A program made the position numbers and the translations under genes. The notes under the pieces were generated by a model that saw only the letters and a program-made list of their open reading frames with translations, searched no databases and was not told the origin of the DNA. Below, piece after piece: positions 1 through 56,624 of a stretch of DNA of 56,624 nucleotides (position 1 is its first letter; each line of letters begins with the position of its first letter). The stretch is from an uncultured Oscillospiraceae bacterium. GTDB taxonomy: Bacteria; Bacillota; Clostridia; Oscillospirales; Oscillospiraceae. The DNA lies in NCBI GenBank assembly GCA_910577805.1, contig CAJTOE010000001.1:1-56624 (forward strand), in the 5' to 3' direction.

Positions 1-570
1 CAGCCAATCCCGGTCAAAGTCCACCTGGTCGGCGAACAGCGCCCCGTCCAGCGCCCCAAAGGAGCCGAACGCGTCCGCGGAGAAGAGGACCTTGTCCGTA
101 CTGTCGTAGGACACCATCACCTCCGGCCAGTGGACCATGGGGGCCATGCAGAAGGTCAGCGTATGCCGCCCCAGGGACAGGGTCTCCCCCTCTTTGACCA
201 CCAGGGTGTTGACGGGGGCTTGTCCGAAAAATTGGGCGAACATCGCCAGGGTCTTTTGGTTGCCCACCACCGTCACATCCGGACGGCGGGCCAGCAGGTC
301 CCGGAGCGTGGCGGCGTGGTCCGGCTCCATGTGGTGAACGACTACGTAGTCCAGAGCGCGGCCGTCCAGGACGTGGTCCAGGTTTTCAAAAAACTGGTCG
401 GTGATGCTGCGGTCCACCGTGTCAAACAGCACGGTCTTTTCATCCAGCAGCACGTAGGCGTTATAGGACACGCCTCTGGGGACCGGGTAGGCGCTTTCAA
501 ACAGGGCCAGGCGGCGGTCGTTGCCGCCGATCCAGTACAGGTCCCGTGTAATACTGCGAACACAGTGCAT
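1..570 (-). CDS. fprA: FprA-family flavodiiron protein (A-type flavoprotein), runs off the window edge
   Basis: Manual translation from ATG at 570: MHCVRSITRDLYWIGGNDRRLALFESAYPVPRGVSYNAY...HHMEPDH...APMVHWPE...LFSADAFG, the metallo-beta-lactamase diiron motifs of FDPs. Not in the ORF track because it is truncated. Confidence 0.9.
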   Translation of the reverse strand, partial: MHCVRSITRDLYWIGGNDRRLALFESAYPVPRGVSYNAYVLLDEKTVLFDTVDRSITDQFFENLDHVLDGRALDYVVVHHMEPDHAATLRDLLARRPDVTVVGNQKTLAMFAQFFGQAPVNTLVVKEGETLSLGRHTLTFCMAPMVHWPEVMVSYDSTDKVLFSADAFGSFGALDGALFADQVDFDRDWL

Positions 571-685
571 GGTCGATTACCTCGCTTTATATAGAAATTG
601 TATCCTAGTTATCATAGCACATCCCGGCGAAAAAAAACAAGTCTTTCATAAATTTTCTTTTGATTCGCAAAGTAAGGGCGGCATA

Positions 686-738
686 AACTGTGGGGCCCGA
701 CCCCCTGGGCGGGCCATCTCGCTGAAGCTTCCAGTCAC
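686..738 (+). repeat. 53-bp direct repeat, copy 1 (GTGG-tagged REP-like palindrome plus tail)
   Basis: aactgtggggcccgaccccctgggcgggccatctcgctgaagcttccagtcac; matches 4464-4516 at 50/53 positions; internal palindrome ggcccg...cgggcc. Confidence 0.9.
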
Positions 739-792
739 ATCCAAAGGCCACACCCCTTCACAAATCAAAACTATTTTTCTATTCAATACAAG

Positions 793-1518
793 TTACACCG
801 CAGACAGCGCGGCCTCGTCCGCCACGACGATGCAGTCGGGGTGGTACTGCAAGATGCTGCACGGCATATGGGGGGTCACCGGGCCGGACAGCAGCCCCTT
901 GACCGCCTGGGCCTTGTTCGCGCCGCTGGCGACCAGCAGGACCCGGCGGGCCTGCATGATCTCACGGGTGCCGGTGGTCCGGGCGTGGGTGGGCACATCG
1001 TCGAGGCTGGCGAAGAAACGCTTATTGGCCTCGCGGGTGCTTGCGGTCAGCTCGATCTGCTGGGTGCCCAGGGAGAACGCCTCGCCCGGCTCGTTGAAGC
1101 CGATGTGTCCGTTGGGGCCGATGCCCAGAAGCTGGAGGTCGATGCCCCCCAGGCTGTGAATGAGCGCGTCATACCGGGCGCACTCCGCGGCGGGGTCGGG
1201 GTTCATGCCGTCGGGAATATTGGTGTTCTTCAAGTCAATGTTGATGTGGTCGAACAGCCGGTCCCGCATGAAGTAGGCGTAGCTCTGGTCGTGGGTAGGC
1301 TCCAGGCCCACGTACTCGTCCAGGTTGACGGTGCGGACCTGGGAGAAGTCCAGCTCGCCCCGCTCATAGGCGGCGATCAGCTGCTTGTACGTCCCCTCCG
1401 GGGAGGAACCGGTGGCCAGACCCAGCACGCAATCGGGCTTCAGGGTCACCTGGGCCGCGATGATGCGGGCGGCGACAGCGCTCAGCTCTTCATAATCCTT
1501 GACGCGGATCAGTCTCAT
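793..1518 (-). CDS. nagB: Glucosamine-6-phosphate deaminase
   Basis: LGLATGSSP, NLDEYVGL and GIGPNGHIGFNEPG motifs. Confidence 0.97.
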   Translation of the reverse strand: MRLIRVKDYEELSAVAARIIAAQVTLKPDCVLGLATGSSPEGTYKQLIAAYERGELDFSQVRTVNLDEYVGLEPTHDQSYAYFMRDRLFDHINIDLKNTNIPDGMNPDPAAECARYDALIHSLGGIDLQLLGIGPNGHIGFNEPGEAFSLGTQQIELTASTREANKRFFASLDDVPTHARTTGTREIMQARRVLLVASGANKAQAVKGLLSGPVTPHMPCSILQYHPDCIVVADEAALSAV

Positions 1519-1523
1519 AAAAA

Positions 1524-2639
1524 TCAGCCTCCAATCAAATTTCCGTCAATATAAACCTGCTCCAGGTTGAGGGAGCCGTCCAAAACCAGAAGGTCGGCCC
1601 GTTTTCCCGCCTCCAGCACGCCCACATCCTTCAGCCCCACGGCCTGGGCCGGGGCCTGGGAGACCGCATAGATCGCGTCCTCCAGGGTCAGGCCGAAGGA
1701 CACCACATTGCGCACCTCGTCCAGCAGATTGGAGGAGGAACCGGCCAGGGTATCGGTCCCCAGCAGGGTGGCCTTGCCGTTCTTCATCTCAATAGGCTGG
1801 CCTCCCAGCTCGTACTGGCCGTCGGGCATTCCGGCGCAGCGCAGGGAATCGCTGATAATGACCAGCTTTTTGCCAAAAAGCTGTCTGGTGAGCCGGATCA
1901 CGCTGGGGTGGATATGCAGGCCGTCGCAGATCAGCTCCACGGTGGCTCCGCTGTCGAAGGCCGCGCCGATGACCCCAGGGGCCCGGTGCAGCAGAGAGGG
2001 CATGCCGTTATACAGGTGGGTGGCGTGGCTGGCGCCGGCCTGGAAGGCGGCCATCGCCGTGTCGTAGTCGGCGGTGGTGTGGCCCAGGGAGACGGTGCAG
2101 GCCTTGGACACCTCCTGAATGAAGGGCATCGCGCCCTCCTCCTCACAGGCCACGGTCACCAGCCGGACCAGGCCGCCGCTGGCCTCGTTGAGCCGGTGGA
2201 ACAGAGCCGCGTCCGGCTTGTGGAGGTTCTCTGCCGCCTGCGCGCCCCGCTTGGCGTAGGACAGGAACGGCCCCTCCAGGTGGATACCGGCGCACTTGGC
2301 CCCATCCGCCGGGCGCTGGAAGCCCCCGATGGCGTGCATCGCCGGGGTCAGCACCTCTTCTTTCAGCGTCATGGTCGTCGCCAGGAAGGAGGTGACCCCG
2401 TGGGCGGCGTAGTGCCGGGCCGCGGGGGCCAGCCCTTCGGGCTTGCCGTCTGAAAAATCCTCGCCCATGGCACCGTGGGTGTGAACGTCCACAAAGCCGG
2501 GGACCACGTATTTGCCCTGGGCGTCCACGTCCGCCGGGGCATTGGCGGGACCGATTTCCGTAATCACGCCGTTTTCAAAGGAGATCGAACCCTCTTGGAA
2601 TTTGCCGTCCAGGAATAATTTCGCGTTGCCGATGACCAT
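1524..2639 (-). CDS. nagA: N-acetylglucosamine-6-phosphate deacetylase
   Basis: PGFVDVHTHG, GIHLEGPF, HATHLYNGM, DGLHIHP, LAGS motifs; adjacent to nagB. Confidence 0.96.
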   Translation of the reverse strand: MVIGNAKLFLDGKFQEGSISFENGVITEIGPANAPADVDAQGKYVVPGFVDVHTHGAMGEDFSDGKPEGLAPAARHYAAHGVTSFLATTMTLKEEVLTPAMHAIGGFQRPADGAKCAGIHLEGPFLSYAKRGAQAAENLHKPDAALFHRLNEASGGLVRLVTVACEEEGAMPFIQEVSKACTVSLGHTTADYDTAMAAFQAGASHATHLYNGMPSLLHRAPGVIGAAFDSGATVELICDGLHIHPSVIRLTRQLFGKKLVIISDSLRCAGMPDGQYELGGQPIEMKNGKATLLGTDTLAGSSSNLLDEVRNVVSFGLTLEDAIYAVSQAPAQAVGLKDVGVLEAGKRADLLVLDGSLNLEQVYIDGNLIGG

Positions 2640-2642
2640 GGC

Positions 2643-4016
2643 TTACACCTCCGGCAGGGAAGCGGCGGCCACGCTCTGGCCCACCCGGCGGAACTTCTCG
2701 TCGGGCAGTCCGGGCAGCAGCTTACCCGCGCACTCCGGATACTCGTCCGCCAGCACCCGCTTGGCCTCCTCCAGGATGATGTCGCCGCCCTTGCCGGACA
2801 TCACACGGCCCAGGAGCAGCACATGCTTGCAGCCGTACAGCTCGTAGTAATAGGCCAGGGTGTGGCCCAGGTAGGTGCCGATGGTCTTGTAGATTTTGGC
2901 GGCGTTGGGGTCGTCCTCGGCCATCAATTTCTGGACCACCTTCAGCTTCTCGGCGGGGGACAGGGACTCCTCCAGCTCGATGCCCGCACGGGGGGCCAGC
3001 TTGATGACGGAGTCCTGGGAGAAATACTTCACGCCGCAGCCGATATCGCCGGACCACTCGTCCTGCATGGCCTCCGGGTGGCAGTCCACGGGCACGAACG
3101 CCAGCTCATTGAGCCAGCCGGTAATGCGGCCCTGCTGGTCCACATAGCCCACAGCCTCGCTGGTGCCCATGGCGATGCCCAGCACGTTGGGCTCGTTCAG
3201 GCTCATCATGCCCGCCAGGGCGGACACGTCGCCGTCGTTGACCACCTCGTAGGGGATATCGCCAAAGGTGTCGGTGATGGCGCGGATATAGATATCCTTG
3301 ACCTTTGCGTCAAACAGGTCCTTGGGGACCTTGAGGAACAAGGACGCATTCATGGTGCGGTTGTTGATATACACGCCGGCGGAGGACACGCCCACCGCGT
3401 CCACCCGCGGCATATGCTCTGCGGCGGATTTCAGAGCGGCCACGATGCCGTCGTAGTGGTAATCCGGGTCGGAGTTGGTCTTGGGGAACCAGACCACTTC
3501 CTCGGAATAGACGCTCTCGCCGTCGATCACGGCGGAGACCTTTCGGTCGGAGCCGCCTGCGTCGAAGCCGATGCGGCAGCCCTTCAGGTGTCCGCCCATG
3601 GCCTTGGGGGAGTCCTTGGCCTGGGGGATGTCGCTGGTCAGCACGATCTCGAAGGGATGCTCAAAGACGTTGGCCATATAGTCGAAATCGAAGTCCTGGC
3701 AGCCGCCGGCACAGAAGTCTCCCTTCAGGGCCTGATAGACCCCCTCGTCGGAGACGTAGAGCTTAAAGCCGCCCTTCATCCACAGGGCCGTTTTGACCAG
3801 GCGGTTGACATAGTAACGGTCTGCCTCGGCCATCTCCGGGGTGCCGTGGACAAAGGTGTGATACACGGCCATCTGGCCGCTGGCACGCTCCACCGCGATG
3901 GAGACCGGCTTTTTAGCGGTTTTCAGGAATGCGCGGTTAAAGAGCAGGACAGGCATAAATTCGCTGTCCAGGCAGGGACGGTTCTTCACGTCGAACGCGA
4001 TGCCACAGTGATTCAT
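2643..4016 (-). CDS. ROK-family sugar kinase with N-terminal extension (putative GlcNAc/ManNAc kinase)
   Basis: IGFDAGGS phosphate-1 motif, VVNDGDVSALAG, AMGTSEAVG; first gene of the nag operon. Confidence 0.8.
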   Translation of the reverse strand: MNHCGIAFDVKNRPCLDSEFMPVLLFNRAFLKTAKKPVSIAVERASGQMAVYHTFVHGTPEMAEADRYYVNRLVKTALWMKGGFKLYVSDEGVYQALKGDFCAGGCQDFDFDYMANVFEHPFEIVLTSDIPQAKDSPKAMGGHLKGCRIGFDAGGSDRKVSAVIDGESVYSEEVVWFPKTNSDPDYHYDGIVAALKSAAEHMPRVDAVGVSSAGVYINNRTMNASLFLKVPKDLFDAKVKDIYIRAITDTFGDIPYEVVNDGDVSALAGMMSLNEPNVLGIAMGTSEAVGYVDQQGRITGWLNELAFVPVDCHPEAMQDEWSGDIGCGVKYFSQDSVIKLAPRAGIELEESLSPAEKLKVVQKLMAEDDPNAAKIYKTIGTYLGHTLAYYYELYGCKHVLLLGRVMSGKGGDIILEEAKRVLADEYPECAGKLLPGLPDEKFRRVGQSVAAASLPEV

Positions 4017-4233
4017 GATAACGCCTCCACTTTTTTCTTTTTCGCTAGAATGAATAGATTTCAGCGGCTTAAAAGCCCATACTGTTGTTTATTATACCAT
4101 AGATTTTGGCAAATGTCACCCCAGTAACGAAAATATTTTTCAAAGTGTCACATTTTGTAAAAAATTCCACAATGGCCGGGTCGGTTTTGAGATACGGCTC
4201 TTTTGGCCATCTACGCTGAAATCTCCAGGACTC

Positions 4234-4393
4234 CTCCCAAAAGGCCCCTTTGGAAAGGGGCTCCGCCCGCAGGGCGGTGGGGATTGCTGCGCCGGAGCAG
4301 CCTCTATTTGAGATGTTTCGGTAGAGAGAGTGCGCAGGCAATCCCCCGTCACGGCTCCGCCGTGCCACCCCCTTTCTAAAGGGGGCTTTGGGG
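4234..4393. repeat. REP-like composite palindromic element (family A, copy 1)
   Basis: Left arm ctcccaaaaggcccctttggaaagggg...ggggattgc, right arm gcaatccccc...cccctttctaaagggggctttggg; both arms closely match 42706-42890. Confidence 0.85.
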
Positions 4394-4463
4394 TGGGGAC
4401 TTGTAAGTGTATGTTTGATTTGTGAATAGTGCAGCCCTTCAGCTTCCCCCTCACGGAGCAGTG

Positions 4464-4516
4464 AACTGTGGGGCCCGACCCCCTGGGCGGGCCATCTCAC
4501 TGAGACTTCCAGTCAC
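4464..4516 (+). repeat. 53-bp direct repeat, copy 2
   Basis: aactgtggggcccgaccccctgggcgggccatctcactgagacttccagtcac; 3 mismatches to 686-738. Confidence 0.9.
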
Positions 4517-4576
4517 CGCCAAAACCTCCCCCCCCATTTTCCGACAGCACAGAAAATTTTTTCAAAGAAAAATAAT

Positions 4577-4605
4577 TTGAAAATCACTTTCAGGTATGCT
4601 ATACT
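4577..4605 (+). promoter_or_regulatory. SigA-type promoter of the epimerase-RpiR unit, overlapping the palindrome TGAAAatcacTTTCA (candidate RpiR operator)
   Basis: TTGAAA-17 nt-TATACT with TG extension; palindrome at 4578-4592. Confidence 0.6.
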
Positions 4606-4655
4606 GAATCCAAGCATCCGAATTGGTATAAAATACATAAAAGGAGTGATTTGTA

Positions 4656-5864
4656 ATGAAGGATGTGCAGAAGCTGCGGGATATCCGCGCATGGATTCAG
4701 AAGGAGCTGGAGAGCAGCGCCAGCTTTTGGCTCAAGTACGGCATGGACCCGGAACACGGCGGCGTTTACACCTGCCTGGACCGGACCGGCGTGCGGTTCT
4801 CTACGGATAAAAGCGTATGGATGCAGGGCCGCTGCGGATGGATCTACGCCTACCTGTGCCACGTGTACGGCGTGCGGGAGGACTGGCTCCGGGCCAGCAA
4901 GAGCTGCCTGGACTTCATGGAGGCCCACTGCATCAACCGGGAGGCCGGCGACCGGATGTACTTCACCGTCACCGCCGACGGCAAGCCCCTGCGCCAGCGC
5001 CGGTACTGCTTCTCCGAGGACTTTTACACCCAGGCCAACGCCGAATATTACGCCCTCACCGGCGACAAGGCGTGCCTGGAGCGGGCCCGCCGGGCCTACG
5101 ACCTGGTCTGGCAGCTCAACAACGGCCTGATCCAGGACCCCACCGGCATGGGTCCCAAGACCATCCCGGAGACCCGCACGGGCCGCTCCCTGGGCGACCC
5201 CATGATCTATCTGAACGTCACCGCCATCATGCGCCGGTGCGATCCGGAGCGTGCGGAGCTGTACGACCAGCGCGCCCAGGCCTGCATCGACACCATTTTG
5301 AAGTATCACCACAAGCCGGAGCTGAAATGCACCCTGGAGACCGTGGGTCCCAACGGCGAGTTCATGTCCGATATCTCCGCCGGCCGCTTCGTCAACCCCG
5401 GCCACGACATCGAGTGCTCCTGGTTCCTGCTGGAGGAGGCCAACCGCCGCAATGACCCGGACCTGCGGGCCAAGGCTATGGAAATTTTCGATATGGCCAT
5501 CGAGCGGGGCTGGGACAAGGAGTACGGCGGCGTGCTGTACTTCGTGGACTGCATGGGCTTTCCCCCGGAGGCCTACGAGCATGATATGAAGCTGTGGTGG
5601 CCCCACAACGAGAGCATGATCGCCAGCCTGATGATGTACCGGGACTCCGGCGACGAAAAATATCTGGAGTGGTTCTATAAGATCATTGACTACTGCAAGA
5701 CCTACTTTGCCGACCCGGAGTGCGGCGAGTGGTACGGCTATCTGCGCCGGGACGGCAAGCCCACCCAGCCCGCCTGTAAGGGCTGTACCTTCAAGGGTCC
5801 CTTCCATGTGCCCCGCGCCCTTATCATGACGGACCAGCTCCTGGGAGAGGTTTTAGGCGAGTAA
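4656..5864 (+). CDS. AGE-family N-acylglucosamine 2-epimerase
   Basis: DKSVWMQGR, NPGHDIECSWF, KLWWPHNE, KGPFHVPR motifs; RBS aaggag. Confidence 0.93.
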   Translation: MKDVQKLRDIRAWIQKELESSASFWLKYGMDPEHGGVYTCLDRTGVRFSTDKSVWMQGRCGWIYAYLCHVYGVREDWLRASKSCLDFMEAHCINREAGDRMYFTVTADGKPLRQRRYCFSEDFYTQANAEYYALTGDKACLERARRAYDLVWQLNNGLIQDPTGMGPKTIPETRTGRSLGDPMIYLNVTAIMRRCDPERAELYDQRAQACIDTILKYHHKPELKCTLETVGPNGEFMSDISAGRFVNPGHDIECSWFLLEEANRRNDPDLRAKAMEIFDMAIERGWDKEYGGVLYFVDCMGFPPEAYEHDMKLWWPHNESMIASLMMYRDSGDEKYLEWFYKIIDYCKTYFADPECGEWYGYLRRDGKPTQPACKGCTFKGPFHVPRALIMTDQLLGEVLGE

Positions 5865-5865
5865 C

Positions 5866-6720
5866 ATGACGCAAAACGTGTTCGAGACCATCAGCAGCCA
5901 GTACTTCGACCTGACCCATTCCGAAAAAAAGGTAGCCGATTATGTACTGGGCCACAGGATCGACGCGCAGTATATGTCTATTTCCGAGCTGGCGGAGGAG
6001 TGCGAGGTGGCGGACGCTACCATCTCCCGCTTCTGCCGCCGGCTGGGTCTGCCGGGCTACAACGCCTTTAAGCTGGAACTGGCGCGGGCTTCTATGGACG
6101 CCCGCGCCGCGCTTCCCCGTACGCCAGCCCTCTCCGTCTCCAGCGACGGCTTTGCCGCTTTGTGCAAGCAGGTGCTGGGGGACAACATCTCCGCCCTGGA
6201 GCAGACCTTCCAGCTCGTGGACCGGGAGGCCCTGCGGCAGGCGGTGGACCTGCTGGAGCAGGCCCGCCGGGTGGCGTGCATCGGCCAGGGCGGGTCCATG
6301 GTGCTGGCCATGGAGGCCTGGACTTTGTTTTCCATGGTCTCCTCCAAGTTCATCTACGTGCCGGACTCCCACTTGCAGATCAACACCCTGGCGGGGATGG
6401 AGCCGGACGAGGCTGTCTTGTATTTCTCCTACTCCGGGTCCACCCGCGACCTCCAGGACGCGCTGGAGGTGGCCCGCACCCGGCAGGTGCCCGTAATCCT
6501 GGTCTCCCGGTTCCCCAAGTCCCCCGGAGGCCAGCAGGCCAATGTGGTCCTCCAGTGCGGCGTCAACGAGAGTCCTCTGCAGCCGGGGTCCGTGTCCGCC
6601 CGGATGGCACAGCTTTTGATCTTAGACCTTCTGTTTCAGCAGCTTTGCAGCCGGAACCGGGACCAGGTGGACGAGCGCCGGTCCCGTATCGCGGAGGCGG
6701 CGGCGAAAAAGCACTTGTAG
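5866..6720 (+). CDS. MurR/RpiR-family transcriptional regulator
   Basis: N-terminal HTH (SISELAEECEVADATISRFCRRLG) and SIS domain (FSYSGST). Confidence 0.93.
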   Translation: MTQNVFETISSQYFDLTHSEKKVADYVLGHRIDAQYMSISELAEECEVADATISRFCRRLGLPGYNAFKLELARASMDARAALPRTPALSVSSDGFAALCKQVLGDNISALEQTFQLVDREALRQAVDLLEQARRVACIGQGGSMVLAMEAWTLFSMVSSKFIYVPDSHLQINTLAGMEPDEAVLYFSYSGSTRDLQDALEVARTRQVPVILVSRFPKSPGGQQANVVLQCGVNESPLQPGSVSARMAQLLILDLLFQQLCSRNRDQVDERRSRIAEAAAKKHL

Positions 6721-6766
6721 GGGTTTCCCCCCTATTCCGCAAAACAACATAAGGAGTGAAGCATCT

Positions 6767-7654
6767 ATGCGAGTACAACTGGCAAGCGCCCAGAATATGC
6801 TGCGGCTTCAAATGCAGAATCCGATGCAAAAAACCATGGGACAACTGCAAAATCCTGGTTTGGCGCAGGTGATTCAGCAGGTAAATACCAACTACAGCAG
6901 CAGAAGAAACCGTGATACCGTGGAACTGAGCCAAAAGGCGCTGGAGCTTCTGGAAGCCTGCGACACCAAAAAAGCAGACGAGACCAAGAAAGCGGAAGAG
7001 GCTTCTGCGTATCAGAAGTACGCGCCCGACATGTTCACCAAGGAAGAGTGGGCCGAAAACGCGCTTTTGGCACAGAGAGACGGCATCCAGACGGTTTCCG
7101 ATATCGTGGACTACGCAAAATCCAAATTGCAGTATACAATGTCCAAAATCTCCGAGCTGGAAAACTATCTGAACGGCACAGGCACCCACAGCGACCCCAA
7201 TATGACCAAAGAGCTGGCGGAAACGTATCTGCATAACTACAAGCACAGCATCCAGACGGATTATACAGACCTCATTCAAAGCCACATAAATCCGCACCGG
7301 ACCACAGTGGAGGAATACGACAGCTTGTCCGGCGGGCTGGCGTCCAGCGCAATGGAAAATCAGCTCGATTCTATTTCCGCCGCGTCTCTGGGGCTGACCG
7401 GCCTGTCCGACGACCCCCAGGAAATTATGAAAGCTCTGGAAAACGCCTCCAAGACGCTGGGCGGAATGAAGCAGAACGTGGAAAACGCCTACAAAGAGAT
7501 GACGGGCGGCAAGCAGATCACCAAGCCCGCCCAAAGCACCTCTATCTATGATGGAAGAACCAGCCATACCTTCTTTGCGTCCCAGATGGAACGGTCCCAT
7601 AGAGTTTTGGATACCGCGAATATGAAGCTTACCGGTCAAACCTTAAGCTTCTGA
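6767..7654 (+). CDS. Hypothetical helical protein
   Basis: 295-aa ORF with RBS aaggag and a downstream terminator; lower GC than neighbours. Confidence 0.8.
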   Translation: MRVQLASAQNMLRLQMQNPMQKTMGQLQNPGLAQVIQQVNTNYSSRRNRDTVELSQKALELLEACDTKKADETKKAEEASAYQKYAPDMFTKEEWAENALLAQRDGIQTVSDIVDYAKSKLQYTMSKISELENYLNGTGTHSDPNMTKELAETYLHNYKHSIQTDYTDLIQSHINPHRTTVEEYDSLSGGLASSAMENQLDSISAASLGLTGLSDDPQEIMKALENASKTLGGMKQNVENAYKEMTGGKQITKPAQSTSIYDGRTSHTFFASQMERSHRVLDTANMKLTGQTLSF

Positions 7655-7674
7655 TACTATGGGCGAATGAAATG

Positions 7675-7718
7675 AGCAGAACCAGAAAGCCGGATTCCGC
7701 TTTCTGGTTCTGCTTTTT
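7675..7718. terminator. Intrinsic terminator between convergent genes
   Basis: agcagaaccagaaagc-loop-gctttctggttctgct followed by a T-run. Confidence 0.85.
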
Positions 7719-7724
7719 CCTTCT

Positions 7725-8294
7725 TTATTGCGCAAATACACCGGCCAGCTCCACGCCGCATCCCTCCAGAACCCCCACCGGAACGCAGTCGGTCCCGGCG
7801 TAGACGGCGGCGGCATGATACGCGCCGTCCTCCAGTGTGTAGACGGAGACGGTCCGGGAGGCGGGGTCTACGATCCAGTATTCCCGGACTCCCGCCCGCT
7901 GGTACAGATTGTATTTCACCAGCCGGTCGTGCCGCTGGGTAGACGGAGAAATGATCTCAATAATAAGGTCCGGCGCGCCCTTACAGCCCGCGTCGTCCAG
8001 CTTATCCGGGTCGCACACAACAGTGAGGTCCGGCTCCACCAGGGTGTCCACCTGGGAGGGCGAATCTCCCTCCCGCTCAAACAGCCGTACCCCGAAGGGG
8101 GCGTGATACACCCGGCATTTTTTGTCCTTTAAAAAACTTCCTAACTGCAAATAAAGCGCACCAGAAATTTCCTGATGCCTCCGGGACGGCGGAGCCATCA
8201 TGTGCGGCTGGCCGTAAATCAGCTCCACCCGCTCCTCCTCGCTCCAGGTCAGCATATCGGCGTAGGTCCACTGCTTTTCCTGCGGCAGCGCCAT
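7725..8294 (-). CDS. Uma2-family (PD-(D/E)XK) putative endonuclease
   Basis: ELIYG...MAPPSRRHQ, VEPDLTVVCD, GAPDLIIEIISPST, GVREYWIVDP; start moved to MALPQEK behind RBS ggagg. Confidence 0.92.
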   Translation of the reverse strand: MALPQEKQWTYADMLTWSEEERVELIYGQPHMMAPPSRRHQEISGALYLQLGSFLKDKKCRVYHAPFGVRLFEREGDSPSQVDTLVEPDLTVVCDPDKLDDAGCKGAPDLIIEIISPSTQRHDRLVKYNLYQRAGVREYWIVDPASRTVSVYTLEDGAYHAAAVYAGTDCVPVGVLEGCGVELAGVFAQ

Positions 8295-8305
8295 AATAAA
8301 CCCTC

Positions 8306-10141
8306 CTATTTTTTCCGTTTCTGCTGGTTCTGCGGCTTCTGGGGCCGAAGCAGACAGTTTTTCCCAAAGCCGATCAAATCCTCCCGGCCCGTTTTGTGCA
8401 GCGCCTCCAGCACCAGCTTCCGGTTCTGGGGCTTGCGCCACTGCATCAGCGCCCGCTGGAGCGCCTTGTCATGGGGCGTCCGGGGCACGAACACCGGCTG
8501 CATGGTCCGGGGGTCCAGCCCGGTGTACCACATGCAGGTGGCCAGGGTCCCAGGGGTGGGATAAAAATCCTGGACCTGCTCCGGCATGTGGCCCTCTTGA
8601 TTCAGCCACTCCGCCAGCTTCACCGCGTCCTCCAGGGTGCAGCCCGGATGGGAGGAAATCAGATAGGGCACCAAATACTGCTCCTTTTTGTAGCGCTGGT
8701 TCAGCTTCTGGTACTTTTCCTTGAATTTTTCATAGACCCAGATATGGGGCTTGCCCATATAGTCCAGGGTGTGGGCCACGCAGTGCTCCGGGGCCACCTT
8801 GAGCTGCCCGGAGATGTGATACCGCACCAGCTCCGAGAAAAATTCCCCGGTGGGGTCCTGCATCAGGAAGTCGAACCGGATACCGGAGCGGATAAAGACC
8901 TTTTTGATCCCTGGGACCTCCCTCAGGCGGCGCAGGAGCCGCAGATAATCCATGTGGTCCGCGTCCAGGTTGGGGCAGGCCTTGGGGGCCAGACAGGCCC
9001 GGTTTTTGCAGAACCCATGCTCCAGCTGCTTCTGGCAGGAGGGCCGGCGGAAGGTCGCCGAGGGCCCGCCCACATCGTGGATATAGCCCTTGAAGCCCGG
9101 ATGCTTGGTAAGGGCCTCCACCTCCCGGACCACGCTGTCGTGGCTGCGGGCGGAGATCACCCGGCCCTGGTGAAAGGCCAGGGAACAGAAATTGCACGCC
9201 CCAAAGCATCCCCGGTTGTGGGTAACGGAAAAGCGCACCTCTTCAATCGCGGGCACGCCCCCCAGCGCGTCGTACATGGGGTGCGGCTCCCGGACGTAGG
9301 GCAGCTCCGCCACCTGGTCCATCTCCGGGGTGGTCAGGGGCCGGGCGGGGGGATTTGTGAGCAGATACTTTTTGCCGTGCTTCTGCACGATGGCCCTTCC
9401 CACAAAGGGGTCATGCTCCAGGTACTCTATCCGATTCGCCTGGGCATAGGCGGTTTTATTCTCCAAAACCTCCTCAAAGGAGGGGACTTCTACAAATTCA
9501 TACGCACAGGCCTCCGGCGTATCCACGCACACGCAGGTCCCCCGGATATCCGTCATCGTCTCCGGCCCCTCCCCGGAGGCCAAACGCTGCGCGATCTCCT
9601 TGGAGGCCAGCTCCCCCATGCCGTAGGTCAGCAAATCTGCCTGGGCGTCGAACAGGATGGAACGGCGGACCTTGTCCTGCCAGTAGTCGTAGTGGGCGAA
9701 CCGGCGCAGGCTGGCCTCCAGGCCGCCAATCACGATGGGGATATCCCCAAACGCCTCCCGGACCCGGTTGGAGTAGACCACCGTAGCCAGGTCCGGCCGC
9801 AGGCCCGCCTTCCGGCCGGGGGAGTACGCGTCGTCATGGCGGCGCTTTTTGGCGGCGGTGTAGTGGGCCACCATGGAATCCAGATTTCCCGCCCCGATCA
9901 GCACCCCGTACCGGGGCCGTCCCATGGCGGCAAACGCGTCCGGGGAGGTCCAGTCCGGCTGGGCCAGCACCGCCACCCGGTAGCCCTCCGCCTCCAGCAC
10001 CCGGCCTATGACCGCCGTACCAAAGGACGGGTGATCGACATACGCGTCGCCGGTGATCAGCAGAAAATCGTAGTAGTACCAGCCCCGCTCCCGCATATCC
10101 TCCTGGGAGACGGGGAGGAAAAAGCTGCGCGCAAAGCTCAT
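8306..10141 (-). CDS. YgiQ/UPF0313-family radical SAM protein
   Basis: TGDAYVDHPSFG N-terminal motif, RGCFGACNFC (CxxxCxxC), EQVQDFYPTPGT. Confidence 0.93.
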   Translation of the reverse strand: MSFARSFFLPVSQEDMRERGWYYYDFLLITGDAYVDHPSFGTAVIGRVLEAEGYRVAVLAQPDWTSPDAFAAMGRPRYGVLIGAGNLDSMVAHYTAAKKRRHDDAYSPGRKAGLRPDLATVVYSNRVREAFGDIPIVIGGLEASLRRFAHYDYWQDKVRRSILFDAQADLLTYGMGELASKEIAQRLASGEGPETMTDIRGTCVCVDTPEACAYEFVEVPSFEEVLENKTAYAQANRIEYLEHDPFVGRAIVQKHGKKYLLTNPPARPLTTPEMDQVAELPYVREPHPMYDALGGVPAIEEVRFSVTHNRGCFGACNFCSLAFHQGRVISARSHDSVVREVEALTKHPGFKGYIHDVGGPSATFRRPSCQKQLEHGFCKNRACLAPKACPNLDADHMDYLRLLRRLREVPGIKKVFIRSGIRFDFLMQDPTGEFFSELVRYHISGQLKVAPEHCVAHTLDYMGKPHIWVYEKFKEKYQKLNQRYKKEQYLVPYLISSHPGCTLEDAVKLAEWLNQEGHMPEQVQDFYPTPGTLATCMWYTGLDPRTMQPVFVPRTPHDKALQRALMQWRKPQNRKLVLEALHKTGREDLIGFGKNCLLRPQKPQNQQKRKK

Positions 10142-10401
10142 GGCCCGTCCTCCCCATTGATGCGGGCGCACTGGGCCAGCAGCCAGGTCCGGACCTGCTC
10201 AATGCCCTCCTCGCTGATGGGGAACTGCACCGGCTCCTCCAGCTGCGCCAGCGTGCGGCATAACGGCCCCTCCCACATCTGGACGTTCATCTGACCCTCC
10301 TGGGGCACGATATAAAACCGGGCCTTCGGCCCCCAGCTGCCCGTCCAGGGGTTTCCGTGCTCCCAGTGGGAGAGGGTGGGCAGATACAGTTCACTTGCCA
10401 A
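10138..10401 (-). CDS. Small hypothetical protein
   Basis: TTG start after AGGAGG; fills the gap between recX and the radical SAM gene with a 4-nt overlap. Confidence 0.7.
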   Translation of the reverse strand: MASELYLPTLSHWEHGNPWTGSWGPKARFYIVPQEGQMNVQMWEGPLCRTLAQLEEPVQFPISEEGIEQVRTWLLAQCARINGEDGP

Positions 10402-10406
10402 AAATT

Positions 10407-11030
10407 TCAGTCCTCCTCTATCTCGGCCCCGTACCGGCGCAGGGCGGCAGAAATATCCGTCCACTGGTAGCCCCGCCGGGCCAGGGCGGCGGAGGCCCGC
10501 TGAAGCTCCTTCCGGTCCGGATGCTCCACGCCCGCCAGCTTTTTGGACAAAAACGCGTCAAGCTGCTCCGCCGGGTCCTCCAAGTCCTCCAGGGCCTGGT
10601 CCCACAGCTCGCGGGGGACCCCCCGGCGGTAGAACTCATCCCGTATCTTCTTCGGGCCGTACCCCCGCCGGGCACAGCTCTGGGCCAGCTCGGCGGCGTA
10701 GGCCCCGTCGTTCAGATAGCCAAATTCCTCCAGCCAGTCCGCGATCTCCCCCGCCTGCTCCGGCGGGCAGTCCTTTTTCGCCAGCAGCTCCAGCAGCATG
10801 TTACGGGACTTGGGCCCGTTCAGCAGGGTTTGCAGGGCATAAGCCCGGAAATTCTCCGTCTGGACGGCCTGGATAAGCCGGTCCGCCTCCTCGTCCGACA
10901 GCTCCCGCCCGGCGTAGAGGGCGAAATCCGCAATCTGATTCTTCCCCAGGCGCAGGATGGACCCGTCCTCCAGCACGGCTAACCACCGGTCCCGGACCCG
11001 CTTGGAGGGCTTCAGCTCCTGGATGGTCAT
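10407..11030 (-). CDS. recX: Recombination regulator RecX
   Basis: Directly after rec[25 protein letters not shown] motifs. Confidence 0.9.
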
Positions 11031-12175
11031 GCTTCGTCCTCAGCGGGCACGGCTTCGGTTTCCGCTGGCGCGGCGCCGTCCTCAAAATCGTCGGCAGACA
11101 CGTCCACCGCGCGGCCCGCGGCCTTGGCGGCAATCTGGGACTGCTTGCTCATCAGCTTATAGGCGTTGGCCCGGATCTTGGCCTCTACGTCGGCGGCTAC
11201 CTCCGGGTTGTCCTTCAAATACTGCTTGGCGGCGTCCTTGCCCTGGCCCAGGCGCAGCTCGCCCATGTTGAACCAGGAGCCGGATTTCTGGAAAATGTCC
11301 AGCTTCACCCCCAGGTCCACCAGCTCGCTCCACTTGGAGATGCCCTCGCCGTACAGGATATCAAATTCCGCTTCCCGGAAGGGGGGCGCGACTTTATTTT
11401 TCACGATCTTTGCCCGCGTATGACTGCCGATAATCTCGCCGCTGACCTTCAAGGCCTCCACCCGCCGCACGTCGATGCGCACCGAAGAGTAGAATTTCAG
11501 CGCCCGGCCTCCGGTGGTGACCTCCGGGTTGCCGTACATCACGCCGACTTTTTCCCGCAGCTGGTTGATGAAAATGACGATGCAGTTGGTTTTGGCGATG
11601 GAGCCGGCCAGCTTGCGCAGAGCCTGGCTCATGAGCCGGGCCAGCAGGCCCACGTGGCTGTCGCCCATGTCGCCCTCGATTTCCGCCCGGGGCACCAGCG
11701 CCGCCACCGAGTCCACCACCACCACGTCGATGGCGCCGGAGCGCACCAGGGCTTCGCAGATCTCCAGGCCCTGCTCGCCGGTGTCCGGCTGGGAGATGAG
11801 CATGGAGTCAATGTCCACCCCCAAAGCTCTGGCGTAGGTGGGGTCCAGGGCGTGTTCCGCGTCGATGAAGGCCACCTCGCCGCCCCGCTTCTGGGCCTCG
11901 GACACGATATGCAGGGCCAGCGTGGTCTTACCGGAGGACTCCGGACCGTAAATCTCAATGATGCGCCCCTTGGGAACGCCGCCGATGCCCAGGGCCACGT
12001 CCAGGGCCAGGGAGCCGGTGGGGATTGCGTCCACCACCACGCCGGTATTTTCGCCCAGGCGCATGATGGAGCCCTTGCCGAAGCTGCGCTCGATCTGGGC
12101 CACGCAGGTCTCCAGAGCCTTCTTCTTATCCGCAGCGGGGGCCGCGGCCTCTACGGCAGGTTTTTTCGATGCCAT
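11027..12175 (-). CDS. recA: Recombinase A
   Basis: [33 protein letters not shown]. Confidence 0.99.
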
Positions 12176-12245
12176 ATTCAATCATCCTTTCCTGGTCAGT
12201 GGATACAGTCTAGCATAAGTACAGTCCCAAAAAACGGACCGGTTT

Positions 12246-13109
12246 TTATTGGTTGATGGTCCCCTCCACCACCCGCCAGATGCCCTGGGTGTCGGCGGTG
12301 GTCTGGATGTTCTCAAAGCCGTTTTCCGCCATGATCTTCTCTACCTCGGACGCCTGACTGACGCCCACCTCAAAGATCAGCGCGCCCCCCAGGCGGATGG
12401 CGTTTTTCCACTTGGAGGCGATCTGCCGGTAGAACTCCAGCCCGTCGGTGCCGCCGTCCAGGGCCATGCGCGGCTCGTAGTCCCGCACGGACACGTCCAG
12501 CGCGTCGATGTCGCCGGTGGGGATGTAGGGGGGGTTACAGGCCACCACGTCGAAATCCCACAGGGTCGAGCTGGGCGGCTCCAGCGCGTCCACACACACG
12601 CTGGTCACCCGCGCGTTCATATCCGTGCGGCGGATGTTCTGCTTGCAGATGCGCAGCGCCCCTTCGGACAGCTCCGCCAGCACCACCCGGCAGTCGGGCA
12701 CGTTGGAGGCCACGGCCAGCCCCACGCAGCCGCTCCCGGCACACAGGTCCAGCACCCGCGCCTCCTCCCCGGCCGCGCGGGCGCGTAAAATGGTCCGCTC
12801 CACCAGCATCTCCGTGTCCATCCGGGGGATGAGTACGTCGCCGGATACGTCCAGGGTCAGTCCGTAGAACTCCCACTCGCCAATGATGTAGGCCACCGGC
12901 TCCCCGGACAGCCGGCGCTGAACCAGCGTGTCAACCCGGCGCTCCAGCTCCCCGGAGACGTACAGGGCCATATCTCTATAAAACTGCTCGCGGGTCTTGT
13001 CGGCGGCGTAGCAGAGGATCTCCCTGGCCTCCAGCTGGGCCGACTCGATGCCCGCCTTTTTCAGCCGGGTCCGGGTGTCTAAAAATAAATTATTGTAGGT
13101 GGTTGCCAT
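12246..13109 (-). CDS. prmC: Release factor glutamine methyltransferase
   Basis: GEPVAYIIG, VLIPR, LDLCAGSGC, NPPY. Confidence 0.95.
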   Translation of the reverse strand: MATTYNNLFLDTRTRLKKAGIESAQLEAREILCYAADKTREQFYRDMALYVSGELERRVDTLVQRRLSGEPVAYIIGEWEFYGLTLDVSGDVLIPRMDTEMLVERTILRARAAGEEARVLDLCAGSGCVGLAVASNVPDCRVVLAELSEGALRICKQNIRRTDMNARVTSVCVDALEPPSSTLWDFDVVACNPPYIPTGDIDALDVSVRDYEPRMALDGGTDGLEFYRQIASKWKNAIRLGGALIFEVGVSQASEVEKIMAENGFENIQTTADTQGIWRVVEGTINQ

Positions 13110-13130
13110 TTTCCTCACCTCTCTAAAATA

Positions 13131-14096
13131 TTACCAGGCGTCCGCGCCTTTTTCCTCCGGCAGGACCAGCTCCAGGGCCTTGATGCCCACCTCGATCATG
13201 GAGTCGTCCGGCTCGAAGGTCGTGAAATTCTGAAGCCAAAGCCCTGGGGCGGTGAGCAGCCGGGTGACCGGGCCGTCGTGCCGCCCCACGTAGCGGTTGA
13301 ACTCATAGCTGACCCCCACGATGACAGGCAGCATAGCCAGATGGGCCAGCATCCGCCACAGCACCTGATGGACAGGCCAGATCGAAAAAACCACCGTGGA
13401 GACCAGGATGGAAATTGCGATCACCACAAACAAAAAGCTGGTGCCGCACCGGGGGTGGTGCCGGGGCTGCTTGCGGACGTTCTCCACCGTCAGGGGAAGG
13501 CCCGCCTCGTAGCAGAAGATGGTCTTATGCTCCGCCCCGTGGTAGGAAAAGACCCGTTTCATCTCCTTCATCCGGGAGCAGAGGGCCAGATAGCCCACAA
13601 AAATCAGGATTTTCAGCAGAGATTCCGCCAGATTTCGCGCCAGCATGGAGTTTTCGCCCAAAAGCCAGGTCACCGCCCCGCCCAGGGCCGTGGGGAGCAG
13701 GATGAACAGCCCCACCGACATGGCCAGGCCTAAAATCACCGCCAGGGTGAGGAAAAAGGACGCGGCCTTCTCGCTGCCCAGCTTTTTTTCCAGCCAGATT
13801 TCAAAGGCGGAGGGCGTCTCGTCCGCTCCCTCCTCCTCCGGGAAGAACTCCGCGGAGTACAGCAGGGCTTTCACCCCCGCCGCCATGGACCCGCCGAAGT
13901 TGACCACTCCCCGGATCAGAGGCCAGCCCAGGACCGGGTGCCGCTCCTTGATGAAATGCAGCTCCTTTTCCTGGATCTCCAGCTCTCCGTCCGGGCGGCG
14001 GACCACCACGGCCTGCTTTTTCGGGCCGCGCATCATAATGCCCTCAATGAGGGCCTGTCCGCCGCACATGGTTTTAAAATTTTGCTTGCTTTGCAT
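13131..14096 (-). CDS. DUF1385 membrane protein
   Basis: GGQALIEGIMM, YHGAEHK, HPRCGTSF; typical prmC neighbour. Confidence 0.9.
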   Translation of the reverse strand: MQSKQNFKTMCGGQALIEGIMMRGPKKQAVVVRRPDGELEIQEKELHFIKERHPVLGWPLIRGVVNFGGSMAAGVKALLYSAEFFPEEEGADETPSAFEIWLEKKLGSEKAASFFLTLAVILGLAMSVGLFILLPTALGGAVTWLLGENSMLARNLAESLLKILIFVGYLALCSRMKEMKRVFSYHGAEHKTIFCYEAGLPLTVENVRKQPRHHPRCGTSFLFVVIAISILVSTVVFSIWPVHQVLWRMLAHLAMLPVIVGVSYEFNRYVGRHDGPVTRLLTAPGLWLQNFTTFEPDDSMIEVGIKALELVLPEEKGADAW

Positions 14097-14109
14097 TTGC
14101 TGCCTTCTT

Positions 14110-15537
14110 TCATTCGTCAATGGGCAGGCGGACCGTCACCAGACAGCCGCCGCCGGGGGCGTTGTCCACGTCCAGAATGCCCTCGTGGCGCTGGACGATC
14201 TCCTCGCACACCGCCAGTCCGATGCCGGAGCCGCGGGCCTTGGACGAGCCTTTGTAAAATTTCATCTTCACCTGGGGAAGCTCTTCCGGCGGGATGCCGG
14301 GGCCGTAGTCCCGGATGCGAAGCACCGCGTCGGTGGAGTCCCGGTCCAGGGACACGTCAATGCGCTTGCCGGAGCCGCCGTGCTTGGCGGCGTTGTCCAG
14401 CAGATTGCAGAACACCTGCCGCAGCCGCTCCGGGTCCCCGGAGATAAGGACCATCTCGTCCTTGCACTCCTGGTACTCCAGGGTGATGCCCTCCTTGCGG
14501 AAGAACTCCTGATACGTGTACACCGCATCCTCCAGCTCGGATTTCAGGTCCAGCCGCTCCACCGAGAGCGTGAACCGGCCGTCCTGCATCCGGGAGAACT
14601 CCAGCAGCTCCTCTACCATGTTGGTCAGCCGCCGGGCCTCGCTGATAATAATTTCCATGCCCTTGTGAAATTCATTGGGGGTGCGGATCTCCCCGCTCTG
14701 TATCGTCTCCGCCCAGCCGTTGATGGCGGTGAGGGGGGTGCGCAGCTCGTGGGAGACGGAGGAGATGAACTCCGACTGGGTGGTCTCCGACTGCTTGACT
14801 TTCAGGGACATATCGTTGATGGCGTCGATCAGCTCGCCGATCTCGTCGTCATATTTTTTCTCGATCTGCGTCCCGTAGCTCCCGCCGGCAATGAGCCGGG
14901 TGGTGTGGACGATGCTGGTCAGGGGCTCTACCAGGGAGCGGACAAAATAGAGGTTGGAAAAGTACATCATGGACATGAACAGCGCCATAATCAGGGTCAC
15001 CACGGTCACGCCCAGGATAAACTGGCGGTTGACCTCCGACATAGAAGTTACGAACCGGATGACCCCCACGATGGTCCCCTGGTAGATTACCGGGGCGGAG
15101 GCGGCCATGATCGGCTCTTTTGTCGCCGGGTCCCGGCCCGGCCACACCTGGGGGGTGCGCTGCTCCAGGGCGTCGGTGATGTCCGGGGTGCCGGGAGTGG
15201 TGCCGGCGGTGAGGCCGTAGCCGGAAAAGAGCACCGCGCCGGTGGTGTCGATGAACTGCACCTCCAGCTTGCTGCGGTCCTCGAAGTTGCTGATATAGTT
15301 TTGCGCGGCAATCTGATATTCGCTGCGGGTGTAGCTTTTAAAGGTATTGGCGGCCAGCTCTGCCCGGGCGGACAGGTCGGCGGTGATGGTGTAGGAGTAG
15401 TAGGTCCACAGGGACACCGCAAAGGTGGCCCACAGCAGCACCATAATCAGCGCCAGCACGCCGATGCTGTTGAGCAGCCAGCGCCGGCGGATGCCGCGAA
15501 TCTTACCCTTGTCCTGGAGCTCAACGCGCTTGGGCAT
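14110..15537 (-). CDS. Sensor histidine kinase (HAMP-HisKA-HATPase)
   Basis: Two TM segments, SHELRTPLT, NLLDNA, DYGPGI, GSGIGL. Confidence 0.95.
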   Translation of the reverse strand: MPKRVELQDKGKIRGIRRRWLLNSIGVLALIMVLLWATFAVSLWTYYSYTITADLSARAELAANTFKSYTRSEYQIAAQNYISNFEDRSKLEVQFIDTTGAVLFSGYGLTAGTTPGTPDITDALEQRTPQVWPGRDPATKEPIMAASAPVIYQGTIVGVIRFVTSMSEVNRQFILGVTVVTLIMALFMSMMYFSNLYFVRSLVEPLTSIVHTTRLIAGGSYGTQIEKKYDDEIGELIDAINDMSLKVKQSETTQSEFISSVSHELRTPLTAINGWAETIQSGEIRTPNEFHKGMEIIISEARRLTNMVEELLEFSRMQDGRFTLSVERLDLKSELEDAVYTYQEFFRKEGITLEYQECKDEMVLISGDPERLRQVFCNLLDNAAKHGGSGKRIDVSLDRDSTDAVLRIRDYGPGIPPEELPQVKMKFYKGSSKARGSGIGLAVCEEIVQRHEGILDVDNAPGGGCLVTVRLPIDE

Positions 15538-15540
15538 CGC

Positions 15541-16230
15541 TTACCCTCCCCACTTATACCCAAAGCCCCAGACTGTATTGATATACACGGGGCTGGTGGG
15601 GTTGTCCTCGATTTTAATGCGCAGGCGGCGGATGTTCACATCCACGATTTTCAGCTCGCCAAAATAATCCTTGCCCCACACGCAGTCCAAAATCTCCTCC
15701 CGTGACAGGGCCTTGCCCTGGTTCTCCATGAACAGCCGGACAATGCCGTACTCCACCTGGGTCAGCTTCACCCGCTGGCCGTTTTTCTCCAAAGTCCGGT
15801 TCCGGGTGTTCAGGCGGAAGGGGGGCTGATAGATCTCGTCCGCCGCCGCGGTCTCCACCTCCCCGCCGGTGCGGCGGAACAGCGCGTCCACACGGGCGGT
15901 CAGCTCCGCCGGGGAGAAGGGCTTTGTGACATAGTCGTCCGCCCCGGTCATCAGCCCCGTCACTTTGTCCATCTCCTGGGTCCGGGCGGTGAGCATAATG
16001 ATGCCGATGCGGTTGTCCATGGCCCGGATGCGGCGGCAGACCTCAAAGCCGTCGATGCCGGGCAGCATGATATCCAGCAGAGCCACTTTAATGTCCGGGT
16101 GGCTCTGAAGGGCCTCCAGGGCCTCTTCCCCGGTGCCGGCCTCGATGGTCTCGTAGCCGGCCCGCCGCAGATTGATGACCACAAAGCTGCGGATATTTTC
16201 CTCGTCCTCCAGGACCAAAACCTTTCTCAT
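15541..16230 (-). CDS. OmpR-family response regulator
   Basis: LLDIMLPGIDG, GADDYVTKPF, VDVNIRRLRIKIE, TVWGFGY. Confidence 0.96.
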   Translation of the reverse strand: MRKVLVLEDEENIRSFVVINLRRAGYETIEAGTGEEALEALQSHPDIKVALLDIMLPGIDGFEVCRRIRAMDNRIGIIMLTARTQEMDKVTGLMTGADDYVTKPFSPAELTARVDALFRRTGGEVETAAADEIYQPPFRLNTRNRTLEKNGQRVKLTQVEYGIVRLFMENQGKALSREEILDCVWGKDYFGELKIVDVNIRRLRIKIEDNPTSPVYINTVWGFGYKWGG

Positions 16231-16278
16231 AGCTTCTGCTCTCCTAGAAATATTTCAGACATTCCGCCGTACCGCCAA

Positions 16279-17700
16279 TCAGTCGTTGGACCAGCTGGGC
16301 AGGATCAAGTGGAAGCGCTCCCGCACTCCGGCCTCGTCCAGGCCGCAGTCCCAGCCGCTGGAATAGAACGCGGCGGAATAGATGGTATTGGCGTCCTCCC
16401 ACAGGATGAACCGGTCGCCGGTGGTGGCCCGCGTGGCCCGGTTCACGCCGGTGAGCTTGTAAATGACCAGAAAACGGGTCGGCTCAATGTCCGTGCCGTT
16501 CCACAGGGAGAAAATCACCGCCCGCTGGCCGCTGGTCACGTCGTTGCGGGAAATGGTCAGCCGAGTCCCCCAGCTGAAGGGGATTTCAAGATACCAGCCG
16601 TCGGCCACATTATGATAGGTCGTACACACCAGGGAACGTTCGGCATACCGGTTGTACTGCTCCCACTTGGTCAGCCAGAAGTCGCTAAAGTTTTCCCCGT
16701 AGCTGGGCAGGGGCTGCAAATGGGGGATCTCCAGCACTGTGTCTCCGTTGATGTCCGTCAGATCGACCCCTTCGGGCAGGTACAGCCGTTCCCGGCTCAT
16801 GCCGGTCTCCCGGTCCAGCACGACGTTGCGGACCTCGCCTCCCCGCCAGGCCAGGATATCCACCACCTGCCGCCCGTCGACCAGGTCGCCAGTGACGTAG
16901 AGGGCCGGGGTGGGCAGCTCGCCGGCCAAGTAGCCGGTGCGGACCCGGCGCAGGCTGGTGATGCCGCTGGACAGCCGGCCTGTCCCCTGGCGCTCCAGGC
17001 CGCTGTCTGTGCAGCCGTACAGGTCCACGCCGCTGTTCTCCCCCGCCGGGTCCAGCCGGACCACGGCCAGCTCGGTCAGGGTGTCCTCGTCCAGGTCCAG
17101 CAGCTTATACTCGCTGTAATTGGTGGAAAGCAGCTCAGTGCCAAGCAGGCTGGACAGGGGCGGGACCGCCACGCCCTCCAGGCTGCTCTGGCCCCGGTGG
17201 GTCATGCGCTCGTCCAGGGAGTAGACCCCCAGCTGGTACACGCCGCTGCTGACCTGCCAGCTCACCACCACTTCCTTCAAGCCTTCGCCGTTCATGCTCA
17301 CGTAGTCCACCGCGTTGATGGCGGCGCCGTCCCCCTCCAGGGCGGCGGTGGCCCGGTAGCTGCCGTCCTTTTGCAGGGTGAAGAAATAAATTTTCAAGGG
17401 CCGCTCCGCCCCCGGCACCCGGAAAAAGGTGACGGCGGTTTCCCGCTGGCCGTCCCCGTCCAGGTCCTGGAGCTGGACGGTGGAGATATGCTCGCCGGAA
17501 TAGATCTGGGCGTACTCCACCACGGCGGAATACTCCCGTTCCAGGGCGTTACGGGCCTCGTTGATGCGCTGGGTCAGATCCTCGTAGCCTGGGGAGCCTT
17601 CCGGCAGACGGTATAAATCCTCCGCCAGGCCGAACAGACAGCCGGATAGAAGTACGGCCATGACTGTGAGCCAGCCGCCCAATGCCAATATCCGTTTCAC
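16279..17700 (-). CDS. Hypothetical lipoprotein (DxDGDG-type repeats) upstream of the two-component system
   Basis: GTG start after gaggagg; lipobox LLSGC; DLDGDG, DLDED and DINGD motifs. Confidence 0.8.
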   Translation of the reverse strand: MKRILALGGWLTVMAVLLSGCLFGLAEDLYRLPEGSPGYEDLTQRINEARNALEREYSAVVEYAQIYSGEHISTVQLQDLDGDGQRETAVTFFRVPGAERPLKIYFFTLQKDGSYRATAALEGDGAAINAVDYVSMNGEGLKEVVVSWQVSSGVYQLGVYSLDERMTHRGQSSLEGVAVPPLSSLLGTELLSTNYSEYKLLDLDEDTLTELAVVRLDPAGENSGVDLYGCTDSGLERQGTGRLSSGITSLRRVRTGYLAGELPTPALYVTGDLVDGRQVVDILAWRGGEVRNVVLDRETGMSRERLYLPEGVDLTDINGDTVLEIPHLQPLPSYGENFSDFWLTKWEQYNRYAERSLVCTTYHNVADGWYLEIPFSWGTRLTISRNDVTSGQRAVIFSLWNGTDIEPTRFLVIYKLTGVNRATRATTGDRFILWEDANTIYSAAFYSSGWDCGLDEAGVRERFHLILPSWSND

Positions 17701-17919
17701 ACCGGTCCCCTCCTCATAAAGAATCCACTTTATCATACCATAAAGTGCGGAAAAAGGATACGGGTTTTTACAAATATTTTTTGGGTTTGTGATTCGATTT
17801 GGGAATGGGGGTGAAACCGAAGGCCACCGCTCTCCCCCCACCAAAAAAATCCCCCTAAAAATTTGCAAGCAAACCCAATCTGTGCTACAATAGGCAGAAC
17901 CGAAAAAGGAGGTCTGTCC

Positions 17920-18495
17920 ATGCCCCAGGCTTTTTTCCCCATGATTTCCCGTATGCGGTATATCCACCGCTGGGGATTAATGCGTAATACGTTTTCCGAA
18001 AATATTCAGGAGCATTCCCACATGGTCGCCGTGCTGGCCCACGCCCTGGCCGTCATCCAGAACGAGCGGTTCGGCGGGCAGACCGACCCAGGCCGGGTGG
18101 CGGTGGCCGCTTTGTACCACGACGCTTCCGAGATCCTCACCGGCGACATGCCCACCCCCATCAAGTACGACAACCCGGAGCTTCAAAACGCCTACAAGCA
18201 GGTGGAGGCTTCGGCGGAGCGGCGGCTGCTGGACATGCTCCCCCCGGAGCTGCGCCCCACTTTTTCGGACGTGCTGTCCCCGGAGGACCACGAGATTCGC
18301 GCCTTGGTCAAAGCGGCGGACAAGCTATCCGCGTACCTCAAGTGTGTGGAGGAGGTGAAGGCGGGCAACGCGGAGTTCAAAAAGGCAAAGGAGCAGACCT
18401 ACGCCGCCCTGAACCAGAATCCCCTGCCCGCGCTGGGGTATTTTATGGAGACGTTTTTGCCCGACTTTGAATTGACTCTGGACGAGTTGAATTGA
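17920..18495 (+). CDS. yfbR: HD-domain 5'-deoxynucleotidase
   Basis: RWGLMRN, ENIQEHS, ALYHDASE, TGDMPTPIKY, ADKLSAYLKC. Confidence 0.93.
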   Translation: MPQAFFPMISRMRYIHRWGLMRNTFSENIQEHSHMVAVLAHALAVIQNERFGGQTDPGRVAVAALYHDASEILTGDMPTPIKYDNPELQNAYKQVEASAERRLLDMLPPELRPTFSDVLSPEDHEIRALVKAADKLSAYLKCVEEVKAGNAEFKKAKEQTYAALNQNPLPALGYFMETFLPDFELTLDELN

Positions 18496-18538
18496 GTTGA
18501 TTTTAGTTAAATCAAGTTGAACTGAGAGGAGATTTTTT

Positions 18539-18808
18539 ATGAAAGCCATTGTAACTGTCATTGGCCGGGACCAGGTGGGCATCACCGCGGCGGTCTGCTC
18601 CCTGCTGGCCCAGCACCAGATCAATATCCTGGACATCAGTCAGACCGTCTTGCAGGAATATTTCACCATGGTCATGCTGGTGGACCTGACCGCCAGCACC
18701 TCCAGCATCGGTGCGCTGTCCGCCGTCCTGGAGGAGGCCGGCAAGGCCCAGGGCCTGTCCATCCGCATCCAGCGGGAGGATATTTTCAACGCCATGCACC
18801 GCATTTGA
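18539..18808 (+). CDS. ACT-domain protein (UPF0237)
   Basis: [27 protein letters not shown]. Confidence 0.92.
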
Positions 18809-18821
18809 ACGAGGTGGAGCT

Positions 18822-20183
18822 ATGTTGCTGAATCAGAACGAAATCATGCAGACCATCCAGATGATCGACCAGCAGCATCTGGACGTGCGGACCATCACAA
18901 TGGGCATTTCCCTGCTCTCCTGCGCCCACAGCGATGTGAACACCGCCTGTGATAAAATCTATGACAAAATCACAAAATACGCCGAAAAGCTGGTGCAAAC
19001 CGGGGAGGATATCGAAAAAGAGTTCGGTATCCCCATCGTCAACAAACGCATTTCCGTCACTCCGATCGCCTTGGTGGCCGCGGCGGCGGAGACGGAGAAC
19101 TATACCCCCTTCGCCCTGGCCCTGGACCGGGCGGCAAAGGCCTGCGGCGTCAACTTCATCGGCGGCTTCTCCGCCCTGGTTCAGAAGGGTATGACCCTGG
19201 CTGACCGGCGGCTTATCGCCTCCATCCCGGAGGCCCTGGCTTCTACAGACATCGTGTGCGCCAGCGTCAACGTGGGCTCCACCAAGGCGGGCATCGACAT
19301 GGACGCGGTCGCCATGATGGGCCGGACCATCCGGGACCTGGCCCAGCGCACCAAGGACCAGGGAGGCTTTGGCTGTGCCAAGCTGGTGGTGTTCGCCAAC
19401 GCGGTGGAGGATAACCCCTTTATGGCCGGAGCCTTCCACGGAGTCGGCGAGCCGGAACGGGTCATCAACGTGGGGGTGTCCGGCCCTGGGGTGGTGTATC
19501 ACGCCCTTCAGTCCGTCAAAGGACAGCCCTTCGACGTGGTGGCGGAGACCATCAAAAAGACCGCGTTCCGCATCACGCGTATGGGCCAGCTCGTCGCCCA
19601 GGAGGCCAGCCGCCGCCTGGACACCCCCTTTGGCATTGTGGACCTGTCCCTGGCCCCCACCCCCGCCGTCGGGGACAGCGTGGCCCGTATTCTGGAGGAA
19701 ATGGGCCTGGAGGTCTGCGGCACCCACGGCACCACCGCCGCGCTGGCTCTGCTCAACGACGCGGTGAAAAAGGGCGGCGTGATGGCCTCCTCCCATGTGG
19801 GCGGGCTGTCCGGAGCCTTCATCCCCGTCAGTGAGGACGAGGGCATGATCGCCGCCGCGGCCTCCGGAGCCTTGACCCTGGACAAGCTGGAGGCTATGAC
19901 CTGTGTTTGTTCTGTGGGGCTGGACATGATCGCCGTCCCCGGCGACACCCCGGCAGAGACCCTGTCCGCCATTATCGCCGACGAGGCCGCCATCGGCATG
20001 GTCAACTCCAAGACTACCGCGGTGCGTATTATCCCCGCCCCCGGCCGGCAGGTGGGCGACACGGTAGAGTTCGGCGGACTGCTTGGCTCCGCCCCCGTAC
20101 AGCCGGTCCACCCCTTCTCCAGCGCCGCCTTTGTCCAGCGGGGCGGGCGTATTCCCGCGCCGATGCAAAGCCTGAAAAACTGA
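18822..20183 (+). CDS. UPF0210/DUF711 PFL-like family protein
   Basis: [34 protein letters not shown]; usual partner of the ACT gene. Confidence 0.92.
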
Positions 20184-20318
20184 ACAAATATTTTATAAAA
20201 ATTTCACAAAAATGTCTGGCTTTTTTCTGGCGTTGTGCTATAATAAACACAGACGCCGGGGGACATGCCCCTGCGGTCCATTAGCTGCCCCCAGCCGGGG
20301 GTGAAAGGAGCGAGAAAT

Positions 20319-20864
20319 ATGAAATTCGTATTTACGGACAAAAAGGTGAACCTGCCCGACTCCGTACACCAGTACGCAGAAAAAAAGGTGGGCAAGCTGG
20401 ACCGTTTCTTTCGGGAGGACGCTACTGCCGCAATTACGTTCAGTGTAGAGAAGGACCGGAACAATAAGGTGGAGGTCACCATCCGGTCCAGCGGCACCAT
20501 TTTCCGGGTGTCTGAGAGTACCTCCGATATGTATGCGTCCATCGACGCGGCCGTTACCACGCTGGAGCGCCAGATCCGCAAGAACAAGACCCGTCTGGAA
20601 AAGCGTCTGCGCCAGGGCGCGTTCGAGCGGGCGGTGGATACCTCCACTTCCTTCGCGCCGGAGGAGCCGGAGGAGAACGATTTCCATATCGTGCGCAGCA
20701 AGCGCTTCCCCATCAAGCCCATGAGCCGGGATGAGGCGATCTTGCAGATGAATCTGCTGGAGCACAGCTTTTTCGCGTTCCGGGACGAGGAGGCGGACGG
20801 AGCGTTTGCTGTGGTCTACCGCCGCCACGACGGCGGCTACGGGCTGATCGAGGACGAGACGTAA
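20319..20864 (+). CDS. hpf: Ribosome hibernation factor (long HPF/RaiA)
   Basis: DMYASID, LERQIRKNKTRL, KPMSRDEAILQM, YRRHDGGYGLIE. Confidence 0.95.
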   Translation: MKFVFTDKKVNLPDSVHQYAEKKVGKLDRFFREDATAAITFSVEKDRNNKVEVTIRSSGTIFRVSESTSDMYASIDAAVTTLERQIRKNKTRLEKRLRQGAFERAVDTSTSFAPEEPEENDFHIVRSKRFPIKPMSRDEAILQMNLLEHSFFAFRDEEADGAFAVVYRRHDGGYGLIEDET

Positions 20865-20881
20865 TTCGGGTAAATATGCGG

Positions 20882-20914
20882 GAGCGGCAGGGCCTTTGGC
20901 TCTGCCGCTCTTTT
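20882..20914 (+). terminator. Intrinsic terminator after hpf
   Basis: gagcggcagggc-loop-gctctgccgctc followed by tttt. Confidence 0.8.
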
Positions 20915-20917
20915 GTG

Positions 20918-21133
20918 TTATGGGAGTTCTGCCTGCTCATAGGCCCAGCTCCATTGGACCAGCTCCTGGTAGGTCCCCTGTAGAAAGGTGTAGATTACGT
21001 ACAGTGCATCGGAATAGCAGTTGGGCGGGCTTTCCTCCGAAAGCATCAGCTCTACCTGCTCTAAGGTTCGCAGTCCGCTTTTCAGGTCGCATTGGATTTG
21101 CTGGAGTTGGCTTAACATGTTTTCTTGCTGCAT
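20918..21133 (-). CDS. Small hypothetical protein (71 aa)
   Basis: Strong RBS GAGGAGG 8 nt before the ATG; helical-looking sequence. Confidence 0.65.
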   Translation of the reverse strand: MQQENMLSQLQQIQCDLKSGLRTLEQVELMLSEESPPNCYSDALYVIYTFLQGTYQELVQWSWAYEQAELP

Positions 21134-21160
21134 AACTAGAAACCTCCTCGATTTTTCCGC

Positions 21161-21188
21161 TTGATTTTCCCCGGAGGTATGATATAAT
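21161..21188 (+). promoter_or_regulatory. SigA-type promoter driving a putative antisense RNA
   Basis: TTGATT-16 nt-TATAAT with extended TG; no + strand ORF follows before the terminator. Confidence 0.6.
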
Positions 21189-21194
21189 TGAATT

Positions 21195-21297
21195 TATCAA
21201 GCCTCCTTGGCCAAACCTCACGGGTTCAGCCTCACAGGGTTTGTGTTTAAGAGTTTTGGATGTGACTTGTCAGGGCCGCCAAAACTCTTATTTTTTT
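21195..21297 (+). ncRNA. Putative ~100-nt antisense small RNA
   Basis: Lies between the promoter above and the hairpin taagagttttgg...ccaaaactctta followed by ttttttt. Confidence 0.45.
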
Positions 21298-21461
21298 AGG
21301 TCCGGCTCCAGCCGCTTAATCCCGCGCCGTATCGCTTCCATTGTGCTGACTTTCTCTTGTTCCGTGTATTGTTCCAGTATCTTCTTGCTCGCTTCATCTA
21401 CCCGAACAGAAAGTTTATAGGGCTTCGGATTATCGGTAGGCCGTCCGGTCCGTGGGGACAT
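21288..21461 (-). CDS. CopG/ribbon-helix-helix DNA-binding protein (57 aa)
   Basis: Manual translation MSPRTGRPTDNPKPYKLSVRVDEASKKILEQYTEQEKVSTMEAIRRGIKRLEPDLKK; RBS gaggtg; below the ORF-track length cutoff. Confidence 0.85.
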   Translation of the reverse strand: MSPRTGRPTDNPKPYKLSVRVDEASKKILEQYTEQEKVSTMEAIRRGIKRLEPDLKK

Positions 21462-21489
21462 TTTAACACCTCACTTTCGACCTTCATAA

Positions 21490-21518
21490 ACTATATAATT
21501 AAAACTCCCAAAAGTCAA
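21490..21518 (-). promoter_or_regulatory. SigA-type promoter of the RHH gene
   Basis: TTGACT-17 nt-TATAGT on the minus strand. Confidence 0.7.
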
Positions 21519-21562
21519 GTGCTTTTTTCTGCGATTTTTTGTAATTCGGGAAATTGTGCAGA

Positions 21563-21795
21563 CCTTCGGCTTCACCCTCATCCGTCTGGCCTCCGGCCAG
21601 CCACCTTCCCCCACTAGGGGGAAGGCTTTTCGGTGCGGCTATCGAGACTACTGTGCAGTCTAGCGAGTGCCAGTATTTGAGGCCTTCCCCCTCACGGGGG
21701 AAGGCCGACTCCCCCTAACAGGGGGAGATGGCCGCAGGCCAGAGGGGGTAGGGAGGCACGCGAAGCGTGACGGATGAGGGTGAAAAACCCGAAGG
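21563..21795. repeat. REP/MITE-like palindromic element with perfect 16-bp terminal inverted repeats
   Basis: ttcaccctcatccgtc (21571-21586) and gacggatgagggtgaa (21769-21784); internal hairpins ccttcccc...ggggaagg twice and ctccccc...gggggag. Confidence 0.85.
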
Positions 21796-21817
21796 ACTCT
21801 CATACACAGCCTTCAAA

Positions 21818-21857
21818 GAAAAACAGTGTGGGCATAAATAGTACCCACACTGTTTTC
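21818..21857 (-). terminator. Terminator after the type III toxin gene
   Basis: aaaacagtgtggg-loop-cccacactgtttt. Confidence 0.75.
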
Positions 21858-22329
21858 ATGTAATGTCCAAAATATCATGGAAATATGGCAGAGTTGAAAA
21901 CTCATACTTTCTTTTATATTCTCTGCTATGAATAACATTGATATTTTTCTTATGAGAAATGTACATAGATATATAAGAATGAATGCTTTCTACAATTTTT
22001 TCAATATTTATCATCATCATCCTATATTCATCTGCATCCACTATTGCATTGGAAGAATTTATGTAAGACGCGTTTTTGATTAATACGACCTTTTTGTAAT
22101 CCAGCCCGGACCGTGTTCTTCTTGATCTGTTCGTTTTTGAAAATAAAAATGCCTCATTATGCTTTATGGATGAACGGAACGGTATACATATCAAATATCC
22201 ATCATGTGAATGAATTAAAAGACACGTATAGGGCCTGCCTGACTTTCTTAAAATTTCCGGGTATCTGCACTCTGGATAAGCCCTATAAAACGCCTCAGAT
22301 AAAGAACAAATATCTACATCATAACTCAT
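21856..22329 (-). CDS. tenpN: Type III toxin-antitoxin toxin, TenpN-like endoribonuclease
   Basis: RPY...IPFRSSIKH...SGLDYKKVVLI...YEFSTLPYFH pattern recalled for the TenpN family; AT-rich; preceded by tandem repeats and a hairpin. Confidence 0.8.
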   Translation of the reverse strand: MSYDVDICSLSEAFYRAYPECRYPEILRKSGRPYTCLLIHSHDGYLICIPFRSSIKHNEAFLFSKTNRSRRTRSGLDYKKVVLIKNASYINSSNAIVDADEYRMMMINIEKIVESIHSYISMYISHKKNINVIHSREYKRKYEFSTLPYFHDILDIT

Positions 22330-22355
22330 GTTTCGACACTCCAGTGAAATGGATT

Positions 22356-22381
22356 GGGGTTAGTCTTTACTGACTAACCCC
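22356..22381 (-). terminator. Hairpin between the antitoxin repeats and the toxin gene
   Basis: ggggttagtc-tttact-gactaacccc, a perfect 10-bp stem; poor U-tract in the sense direction. Confidence 0.7.
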
Positions 22382-22391
22382 TTTCAACACT

Positions 22392-22517
22392 TCGCTCGGC
22401 CAATTTTTATTTTACCGACGAGTCAGAGCCGTCACTCGTCTCCATCGCTCGGCCAGTTTTTATTTTACCGACGAGTCAGAGCCGTCACTCGTCTCCTTTA
22501 CGAAGTATCATCCATCT
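22392..22517 (-). ncRNA. tenpI: Type III antitoxin RNA (TenpI-like), two 53-nt tandem repeats
   Basis: Repeats at 22392-22444 and 22445-22497 with 2 differences; each has a GACGAGU/ACUCGUC stem and an A-rich tract. Confidence 0.8.
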
Positions 22518-22523
22518 ATCTAT

Positions 22524-22552
22524 AGTATATGTACGAAACAACAATCTGTCAA
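22524..22552 (-). promoter_or_regulatory. SigA promoter of the tenpIN operon
   Basis: TTGACA-17 nt-TATACT. Confidence 0.85.
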
Positions 22553-22627
22553 CAAAAATTTCAAACGGCACCAGCCAAAAAAAGCCGGCCTCTCCGCTTC
22601 ACAGAGAGACCGGCATCCTTATTTTAT

Positions 22628-23224
22628 TCACACAGCGGGAAAAATCCGTCCGGACACGTCGGAGCGAACCAGCTGCACCTCAGGCAGGCAGCGCACCAGG
22701 GCTTCCGGCTCCTCCACATGGTAGAAAATCAAGCCGTTGAGCTCGTCTGTGTACTCCCGCACCCCAGACATGGCGTAGACGCGGCTCTTATACACAGGCA
22801 CCTCCGCCGCTTTGCCGAAGTACAGGTTCGCGCAAGTCCCGTCCCAGTCCTTCGCCACAGCCTTCAGGTCCTCCAGGGGCATCGCCATCACATCGTCCTT
22901 CACAACGGCGATCGCCCGGCGGTCGGTCACGGCGTAAACGGTCTCCTTCTCCAGGGTCCGCTTATCCAGCAGGGGGCGTACCGACAGCATCGTGGGCATA
23001 AATATCATCACAAGCGCGGCCAGCAGCATATCGCCGGTCAGCGTATGATTCAAATAGTAAGGGGCCAGGAAATAGCCCACCAGCAAAACGACACAGGCAG
23101 ACATCAGCCAGGTCAGCACCACCGCCGAACGATAGGTGCTGTGCATCAGCCGGAACTGTGCGGGCCGGCCGCTCCACTTCACCTGCTCCCCCTCCTGCAA
23201 AGCTGCCTGCAAACGCTTCTCCAT
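22628..23224 (-). CDS. Hypothetical membrane protein (2 TM plus a PH-like domain)
   Basis: LQEGEQVKWSGRP, two hydrophobic helices, YAVTDRRAI. Confidence 0.75.
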   Translation of the reverse strand: MEKRLQAALQEGEQVKWSGRPAQFRLMHSTYRSAVVLTWLMSACVVLLVGYFLAPYYLNHTLTGDMLLAALVMIFMPTMLSVRPLLDKRTLEKETVYAVTDRRAIAVVKDDVMAMPLEDLKAVAKDWDGTCANLYFGKAAEVPVYKSRVYAMSGVREYTDELNGLIFYHVEEPEALVRCLPEVQLVRSDVSGRIFPAV

Positions 23225-23413
23225 AAAAATCACGCTCCATTTCTTCATTCTTCCCGATCCATTGCCTTGGACCAATACACATTATAACGCTTCGGGTATA
23301 AATTGGGTATAAATGAATCGAGGCCGTCTGTTAAGAATCTGTAAACAGAAAATTCCTTGCATTTTTTACCGCAATATTGTATGATAATCCAAGAAAATCA
23401 GGAGGTTTTATAC

Positions 23414-24112
23414 ATGAATCAGGAAGAAACTTCCCGCACCCGCCTGCTGCTGGGGGATGCGGCCTTAACCCGGCTGGCACAGGCCAGAGTGGCGCTGTTC
23501 GGCGTGGGCGGCGTAGGCGGGCACTGTGCTGAGGCGCTGGTCCGGGCGGGCATAGGCGCGCTGGACGTATATGATAACGACGTAGTCTCCCCCTCCAATC
23601 TGAACCGGCAGCTCGTGGCTCTCCACTCCACCCTGGGCCAGTACAAGGCGGAGGTCATGGCCCGCCGGGCCGCTGACATCAACCCGGATTGCCAGGTACG
23701 GGCTGTCCCCATGTTCTACCTGCCCGAAAACGCGGACCAGGTCGATCTGAGCCAGTACGACTACGTGATCGACGCCATCGACACCGTATCCGCCAAGCTG
23801 GAGCTGGCCCAGCGGTGCTATCGCTTACACGTTCCGCTGATCAGCTGCATGGGTTCGGGGAACAAGCTGGACCCCTCGGCGTTCGTGGTGACGGACCTCT
23901 ATAAAACCCAGGGCTGTCCTCTGGCGCGGGTATTGCGCAAGGAGCTGCGCCGCCGGGGCGTCCCCAAGCTGATGGTAGTCTTTTCCCCGGAGGAGCCTGC
24001 GTCCACCGGGGAACGCACGCCGGGGTCTGTGCCCTTTGTCCCCGGCGCGGCGGGGCTGGTGCTGGCGGGCGCGGTGGTCCGGGCGCTGGCCGCTGGCCGG
24101 ACGGAGGAATGA
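23414..24112 (+). CDS. tcdA: ThiF-family tRNA threonylcarbamoyladenosine dehydratase
   Basis: GVGGVGG, SNLNRQ, DAIDTV, MGSGNKLDP, CPLARVLRKEL. Confidence 0.9.
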   Translation: MNQEETSRTRLLLGDAALTRLAQARVALFGVGGVGGHCAEALVRAGIGALDVYDNDVVSPSNLNRQLVALHSTLGQYKAEVMARRAADINPDCQVRAVPMFYLPENADQVDLSQYDYVIDAIDTVSAKLELAQRCYRLHVPLISCMGSGNKLDPSAFVVTDLYKTQGCPLARVLRKELRRRGVPKLMVVFSPEEPASTGERTPGSVPFVPGAAGLVLAGAVVRALAAGRTEE

Positions 24113-24210
24113 GGGGGAACCCCCCGGTCCCCGCAAAAAGATTGTTAAAAAATTTGACAAGTCCCACAAAATCCGCTACACTATTCCCAATGGTGGAAAG
24201 GAGGTCCCAC

Positions 24211-24861
24211 ATGAAACGAAATGCCAAAGTATCTACCGCCGTGATCCGCCGTCTGCCCCGGTATTACCGGCACCTGTTCGAGCTTCAGCAAAAAGGCGTG
24301 GAACGCATTTCCTCCAGCGCGCTGGGCAAATCCATGGGGCTGACCGCCTCCCAAATCCGCCAGGACCTGTTCTGCTTCGGCGGCTTCGGCCAGCAGGGCT
24401 ACGGCTATAAGGTCGAAAGCCTCCGGGAGGAGATCGGCGGCATTCTGGGGGTCAACCAGGGCCACACCGTCGTGGTCCTGGGGGCCGGCAACCTGGGCTG
24501 CGCCCTGATCGAAAACTTCAAATTCAACGCCAACGGCTTTCAGCTTCTGTCCGCCTTCGACGTGAACCCGGAGCTGGTCGGCACAATGATTTCCGGCATC
24601 CCCGTGGTCCACGCGGACCAGCTGGAGGACTACCTGCGCCGCACACCGGTCAGCGTGGGACTGCTGGCCGTCCCCATGTCGGCGGCCCAGGGGATGGCCG
24701 ACCGGCTGGTGCGCTGCGGCGTCAGCGGCATCTGGAATTTTACCAACTACGAAATCAGCGCCCCGGAGCATGTAGTGGTGGAGAGCGTCCATTTCTCCGA
24801 CAGCCTTCTGGCCCTGAGCTACATGATTACCCAGCGGGAAAGGAGCGGCGATGAAACTTAA
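24211..24861 (+). CDS. rex: Redox-sensing repressor Rex
   Basis: RRLPRYYR, ISSSAL, QIRQDL, GQQGYGY, GAGNLG, GIWNF. Confidence 0.96.
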   Translation: MKRNAKVSTAVIRRLPRYYRHLFELQQKGVERISSSALGKSMGLTASQIRQDLFCFGGFGQQGYGYKVESLREEIGGILGVNQGHTVVVLGAGNLGCALIENFKFNANGFQLLSAFDVNPELVGTMISGIPVVHADQLEDYLRRTPVSVGLLAVPMSAAQGMADRLVRCGVSGIWNFTNYEISAPEHVVVESVHFSDSLLALSYMITQRERSGDET

Positions 24862-25966
24862 ACCTGTTCTTGCGGCGGGGGTGTGCGGGGCGCTGGTCCT
24901 GTGTGCCGCCGCCTTAGGCGAGGGGGACAGCCTGATCTCCCGCAGCGACCTGGAAGCCTCCTTCATCCCCCAGACCGTCCAGCAGGGGGAGAGCATCCAG
25001 GAAAACCGCCTCCTGGAGGCCTATGACCAGGCCCTCCAGCGGGCACAGCAGATCGCCGGGAGCGCCACCCCCGCCGGCTCCTACAGCGCGGACCTGTCCC
25101 CCCGCTCCCTGAGCGCCGGAAGCGCCGTTACCCTGGAGACCGGGGGCTGTTTCCTGCTGGCCTCCGGGGCCGGGACCGTGCGCCATGACGGCGCGGTGGT
25201 GGACGCTACCACCGGGACAGAAGTCCTCTCCGGCGGGAGCCTCACGGCGGGACACCGCTATCTGGTGGCCGAGGACACCCGTGCGGAATTTACCCTCAGC
25301 GCCGCTTCCTCCGCCGGTTTCAGCGGCCCCTACCGTCTGGACCTGAACAGCGGCAATCCAGGCACCGATCCCCAGCCCCCCGCCGGGCCGCTCCCCTTCA
25401 CCGATGTGCGGGAAAAGGACTGGTTCTACAGCGCCGTGGCCTACGTCTATCAAAACGGCCTGTTCTCCGGCATGGACGACACGACCTTCGGCCCCAACCA
25501 GAAAATGGACCGCTCCATGCTGGTGACGGTGCTCTACCGCCTGGCCGGTTCCCCGGCGGACCAGATGTCCAGCGCTCAGGCCTCCTTCACCGATGTGCGG
25601 GACAAGGACTGGTTCGCCCCCTACGTGCGCTGGGCCGCCAGCCAGGACATCACCGCCGGTACGGGAGACGGCCTGTTCTCCCCCGGCCAGCCCGTGACCC
25701 GGCAGCAGGTGATGGTGCTGCTCTACAACTTCGGCACCCGGTATCTGGGCCTGAACCTCTACCAGCGGGCGGACCTGTCCTCGTATGCGGACGTATCCCG
25801 CGTGGACAACTGGGGGCTGGAGGCCATGCGGTGGGCGGTGGGCGCCGGTATCCTGTCCAGCACCACCCCCGGCGAGCTGGTCTTGGAGCCGCAGTCCTCC
25901 GCGACCCGCGCCCAGGTGGCGGTGATGCTGCAAAACTTCGCGGAAAATTTTTTGACACAGCCCTGA
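24851..25966 (+). CDS. S-layer homology (SLH) domain protein
   Basis: Signal peptide; C-terminal SLH repeats (FTDVREKDWF, FTDVRDKDWF, ATRAQVAVML). Confidence 0.9.
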   Translation: MKLKPVLAAGVCGALVLCAAALGEGDSLISRSDLEASFIPQTVQQGESIQENRLLEAYDQALQRAQQIAGSATPAGSYSADLSPRSLSAGSAVTLETGGCFLLASGAGTVRHDGAVVDATTGTEVLSGGSLTAGHRYLVAEDTRAEFTLSAASSAGFSGPYRLDLNSGNPGTDPQPPAGPLPFTDVREKDWFYSAVAYVYQNGLFSGMDDTTFGPNQKMDRSMLVTVLYRLAGSPADQMSSAQASFTDVRDKDWFAPYVRWAASQDITAGTGDGLFSPGQPVTRQQVMVLLYNFGTRYLGLNLYQRADLSSYADVSRVDNWGLEAMRWAVGAGILSSTTPGELVLEPQSSATRAQVAVMLQNFAENFLTQP

Positions 25967-26049
25967 ACCCCCGCCGCCCAGCCGCATAAGATGAAATTGA
26001 GAACGGCGATCAGGCCGGCTCGAATCTTATTTGTAGGAGGTACTTCATC

Positions 26050-26250
26050 ATGGGGTGCTGCAATAACAATAGCTGGGGTGGCAATGGCTGGGGCGGCAAC
26101 GGCTCTTTGTGGATCATTATCCTGATTATCATTCTGTTCTCCTGCGGCGGCTGCGGCAACGGCGGCGGCAATCTCTGCGGCTGCGGGAACAACTGTGGCT
26201 GCGGCTGCGGCAATAACTGCGGCGGGAACAACTGCGGCTGCGGCTGCTAA
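26050..26250 (+). CDS. Small Cys/Gly/Asn-rich protein, probably spore-associated
   Basis: RBS aggagg; WIIILIIILF core; CGCGNN repeats; upstream CATAAGAT resembles a sigE/sigK -10. Confidence 0.8.
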   Translation: MGCCNNNSWGGNGWGGNGSLWIIILIIILFSCGGCGNGGGNLCGCGNNCGCGCGNNCGGNNCGCGC

Positions 26251-26281
26251 AAGCGACCCTCAAGGATCGCCGTGCATAGGA

Positions 26282-26316
26282 AGGAGCCTCCGGCCTGCCG
26301 GAGGCTCCTGTTTATT
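26282..26316 (+). terminator. Intrinsic terminator
   Basis: aggagcctccgg-loop-ccggaggctcct followed by gtttattt. Confidence 0.75.
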
Positions 26317-26329
26317 TAGGAGGTCATTT

Positions 26330-27139
26330 ATGCTCTGGAACGCGAAAAACGGAGAGGTCACATTGGACGGAACGGAGATGAGCTACGTCTCCTTTGGACG
26401 CGGTGAACGCACACTGGTCCTCCTTCCTGGGCTATCCGACGGATTGGTGACAGTCAAAGGAAAGGCTCTGCTGCTGGCAGCGCCGTACATCCCTTTTTTG
26501 GACCGCTATACGGTGTATATGTTCAGCAGAAAGAACGATTTACGCGAAAACGCTTCTATACGGGATATGGCCAGAGATCAGGCCAAGGCACTGGACAAGC
26601 TTGGAAAAAACAGGAGCGCTATCCTGGGCGTGTCCCAGGGCGGAATGATCGCCCAGTATCTAGCCATAGACTATCCGGAACTGGTCGGGAAGCTTGTCCT
26701 TGCCGTCACGGCTCCGCGTGCAAACAGCCTGGTACAGGAATGCGTGAAGCAGTGGATCAGCTTTGCCCAGCAGAACAATCACAAAAAGCTGATGATTGAT
26801 ACAGCGGAAAAAAGTTACTCACCGAATTATCTGAAAAAATATCGAATGTTTTATCCAATACTCGGAGCGGTTGGAAAACCGTCGAACTATGACAGATTCT
26901 TAGTCAATGCGAATGCAATCCTTGGATTCGACGCCAGCGAGGAGCTGCACAAAATCTGCTGTTCGACCCTCATTATTGGCGGCGGGCTGGACAAAACGGT
27001 CGGGGTTCAGGCCTCCTACGAGCTGAACCAGAAAATTGCAAACAGCGAGCTGCATGTGTACGCGGATCTGGGACATGCCGCTTACGAGGAGGCAAAGGAT
27101 TTTAACCGCCGGGTGTTCCAATTCCTGGACGCGCCGTAA
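26330..27139 (+). CDS. Alpha/beta hydrolase
   Basis: GVSQGG nucleophile elbow, GGGLDK, GHAAYEE; RBS aggagg. Confidence 0.9.
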   Translation: MLWNAKNGEVTLDGTEMSYVSFGRGERTLVLLPGLSDGLVTVKGKALLLAAPYIPFLDRYTVYMFSRKNDLRENASIRDMARDQAKALDKLGKNRSAILGVSQGGMIAQYLAIDYPELVGKLVLAVTAPRANSLVQECVKQWISFAQQNNHKKLMIDTAEKSYSPNYLKKYRMFYPILGAVGKPSNYDRFLVNANAILGFDASEELHKICCSTLIIGGGLDKTVGVQASYELNQKIANSELHVYADLGHAAYEEAKDFNRRVFQFLDAP

Positions 27140-27167
27140 CGGGACTGTTTTTCGCGATCTGCCCCCT

Positions 27168-27884
27168 TCACCCTATGAGCATCTGCCGTAACCGCTCCAC
27201 CGCCCGCCGCTCCAGCCGGGACACCTGCACCTGAGACACCCCCAGCACCTTGGCGGTCTGGGTCTGGGTCAGGCTTCGATAGTACCGCAGCACCAGCACC
27301 TGGCGCTCCCGCTCCGGCAGGCGCTCCAGGGCGGAATGCAGGGTGATCTGCTCCACCAGGCCGTCCTCCATCCCGCCGCTGCTCAGCACGCCCTCCAGCG
27401 TCAGCCCGCCGTCGCCGGTCTCCGCCTGGAGGGATACCACCGGGTCGGCGGCTGTCTCGGCGGCGGCGATGTCCTCCGGGGTGAAGCCGGTCTCCTCCGC
27501 CAGCTCCGACAGGGTCGGCTCCCGGCCCAGGGAGGCGCACAGCCGTCCGCGGGCCATCCGGATGGTCAAAGCCCGCTCCTTCAGCCCCCGGCTGACCTTC
27601 ATGGATCCGTCGTCCCGGAGAAAACGGCGGATCTCCCCGGCGATTTTGGGGACGGCGTAGGTGGAAAACTGGGTGCCGAAGGACTGGTCAAAGCCCTGCA
27701 CCGCCTTCAAAAAGCCCAGACAGCCCAGCTGGTACAGGTCGTCCGGCTCCACGCCCCGGCCGTAGTACCGGCGCACGACGCTCCAGATCAGCCCCGTGTT
27801 GTCCTCCAGGACCTGCTCACAGGCCAGCTTGTCCCCCTCCCGCGCAGCCTGGAGGAGCTCCGGCGGGGAGGAGGTGCCGCTCAC
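27168..27884 (-). CDS. sigF: Sporulation sigma factor F
   Basis: DDLYQLGCLG, FSTYAVP, RRFLRDDG, SQVQVSRLE; follows spoIIAB. Confidence 0.92.
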   Translation of the reverse strand: MSGTSSPPELLQAAREGDKLACEQVLEDNTGLIWSVVRRYYGRGVEPDDLYQLGCLGFLKAVQGFDQSFGTQFSTYAVPKIAGEIRRFLRDDGSMKVSRGLKERALTIRMARGRLCASLGREPTLSELAEETGFTPEDIAAAETAADPVVSLQAETGDGGLTLEGVLSSGGMEDGLVEQITLHSALERLPERERQVLVLRYYRSLTQTQTAKVLGVSQVQVSRLERRAVERLRQMLIG

Positions 27885-28318
27885 CGCCCGGCGCGGCGGG
27901 CGATGCTCCGCCGCATGACCACGGTGGTCCCCTTGCCCGGCTTGGAGCGGACCTTGACCGTATCCATAAAAGATTCCATGATGGTAAAGCCCATCCCGGA
28001 GCGCTCGTCGCTGCCGGTGGTGAACAGAGGGGTCCGGGCCTGCTCCACGTCCTCGATGCCCACGCCCCAGTCCCGCACGGCGATTTCCAGCACCTGTCCG
28101 GGCAGGATGCGCAGCTTCACAACGACCTTGCCCAGGGTGTCCGGGTAGGCGTGGACGATGGCGTTGGTCACCGCCTCGCTGACGGCTGTTTTGATGTCGT
28201 TGACCTCGTCCAGGGTGGGGTCCAGCTGGGCGGCGAAGCAGGCCGCCGCCGTGCGGGCAAAGCCCTCGTTGGCGGAGCGGCTTGGGAACTCCAAAATGGT
28301 GTAGTTATCCGGCTTCAT
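27881..28318 (-). CDS. spoIIAB: Anti-sigma F factor
   Basis: SEAVTNAIVHAY, ERSGMGFTIMESFMD. Confidence 0.96.
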   Translation of the reverse strand: MKPDNYTILEFPSRSANEGFARTAAACFAAQLDPTLDEVNDIKTAVSEAVTNAIVHAYPDTLGKVVVKLRILPGQVLEIAVRDWGVGIEDVEQARTPLFTTGSDERSGMGFTIMESFMDTVKVRSKPGKGTTVVMRRSIARRAGR

Positions 28319-28334
28319 ATGTAAAAATGCCTCC

Positions 28335-28652
28335 TTATTCTGATTTCTCTGCAAACTGGATCAATTTTTCCAGCCCCGCCGCCTGAAACACTTTCCGGGC
28401 CTGGGCGGGGGTGTTGCACACCTCCATGCTGCCCTCCAGCTGGCGCATCCGGCGGTAGGCCCGCAGCAAGACCGCGATGCCGGAGCTGTCGGAAAACGTG
28501 AGCTGCTCCAGGTCCAGCCGCAGGGACCGGGGCAAAGCGGCGTCGATCTGCCGGTCCAGCTCCCGCATGATCTCCTTGGCCCGGTGGTGGTCCAGCTCCC
28601 CGGAGATGGACGCGGTGAGGCAGCGTCCCTCCTCCTGACAAATGACGGGCAT
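28335..28652 (-). CDS. spoIIAA: Anti-anti-sigma factor (STAS domain)
   Basis: GELDHH, FSDSSGI. Confidence 0.94.
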   Translation of the reverse strand: MPVICQEEGRCLTASISGELDHHRAKEIMRELDRQIDAALPRSLRLDLEQLTFSDSSGIAVLLRAYRRMRQLEGSMEVCNTPAQARKVFQAAGLEKLIQFAEKSE

Positions 28653-28783
28653 ATACGCCCCTCCTCTCCATATTTTGGTATTTAAGATTATAGGACAAGC
28701 CCGGCGCGGACCTTGTCAGAAAACCGGATATGTGATAAAATAATCCCGCCGGAAATTTTCGGGCAGAAATGGAGCGATCAGCT

Positions 28784-30094
28784 ATGTGGTTTGAAAAAAG
28801 TGTTTTCTATCAGATCTATCCCCTGGGCTTCTGTGGGGCCCCGCAGCACAACGACGGACAGACGGTCCCCCGTATTGAAAAAGTAGCCCAATGGGGGGAG
28901 CATATGGAGAAGCTGGGGGTGGACGCCCTGTATCTCTCCCCCATCTTTGACAGCGACGCCCACGGCTACGACACCCGCGACTACCGGAAGCTGGACTGCC
29001 GCCTGGGGACCAATGCGGATTTCAAGGCGGTGTGCCAATCCCTCCACGCGCGCGGCATCCGGGTGGTGCTGGACGGCGTTTTCAACCACGTAGGCCGGGG
29101 CTTCTGGGCCTTCCGGGACGTGCAGGAGAAAAAATGGGACTCCCCCTATAAGGACTGGTTCCACATCTCCTTCGACGGCAATTCCAACTATAACGACGGC
29201 TTCTGGTACGAGGGCTGGGAGGGCCACTTTGAGCTGGTGAAGCTCAACCTGCGCAACCCCGCCGTGATCGACTACCTGCTGGACTGCGTGAAGTTCTGGG
29301 TGGACGAATTCGACATCGACGGCCTGCGGCTGGACGTGGCCTACTGCCTGGACAAGGATTTCATTCGCCGCCTGCGGAGCTTCACAGACGGCTTGAAGCC
29401 GGAATTTTTCCTGGTGGGCGAAACCCTTCACGGGGACTACAACCAGTGGGTGGGAGACGGGATGCTCCACAGCTGCACCAACTACGAGTGCTACAAGGGC
29501 CTGTGGTCCGCCCTGAACAGCATGAACCTGTTTGAGATCGTCCACAGCCTCAAGCGGCAGTTCGGCCCGGAGCAGTGGACCCTGTATAAAGGAAAGCACC
29601 TGTTCTGCTTTGCGGACAACCATGACGTGACCCGCGCCGCCAGCGTCCTCACCGACCCCAAGCACCTGCCCCTGATGTACGGCATTTTGTTTGGTATGCC
29701 GGGCATCCCCTGCCTGTATTACGGCAGCGAGTGGGGGGAGAAGGCGGACAAAAAGCAGGGCGACCCGGCCTTGCGGCCCAGCTTCGAGGCCCCGGAGTGG
29801 AACGAGCTGACGGACCTGCTCCAGGCCATGGCCAAGGCCCACCGGGAGAGCGAGGCTCTGTGTTACGGCGATTTCCAGGACGTGGTGCTGACCAACAAGC
29901 AGACCATTTTCCAGCGCCGGACGGACACGGAACGGGTCCTGGTGGCGGTGAACGCCGACAGCCAGCCCTACACGGCCCATTTCAATGCCAACTGCGGCCA
30001 GGCCATCGACCTGATTACCGGAAAACTGCACGACTTCGGCGGGGGCAGCGAGCTGCCGCCCTACAGTGTAGCGTTTTGGAAGTGTGAGAGATGA
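28784..30094 (+). CDS. GH13 alpha-amylase/maltodextrin glucosidase
   Basis: HGYDT, LDGVFNH, DGLRLDVA, DNHD, YYGSEWG. Confidence 0.92.
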   Translation: MWFEKSVFYQIYPLGFCGAPQHNDGQTVPRIEKVAQWGEHMEKLGVDALYLSPIFDSDAHGYDTRDYRKLDCRLGTNADFKAVCQSLHARGIRVVLDGVFNHVGRGFWAFRDVQEKKWDSPYKDWFHISFDGNSNYNDGFWYEGWEGHFELVKLNLRNPAVIDYLLDCVKFWVDEFDIDGLRLDVAYCLDKDFIRRLRSFTDGLKPEFFLVGETLHGDYNQWVGDGMLHSCTNYECYKGLWSALNSMNLFEIVHSLKRQFGPEQWTLYKGKHLFCFADNHDVTRAASVLTDPKHLPLMYGILFGMPGIPCLYYGSEWGEKADKKQGDPALRPSFEAPEWNELTDLLQAMAKAHRESEALCYGDFQDVVLTNKQTIFQRRTDTERVLVAVNADSQPYTAHFNANCGQAIDLITGKLHDFGGGSELPPYSVAFWKCER

Positions 30095-30951
30095 AACAGA
30101 GAGATTTTTATCAAGCGCTCTATCAAACCCTCCAGGGCGGCGGGCGGGGACTGACCGTCCCCCAGCCGCCCCTGGCGGAGCTGGCCCGGACGCTGTCCTC
30201 CAGCCGCCGGGCACTTGTGCTGACCGGCTTTCCCATCGACTGCGGGGATTATGTGATCGGAGAGACGGACGGCCCCTGCGGCGCGGCGGAGATTGCACGG
30301 GTACTGACTGCCCTGGGCTGTCAGGTGACCGTCGTGACCGACGCGCCCTCCATTCCCCTGCTGCGGGCGGCCCTGGCCCAGACGGCCCCGGCAGCCCGCC
30401 TGGAGGAGGCTCCCATGGAGGACACCGAGGCGTTTGCACGGACGCTTTGGGAACAGCTGCAGCCGGATTTGTTCCTGAGCATCGAGCGGCCCGGCAAGGC
30501 CTCGAACGGGCATTTTCACAACATGCGGGGTACTGTGATCGACGCTATGACCGCGGACACGGACTGCCTGCTGGCCCTGGCGGCGCAGCGGGGGTGCGTG
30601 ACTGTGGCGATTGGGGACGGCGGCAATGAGCTGGGCATGGGCGCGCTGCTGCCGCAGATCGCGGCGGGAGTCCCCCACGGGGCCGAGATTGGGGCGGTCC
30701 TGCCGGCGCAGTACACGTTAGGCGCGGGGGTATCCAACTGGTGGGGGCCAGGTCTGGCGGCGCTGCTGTCCCACGAGACCGGACGAAACCTGATGCTGAC
30801 CCCAGAGGAGGACCGGGCGCTGCTCCAGGCTGTAGTGAACGCGGGCGCAGTGGACGGCTGCACCAAGGAGCGGGCGCTGTCGGTGGACAGCTATCCTGTT
30901 TCGGTCCAGCTGGACCTGCGGCGGCGGCTGGCGGAGCTGTGCGGGTTGTGA
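30091..30951 (+). CDS. DUF4392 / D-glutamate cyclase-like protein
   Basis: ETDGP, IERPG, IGDGGNELGMG, VSNW. Confidence 0.85.
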   Translation: MKQRDFYQALYQTLQGGGRGLTVPQPPLAELARTLSSSRRALVLTGFPIDCGDYVIGETDGPCGAAEIARVLTALGCQVTVVTDAPSIPLLRAALAQTAPAARLEEAPMEDTEAFARTLWEQLQPDLFLSIERPGKASNGHFHNMRGTVIDAMTADTDCLLALAAQRGCVTVAIGDGGNELGMGALLPQIAAGVPHGAEIGAVLPAQYTLGAGVSNWWGPGLAALLSHETGRNLMLTPEEDRALLQAVVNAGAVDGCTKERALSVDSYPVSVQLDLRRRLAELCGL

Positions 30952-30999
30952 GCGGGGGCGTCCTTCCCCCTCCGTCCAAAATATAAGAGGGCAGTAGTA

Positions 31000-31056
31000 T
31001 TGACAAATTCACAAGACTGTGGTAGTATCATAACAGTGGTACTACTACAGTCTTGT
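31000..31056 (+). promoter_or_regulatory. blaI promoter with a 17-bp inverted repeat (probable operator)
   Basis: TTGACA-17 nt-TAGTAT; acaagactgtggtagta (31011-31027) and tactactacagtcttgt (31040-31056), 1 mismatch. Confidence 0.7.
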
Positions 31057-31084
31057 CTTTTTTTACAGAAAGGGGCCCTACGCT

Positions 31085-31444
31085 ATGGCAGAAAAATTAT
31101 TCGACTCGGAACTGAAGGTGATGGGCGTTCTCTGGCGGGAGGGCGACACCACCGCAAAGCACATCGCCGACGTCCTCATCGAGCAGGTGGGCTGGAACCG
31201 GAACACGACCTATACGCTCATCAAGCGCTGTATGAAAAAGGGGGCCATCGCCCGGAAAGAACCCCATTTCATGTGCCATGCGCTGGTGGAAAAGGAGGCT
31301 GTCCAGGAGGCGGAGACCAACGAGCTGATTGACCGCATCTACGACGGTTCGGAGGACAAGTTATTCGCCGCTCTGCTGGGCCGCAAGAAGCTCTCCGCAG
31401 AGCAGATCGGCCGCTTGAAGGACATTGTGGGAGAGCTGGAGTGA
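31085..31444 (+). CDS. BlaI/MecI/CopY-family repressor
   Basis: SELKVMGVLW, WNRNTTYTLIKRC..KGAI. Confidence 0.92.
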   Translation: MAEKLFDSELKVMGVLWREGDTTAKHIADVLIEQVGWNRNTTYTLIKRCMKKGAIARKEPHFMCHALVEKEAVQEAETNELIDRIYDGSEDKLFAALLGRKKLSAEQIGRLKDIVGELE

Positions 31445-31454
31445 GGAGGTCACT

Positions 31455-34400
31455 ATGAATCTGCTGCAAATGAGTTTTACCGGGGGCGTTCTGATCACCG
31501 TTATCACCATCCTGCGTGCGGCAGCCCTCAGCCGTCTGCCCAAAAAGGCGTTCTTGGCTCTGTGGGCGGTGGTGCTGGTCCGGCTGCTGGTCCCCTTCTC
31601 CCTGCCGTCTGTATTCAGCGTGTATACCTACGTAGAACCCGCCCCCATCCCCGCGCCGGTGCAGGTACAGCCCATCCGGCAGCCCGTACAGCCCTCCACG
31701 CTGCTCCCCGCCGGAGAGACTGCCGGAGAACCTCCTGTCCCCGCGCCGGAGCCGGAGCAGACACCTCTGAATATTCCCCTGCAAGCCGTGGTCTGGGGCG
31801 CGGGAGCCGGAGCGTGCTTCCTGTATTTCGCCCTGTCCTATTGGCGGTGCCGCCGGGAGTTCCAGACTTCTTTGCCGGTGGAGGGCACGTCCCTCTCCGT
31901 GGGCGGCGCACGGCGGAGCATCTCCCTGCGGCAGTCGGACCGCATCTCCGCGCCGCTGACCTATGGGGTGCTTCATCCTGTTATCCTGATGCCAAAAAAT
32001 ACGAACTGGAATGACAAAGCGACCCTGCAATATGTACTGGCCCACGAATTGGTCCATATCCGGCGGTTCGACGCGGCCACCAAGCTGGTGCTGGCCGGAG
32101 CATTGTGCATCCACTGGTTCAACCCGCTGGTGTGGGTGATGTACCTGCTGGCCAACCGGGACCTGGAGCTGTCCTGCGACGAGGAAGTCGTGCGGCAGTT
32201 CGGCCTGAACGCCCGGCGGGCCTACGCCATGACCCTGATCGGCATGGAGGAACAGAAAAGCGGACTTTCGGGGCTGTACAGCTACTTCAACAAAAACGCC
32301 ATGGAAGAAAGGATTACAGCCATTATGAAAACAAAAAAATTGACTATATCGGCGGTCTGTGCCGCGCTGGCCCTGATTATCGGGATCACAGCGGCCTTCG
32401 CCACCTCAGCTATGCCCGGCAATCAGCCGGACGAAACCGCCATCCCCGGCTTCACCCAGGAGGAGAGCGCGACACTCATGTCCATCTGGTGCGACGGCGA
32501 TGAAGAACTGACCGTGGCCCAGTACCGGGACAAGATGCTGAAGCTCCGGGACGACCCGGCGGCGGAAGCCCTGTTCCAGCGGCTGGACGCGGCCCTGAGT
32601 GACCACAGCCTGGACGATGCCAGAAAAGACAACCAGGCCCTCCATGAATTTTTGATGTTCTACACGGACCTGTGCAAGCCTCTGCTGTTCGGCGACAGCT
32701 ATACCTTTCAGTTCACCCATTATGGCTCCGCCAACGGGGACGCAGTCTCCAGCTCCCCCTGGCTGGAGTGTGAGAATCAACTCACGGTATTAAAACCGGA
32801 ACGTTTAACCGTTCGGACGTATAACGACGCCCGCCTGGACATTTTCGACTCCCTTGGCCGGGTCTGGGACGGGACCATACAGACCATCGAAGCTGTTGAG
32901 CTGGAATGCCAGCGGCTGATGGAAAAGTGGAGCAACGAAATGATGACCGCCTCAGTCTACGCGGTGGTCCGCGAGGGCTGGGAGGAGGACTCGCTGGGGG
33001 ACATTACCCAAAACTGGAACCAGCTTCTGGCCCCCTACCTCCCCTTCGGCCTGCGCTTTGAGCTGGACCCCAGGGCCGCGCTGGAGGGCAGCGGCCTGCG
33101 CATGACCTACCAGGGCTATGTAGTCCGGGGCATCGTGGATGGCAAAATCTGGATCACCGAAACGGCGGGCAGCACCCACTTCAACCCCGATTCCATTGAG
33201 CTGTTCGCCGTCCGGGACGCGGAAGGAAATTTGACCGGTCTGCGGCTCCCCACGGAAGAGGAGAACAGCCAGTACTGGAACAAGCGGGCTTGGACCAGCT
33301 TCAGCAAGAGCCTGAGCAGTCAGTGGTATGAGGGCCGACAAACGGTCCCCGGCACAAAGGAAGATTACGAAACGTTATTCAGCTCCGTGAAAATTACAGG
33401 ATATAAAGATCTGTCCCTGAAGGAGTTCAACGAACTGGTGCTGAACTGGGGCAACAAGTATTTCAACGCCTATGAGAGTATTACGGAGGACACCGCCCGG
33501 AGCGAATTCCCCATGGAGCTGTCCGAAGAGGAGCTGGAGTTTTTGCGGCTGACCATGCCCCTGTCCCAGGAGGAAAACTACCGGATGATTCAGAGCATCA
33601 AAACCGGCAGTCCGGCAGAGGACCCCTGTGTGTCCGCAGAGCAGCTGGACCGTGACGACGGGGAATGGGCCTGGTGCCATTTGTGGTATCAGTTTTCCTA
33701 CCATGTGGCGGACAAGAACACTATGACCGTGGCGGAGCGGGACCGCCAGGTAAACGGCTTCATGGGGGAGGTCAGGAATTTCTTCCAAAAGACGGATTTT
33801 GATGCGCTGTTGCAGTTAAACGAAACCGATGTAGTGGAAAAAATGCAGGAATTTGCCAAGAAGTACAGCGGCAAGCAGCTGACCATCGCTGTAGATGAGA
33901 ATCTGGTGCAGTTTGAGTCCATGGACGAGCGGGACACCCATGTTTCGGCGGAGAATACCGCCATCCGATTGGTCCAGGCGGCCGCAGAGGCCATCCGGCA
34001 GACCGGCGATGAGGCCATTGCTGCGGAGCTGCTTGGCGCGAACTATGCGCAGGGGCTTTTGTGGCTGGACTATGACGAAAACTGGGAAGTGTCCTCCGAC
34101 GGACCGTACCGCTTGACCGCCCAGGGCGTCCCGTATGCAGAGCCGAATACGGTGCGGGTCGCAATGGAGCGGGAGGACGGCAGCACATTGTATGAGGAGA
34201 TCGTGACCTGGGAAACGAAACCCACCCAGCCGGAAACCGTTCCACCGGAGACTACCCAGCCGGAAACCGACGAAATGATTCCCGCCCGCGGACGGGGCGG
34301 CGGGCCGACCGGTCCCTGGACCAGCGGGTATATCCGCAAATCGGAGCTGGAGCTTATTTTAAACGATTTGGACGACCCGAAAAGCTCTGGAGACGGCCAG

Positions 34401-34565
34401 ATTACACTGTACAGCGAGGACGGAATCGTTAACGGCACTTTTTATGTCAAAAAAGAGGAAAAACGCGGTTCTGCAAATATGAAGACTGCCCCTACCATAT
34501 TATCAAGGGCTGGGATTGAACATACTGCTTTTCCCATAAAACCCTCCCCCTCCACAAAATCTTAA
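31455..34565 (+). CDS. M56 (BlaR1-type) metallopeptidase with a large extracellular region
   Basis: LAHELVHIRR, HWFNPLVW, ELSCDE; paired with blaI. Confidence 0.9.
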   Translation: MNLLQMSFTGGVLITVITILRAAALSRLPKKAFLALWAVVLVRLLVPFSLPSVFSVYTYVEPAPIPAPVQVQPIRQPVQPSTLLPAGETAGEPPVPAPEPEQTPLNIPLQAVVWGAGAGACFLYFALSYWRCRREFQTSLPVEGTSLSVGGARRSISLRQSDRISAPLTYGVLHPVILMPKNTNWNDKATLQYVLAHELVHIRRFDAATKLVLAGALCIHWFNPLVWVMYLLANRDLELSCDEEVVRQFGLNARRAYAMTLIGMEEQKSGLSGLYSYFNKNAMEERITAIMKTKKLTISAVCAALALIIGITAAFATSAMPGNQPDETAIPGFTQEESATLMSIWCDGDEELTVAQYRDKMLKLRDDPAAEALFQRLDAALSDHSLDDARKDNQALHEFLMFYTDLCKPLLFGDSYTFQFTHYGSANGDAVSSSPWLECENQLTVLKPERLTVRTYNDARLDIFDSLGRVWDGTIQTIEAVELECQRLMEKWSNEMMTASVYAVVREGWEEDSLGDITQNWNQLLAPYLPFGLRFELDPRAALEGSGLRMTYQGYVVRGIVDGKIWITETAGSTHFNPDSIELFAVRDAEGNLTGLRLPTEEENSQYWNKRAWTSFSKSLSSQWYEGRQTVPGTKEDYETLFSSVKITGYKDLSLKEFNELVLNWGNKYFNAYESITEDTARSEFPMELSEEELEFLRLTMPLSQEENYRMIQSIKTGSPAEDPCVSAEQLDRDDGEWAWCHLWYQFSYHVADKNTMTVAERDRQVNGFMGEVRNFFQKTDFDALLQLNETDVVEKMQEFAKKYSGKQLTIAVDENLVQFESMDERDTHVSAENTAIRLVQAAAEAIRQTGDEAIAAELLGANYAQGLLWLDYDENWEVSSDGPYRLTAQGVPYAEPNTVRVAMEREDGSTLYEEIVTWETKPTQPETVPPETTQPETDEMIPARGRGGGPTGPWTSGYIRKSELELILNDLDDPKSSGDGQITLYSEDGIVNGTFYVKKEEKRGSANMKTAPTILSRAGIEHTAFPIKPSPSTKS

Positions 34566-34691
34566 CATTTCTTACCCGCCTGAAGAATTGACTTTTGCCG
34601 CAAAACAAGCTAAAATAGACCTCACTACATCCCCGGAGCGCGGGGCGTTCCGGGGAGGATCTAAAGGAGTACAACGAGTATGAGGTCAAGC

Positions 34692-37600
34692 ATGAAAAAA
34701 GCCGCCGCGCTGGCCTTAAGCGCATGTCTGCTGGTGGGAAGCGCCCAGGCCGTGAAGGCTTCCGACTTCAGTGACCTGAAAAGCAATCACTGGGCCTATT
34801 CCTACATTGACAAGGCCGCTGGGGACGGTCTGGTCTCCGGCATGGGCAACGGAAAGTTCGGCCCGGAGGAAAAGCTCTCCAACGCCCAGTTCATCACCAT
34901 GGTCTGCAATCTGCTGTACGAGGACAACGTGAAAAGCTTCCCCTCCGGCAGCGGTGCAAACTGGTGGCTCCCGTACTTAAACGCCGCCCAGAGCGTGGGC
35001 ATTCTGAATAATACGACCATTGCCTCGGAGCGCTCCGCCGCCGGGACCTGGACCGCCAAAATGGCCAACGCAGAGATCAACCGCTACGATATGGCCCAGA
35101 TTATGATGAACGTAGCCAAGGAGGAGGACTGGACTCCCGCTACCAGCAGCCAGATCTCCACCGCCCAGAGCCAGATCGCCGACTGGAGCAGCATTCCCAG
35201 CAAGTACCAGAACGCCGTGGCCTCCGCCTACGCCAAAAAATACCTGTCCGGCATGGACAACAAGGGGACCTTCCTGGGCACCGCCACCATGAACCGTGCC
35301 CAGGGCGCGGTGGTGCTGTGCAAGCTCTCCGACGAGAACGAGAGCGAGCAGACCCCCACCTATACCAATACGACCAATCTGGTCAACGGCAAAACGCCCA
35401 CCGCCGCCAACGTCTCCGCCGCCCTGCACGCCCTGCGGCTGGAGTACCCCCAGGGGGACAAGTGGAACATGAACAAGGCCTATGAGTCCGGCCAGCTGGG
35501 CACCAGCATCGGCAGCGAGGCCTTCGCCAACCTCCTCAGCGACCGGGTGTTCGGCAACCTCAAGGCCACCCGGCACACCAACTCCGCCGCCCTGAAGGTA
35601 GGCGACATCGTGCATATGTCCAAAACCGGCCTGTACGGCGTGGTCACCGACGTGGATGACGAGATGTTCGACTATGTGGGGTGCAGCGAGACCGGCTCGG
35701 TCACCTGGCGGGGCACGGCCTGGCTGAGTGACCTGACCTCCCGCGACAGCATCACCACCCGGTACGGCTCCACCACCGTGGACAACGCCCTGGCAAACGG
35801 CCTGGCCCCCACGGAGAGCAACGTCTCCAAGGCGCTGTGGAACCTGAACAGCAGCTACTACGACGGGAGCCTGTGGAGCGCCAACGACCGGTACACCTCT
35901 AAAGTCCTAGGCACCGGCTACGGCAGCCGGGGTCTGTCCTACTACTTCAGCGACGAGGTCTTTGGGGACCTGAAGGCCGTGGAGCATTACCGGCCCAACG
36001 ACCTGCGGGTCGGCGACGTGTTCCGCATGGGCAACCAGAACGACGACACCGCCTATGGCATCGTCGTGGAGGTGAACAAGACCCAGGGGACCTTCCGGTA
36101 TGCCAACGTGTACAACAACACGGTGCGCTGGGACAACAGCGCCAAGCTCACCGACCTGAACGGCTACCCCATCTACAGCCGCTATCCCAACACCACCCCG
36201 TCCACCAACACCAGCGGCAAGCTGACCAACAACACCGACGCTACGGAGCCGAACGTGCGCAGTCTGATTTCCACGCTCCAGTCCCGCTACCCCGCCAACA
36301 GCTACGACTGGCGGACCAACACCGCCTTTACCACCAGCGGGAACCGGCTCCAGTACCGCTCCAGCGTGCTGGGCACCGCCTACGACAGTCAGGCTCTGGC
36401 CTACTACCTCAGCGACCAGATTTTCGGCAACCTGAATTACAGCCGCTACACCAACAACGGCCAGTACAATTTGCGCGTGGGCGATGTCGTGATTTTCGAC
36501 AACAATAACAACGCCGGTCTGGTCACCAGCGTGTCGAGCAACAACAGCTTTACTTATACCACCCTCTATTACAGCACCGGCACCTGGTACACCGCCACCG
36601 CCAACTGGAACCAGTCGGGCAATCTGTCCAACTACACCAGCGGCAGCGTGTCTATCTACAGCCGCTATCCCTCCTACAACAACGGCACCGGGAACTATAA
36701 CAACGCCGCCAGCGGCACTCTGGTGAACGGCACCCAGCCCACCGAGGCCAACGTGGGCACCGCCCTGAGCAACTTCCAGCGCAGCAGCAGCTACCCCTCC
36801 AACGGCTTCTGGGGCTCCAATTACAGCTACCGGTCCAATATCCTGGGCAGCAGCTCCACCCCCAGTCAGGCCCTGGCCTACCGCATGAGCGATGAGGTGT
36901 TCGGGAACCTGCCGGTGACCTCCTACAGCAGCCTCTACAGCTACACCCCCCGCACCGGCGACGTCGTCCGGTTCAACAACGGGGATTACGGAATTCTTAC
37001 CGGCAGCTACTCCAACGGCGGCTTTACTTACCTGACCCTGGATTCCCTGGGCTACGCCCGGAGCAATTCCTGGACCAACAGCAGCCTGAACCCCTCCATT
37101 ACCTCCATCCAGACCCGCTACCCCACCGGGAACAACTCCGGCAACGGAAATTATAACAATGCCGCCAGCGGCACTCTGGTGAATGGCACCCAGCCCAACG
37201 AGGCCAATGTGAACACGGCTCTGAGCAACTTCCAGCGCAGCAATAACTACCCCGCCAACGGCTACTTCGGACCCAACTACAGCTACCGGTCCAACGTGCT
37301 GGGCAGCGGCTCCACCCCCAGTCAGGCCATGGCCTACCGCGTCAGCGACGAGGTGTTCGGCAATCTGCCGGTGACCTCCTACAGCAACACCTATAATTAC
37401 CTCCCCCGCACTGGCGACGTGGTCCGGTTCAACGACGGGACCTCCGGTATTCTCACCAACAGCTATTCCAACGGCGGATTCAATTATCTGGCCCTGGACG
37501 GCCAGGGCTACGCCCGGAACAACACCTGGAGCAATACCGGCTTCTATCCCACCATCACCTCCGTCCAGACCCGCTACCCCTCCAATACCAACGTCAGCGG

Positions 37601-38039
37601 GACGACTCTGGCTAACGGCCTGCCCGCCACGGAGAGCAACATCCGCAGTGTGCTGACAAGCCAGCTGGGCAGCTCCTATTTCTACGACGGTTATAATTGG
37701 AACCAGAGCCTGAATTATAACTATGTCTCCAATGCCTTTGGCGGCGGTACCTCCAGCACGGCCCGGTCCTTCGCCCACTACATCAGCGACCAGATTTTCG
37801 GGCAGAACCGGAACTACGCCACCCGCCAGACCAACCCCAACAACCTGAAGGTGGGCGACATGATCGAAACCAGCTCCCTGTACGACCTGTCCTATCAGAT
37901 CGTCACCGACGTCAACCACAACAACAATCTTTACAGCTACGCCTTTGTGGACAACGCGGGCTATGTCCGGTGGAACGGTCAGTCGGCCTCCATCAGCTCC
38001 CTGAACAACAATTACACCACCATCTGGACCCGCTACTAA
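34692..38039 (+). CDS. Large SLH-anchored surface protein with six tandem ~140-150-aa modules
   Basis: Signal peptide, N-terminal SLH (FSDL..HWA, NRAQGAVVL), six L.N....T..NV...SD..FG...GD...RY modules. Confidence 0.9.
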   Translation: MKKAAALALSACLLVGSAQAVKASDFSDLKSNHWAYSYIDKAAGDGLVSGMGNGKFGPEEKLSNAQFITMVCNLLYEDNVKSFPSGSGANWWLPYLNAAQSVGILNNTTIASERSAAGTWTAKMANAEINRYDMAQIMMNVAKEEDWTPATSSQISTAQSQIADWSSIPSKYQNAVASAYAKKYLSGMDNKGTFLGTATMNRAQGAVVLCKLSDENESEQTPTYTNTTNLVNGKTPTAANVSAALHALRLEYPQGDKWNMNKAYESGQLGTSIGSEAFANLLSDRVFGNLKATRHTNSAALKVGDIVHMSKTGLYGVVTDVDDEMFDYVGCSETGSVTWRGTAWLSDLTSRDSITTRYGSTTVDNALANGLAPTESNVSKALWNLNSSYYDGSLWSANDRYTSKVLGTGYGSRGLSYYFSDEVFGDLKAVEHYRPNDLRVGDVFRMGNQNDDTAYGIVVEVNKTQGTFRYANVYNNTVRWDNSAKLTDLNGYPIYSRYPNTTPSTNTSGKLTNNTDATEPNVRSLISTLQSRYPANSYDWRTNTAFTTSGNRLQYRSSVLGTAYDSQALAYYLSDQIFGNLNYSRYTNNGQYNLRVGDVVIFDNNNNAGLVTSVSSNNSFTYTTLYYSTGTWYTATANWNQSGNLSNYTSGSVSIYSRYPSYNNGTGNYNNAASGTLVNGTQPTEANVGTALSNFQRSSSYPSNGFWGSNYSYRSNILGSSSTPSQALAYRMSDEVFGNLPVTSYSSLYSYTPRTGDVVRFNNGDYGILTGSYSNGGFTYLTLDSLGYARSNSWTNSSLNPSITSIQTRYPTGNNSGNGNYNNAASGTLVNGTQPNEANVNTALSNFQRSNNYPANGYFGPNYSYRSNVLGSGSTPSQAMAYRVSDEVFGNLPVTSYSNTYNYLPRTGDVVRFNDGTSGILTNSYSNGGFNYLALDGQGYARNNTWSNTGFYPTITSVQTRYPSNTNVSGTTLANGLPATESNIRSVLTSQLGSSYFYDGYNWNQSLNYNYVSNAFGGGTSSTARSFAHYISDQIFGQNRNYATRQTNPNNLKVGDMIETSSLYDLSYQIVTDVNHNNNLYSYAFVDNAGYVRWNGQSASISSLNNNYTTIWTRY
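36684..37590 (+). repeat. Intragenic tandem duplication, 456-nt period
   Basis: Modules starting at 36684 and 37140 are highly similar at DNA and protein level. Confidence 0.85.
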
Positions 38040-38042
38040 GCC

Positions 38043-38088
38043 AAAACGGGACCGCCGGTCAAGCACTGACTGGCGGTCCCGTTTTTTT
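38043..38088. terminator. Bidirectional terminator
   Basis: aaaacgggaccgcc...ggcggtcccgttttttt. Confidence 0.85.
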
Positions 38089-38109
38089 GCAATTGAATCG
38101 AAGAAAGCC

Positions 38110-38322
38110 TTAACTGCGCTGCTCCACCGGGTCCTTGTCCCGGAACAGCAGGGAGATACACCACACAGCGGACAGACCCACCAGCGTGTAGATCACCCGG
38201 CTGATCATGCTGCCAGAGCCGCCGCAGGCAAAGGCTACCAGGTCGAATTTGAACAGGCCCACACTGCCCCAGTTGAGTCCTCCGATGATAAGCAGGGTCA
38301 GGGCGATCTTGTCCATTACCAT
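38110..38322 (-). CDS. DUF378 small membrane protein
   Basis: IIGGLNWG, IYTLVGLSA. Confidence 0.9.
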   Translation of the reverse strand: MVMDKIALTLLIIGGLNWGSVGLFKFDLVAFACGGSGSMISRVIYTLVGLSAVWCISLLFRDKDPVEQRS

Positions 38323-38360
38323 ATCGGATCACCTCCTTGGAAAATGGGATTCCGATTGGT

Positions 38361-38389
38361 AGTATACCCGGACTCAGCCCAAATTATCC
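38361..38389 (-). promoter_or_regulatory. Putative sigF/sigG promoter of the DUF378 gene
   Basis: GGATA-15 nt-GGGTATACT. Confidence 0.45.
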
Positions 38390-38769
38390 GGCCCGAAGCC
38401 GTGGGGGAGCAGGTCCCGCAGTGCAGCCTGGGCAAACTGCCCGTCTCCCCGGACGGCCAGCACCAGCAGATCCGGCGCGAATTCGTAGAGCATCTGCCGG
38501 CAGGCTCCGCAGGGCCAGCAGTAGTCCGGACCTTTTCCGGCAATGGCCAGCGTCGTAAAGCCGGAGGTACAGCCCTCACTGACCGCCTTGACCAGGGCGG
38601 TGCGCTCGGCGCAGATGGTGGAGCCGTAGGCGGCGTTTTCTACGTTGCAGCCGGTGAAGACCCGGCCGTCCCCGCAGAGCAGGGCCGCGCCTACGGGAAA
38701 ATGGGAGTAGGGTATGTAGGAAAATTTCTGCATCTCAACGGCTTTTTGAATCAACTCTTGATCTGTCAT
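38374..38769 (-). CDS. cdd: Cytidine deaminase
   Basis: PYSHFPVGAA, GCNVEN, CAERTA, PCGACRQ. Confidence 0.96.
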   Translation of the reverse strand: MTDQELIQKAVEMQKFSYIPYSHFPVGAALLCGDGRVFTGCNVENAAYGSTICAERTALVKAVSEGCTSGFTTLAIAGKGPDYCWPCGACRQMLYEFAPDLLVLAVRGDGQFAQAALRDLLPHGFGPDNLG

Positions 38770-38815
38770 GGGAAACGCTCCTTTCTGGTTTTGTGTTGTT
38801 TGGGTTTTCACCCCC

Positions 38816-39580
38816 CTACGAATCAAAGCTCCGGTCATAAGCGTCAATCAGCTCCAGAATACTCTGCTGCTTTAAATTTCCATGGAGCAGGTCTCCGTTG
38901 GGGGAAATACTGAGCGTATGAATGTCCTTGGGGTCCTGCTCGTAGGGGTCGTCCGGGGGCGGGTTTTCGGCGAAATAAGCGGCAAGATATTTTTTTGCAT
39001 TTCCGCCGGGGAAAATAAGATTGCCCCTGGAGGGTCCAATGCCCATGGCCTGAAATTCGTCCAAAATCTCCCATGTCCGGCGGTTGTAAGGGTTTTCGTC
39101 CGACGGATGGACCAGCCACGCGGGATGGGTGGAGATGGAAACATGCTCCTGCTTCATGCACGCCGCAAATTCCCGGACTGGCTCCAGGGGGATGGTCTCC
39201 TGGTGAAACGCGTCCACGGAGAGCAGGACATTGACTGCGCCACTCAGGGCCAGCCGGTGTGCGGTGTCCCGTATTTGAGTGGGATTTTGCGTAAAAAACC
39301 CGTTGGTGATAAGGTCCCGTCTGGGGATGCCGGCCCGCTTCCCGGCCTCCAGGATATGGCAGACTGTATCCGGATAGAGCAGCGGTTCTCCGCCGAACAC
39401 CATCAGGGATGTAAGCTGGTAACGCTGGGACAGCTCTGTCACCGCTCCGGCGGCCAGAGCGCCGTCCAGATGCTCTCCGCTGGCGGGGTGGTCCCCCTCG
39501 GAGCAGTGCTTGCAGCGCCCGGTACAGGCCAGCGTCACCACGAACTCGATGCGGTCCAGATTGGAAAAACAGGTGTACAC
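38816..39580 (-). CDS. Radical SAM protein of unknown function
   Basis: CTGRCKHC, FGGEPLL, TNG, SVDAFH. Confidence 0.88.
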   Translation of the reverse strand: MYTCFSNLDRIEFVVTLACTGRCKHCSEGDHPASGEHLDGALAAGAVTELSQRYQLTSLMVFGGEPLLYPDTVCHILEAGKRAGIPRRDLITNGFFTQNPTQIRDTAHRLALSGAVNVLLSVDAFHQETIPLEPVREFAACMKQEHVSISTHPAWLVHPSDENPYNRRTWEILDEFQAMGIGPSRGNLIFPGGNAKKYLAAYFAENPPPDDPYEQDPKDIHTLSISPNGDLLHGNLKQQSILELIDAYDRSFDS

Positions 39581-39687
39581 AGTGCCCTCTCCCTTGGGTA
39601 GATTTTGAAATGCTTTTGTTCATTGTACCATAGGGAGAGAGAGGGCGCAAGGGGAGACGGCAAAACCACCGTCCCCCCGCCGCCTTT

Positions 39688-39873
39688 TTACATCCCGATT
39701 GCGTCGGTGAAATTGTCCACCGCCTGGGTCACATGCTTCGCGGCCTTATGGGCGCACCGCCGCATCTCCCGGCGGGAGGGCGCCATGGTCATGCCCAAAA
39801 CGGCTCCCGCCAGCAGACCGGTGGTCATACCGCAGACAAATTTTCCCGCTCCCCAGGATTCCTCGTGCATCAT
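39688..39873 (-). CDS. Small YtxH-like protein
   Basis: RBS ggagg; GLLAGAVLG TM motif followed by a basic helix. Confidence 0.7.
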   Translation of the reverse strand: MMHEESWGAGKFVCGMTTGLLAGAVLGMTMAPSRREMRRCAHKAAKHVTQAVDNFTDAIGM

Positions 39874-40072
39874 AATCATAGCCTCCTTTTTCGCGCTCAG
39901 AGCGCATAGTGGTATTCTTCCCGAAATGGCGGGTTCCATTCTGAAAGCGGCTGGCAGGACTTGGGGGATTCACCCTCATCCCGCAGAAAATGCAGAAAAA
40001 TACATTGCTAAATCCCATTATTTCCGCTATAATCAAAATGATATTTTATGTCTATTTCCGGAGGATTTTTTT

Positions 40073-41353
40073 ATGAAGCTTCTTATCAAAAACGGCTCTG
40101 TCATCGACCCCGCCGGGGACGCCATCTCCCGGATAGACCTGCTGCTGGAGGACGGCAAGGTCGCTCTGCTGGAACGGGGGCTGGAGGTGGAGGCCGACCA
40201 GACCATCGACGCGGCGGGCCTGATGGTCGCGCCGGGGCTGGTGGATATGCACGTACACCTGCGGGACCCCGGCCTTACATACAAGGAGGATGTGTTCACC
40301 GGCACCGCCGCCGCCGCCCGCGGGGGCGTGACCTCCCTTGTGTGCATGGCCAACACCCAGCCGGTCACCGACAGCCCGGAGCAGATCCGGTACGTCCTGG
40401 ACCGGGCCGCCCAGGGCAGCGGCGTGCGGGTCTACCCGGTGGGGGCGGTGTCCCGTGAGATGAAGGGCATCGAGCTGACCGACGCGGAGGAGCTGAAACA
40501 AGCGGGTGCGGTGGCCTTGTCTGACGACGGCTGCAATGTGGACAACGCGGACCTGATGCGGGACGCGCTCATCCGGGCCAAGCGGCTGAATATGCCCATT
40601 CTGTCCCACTGTGAGGACACGTCCATGGCGGGAAACCGGGCGGTCAACGAGGGCCGGGTGTCCCGGAAGCTGTGGATGGAGGGCCGGCCCGCCATCGCCG
40701 AGGAGATCATGGTCATGCGGGACGCAATGCTGGCGGAGGAGACCGGCGCGCCGGTCCACATCTGCCACGTGTCTACCGCCAGGTCTGTGTCCATCATCCG
40801 GTCCATGAAGAAAAAGGGGGTTGCCATCACCTGCGAGACCTGCCCCCAGTACTTCATCCTGACGGAGGACGAAATTCTGACGCAAGGCTCCCTGGCCCGT
40901 GTGAATCCTCCCCTGCGTACGCAGAAGGATGTGCGGGGCATCATCAGCGGCCTGCGGGACGGCACCATCGACGCCATCGCCACCGACCACGCCCCCCACT
41001 CCGCCGAGGAGAAGGCCCGTCCTCTGGCCAAGGCCCCCAGCGGCATGATAGGGCTGGAGACCTCCCTGGCCCTGAGCCTGACCTACCTGTACCACACGGG
41101 CAAGCTGGAGCTGCCCGCCCTGATCCGCCGCATGGCCTACAACCCCGCCAATATCCTCCACCTGGCCCACAAGGGGCGGCTCGTGCTGGGCAGCGACGCA
41201 GACGTGGTCATTTTCGACCCCGACGAGAGCTGGGTCATTGACCCAGAGCAGTTCGCCTCCAAGGGGCGCAACACCCCCTTTGCGGGCCAGACTGTGAAAG
41301 GACGAGTCAAATATACGATCGCAGGAGGACGTGTGATTTACAAGGAGGGATAG
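40073..41353 (+). CDS. pyrC: Dihydroorotase
   Basis: DMHVHLRDPG, VNPPLR, ATDHAPH, SKGRNTPF. Confidence 0.96.
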   Translation: MKLLIKNGSVIDPAGDAISRIDLLLEDGKVALLERGLEVEADQTIDAAGLMVAPGLVDMHVHLRDPGLTYKEDVFTGTAAAARGGVTSLVCMANTQPVTDSPEQIRYVLDRAAQGSGVRVYPVGAVSREMKGIELTDAEELKQAGAVALSDDGCNVDNADLMRDALIRAKRLNMPILSHCEDTSMAGNRAVNEGRVSRKLWMEGRPAIAEEIMVMRDAMLAEETGAPVHICHVSTARSVSIIRSMKKKGVAITCETCPQYFILTEDEILTQGSLARVNPPLRTQKDVRGIISGLRDGTIDAIATDHAPHSAEEKARPLAKAPSGMIGLETSLALSLTYLYHTGKLELPALIRRMAYNPANILHLAHKGRLVLGSDADVVIFDPDESWVIDPEQFASKGRNTPFAGQTVKGRVKYTIAGGRVIYKEG

Positions 41354-41354
41354 T

Positions 41355-41717
41355 ATGAAACAAATGAGAAACTGGCTGTGTAAATCGGTCTATATCGCCC
41401 TGGTGGTTGGATTTATACTCGTGCAGCTGGCAGCCGGAGGCCGTTCCATCTGGGGGGTGGTACTGTTGTGCGCCGCGCAGCTCTGGCGGGCGGTATGCAC
41501 CTTGCTTGGCTGGAACCCGGAGATGGACGGCAATTCCCAGTGGTATCGGAATGTGTATGGATGGTCTGACATTGTATTTCTGGCTGCTGTCAGTTTGATT
41601 ATCCTGGTCCCCATTGACATGGACTGGAGGGTGAGGCTTTGGCTGCTGGGCGGCGCAGTGATCGTGATGGCTGTACTGCTCATATGGGCAGAACGGAAGG
41701 AAAAAGGGAGGAAATAA
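41355..41717 (+). CDS. Hypothetical 4-TM membrane protein within the pyr operon
   Basis: Hydrophobic ORF abutting pyrC and pyrF (1-nt gaps). Confidence 0.65.
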   Translation: MKQMRNWLCKSVYIALVVGFILVQLAAGGRSIWGVVLLCAAQLWRAVCTLLGWNPEMDGNSQWYRNVYGWSDIVFLAAVSLIILVPIDMDWRVRLWLLGGAVIVMAVLLIWAERKEKGRK

Positions 41718-41718
41718 T

Positions 41719-42642
41719 ATGTCATTTGATGTTTTACAGGACAAAATCCGCAAGATGAAAAACCCCACTGTCGCCGGTCTGGACGCACGCATCGAATACG
41801 TCCCGGAGCACATCCGCAAGGCCGCCTTTGCGGAGTACGGCGTGGGCCGCAAGGGGGCCGCCGAGGCCATTTACCAGTTCAACGTGGGGCTGATCGACGC
41901 ACTGTGCGACATCGTCCCCGCGGTAAAGCCCCAGTCCGCCTACTACGAGAACCTGGGCTGGCAGGGCATGGAGATGCTGGAGCGCACCATTGCCTACGCC
42001 AAATCCAAGGAGTTATTTGTGATCGCCGACATCAAGCGCGGGGACATCGGCTCCACCGCCTCCGCCTACGCGGAGGGCTGGCTCTCCGGAACGAAGATCG
42101 AGGGGGAGGTTTTCCCGGCCTTTGACGCGGACTGCGTGACGCTCAACGGCTACATGGGGTCCGACTCCATCAACCCGTTCCTGGAGGCTGCAAAGGCCCA
42201 GGACAAGTGCGTCTTTGTGCTGGTCAAGACCTCCAATCCCAGCTCCGGGGAATTGCAGGACTTGATTGCCGGGGACCGTCAAATCTATCAGGCCATGGGC
42301 GACCTGAACCAGCGCATTGCCAAGGACACTGTGGGAAAATACGGCTATACGATTGCCGGGGCGGTCACCGGGGCCACCTATCCCTCGGACATCCGGGACC
42401 TGCGCAAGCGGCTGGAGCATACCTTCTTCCTGGTGCCCGGCTACGGCGCGCAGGGGGGGACCTCTGAAGATGTACAGCACGCCTTTGACCAGTACGGTCA
42501 TGGGGCTATCGTGAATTCCTCCCGTGGGATCATGTGCGCGTGGCAGAAAACCGGCGGGGACGGGCACGATTTTGCCCAAGCCGCCCGAAACGCCGCTATC
42601 GCTATGCGGGACGATTTGAAGCAGTTTGTAACGATTGTGTAG
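41719..42642 (+). CDS. pyrF: Orotidine-5'-phosphate decarboxylase
   Basis: DIKRGDIGST, KTSNP, LVPGYGAQGG, NSSRGI. Confidence 0.96.
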   Translation: MSFDVLQDKIRKMKNPTVAGLDARIEYVPEHIRKAAFAEYGVGRKGAAEAIYQFNVGLIDALCDIVPAVKPQSAYYENLGWQGMEMLERTIAYAKSKELFVIADIKRGDIGSTASAYAEGWLSGTKIEGEVFPAFDADCVTLNGYMGSDSINPFLEAAKAQDKCVFVLVKTSNPSSGELQDLIAGDRQIYQAMGDLNQRIAKDTVGKYGYTIAGAVTGATYPSDIRDLRKRLEHTFFLVPGYGAQGGTSEDVQHAFDQYGHGAIVNSSRGIMCAWQKTGGDGHDFAQAARNAAIAMRDDLKQFVTIV

Positions 42643-42705
42643 GTTGACTTGGACGGGAGAAGAATAGCCCCCCTTCGTAAGAAGCAGAGCGAAAAGGTCC
42701 CGGAA

Positions 42706-42890
42706 AAAAGGCCCCTTTGGAAAGGGGCTTCCGGCGCAGCCGGGTGGGGATTGCCCCCGACGCACTCCCCCCACCTAAAAATCTTAGACAGACACTTAAA
42801 TCTTAGGCAGACGCTTAAACGCTTGTCTGCCGCGGCAATCCCCCGTCACGCTTCGCGTGCCACCCCCTTTCCAAAGGGGGCTTTTGGGAG
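42706..42890. repeat. REP-like composite palindromic element (family A, copy 2)
   Basis: Arms match 4234-4393; 42843-42861 is the exact reverse complement of 21755-21773. Confidence 0.85.
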
Positions 42891-42901
42891 GTGGACCAAA
42901 C

Positions 42902-43276
42902 ATGCCCGTTTTGCCGAGAGACAAACATCTGCGGCCCCATTCCACCCAATTACGCAACAATCCTACGCCCCAGGAACGGCGCTTATGGTACGAATTTCTG
43001 CGCACCGCGTCCCCACAGTGGAATCGCCAGCGTATCATTGGGGAGTATATCGCAGACTTCTTCTGCGCGAAAGCACGCCTCGTCATAGAACTGAACGGAA
43101 ATCAGCATTATGAAGGCGGAAAATTGATCGAGTACGACCAAATCCGAACGGACTATTTTGAGGCGCTGGGCTTGAAGCTCCTGCGCTTCAAAAATGAAGA
43201 AATAACCCAAAATTTTACAGAAGTCTGCCAGGTGATTCAAAAGGAAACAGAGCGCAGACTGAAGAAAGAACGGTGA
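42902..43276 (+). CDS. DUF559 (Vsr-like) endonuclease-domain protein
   Basis: LRNNPTPQERRLW, RQRIIGEYIADFFC, LVIELNGNQH, LLRFKN. Confidence 0.88.
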   Translation: MPVLPRDKHLRPHSTQLRNNPTPQERRLWYEFLRTASPQWNRQRIIGEYIADFFCAKARLVIELNGNQHYEGGKLIEYDQIRTDYFEALGLKLLRFKNEEITQNFTEVCQVIQKETERRLKKER

Positions 43277-43280
43277 TCAT

Positions 43281-44057
43281 TTGAAGCGGGAACACAAATG
43301 CAAGATCATTTCCAAGGAAACCCTGGGGGACGCGATTTTCATGGTCCTGGAGGTAGGCGACATGGTGCGCACCTCTTTCCGGGCGCCGGGACAGTTTGTC
43401 CACATCAACTGCGGCCACTCCCGGCTGCTGCGGCGGCCCATCTCCGTATGCTCCTGCCAGGAGGACCAGCCGGAGGACACCCTGTCTATCGCCTTCGAGG
43501 TCCGGGGCGAGGGCACCGCATGGCTGGCCCGCCGGCCCGTGGGCCACAGCGTAGATGTGCTGGGACTGCTGGGCAATGGATTCGACATCAGACCGGAGGG
43601 CCGATACCTGCTGGTGGGCGGCGGCATCGGCGTGCCCCCCATGCGGGGCTGCGCCCAGTACACCGGCGGCCGGTCCACCGCCATTTTAGGGTTCCGATCC
43701 AAGGAAAAAGCCGCCCTTCTGAAGCTGTTTGAGGGCGACTGCGCCAAAACCCTGGCCGCCACCGACGACGGCTCTCTGGGCCACCACGGCTTTGTGGACG
43801 AGCTGGTCCGCCAGGAGCTGGCCCAGGACCGGGCTTACGACGGGGTGCTGGCCTGCGGGCCTAAGCCCATGCTGCGCAGCGTGGCAAAAGCCGCCGCCGG
43901 CTTCGGCGTCCCCTGTCAGGTCTCCATGGAGGAGCGGATGGGCTGCGGCGTCGGGGCGTGTTTGGTGTGCGCCTGCGACATGGCGGACGGCGCCCGGAAG
44001 CACGTATGTAAGGACGGCCCGGTATTTTACGCGGAGGAGGTGGACTGGGATGCTTGA
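43281..44057 (+). CDS. pyrK: Dihydroorotate dehydrogenase electron-transfer subunit
   Basis: PGQF, RRPIS, GGGIG, CGP, MGCGVGACLVC. Confidence 0.94.
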   Translation: MKREHKCKIISKETLGDAIFMVLEVGDMVRTSFRAPGQFVHINCGHSRLLRRPISVCSCQEDQPEDTLSIAFEVRGEGTAWLARRPVGHSVDVLGLLGNGFDIRPEGRYLLVGGGIGVPPMRGCAQYTGGRSTAILGFRSKEKAALLKLFEGDCAKTLAATDDGSLGHHGFVDELVRQELAQDRAYDGVLACGPKPMLRSVAKAAAGFGVPCQVSMEERMGCGVGACLVCACDMADGARKHVCKDGPVFYAEEVDWDA

Positions 44058-44964
44058 CCTGTCCGTGAGCTTAGCCGGTGTGACCCTGAAAAATCCCATC
44101 GTCGTGGCCTCCGGCACCTTTGGCTTTGGCCGGGAGTACAGCCAGTTCTACGACCTGTCCGAGCTGGGGGGTATCTGCGCCAAGGGGCTGACCCTCCACC
44201 GCCGGGAGGGCAACCCCGCGCCCCGCATCGCCGAGACCCCTATGGGCATCCTGAATTCTGTCGGCCTGCAAAACCCCGGCGTGGACGCGTTTATCGCGGA
44301 AGAACTGCCCTTCCTGCGGCAGTTTGACACGAAAGTCATTGCCAACATCTCCGGCAATACCCCGGAGGAATACGGCGTGATGTGCGACAAGCTGGCGGAC
44401 GCAGGCGTGGACATGATCGAGGTCAACATCTCCTGCCCCAACGTGAAGGCGGGAGGCCTGGCCTACGGCACCCGGCCTGAACTGGCCGCTGAGGTGACCG
44501 AAACCGCCAAGCAGCACGCAAAGCACGTGCCGGTGATGGTGAAGCTCTCCCCCAACGTGACGGATATTACCGAAATCGCCCGGGCGGTGGAATCCGCCGG
44601 AGCGGACGCGCTCTCCCTCATCAACACCCTGCGGGGAATGCGCATCGACGTGAACACCCGCCGCCCCATCCTGAAAATGAACACCGGCGGACTGTCCGGC
44701 CCCGCGGTCCTGCCGGTGGCGGTGCGGATGGTCTGGGAGGCCGCCCAGGCGGTAACACTCCCCATCCTGGGGATGGGCGGCGTGTCCAAGGGGGCGGACG
44801 CGGCCCAGCTGATGCTGGCGGGAGCCAGCGCCGTGGCTGTGGGGACAGCCCTGTTTGCCGACCCCTTCGCCCCCCTGACCGTCCGGGACGAGCTGGCCGG
44901 GCTGGCCCAAAAGCAGAGCCTGTCCGCCGTCCGGGAGCTCACCGGCGGCGTGCAGCCCTGGTGA
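44050..44964 (+). CDS. pyrD: Dihydroorotate dehydrogenase, family 1B
   Basis: ASGTFG, NSVGLQNPG, NISCPNV, KLSPNVTDI, GGLSGPA. Confidence 0.96.
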   Translation: MLDLSVSLAGVTLKNPIVVASGTFGFGREYSQFYDLSELGGICAKGLTLHRREGNPAPRIAETPMGILNSVGLQNPGVDAFIAEELPFLRQFDTKVIANISGNTPEEYGVMCDKLADAGVDMIEVNISCPNVKAGGLAYGTRPELAAEVTETAKQHAKHVPVMVKLSPNVTDITEIARAVESAGADALSLINTLRGMRIDVNTRRPILKMNTGGLSGPAVLPVAVRMVWEAAQAVTLPILGMGGVSKGADAAQLMLAGASAVAVGTALFADPFAPLTVRDELAGLAQKQSLSAVRELTGGVQPW

Positions 44965-44975
44965 GGTGAGAAATC

Positions 44976-45305
44976 ATGCTGGAGCGTATGATTGAGCTGT
45001 GCCTGCCTACCATCATCGGGGTCTGCGAGCTGATGGGCATTTTTGTGGTGGCCGTCACCACGGTCCGGGCCTTCTGGCGCTACTGCTGGGGTATGTTCCA
45101 AAAACGCCCCTGCAACGTCAAATTCGACCTGGCCGACGGCCTGGCCACCAGCCTGGAGTTCAAAATGGCGGCGGAGATCCTGAAAACCGTGCTGGTCCGG
45201 GACCTGAACGAGCTGATGGTTTTAGGCGCGGTGATTTTACTGCGGGCGCTGCTGTCTCTGCTGATACATGTGGAGATGAAGGGCGAAAAACACGAAAGCA
45301 GGTAA
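44976..45305 (+). CDS. DUF1622 membrane protein
   Basis: LEFKMAAEILKTV pattern; 2-3 TM segments. Confidence 0.8.
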   Translation: MLERMIELCLPTIIGVCELMGIFVVAVTTVRAFWRYCWGMFQKRPCNVKFDLADGLATSLEFKMAAEILKTVLVRDLNELMVLGAVILLRALLSLLIHVEMKGEKHESR

Positions 45306-45312
45306 CGATACT

Positions 45313-46323
45313 ATGACAACGATTTACTTAGTCCGCCACGCCGAGGCCGAGGGCAACCTGTACCGCCGCATCCACGGCTGGTATGACGCGCTGATTACCG
45401 ACAACGGCTTTCGTCAGATCGAGGCCCTGGCCCGGCGCTTTGCGGACGTTCCCATTGACGCGGTGTACTCCAGCGACCTGTACCGGACTATGACCACGGC
45501 CCGTGCGGTCTACGTGCCCAAAAAGCTCCCGCTCCGGACGGACCCGGACCTGCGGGAGATCAAAATGGGCGACCTGGAGGACGTTCCCTTCGGCCAGGCC
45601 CACTACGCCGACCCGGAGAATATGGCCCTCTTCCACCACAGCGACCCCGCCTGGCGCAGGCCCGGCGGCGAGGGTTTTCAGGAGGTGGGCGAACGGCTCG
45701 TCCGGTCCCTCGCCCGCATCGTCCAGGCCCACCCGGACCAGAGCCTTGCGGTGTTCAGCCATGGGACCGCCATCCGGCAGGCAGTGGCCCGTATCCGGAG
45801 CCTCCCCCCCGACCAGTGGAGCACCCTGGGCCACAGCGACAACACCGCCGTGACCAAGCTGGTCTGGGACGGGGCGCAGTTTTTGGTGGAGTACACCAGC
45901 GACGCGTCCCACGTGCCCGACGGGCTGTCCACCCTGAAAAAGCAGCTCTGGTGGCGCAAGGACAGCAAGGCGGAGGATGTGAACCTGCGCTATGTGCCCG
46001 CCGGTCCCGGCCTCTGGCAGGCCTTCTCCAAGGACACCCTGGCCGGACAGCTGGAGCTGGAGCTGGACCGGGAGGCGGAGGAGCAGAACGGGTGGATCAC
46101 CCGCCTGGCGCTGGAGCCGTCCTTTACCGGCCAGAACCTGGGCGTTCAGCTCATTGGCCAGGCCGTCTCCGTGTACCGCCCCCTGGGCCGCAGCTATTTA
46201 CGCCTGTGTATCGCAAAAGAGCAGAAGGAAATTTTGGGCTTTTTCCGGGCCTATGGTTTTTATAAAACCGACGAATGTGCCCAAGGGGGCATTTGGGAAA
46301 AATACATCGGCTATCACCGGTGA
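45313..46323 (+). CDS. Histidine phosphatase-GNAT fusion protein
   Basis: RHAE, YSSDL, FSHG; C-terminal GQNLGVQLI...FFRAYGF. Confidence 0.85.
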   Translation: MTTIYLVRHAEAEGNLYRRIHGWYDALITDNGFRQIEALARRFADVPIDAVYSSDLYRTMTTARAVYVPKKLPLRTDPDLREIKMGDLEDVPFGQAHYADPENMALFHHSDPAWRRPGGEGFQEVGERLVRSLARIVQAHPDQSLAVFSHGTAIRQAVARIRSLPPDQWSTLGHSDNTAVTKLVWDGAQFLVEYTSDASHVPDGLSTLKKQLWWRKDSKAEDVNLRYVPAGPGLWQAFSKDTLAGQLELELDREAEEQNGWITRLALEPSFTGQNLGVQLIGQAVSVYRPLGRSYLRLCIAKEQKEILGFFRAYGFYKTDECAQGGIWEKYIGYHR

Positions 46324-46336
46324 GGAGGATCGTATT

Positions 46337-47662
46337 TTGGGCTATAAAATTGCGTTTGTGTCCCTGGGCTGTTCCAAGAACCTGATTAACACCGAGCAGA
46401 TGATGGCGCTGTGCCGTCAGGCGGGGCACCAGCTCACCGGGGACCCGGAGGGCGCGGATGTGGCCGTGCTGAACACCTGCGGCTTTATCGAGTCCGCCAA
46501 AAGCGAGGCCATTGACAACATTTTGCAGCTTGCCCAGCTCAAGCAGGCCGGGAAGCTGAAAAAGCTGCTGGTGGCGGGCTGTCTGACCCAGCGCTACCGG
46601 GAGGAAATTTCCCAGGACCTGCCGGAGGTGGACGGGATGCTGGGCACCGGCAGCTACACCGATGTGGTCCAGGCCATCGACGATTTGATGGCGGGAGGCC
46701 GTCCGGATTATTTCGGCGACGTGCGCCAGGCGGACGACAACGGCGCGCGGTTCGTCACCACGCCCCCCTGGACGGCGTTTCTGAAAATCGCCGAGGGTTG
46801 CAGCAACGCCTGTGCGTTCTGCGTGATCCCCAAGCTCCGGGGGCCGTACCGGAGCCGCCCCCAGGACGCGCTGCTGGAGGAGGCCGGAAAACTGGCGGAC
46901 CGGGGCGTGCGGGAGCTGATTGTCATTGCCCAGGACATCACCCGGTACGGCCAGGATTTGAAGGACGGGACTTCCCTGGTCACCCTGCTGAACGAGCTTT
47001 GCAAGCTGGATTTCCACTGGATACGCCTGCACTACCTCTACCCGGAGGCGGTCACCGATGCGCTGATCGAGACCATGGCCCGGCAGAAGAAAATCCTCCC
47101 CTATGTGGATATCCCCATCCAGCACTGCAACGACGGCATTTTAAAAGCCATGCGCCGCCGGAACACCAAGCAGGATCTGCTGGACCTGTTCGCCAAGCTG
47201 CGCCGGGCCATGCCGGAGGTGGTGTTCCGGACCTCCCTGATCTGCGGCCTGCCCGGCGAGGGAGAGGCGGAATTTGAGGAGTTATGCCAATTTCTCCAGG
47301 AGCAGAAGCTCCAGCGGGTGGGGGTGTTCCAGTTCTCCCCGGAGGAGGGGACCCTGGCCGCCAAAATGGAGCGGCAGGTGGACCCGGAGACCGCCGCGCG
47401 CCGGGTGGAATTGCTGCTGGACTTGCAGTCCCGCGTTATGGACGCGTACAACGACAGCCGCCAGGGCCAGACGATGGAGGTCCTGTGCGAGGGCTTCGAC
47501 AGCCAGGCGGGGCTGTGGGCCGGGCGCAGCTTCGCCGACTCGGTGGAGATCGACGGCCGGGTGCTGTTCACGTCGCCGGAGCCTGTGGAGGCGGGACGCT
47601 TTGTCTGGGTAAAAATCACCGGCAGTCTGGATGGAGATTTGACCGGGGAAATTTTGGACTGA
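46337..47662 (+). CDS. rimO: Ribosomal protein S12 methylthiotransferase
   Basis: SLGCSKN, NTCGFIESAK, GCSNACAFC, EIDG in TRAM domain; TTG start after aggagg. Confidence 0.94.
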   Translation: MGYKIAFVSLGCSKNLINTEQMMALCRQAGHQLTGDPEGADVAVLNTCGFIESAKSEAIDNILQLAQLKQAGKLKKLLVAGCLTQRYREEISQDLPEVDGMLGTGSYTDVVQAIDDLMAGGRPDYFGDVRQADDNGARFVTTPPWTAFLKIAEGCSNACAFCVIPKLRGPYRSRPQDALLEEAGKLADRGVRELIVIAQDITRYGQDLKDGTSLVTLLNELCKLDFHWIRLHYLYPEAVTDALIETMARQKKILPYVDIPIQHCNDGILKAMRRRNTKQDLLDLFAKLRRAMPEVVFRTSLICGLPGEGEAEFEELCQFLQEQKLQRVGVFQFSPEEGTLAAKMERQVDPETAARRVELLLDLQSRVMDAYNDSRQGQTMEVLCEGFDSQAGLWAGRSFADSVEIDGRVLFTSPEPVEAGRFVWVKITGSLDGDLTGEILD

Positions 47663-47680
47663 TTTATGGGGGTATTTTTT

Positions 47681-47896
47681 ATGGAAAACATGCAGGATTT
47701 TGTTATCACAAAGGGCGTTTTGGAGGAATACAAAGGCCCCGGCGGGGATGTCACCATCCCGGAGGGCGTCACGGAAATCGGGGAGAGTGCCTTCGATGGC
47801 TGCAAAAAGCTCACCATCCACGCCCCCGCCGGGTCAGCGGCAGAGCAGTACGCCAAGGAAAACGGCATCCGGTTTGAGGCGGCACGCAAAGCGTGA
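47681..47896 (+). CDS. Short BspA-like LRR fragment (possibly a remnant)
   Basis: GVLEEYKG...VTIPEGVTEIGESAFDGC...GSAAEQYAKENGI; a single LRR unit. Confidence 0.6.
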   Translation: MENMQDFVITKGVLEEYKGPGGDVTIPEGVTEIGESAFDGCKKLTIHAPAGSAAEQYAKENGIRFEAARKA

Positions 47897-47917
47897 CGGA
47901 CGGGGGGGGTGAAAACC
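47881..47917. repeat. Degenerate right end of the REP-like element
   Basis: ggcacgcaaagcgtgacggacggggggggtgaaaacc resembles 21755-21790. Confidence 0.65.
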
Positions 47918-48083
47918 TTCTGTTTCCAAATTTGCAAATTTCTGTCCTAATAAATATTTGCTTGCGTAAATTGTATGCAAAAGATGCAAAACTTACTGGA
48001 TAAAAAAATATAGATTTGTGCAAAGAGATATGATATGATAGAGCGGCTGGCACGAAATAAATCGAAGGAGGTCGTTCCATATT

Positions 48084-48572
48084 ATGTCAAACATTATCTC
48101 TATGGACCGGGTCGCCCAGATCATCGACTCCTATGGGTGCGAAAAGGCGCATTTGATCGCCATCATGCAGGACATCCAGAGCGAGTACAAGTATCTGCGG
48201 GCCGACGTGCTGGAGCTGATTGCAGAAAAGCTGCACATCAGCGTGGCAAAGGTCTACAGCGTGGCCACGTTCTACGAAAACTTTTCCCTGGAGGCCAAGG
48301 GAAAGTACATCATCAAGGTGTGTGACGGGACGGCCTGCCACGTGCGCAAATCACAGCCTATTTTCAACGCCATCAGCGAATACCTGGAGCTGGAGGGCAA
48401 GCAGAAGACCTCCGCTGACGGGCTGTTCACCCTGGAGACGGTGGCCTGTCTGGGGGCCTGCGGCCTGGCCCCGGTGGTCACCATTAACGACGAGGTCCAC
48501 TCCAAAATGTCCCCTGAGCTGGCCATTGACCTGCTGGAGGAGCTGAGAAGGGAGGAGCGCGCCCATGGCTAA
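48084..48572 (+). CDS. hydC: NuoE-like [2Fe-2S] subunit of a trimeric [FeFe]-hydrogenase
   Basis: VCDGTACH, CLGACGLAP. Confidence 0.92.
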   Translation: MSNIISMDRVAQIIDSYGCEKAHLIAIMQDIQSEYKYLRADVLELIAEKLHISVAKVYSVATFYENFSLEAKGKYIIKVCDGTACHVRKSQPIFNAISEYLELEGKQKTSADGLFTLETVACLGACGLAPVVTINDEVHSKMSPELAIDLLEELRREERAHG

Positions 48573-50463
48573 ACTGACACGAGAGCAGTTCCAGGTCCTG
48601 CGCATCAAGTCCGAGGAGGCGCTGCGCAGCCAGAAAAAGCAGGTGCTGATCTGCGCCGGAACCGGGTGCATCGCCGGCGGGTCCCTGCAAATTTACGACT
48701 ATATCAAGGCGGAGTGTGAGCGCCGGGGTCTGGACGTGTATGTGGGCCTTCAGGAGGAGGGCCAGAAGGAGGACGTGCGGGAGCCGAAGGGCGACGGCCT
48801 CTACCTGAAGCGCAGCGGCTGTCACGGGTTCTGCGAAATGGGTCCCCTGCTGCACATCGAGCCGCAGGGCATCATGTACATCCACGTAAAGCCGGAGGAC
48901 TGCGACGAGATCATCGAGCAGACCATCATCGGCGGTCAGGTGATCCCCCGCCTTCTCTACGAGCTGGACGGCAAGACCTACGCCCAGCACAGTGAGATTC
49001 CCTTTTATAAAAAACAGCACCGGATGGTCCTGCACAACTGCGGCACCACCGACGCGGAGGACGTAAACGAGTACATTGCCCGGGGCGGCTACGCGGCCCT
49101 GGAAAAGGCGCTGTTCCACATGACGCCGGAGCAGCTCTGCCAGGAAATCAGCGATTCCGGCCTGCGGGGCCGGGGGGGCGGCGGCTTCCCGGCGGGCCGG
49201 AAATGGGACAGCGTGCGCAAACAGCCCCAGGGCAAGAAATACGTGGTCTGCAACGGCGACGAGGGTGACCCCGGCGCGTTCATGGACCGGTCCATCATGG
49301 AGGGAAACCCCCACTCCATCATTGAGGGAATGCTCATTGCCGGTGTGGCCGCGGGCAGCGACGAGGGCTATATCTACGTTCGGGCCGAGTACCCCTTAGC
49401 GGTCTCCCGGCTGAAAACCGCCATCGCCAAGGCGGAGGCGCTGGGCCTGCTGGGCGAAAATATCCTGGGCAGCGGCTTTTCCTTCCAGCTCCACGTGAAC
49501 CGGGGGGCGGGAGCCTTCGTGTGCGGCGAGGGCAGCGCCCTGACCGCCTCCATCGAGGGCAACCGGGGTATGCCCCGTGTAAAACCTCCCCGGACGGTGG
49601 AGCAGGGCCTGTGGGCCAGACCCACGGTGCTGAACAACGTGGAGACGTTCTCCAACGTGCCTCTCATCATCCAGAACGGCTCCGGCTGGTACAAGGCCAT
49701 CGGGACGGAAAAATCCCCCGGCACCAAGGCCTTCGCCCTCACCGGCAACGTGGTCAACACGGGACTGATCGAGGTCCCTATGGGCGCCACCCTGCGGGAG
49801 ATTATCTTCGACATCGGCGGCGGCATCAAGGACGGAAAGCAGTTCAAGGCCGTGCAGATCGGCGGACCCTCCGGCGGCTGTCTGACCCAGGAGCATCTGG
49901 ACATGCCCCTGGACTTCGACTCCCTGAAGCAGGTGGGGGCCATGATCGGCTCCGGCGGCTTGGTGGTCATGGACGAGGACACCTGTATGGTGGAGGTGGC
50001 CCGGTTCTTCATGAACTTCACCCAGAACGAGTCCTGCGGAAAGTGCGTCCCCTGCCGGGAGGGCACCCGCCGGATGCTGGAGATCCTGACCCGCATCGTC
50101 AACAACGAGGGCTCTCTGGAGGACCTGGACCTGTTGGAGGAGCTGTCCTCCACCATCAGCGAGACCGCCCTGTGCGGCCTGGGCCAGTCCGCCTGCAAGC
50201 CGGTGCAGAGTACCCTGAAATATTTCCGGGACGAGTATCTGGCCCATGTGGTGGACAAGCACTGTCCCCACTGCAACGGCCGCAAGAAAGAGCTGCAAAT
50301 TGACCCCGTGCTGTGTAAGGGCTGCGGCAAGTGCATGAAGCAGTGCCCCATGGAGGCCATCTCCGGCCAGATCCGGATGCCTCACGTCATTGATACGAGC
50401 AAGTGCATCAAATGCGGCGCGTGCTGGGGCTGCTGTCCCTTCGGCGCCATTCGGGAGGAGTGA
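48565..50463 (+). CDS. hydB: NuoF-like FMN/NAD-binding subunit
   Basis: GRGGGGFP, NGDEGDPGAFMDR, ESCGKCVPCREG, C-terminal 2x[4Fe-4S]. Confidence 0.93.
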   Translation: MAKLTREQFQVLRIKSEEALRSQKKQVLICAGTGCIAGGSLQIYDYIKAECERRGLDVYVGLQEEGQKEDVREPKGDGLYLKRSGCHGFCEMGPLLHIEPQGIMYIHVKPEDCDEIIEQTIIGGQVIPRLLYELDGKTYAQHSEIPFYKKQHRMVLHNCGTTDAEDVNEYIARGGYAALEKALFHMTPEQLCQEISDSGLRGRGGGGFPAGRKWDSVRKQPQGKKYVVCNGDEGDPGAFMDRSIMEGNPHSIIEGMLIAGVAAGSDEGYIYVRAEYPLAVSRLKTAIAKAEALGLLGENILGSGFSFQLHVNRGAGAFVCGEGSALTASIEGNRGMPRVKPPRTVEQGLWARPTVLNNVETFSNVPLIIQNGSGWYKAIGTEKSPGTKAFALTGNVVNTGLIEVPMGATLREIIFDIGGGIKDGKQFKAVQIGGPSGGCLTQEHLDMPLDFDSLKQVGAMIGSGGLVVMDEDTCMVEVARFFMNFTQNESCGKCVPCREGTRRMLEILTRIVNNEGSLEDLDLLEELSSTISETALCGLGQSACKPVQSTLKYFRDEYLAHVVDKHCPHCNGRKKELQIDPVLCKGCGKCMKQCPMEAISGQIRMPHVIDTSKCIKCGACWGCCPFGAIREE

Positions 50464-50468
50464 GCGGT

Positions 50469-52172
50469 ATGGAAAACAAAGGCTATATGTACATCGACGG
50501 CCAGCGGGTCCCCTTCGACGGCGAGCCCAACGTCATGCTGGTCATCCGCAAGGCCGGCATCTATCTGCCCACCTTCTGCTACTACTCCGACTTGTCGGTC
50601 TACGGCGCGTGCCGGATGTGCGTGGTGGAGGACGAGCGGGGGAAAATCGACACCTCCTGCTCCATGAAGCCCAGGGACGGCATGAAAATCCGCACCAACA
50701 CCGCCCGGCTGCTGAAGCACCGGCGCATGATCCTGGAATTGCTGCTGGCCTCCCACAACTGTGAGTGTACCACCTGCGAGAAGAGCGGCGCGTGCCGCCT
50801 CCAGGAGCTGGCTACCCGCTTCGGTGTGCGGAAGGTCCGCTTCGGGGACAGCCGGGAGGAATCCCAGCTGGACGACTCCAGCCCCGCCGTGGTCCGGGAC
50901 CCCAGCAAGTGCATCCTGTGCGGCGACTGCGTGCGGGTGTGCAGCGAGGGCATCGGTATGGGCATCATCAACTTTGCCCGCCGGGGCTATAATATGCGGG
51001 TCATGCCCGCCTTTGACCGCAAGCTGTCCGAGACCCACTGCATCAGCTGCGGCCAGTGCTCGGCGGTGTGCCCCACCGGCGGCATTACCGTCTACAACCA
51101 GATCGGCAAGGCCTGGCGGGCCATCCACGACCCCAAGAAGCGCGTGGTGGTGCAGATCGCCCCCGCGGTCCGTGTGGCCGTGGGCGAGGCCTTCGGACAG
51201 CCTGCCGGAGAAAACGCCCTGGACCAGCTCACCACCGCCCTGAAGTTCATGGGGGTGGACGAGGTGTACGACACCACCTTTGGCGCGGACTTCACCACCA
51301 TCGAGGAGTCGGAGGAGTTTTTGCACCGGCTGGAGAACGGCGGGCCTTTCCCCATGTTCACCTCCTGCTGTCCCGCCTGGGTGAAGTATCTGGAGTTTGA
51401 GAATCCCAAATATCTGAAGCATATCTCCACCTGTAAATCCCCCATGCAGATGTTCGCCTCTATTATCCGGGACCACTACCAGGCCAAGGACAAGGAGGAC
51501 GGACGGGAGACCTTCCATATTGCCATCATGCCCTGCACAGCCAAGAAGATGGAGGCCGCCCGGCCGGAGTTCCAGCACGAGGGCAAGCCGGATGTGGACC
51601 TGGTGCTGACCACCCAGGAGATCATCAATATGATTAAAGAATCCGGCATCGACCTGACGGATATGGAGCTGGAGTCCCCGGACATGCCCTTTGGCCTGGG
51701 GTCCGGCGCGGCGGTGATCTACGGCGCCACCGGCGGCGTGGCCGAGGCGGTGGTGCGCCACTGTCTGCCCGACAAATCCCGCAACGCCCTGCGGCAGCTG
51801 CGCTACTCCCCCCTGCGGGGCATGGAGTCCTCCGTCCGGGAGGCGGCCATCCAGGTGGGCGACCGGGAGATCAAGCTTGCGGTGGTCCACGGTCTGGCCA
51901 ACGCCCAGAAGCTGCTGAAGGAGATCGACGAGGGCCGGGCGTACTACCACCTGATCGAGGTCATGACCTGTCAGGGCGGCTGTGTGGGCGGCGCGGGCCA
52001 GCCCCACGCCCTGCTCACCCGGAAGCAGCGCCGTGCCGACGGTCTGTACGAGGTGGACCGGACGGCCCCCTTCAAGCGTGCGGAGCGCAACCCGTCGGTG
52101 CTGAATATTCTGGAGAAGCTGGGCCAGGAGGAGCGCCATGAGCTGCTGCATGTGAATTATGTGAAAGAGTAA
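50469..52172 (+). CDS. hydA: [FeFe]-hydrogenase catalytic subunit (group A, probably electron-bifurcating)
   Basis: H-cluster motifs TSCCPAW, MPCTAKKME, EVMTCQGGCVGGAGQP; N-terminal F-clusters. Confidence 0.95.
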   Translation: MENKGYMYIDGQRVPFDGEPNVMLVIRKAGIYLPTFCYYSDLSVYGACRMCVVEDERGKIDTSCSMKPRDGMKIRTNTARLLKHRRMILELLLASHNCECTTCEKSGACRLQELATRFGVRKVRFGDSREESQLDDSSPAVVRDPSKCILCGDCVRVCSEGIGMGIINFARRGYNMRVMPAFDRKLSETHCISCGQCSAVCPTGGITVYNQIGKAWRAIHDPKKRVVVQIAPAVRVAVGEAFGQPAGENALDQLTTALKFMGVDEVYDTTFGADFTTIEESEEFLHRLENGGPFPMFTSCCPAWVKYLEFENPKYLKHISTCKSPMQMFASIIRDHYQAKDKEDGRETFHIAIMPCTAKKMEAARPEFQHEGKPDVDLVLTTQEIINMIKESGIDLTDMELESPDMPFGLGSGAAVIYGATGGVAEAVVRHCLPDKSRNALRQLRYSPLRGMESSVREAAIQVGDREIKLAVVHGLANAQKLLKEIDEGRAYYHLIEVMTCQGGCVGGAGQPHALLTRKQRRADGLYEVDRTAPFKRAERNPSVLNILEKLGQEERHELLHVNYVKE

Positions 52173-52179
52173 CGCTGTT

Positions 52180-52217
52180 CTCCCCCCGGATGCGGAAGGT
52201 TCGGGGGGAGTTTTTTT
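52180..52217 (+). terminator. Terminator of the hyd operon
   Basis: ctccccccg...cggggggag followed by ttttttt. Confidence 0.8.
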
Positions 52218-52246
52218 CACCCTCATCCGTCACCGCCTGCGGCGGC
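52216..52246. repeat. Truncated left end of the REP-like element
   Basis: ttcaccctcatccgtc identical to 21571-21586, followed by a small hairpin. Confidence 0.8.
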
Positions 52247-52294
52247 GGATGGAGTGAAGCCAATACTCAACTTTGAGATATATTAAATTAGATA

Positions 52295-52322
52295 TTGACA
52301 ATGCAGAATAATGCTATATAAT
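52295..52322 (+). promoter_or_regulatory. SigA promoter of the orphan parA
   Basis: TTGACA-16 nt-TATAAT. Confidence 0.65.
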
Positions 52323-52378
52323 TAGATTTACAGTTTGATAGAAAAATTGCAAATCTAATTTTCAAAAAGGAGAATATC

Positions 52379-53419
52379 ATGCAATCAATTAAGACTATCA
52401 TTAATAGGCAATTTGACATTGCCAATAACCAGGCAGGCCCTATTCAATTACCAAAATATAAAATTTATGCAATGTGTAACTTGCGGGGAGGAATTGGAAA
52501 AACAACATTATCTTTTAACTTAAGTTATTTGACCGATAATCTATTGGTTATAGATACCTGTCCACAGGGAAACCTGTCGTTTTTCTATGACAATAATTAT
52601 TACGCAGGGCATCAAACCAATGTAAAAGACATGCTATTACCATATCTGGTTCCAGGATTGGGGAAAGCAACACGGGTAGCTGCATATATTGGCGCTACAA
52701 ATCAATATTTTTCAAACAAGAATAATTTCTATATTCCGTCTTCAGAAGAATTATATCTTTTGCCGTCTCAACTAAATACGGCAATCAATCAAGCCTATGG
52801 TCTGCAATCCCCTCATAAAGATCAAGCATTGAAAAGTATTCTTTATTCTTTAAAAACAGAAATTTGCAGGGAACTCACTGAAAACAACTTGAATACGTGT
52901 TTAATAGATACTTCTCCGTTTTTTGCTGGAGCAACACAACTTGCTTGGTATGCGGCAGATGCACTGATTATTCCAGTCCGCACAGACCAGCAATCGATTA
53001 AATCATTAGAATTATTGATCACAACACTTAGCAGTCCACAAAGTGAATTTAGAAAATATTTGGCAGATAATGACACAAATATTCCCAAAATACAAATGGT
53101 TGTTTTAACTCACTGTGGCTGGTCAACATCTGCTGGAGCAAGAAATGAACCAAATCAGCAGACAAAAGTTTATCTGAAAAGAGTTTACGATCTCCTATCC
53201 AAATATCGCACCCTTTTATCTACAAATAATCCAGAAAACCACTTATTCATGCTAGACGATTTTCTTGGTTCAGGTAGGATTTCCTCCATTGAATCGAAAC
53301 CAATGGAACTTTTAAATGCCGGTGAAACAAAAACTATTGACAGAGTTCGGGTAACGGTAAATCAATCTGTGTACAAATGTAAAAATCAATTAAAATTTAT
53401 CGCTCAACAACTTTGGTAA
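52379..53419 (+). CDS. Orphan ParA/Soj-family ATPase, AT-rich
   Basis: NLRGGIGKTT, IDTCPQGNLS, IDTSP, ADALIIPV. Confidence 0.88.
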   Translation: MQSIKTIINRQFDIANNQAGPIQLPKYKIYAMCNLRGGIGKTTLSFNLSYLTDNLLVIDTCPQGNLSFFYDNNYYAGHQTNVKDMLLPYLVPGLGKATRVAAYIGATNQYFSNKNNFYIPSSEELYLLPSQLNTAINQAYGLQSPHKDQALKSILYSLKTEICRELTENNLNTCLIDTSPFFAGATQLAWYAADALIIPVRTDQQSIKSLELLITTLSSPQSEFRKYLADNDTNIPKIQMVVLTHCGWSTSAGARNEPNQQTKVYLKRVYDLLSKYRTLLSTNNPENHLFMLDDFLGSGRISSIESKPMELLNAGETKTIDRVRVTVNQSVYKCKNQLKFIAQQLW

Positions 53420-53602
53420 TTTCAAAAAATATATGATCTGAGGATATAAAAATTCTTCCATCCTTACTACAAATATGCAATTCCATCACATTGCTTTCCT
53501 CCAACGTTGAGTAATTTAAGGGAACACCCTACTTTTTGCATCGGGACAGGCAAGATTTCCTTGCCGCCCCCATACACTTCCCCTATGGGAGGGGATGCTT
53601 CT

Positions 53603-54781
53603 ATGGGCCGTCTGCTGGCAAAATATCGGGATTGGCTATTAGGCGCGGGGCTTTTCTGCGCCGCCCTGGCCCTGATGGCCTACCCCCAGGAGAGCATGGA
53701 GGCCGCACGGGACGGCCTGTCTCTGTGCGCCAATGTGATCGTCCCCTCTCTGTTCCCCTTCTTCGCTCTGGCGGCTCTGGTGGTGGAGCTGGGCCTGTCC
53801 CGGTATCTGGGCAAGCTGCTGGAGGGGGTGATGGCCCCGCTCTTCCGGGTCAACGGCGCCTGCGCTTCCGCCCTGGCCCTGGGGTTTGTGGGGGGGTACC
53901 CGGTGGGCGCCCGCACCGCCATCGCCCTCTACGAGAAGGGGCAGTGCTCCAAAACCGAGGCCGAACGCCTGCTGGCCTTCTGCAACAACTCCGGCCCCGC
54001 GTTCATCTTCGGCGTGGTGGGCGCGGGGGTGTTCGCCAGCGGAAAAATCGGCCTGCTGCTCTACCTGATCCATCTGCTGGCCTCCCTGTGCGTGGGGGTG
54101 CTGTTCCGCTTCTACAAGCCGTCCCAAGGCCCCGGACGGGGCCGGACTGCACGGGTGCAGTTCGAGGCGGTCAGCTTTCCCGCCGCCTTCGCCCGGTCTG
54201 TCACCGGAAGCCTGACCTCCTGCCTGAACATCTGCGCCTTTGTACTGCTCTTCACGGTGGTACTGCGTCTGCTGGCCCTGTCCGGGGCGCTGGACCTGCT
54301 GGCGGGCGGCCTGTGCGCTCTGCTGGCCCCCCTGGGCCTGACCGACGTCTGGGCCAGAAAGCTGCTCACCGGTTTTCTGGAAATTTCCTCCGGGGTGTCC
54401 TCCCTCACCGGGGAGGGGACCCTGTCCGGGCGGCTGTCCATGGCGGCGTTCATCCTGGGCTGGGCGGGGCTGTCCGTCCACTGTCAGGTCCTCTCGTTTC
54501 TGGAGCACAGCGGCCTGTCCATGAAAACCTATTTTGTGGGAAAACTGCTCCACGGGGGCATCTCCGCTGTGCTGGCGGCGGGGCTGGCCCGGTGCCTCCC
54601 CCTGGAACAGCCCGTGTCCGCCTACCTGGCCGAGCAGGTGGACTGGTTCGCCGAGCTGGAGTTTTCACGGGCTTTGTTCGTTTCGGCGGGGGCCGCCTGG
54701 GGACTTTGGTTGATTTTTGTCGGACTTTCTGTGGCGGCGCTGAAAAAAAGCAGTAGAAAAATGGACCAAAGGCGTGTATAA
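53603..54781 (+). CDS. ylbJ: Sporulation integral membrane protein YlbJ
   Basis: VIVPSLFPF, GGYPVGA, FCNNSGPAFI, GLSVHCQV; upstream CATACACT resembles a sigE -10. Confidence 0.88.
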   Translation: MGRLLAKYRDWLLGAGLFCAALALMAYPQESMEAARDGLSLCANVIVPSLFPFFALAALVVELGLSRYLGKLLEGVMAPLFRVNGACASALALGFVGGYPVGARTAIALYEKGQCSKTEAERLLAFCNNSGPAFIFGVVGAGVFASGKIGLLLYLIHLLASLCVGVLFRFYKPSQGPGRGRTARVQFEAVSFPAAFARSVTGSLTSCLNICAFVLLFTVVLRLLALSGALDLLAGGLCALLAPLGLTDVWARKLLTGFLEISSGVSSLTGEGTLSGRLSMAAFILGWAGLSVHCQVLSFLEHSGLSMKTYFVGKLLHGGISAVLAAGLARCLPLEQPVSAYLAEQVDWFAELEFSRALFVSAGAAWGLWLIFVGLSVAALKKSSRKMDQRRV

Positions 54782-54813
54782 TAGAGAACAGCAAAGCAAG
54801 GGAGGCCCCCGCT

Positions 54814-55026
54814 ATGAGTCTGTTCCAAAAGCATATCGAGCCGCGCTGCGCCTACTGTACCCGCTGCCGCCCCCTGAACGAGGAGCAGGTGGTCTGCGAG
54901 AAAAAGGGGGTCATGTCCGCCGCGTCCAGCTGCCGTTCCTTCCGGTACGACCCCTTGAAGCGCGTCCCGCCCCGGCCTGTCAAGGCGGATTTCAGCAAGC
55001 TGAAGGACGAGGATTTCAAGATCTGA
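54814..55026 (+). CDS. Small Cys-rich hypothetical protein
   Basis: RBS ggagg; CAYC..C...C...C. Confidence 0.75.
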   Translation: MSLFQKHIEPRCAYCTRCRPLNEEQVVCEKKGVMSAASSCRSFRYDPLKRVPPRPVKADFSKLKDEDFKI

Positions 55027-55156
55027 CCCTGCCCCCTCCCAGGAGGGGGCGAAATTTTGCAAAAAATTTTCCGAAAAAAAAGGAATTTCGCCCTCCGGCG
55101 CGTATATAGATAGTGGACTGGATTTCTTTCATAGGCTTGACAGGGGGAATACACCT

Positions 55157-56161
55157 ATGACCTTACGTGAGCAGACCCAGGAACATGAACGGCGGACGCT
55201 CTCACCTCTGGCCTGCCTCTCGGCCCAGAGCCGGGGGCGGCAGCGGCAGGAGACAGAGTGCGGCATCCGCACCTGCTTTCAGCGGGACACCGACCGGATC
55301 GTCTACAGCAAGGCGTTCCGGCGGCTCAAGCATAAGACCCAGGTATTCTTACAGCCGGAGGGGGACCACTACCGCACCCGCATGACCCACACCCTGGAGG
55401 TCTCCCGCATCGCCCGGACCATCGCGCGGGCCTTGGGGCTGAACGAGGACCTGACCGAGGCCATCGCCCTGGGCCACGACCTGGGCCACACCCCCTTTGG
55501 CCACGCCGGAGAGCGGGCCCTGGACCAGGTGACCCCCGGCGGCTTCGCCCACTACCGGCAGTCCCTGCGGGTGGTGGACCGGCTGGAGAAAAACGGGGAC
55601 GGACTCAACCTGACCTGGGAGGTCCGCAACGGCATCCTCTGCCACACCAAGGGGGAGGACGCCGCCACCCTGGAGGGCCAGGTGGTCCGGCTGGCGGACC
55701 ACATCGCGTACATCAACCACGACATCGAGGACGCATTGCGGGGCAGCGTGATCTTTCCCACCGACCTCCCCCTGGACTGCTCCCAGGTCCTGGGCTTCGA
55801 CCACAAGACCCGCATCAACACCCTGGTCACCGACGCCATCCAGGCCAGCCAGGGCCAGGAGCGCATCGTCCAATCTCCCCAGGTGGGGGACGCCATGCTG
55901 CGGCTGAAGGCGTTCATGTTCGAGAACGTGTACACCAACCCCATGGCGAAGGGGGAGGAGGGCCGGGCCGAGGGGATGATACAGCAGCTCTTCCGGTTCT
56001 ACCGGGACAACCCCGACCGGCTCCCGGAGGATTTTCAGGACATCCTGCTCCGGGAAGGCCCGGAGCGGGCGGCCTGCGACTACATCGCCGGTATGACCGA
56101 CCCCTTTGCCATCGCGGAGTACACCCGCCTGTTTATCCCGGCGGGCTGGGCGGTGAAATGA
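55157..56161 (+). CDS. dgt: Deoxyguanosinetriphosphate triphosphohydrolase
   Basis: FRRLKHKTQV, HDLGHTPFGHAGE, DYIAGMTD. Confidence 0.94.
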   Translation: MTLREQTQEHERRTLSPLACLSAQSRGRQRQETECGIRTCFQRDTDRIVYSKAFRRLKHKTQVFLQPEGDHYRTRMTHTLEVSRIARTIARALGLNEDLTEAIALGHDLGHTPFGHAGERALDQVTPGGFAHYRQSLRVVDRLEKNGDGLNLTWEVRNGILCHTKGEDAATLEGQVVRLADHIAYINHDIEDALRGSVIFPTDLPLDCSQVLGFDHKTRINTLVTDAIQASQGQERIVQSPQVGDAMLRLKAFMFENVYTNPMAKGEEGRAEGMIQQLFRFYRDNPDRLPEDFQDILLREGPERAACDYIAGMTDPFAIAEYTRLFIPAGWAVK

Positions 56162-56218
56162 GGAAAAACAGGTTATTTTACCAGAAATTTGGCTAAAACT
56201 ACCGGGAAGGAGGCGCGT

Positions 56219-56624
56219 ATGCCCATTCCAGAGCGATTTTTGGACGAGCTGCTGGCCCGGACCGATTTGGTGGACCTGGTGTCGGAGTCGGTCCGCCTGA
56301 CCAAGAAGGGCAGCAGCTATTGGGGGTGCTGTCCCTTTCACAGCGAGCGGACCCCCTCCTTTCATGTGGTGCCAGACCGGCAGATCTATAAGTGCTTCGG
56401 CTGCGGCAAGGGGGGCGGGGCCTTCAACTACGTGATGGAGCTGGAGAACCTGTCCTTTCAGGACGCGGTGGCGGTGCTGGCCAAGCGGGTGGGGATGGAG
56501 GTCCCCGCCAGCGGCGGCGGCGCGCCCGGAGGCCGGGAACGGCGGCAAAAGCTCCTGGAGCTGAACCGGCAGGCCGCCCGGTGCTTCCACCGGTGGCTCT
56601 ACGCCCCGGAGGGGGCCGCGGGAC
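56219..56624 (+). CDS. dnaG: DNA primase, 5' part, runs off the window edge
   Basis: Manual translation MPIPERFLDELLAR...CCPFHSERTPSF...YKCFGCGKGG, the CHC2 zinc finger. Confidence 0.95.
   Translation, partial: MPIPERFLDELLARTDLVDLVSESVRLTKKGSSYWGCCPFHSERTPSFHVVPDRQIYKCFGCGKGGGAFNYVMELENLSFQDAVAVLAKRVGMEVPASGGGAPGGRERRQKLLELNRQAARCFHRWLYAPEGAAG

Follow-up and report, generated by a model that had tools for sequence, protein, structure and literature searches.

The window analysed here is a stretch of 56,624 nt of contig CAJTOE010000001.1 (assembly GCA_910577805.1) from an uncultured Oscillospiraceae bacterium. On its reverse strand we found a compact cassette with a promoter, two 53-nt repeats, a 10-bp hairpin, an AT-rich ORF of 157 aa and a terminator. 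All these parts had been named in the original prediction, where the locus was described as a TenpIN-like toxin-antitoxin (TA) cassette of type III, and all of them are present. The features of the region are as follows (window coordinates).

22524..22552, reverse strand: promoter of the sigma70/sigmaA type, with the -35 box TTGACA at 22552-22547, a 17-nt spacer and the -10 box TATACT at 22529-22524
22500..22517, reverse strand: predicted tenpI leader
22445..22497, reverse strand: tenpI repeat 1 (53 nt), with predicted stems S1 (22493-22487/22476-22470) and S2 (22484-22480/22454-22450) and the A-rich loop 22469-22455
22392..22444, reverse strand: tenpI repeat 2 (53 nt), with predicted stems S1 (22440-22434/22423-22417) and S2 (22431-22427/22401-22397) and the A-rich loop 22416-22402
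22385..22395, reverse strand: trailer strand of the predicted closing helix, containing the third A-W-G junction motif, a candidate cut site
22356..22381, reverse strand: 10-bp inter-gene hairpin, at the position of the type III inter-gene terminator and without a U-tract
22339..22342, reverse strand: Shine-Dalgarno-like GGAG, 9 nt 5' of the ATG
21856..22329, reverse strand: tenpN, coding for the 157-aa TenpN endoribonuclease toxin, with R52 and S53 as the predicted active site
21810..21860, reverse strand: intrinsic terminator 3' of tenpN, with perfect 13-bp arms and a U-tract
22584..22614, reverse strand: terminator of the upstream gene (ORF 22628-23275), which insulates the cassette and lies outside the TA unit

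The promoter agrees with the consensus at 11 of 12 positions and ranked first among the nine promoter-like sites detected in a scan of 21000-23500, where shuffled sequences yielded 3.2 ± 1.9 such sites of any grade. The tenpI transcript is predicted to start near 22517 (-). At the other end of the cassette, the hairpin at 21860-21810 had a folding z-score of -6.1 and was missed by a simple terminator scan. The terminator that had been claimed for this locus does exist and is strong, but it lies mostly outside the span originally given for the cassette, which began at 21856. The ORF upstream of the cassette (22628-23275, -) is membrane-protein-like, with a weak match to NCBIfam PuhB (30 bits compared to the cut-off of 110).

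The tenpN ORF has a GC content of 32.5% and a GC3 of 0.32, compared to 59.1% GC for the genome and to GC3 values of 0.79-0.82 for the four neighbouring genes tested. Only 0.03% of 10,991 genomic segments of the ORF's size were equally AT-rich.

Several other features were observed in the neighbourhood. Just beyond the tenpN terminator, at 21571-21784, there is a cluster of palindromes, presumably REP-like, that had 369 blastn matches on 94 contigs of the genome. A 56-aa ORF (21461-21294, -) resembles ribbon-helix-helix proteins (Pfam RHH_1, 18.5 bits, below the cut-off of 20.5). It is accompanied by a 12-bp inverted repeat (21248-21290) and then by a 71-aa ORF without a family (21133-20918, -), with a promoter-like site at 21161-21188 on the strand opposite to the latter. 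This pair of ORFs (20918-21520) recurs on contigs C6 and C19 and in the nearest relative of the genome, G032, and may be an antisense-controlled module. Also, a 66-aa peptide rich in Cys, Gly and Asn, with a hydrophobic core, is encoded at 26050-26250 and is present in G032 too.

The protein encoded by tenpN scored 163.2 bits on the NCBIfam model NF047358 (TenpIN toxin), well above the cut-off of 90 and along the whole profile (1-141 of 141), so the profile comparison proposed with the original prediction came out in favour of TenpN. For comparison, the characterised TenpN of E. coli scores 131 on the same model. Pfam, which does contain a ToxN model, and PADLOC gave no family at an E-value of 1 or better, and searches of PDB sequences (phmmer and profile) gave none either.

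An AlphaFold model of the protein was built from 48 homologues, out of 120 listed among the 162 found, and had a pLDDT of 91. In a structural search against 48,161 solved chains, ToxN-Bt topped the ranking (Z 12.7, rmsd 3.0, 141 aligned residues), followed by AbiQ (Z 11.8), ToxN-Ec (10.6) and CptN (9.9). These four are all type III toxins, and MazF came next with Z of 6.5 or less. Foldseek also ranked ToxN first, with an E-value of 0.011, and returned nothing at 0.001 or better.

The cryo-EM model of TenpIN was not found in the PDB sequence and structure sets searched. As a reference we retrieved one protein common to plasmids of E. coli, Salmonella, Klebsiella and Shigella; since the residue numbers used in the cryo-EM paper fit its C-terminal 153 residues, we took it as the characterised TenpN. 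Its alignment with the protein of our locus has 45 identities in 146 columns, and the E. coli residues R36, Y38, G47, P53, R55, S56, H60, G75, D77 and K80 are identical in both. R55 and S56, the residues whose replacement by alanine was reported to abolish toxicity (PMC13682666), align to R52 and S53. Among 48 aligned homologues, R52 is invariant and S53 is conserved in at least 90%. The third proposed active-site residue of the E. coli protein, H57, which was left unmutated there, corresponds to S54, and this serine is present in at least 90% of the 48 homologues.

The curated family model, the ToxN/AbiQ/CptN-type fold and the activity residues R52/S53 all support the TenpIN-like identity proposed for the ORF. 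By analogy with the E. coli protein, we infer that this TenpN would be a toxic RNase. The identical protein was found on 193 contigs; most of the listed members of its 90% cluster have 157 aa, and some are short. As to the E. coli gene itself (L113:331-957, NZ_AP022485.1, WP_223149424.1), we observed that its annotation gives 208 aa and places the start codon within the tenpI RNA, so that 55 additional codons cross the antitoxin and the terminator. PMC12283969 describes a TenpN of E. coli with 208 aa and an 'N-terminal extension', which may have the same mis-called start.

Upstream of tenpN, the direct repeat has a length of 52 nt, an identity of 98% and a period of 53 (22445-22496 and 22392-22443, -), and no further copies were found by blastn elsewhere in the genome. 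Out of 111 loci, 103 matched TenpN by tblastn. The same type of repeat precedes tenpN in 88 of these 103 loci: in two copies in 82 loci, in one copy in five and in three copies in one. The other 15 include four loci cut by the end of the contig or locus, L060, in which unrelated sequence has taken the place of the antitoxin region, L025, in which a single variant repeat was missed by the search pattern, and nine distant loci (30-38% identity) with different upstream sequences.

Our model of the tenpI repeat is composed of S1 (7 bp), 2 nt, S2 (5 bp), 3 nt, S1', a 15-nt A-rich loop and S2'. In 40 distinct repeats, the pseudoknot pairing held in 98.3% of 480 cells, compared to 15-53% for slid controls. 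Double-sided changes were observed in four of the seven S1 pairs and in one of the five S2 pairs, the latter being a change from U-A to C-G in six repeats, among them both repeats of our locus. The number of double-sided cells was 41, compared to 13.0 ± 2.4 in shuffles (none of 500 reached 41); these sequences are related, and the covarying columns were left free by the search pattern, which fixed several other columns and made them invariant by selection. There was no excess of extra pair types over shuffles (499 of 500 reached the count). The covariation supports folding of the tenpI repeat into a pseudoknot of the H type whose A-rich loop is long, the layout published for tenpI and cptI (PMC13682666, PMC12283969). 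The published repeats of TenpIN systems have 39-57 nt in 1.9-3.0 copies (PMC3401426, Table 2), and two copies of 53 nt fall within this range. Folding of single repeats gave no signal (z of -0.4 and -0.6), which is to be expected of a pseudoknot, since the folding program cannot form one. A role of the A-rich stretch as the cut site, as in ToxI, was considered and ruled out since the S2 pairing across the stretch covaries.

Rfam had no family at the gathering score and no weak match up to an E-value of 10 over the repeats. The expectation that the RNA would be missed by standard annotation is therefore borne out for Rfam, but NCBI annotation would name the protein TenpIN and so the locus is not hidden. 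Separately, loci L045 and L090 have one chimeric repeat each, with the front of repeat 1, the back of repeat 2 and a mismatched S1, produced either by recombination or by assembly collapse.

The enterobacterial-plasmid TenpIN, for which a 2:2 ring was seen by cryo-EM (PMC13682666), has in common with our locus the NF047358 family, two repeats with a long S1, a shorter S2 and a long A-rich loop, and the order promoter-repeats-hairpin-toxin. On the other hand, the repeats of our locus, near-identical to each other (one difference), are unrelated in sequence to the enterobacterial ones, and loop 1 has 2 nt plus 3 unpaired nt before S1' in our model, compared to the 1-nt L1 of the enterobacterial system. 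The founding member of the family, the P. luminescens TenpIN (PMC3401426, PMC5377504), comes from a Gram-negative host, where toxicity, neutralisation by the complete array and abortion of phages are reported for it; its likeness to our locus is one of family name and operon criteria.

The CptIN system of Eubacterium rectale (PDB 4RMO) shares the fold (Z 9.9, with 128 residues superposed at an rmsd of 3.3) as well as the long pseudoknot, the A-rich loop and the 2:2 ring (PMC13682666). It differs in its toxin family and in its repeats of 40-48 nt (PMC3401426); with 9% identity in the structural alignment, and with CptN not returned by the PDB sequence searches, our protein was not found to belong to the CptN sequence family. 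The closest solved folds are those of ToxIN/AbiQ (PDB 4ATO, 4GLK, 7D8O and 2XD0; Z 10.6-12.7), which share the logic of a self-processing RNase. Here too the sequence-family membership was not found (9-11% identity to solved ToxN/AbiQ, nothing in Pfam or PADLOC), and these systems differ in their shorter repeats, 3:3 rings and A-rich cut sites (PMC5086642); in our locus the A-rich stretch is the predicted pseudoknot loop, and the junction motif is A-W-G.

We consider it very probable that the locus is an intact, horizontally gained TenpIN type III TA operon with self-processing, a 2:2 ring, a part in abortive infection and a leader-trailer helix. The steps of the mechanism are transferred from the E. 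coli TenpIN, the P. luminescens TenpIN and ToxIN. The single promoter would produce a tenpI RNA of ~160 nt, with transcription continuing into tenpN. TenpN, an endoribonuclease of the MazF/ToxN fold with R52/S53 as the predicted active site, would cut the junctions and release 53-nt H-type pseudoknots, which would bind TenpN head to tail in a ring of two RNAs and two proteins with the active sites blocked. In the subclade of our locus, the leader would pair 3' of the last repeat, so that repeat 1 with its 5' flank and repeat 2 with its 3' end come to lie side by side, as in the geometry of the 2:2 ring. Upon failure of the antitoxin supply, e.g. when a phage shuts off host transcription, TenpN would be freed and would cut host and phage RNA, and the resulting cell arrest would amount to abortive infection. 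By analogy with the characterised systems, the TA mechanism at this locus is highly probable; neutralisation and the 2:2 stoichiometry would be expected on the same grounds. The anti-phage role we only moderately favour, because the plating of six coliphages was not reduced by two Firmicutes cptIN loci (PMC3401426).

Among public sequencing runs, those with the stretch were mostly labelled mouse gut metagenome. Within the genus, 11 of 112 genomes matched NF047358 (among the 56 near-complete ones, 10 did); the family had matches in 5 of 401 genomes and the class in 13 of 399, with this genome included in each count. The hpf gene, the ThiF gene and the upstream gene were near none of the other TenpN loci. 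G032 (96% at hpf) retains both flanks, one of them inverted, and had no match to the cassette in its 84% complete genome. The comparison of hpf and ThiF as an empty site was workable for G032 only, as the two genes are not neighbours in the other listed genomes of the genus. The inverted block corresponds to 22642-26316 (G032:C17), which places the TenpIN cassette and the palindrome cluster at an inversion breakpoint.

In the toxin tree, the locus grouped with six metagenomic loci (support 99/98), apart from the clade of the genus (100/100). Joining it with the other TenpNs of the genus was not rejected by the AU test (p 0.13), in which the group that was held together included L010 and L111, both nested in the genus clade. 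We find it likely, as originally suggested, that the cassette was gained horizontally, given its AT-rich composition, its patchy spread and the missing match in G032, with the tree being suggestive only. No match was found in an annotated phage collection. Two viral contigs of IMG/VR, L110 and L111, encode related TenpN proteins (50% and 46%); L111, which falls within the genus clade, has a full array whose closing helix measures 11 bp. Such viral contigs are a possible route of TenpN spread. Some relatives are damaged (L010/L012, L011/L013, L025, L029 and L060): tenpN is split by ~1.2 kb in G016 (L010/L012, G016:C39:16736-18361), it is in pieces in G037 and G900, and it has stops in G679, whereas in L060 the damage concerns the antitoxin region.

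The same TA biochemistry could also belong to a selfish addiction or stress element that gives its host no protection from phages. The patchy spread, the AT-rich sequence and the differing contexts within the genus fit such an element, as do the negative result with the Firmicutes cptIN loci and the remark of the authors of the same paper that the natural role may be one other than abortive infection (PMC3401426). However, the P. luminescens TenpIN is reported to abort three of six phages tested (PMC3401426, Table 3) as well as phage M1 in Pectobacterium (PMC5377504), and no replicon or mobile-element gene was recognised beside the cassette in the five flanking ORFs scanned. We regard the selfish element as a somewhat unlikely explanation and retain the phage-defensive TenpIN operon as the preferred one.

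Folding of the whole region paired the leader around the repeat array. When both S1 stems were forced and the other parts of the pseudoknots were blocked, a closing helix was formed by 22509-22500 and 22395-22386, and 22516-22510 could pair with 22354-22348, so that a three-way junction forms around the 10-bp hairpin; the pair probabilities in this constrained fold were 0.89-0.99 for the 5' part of the leader. The helix was then assessed in loci with at least two repeats, for which 43 of the 45 distinct sets of leader and trailer were used, L035 and L065 being dropped. It had at least 6 bp in 37 of the 43 loci. In 200 unanchored shuffles of the leaders, such a length was reached in 13.9 loci (maximum 21); in 500 leader shuffles in which the helix had to include the A-A-G that follows the last repeat, the number was 3.4 (maximum 11). 

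It could be argued that, in a genuine TenpIN locus, this complementarity is a functionless by-product of inherited conserved sequence with a chance extension. The helix core CUUC/GAAG is mostly invariant and barely covaries among these related loci, and, the core being common, the own trailer ranked only 8th (median) among the 43 trailers. In 13 of 43 loci the internal linker is an equally good or better partner for the leader, such a leader is missing from L001, the helix is weak in five more of the 43, and by eye it was not evident in the E. coli tenpI or in distant clostridial loci. Against this reading, the leader core is no remnant of a repeat but has the reverse-complement sequence of the junction, and it occupies a fixed place, with its anchor 9-14 nt 5' of S1. 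Moreover, helices of 10-12 bp with differing sequences are present in our locus, in L003/L004/L010, L006/L008/L014, L007 and L111, which the toxin tree places in two different regions, and in a 12 x 12 cross-pairing table the own trailer was the best partner for seven loci (L002, L003, L007, L073, L111, L030 and L043). We regard a by-product as an unlikely origin of the helix.

No description of a leader-trailer helix was found in the literature searched, which included the accessible parts of PMC13682666 and PMC12283969, with subscription papers largely outside the search. The table of 722 proteins and the RNA figures of PMC12283969 may cover this clade or depict the helix, and the same holds for PMC8040213, which has three candidate RNAs lying upstream of genes of the ToxN type. 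As an analogy only, the leader of CRISPR type II-A arrays is reported to pair with an extra repeat-derived element of the array and to shield it from processing (PMC12080349). That system is unrelated, and its paired repeat adjoins the leader, whereas in our locus the paired element is the junction farthest from the leader.

The junctions of the array carry an A-x-G pattern. Before repeat 1, the A was found in 34 and the G in 34 of 43 loci; at the internal junction the counts were 42 and 43 of 44, and at the junction that follows the final repeat they were 42 and 40 of 43. The conservation of A-W-G after the last repeat, where the motif has no stem 3' of it, is what would be expected of a processing site, and we regard this motif as a candidate cut site of TenpN. 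Its third copy is buried by the closing helix. A mapped TenpN cut site was not found in the accessible parts of the TenpIN papers PMC13682666 and PMC12283969; the known type III cut sites are A-rich (AA/AU, A/AAAA and A/AAA; PMC5086642). In distant tenpI of other sequence types (L018-L021, L023, L024, L114 and L116), we saw by eye an A/G-A/G-A-U motif at all junctions, including the last one; examples are AAGAU, GAUGAU and GAUUAU.

Most likely, the closing helix pre-organises or paces the processing, since it unites two RNA ends whose meeting point in the ring would be the second active site. Another role, in which the ribosome-binding site is made accessible by the leader and hidden again upon cutting, found no support, as the site was predicted to be mostly paired in all three folded states.

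The inter-gene hairpin (22381-22356, -) is a perfect 10-bp stem, with a z-score of -4.2 for the region 22330-22392. The sequence 3' of it, AATCCATT, has no U-tract, with 3 T in 8 nt. At least 5 T in 8 nt follow the hairpin in 42 of 44 loci (L065 dropped), and the two exceptions are our locus and L086, where the lower count was a parsing error (5 T by eye). The E. coli TenpIN likewise has a U-tract terminator, unlike our locus. Since three other runs had no listed difference at the hairpin, the loss of the U-tract is not an assembly error. The segment in its place is the partner of the first nucleotides of the leader, an observation limited to one lineage. The promoter 5' of the repeats and the short palindrome between repeats and toxin, both of them operon criteria of PMC3401426, are in place. 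The layout described in the prediction implies that the palindrome works as an intrinsic terminator, which is doubtful in this copy; as regards control of the toxin level, this counts against the preferred reading.

Contigs of RNA libraries from three studies covered most of the cassette, and one of them, 591 nt long (21843-22433), began in repeat 2 and spanned the hairpin and all of the toxin gene. These contigs are no proof of transcription, as DNA may be present and neither levels nor ends of RNA can be read from contigs. In the comparison of contig coverage, made for 4 of 24 listed runs, the RNA contigs of two studies ended within the downstream terminator (at 21843 and 21847), while the DNA run and the third RNA run continued; these ends give a weak hint of downstream termination. 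The depth of the repeats compared to that of the toxin gene in the RNA contigs had no clear excess over the DNA run.

Could the loss of the U-tract be a sign of decay, permitted by a weakened activity or expression of the toxin? Our locus is the sole true case of such a loss among the 44 loci, tenpN is broken in the relatives G016, G037, G900 and G679, and there are the short members of the 90% cluster. The copy itself has a full ORF, the mapped key residues except H57, a near-consensus promoter and both repeats intact; in addition, four other runs had no frameshift, and the length of 157 aa prevails among the listed cluster members. These properties argue for an intact operon and make decay quite improbable. 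The idea that the repeats are not an antitoxin at all, being CRISPR-like repeats, DNA operator sites or a riboswitch, agrees with the negative Rfam search and is nevertheless extremely improbable, given that there are no spacers, that the repeats are tied to tenpN in 88 of 103 loci, that the covariation fits an RNA pseudoknot and that the layout is the one described for tenpI (PMC13682666, PMC12283969).

The locus is an added member of the known TenpIN family and, as such, is ordinary; over 700 TenpN sequences have been catalogued (PMC12283969). What it adds to a known system is modest and open to testing: a leader-trailer helix that is conserved, a candidate motif for the cut and the loss of the U-tract. 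Still, TenpIN is the least studied type III family, and the functionally tested members in the accessible parts of PMC13682666 and PMC12283969 are those of Photorhabdus and of enterobacterial plasmids.

For this clostridial branch of TenpIN we tentatively propose, with some doubt, a layer of control by RNA that would be new to the family, in which pairing of the leader with the last junction would make a ring-shaped template for the 2:2 complex and hide the third A-W-G cut site. In our locus the leader would also replace the U-tract, through the three-way junction, so that the toxin dose would be set by RNA folding and processing and not by termination. The clade supplies a covariation-backed model of tenpI, missing from Rfam, and a cut motif that can be tested. 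The leader-trailer helix could explain how a two-repeat precursor is assembled into a two-RNA ring, or the pace of its processing, and the copy without the U-tract is a natural test of the need for an inter-gene terminator.
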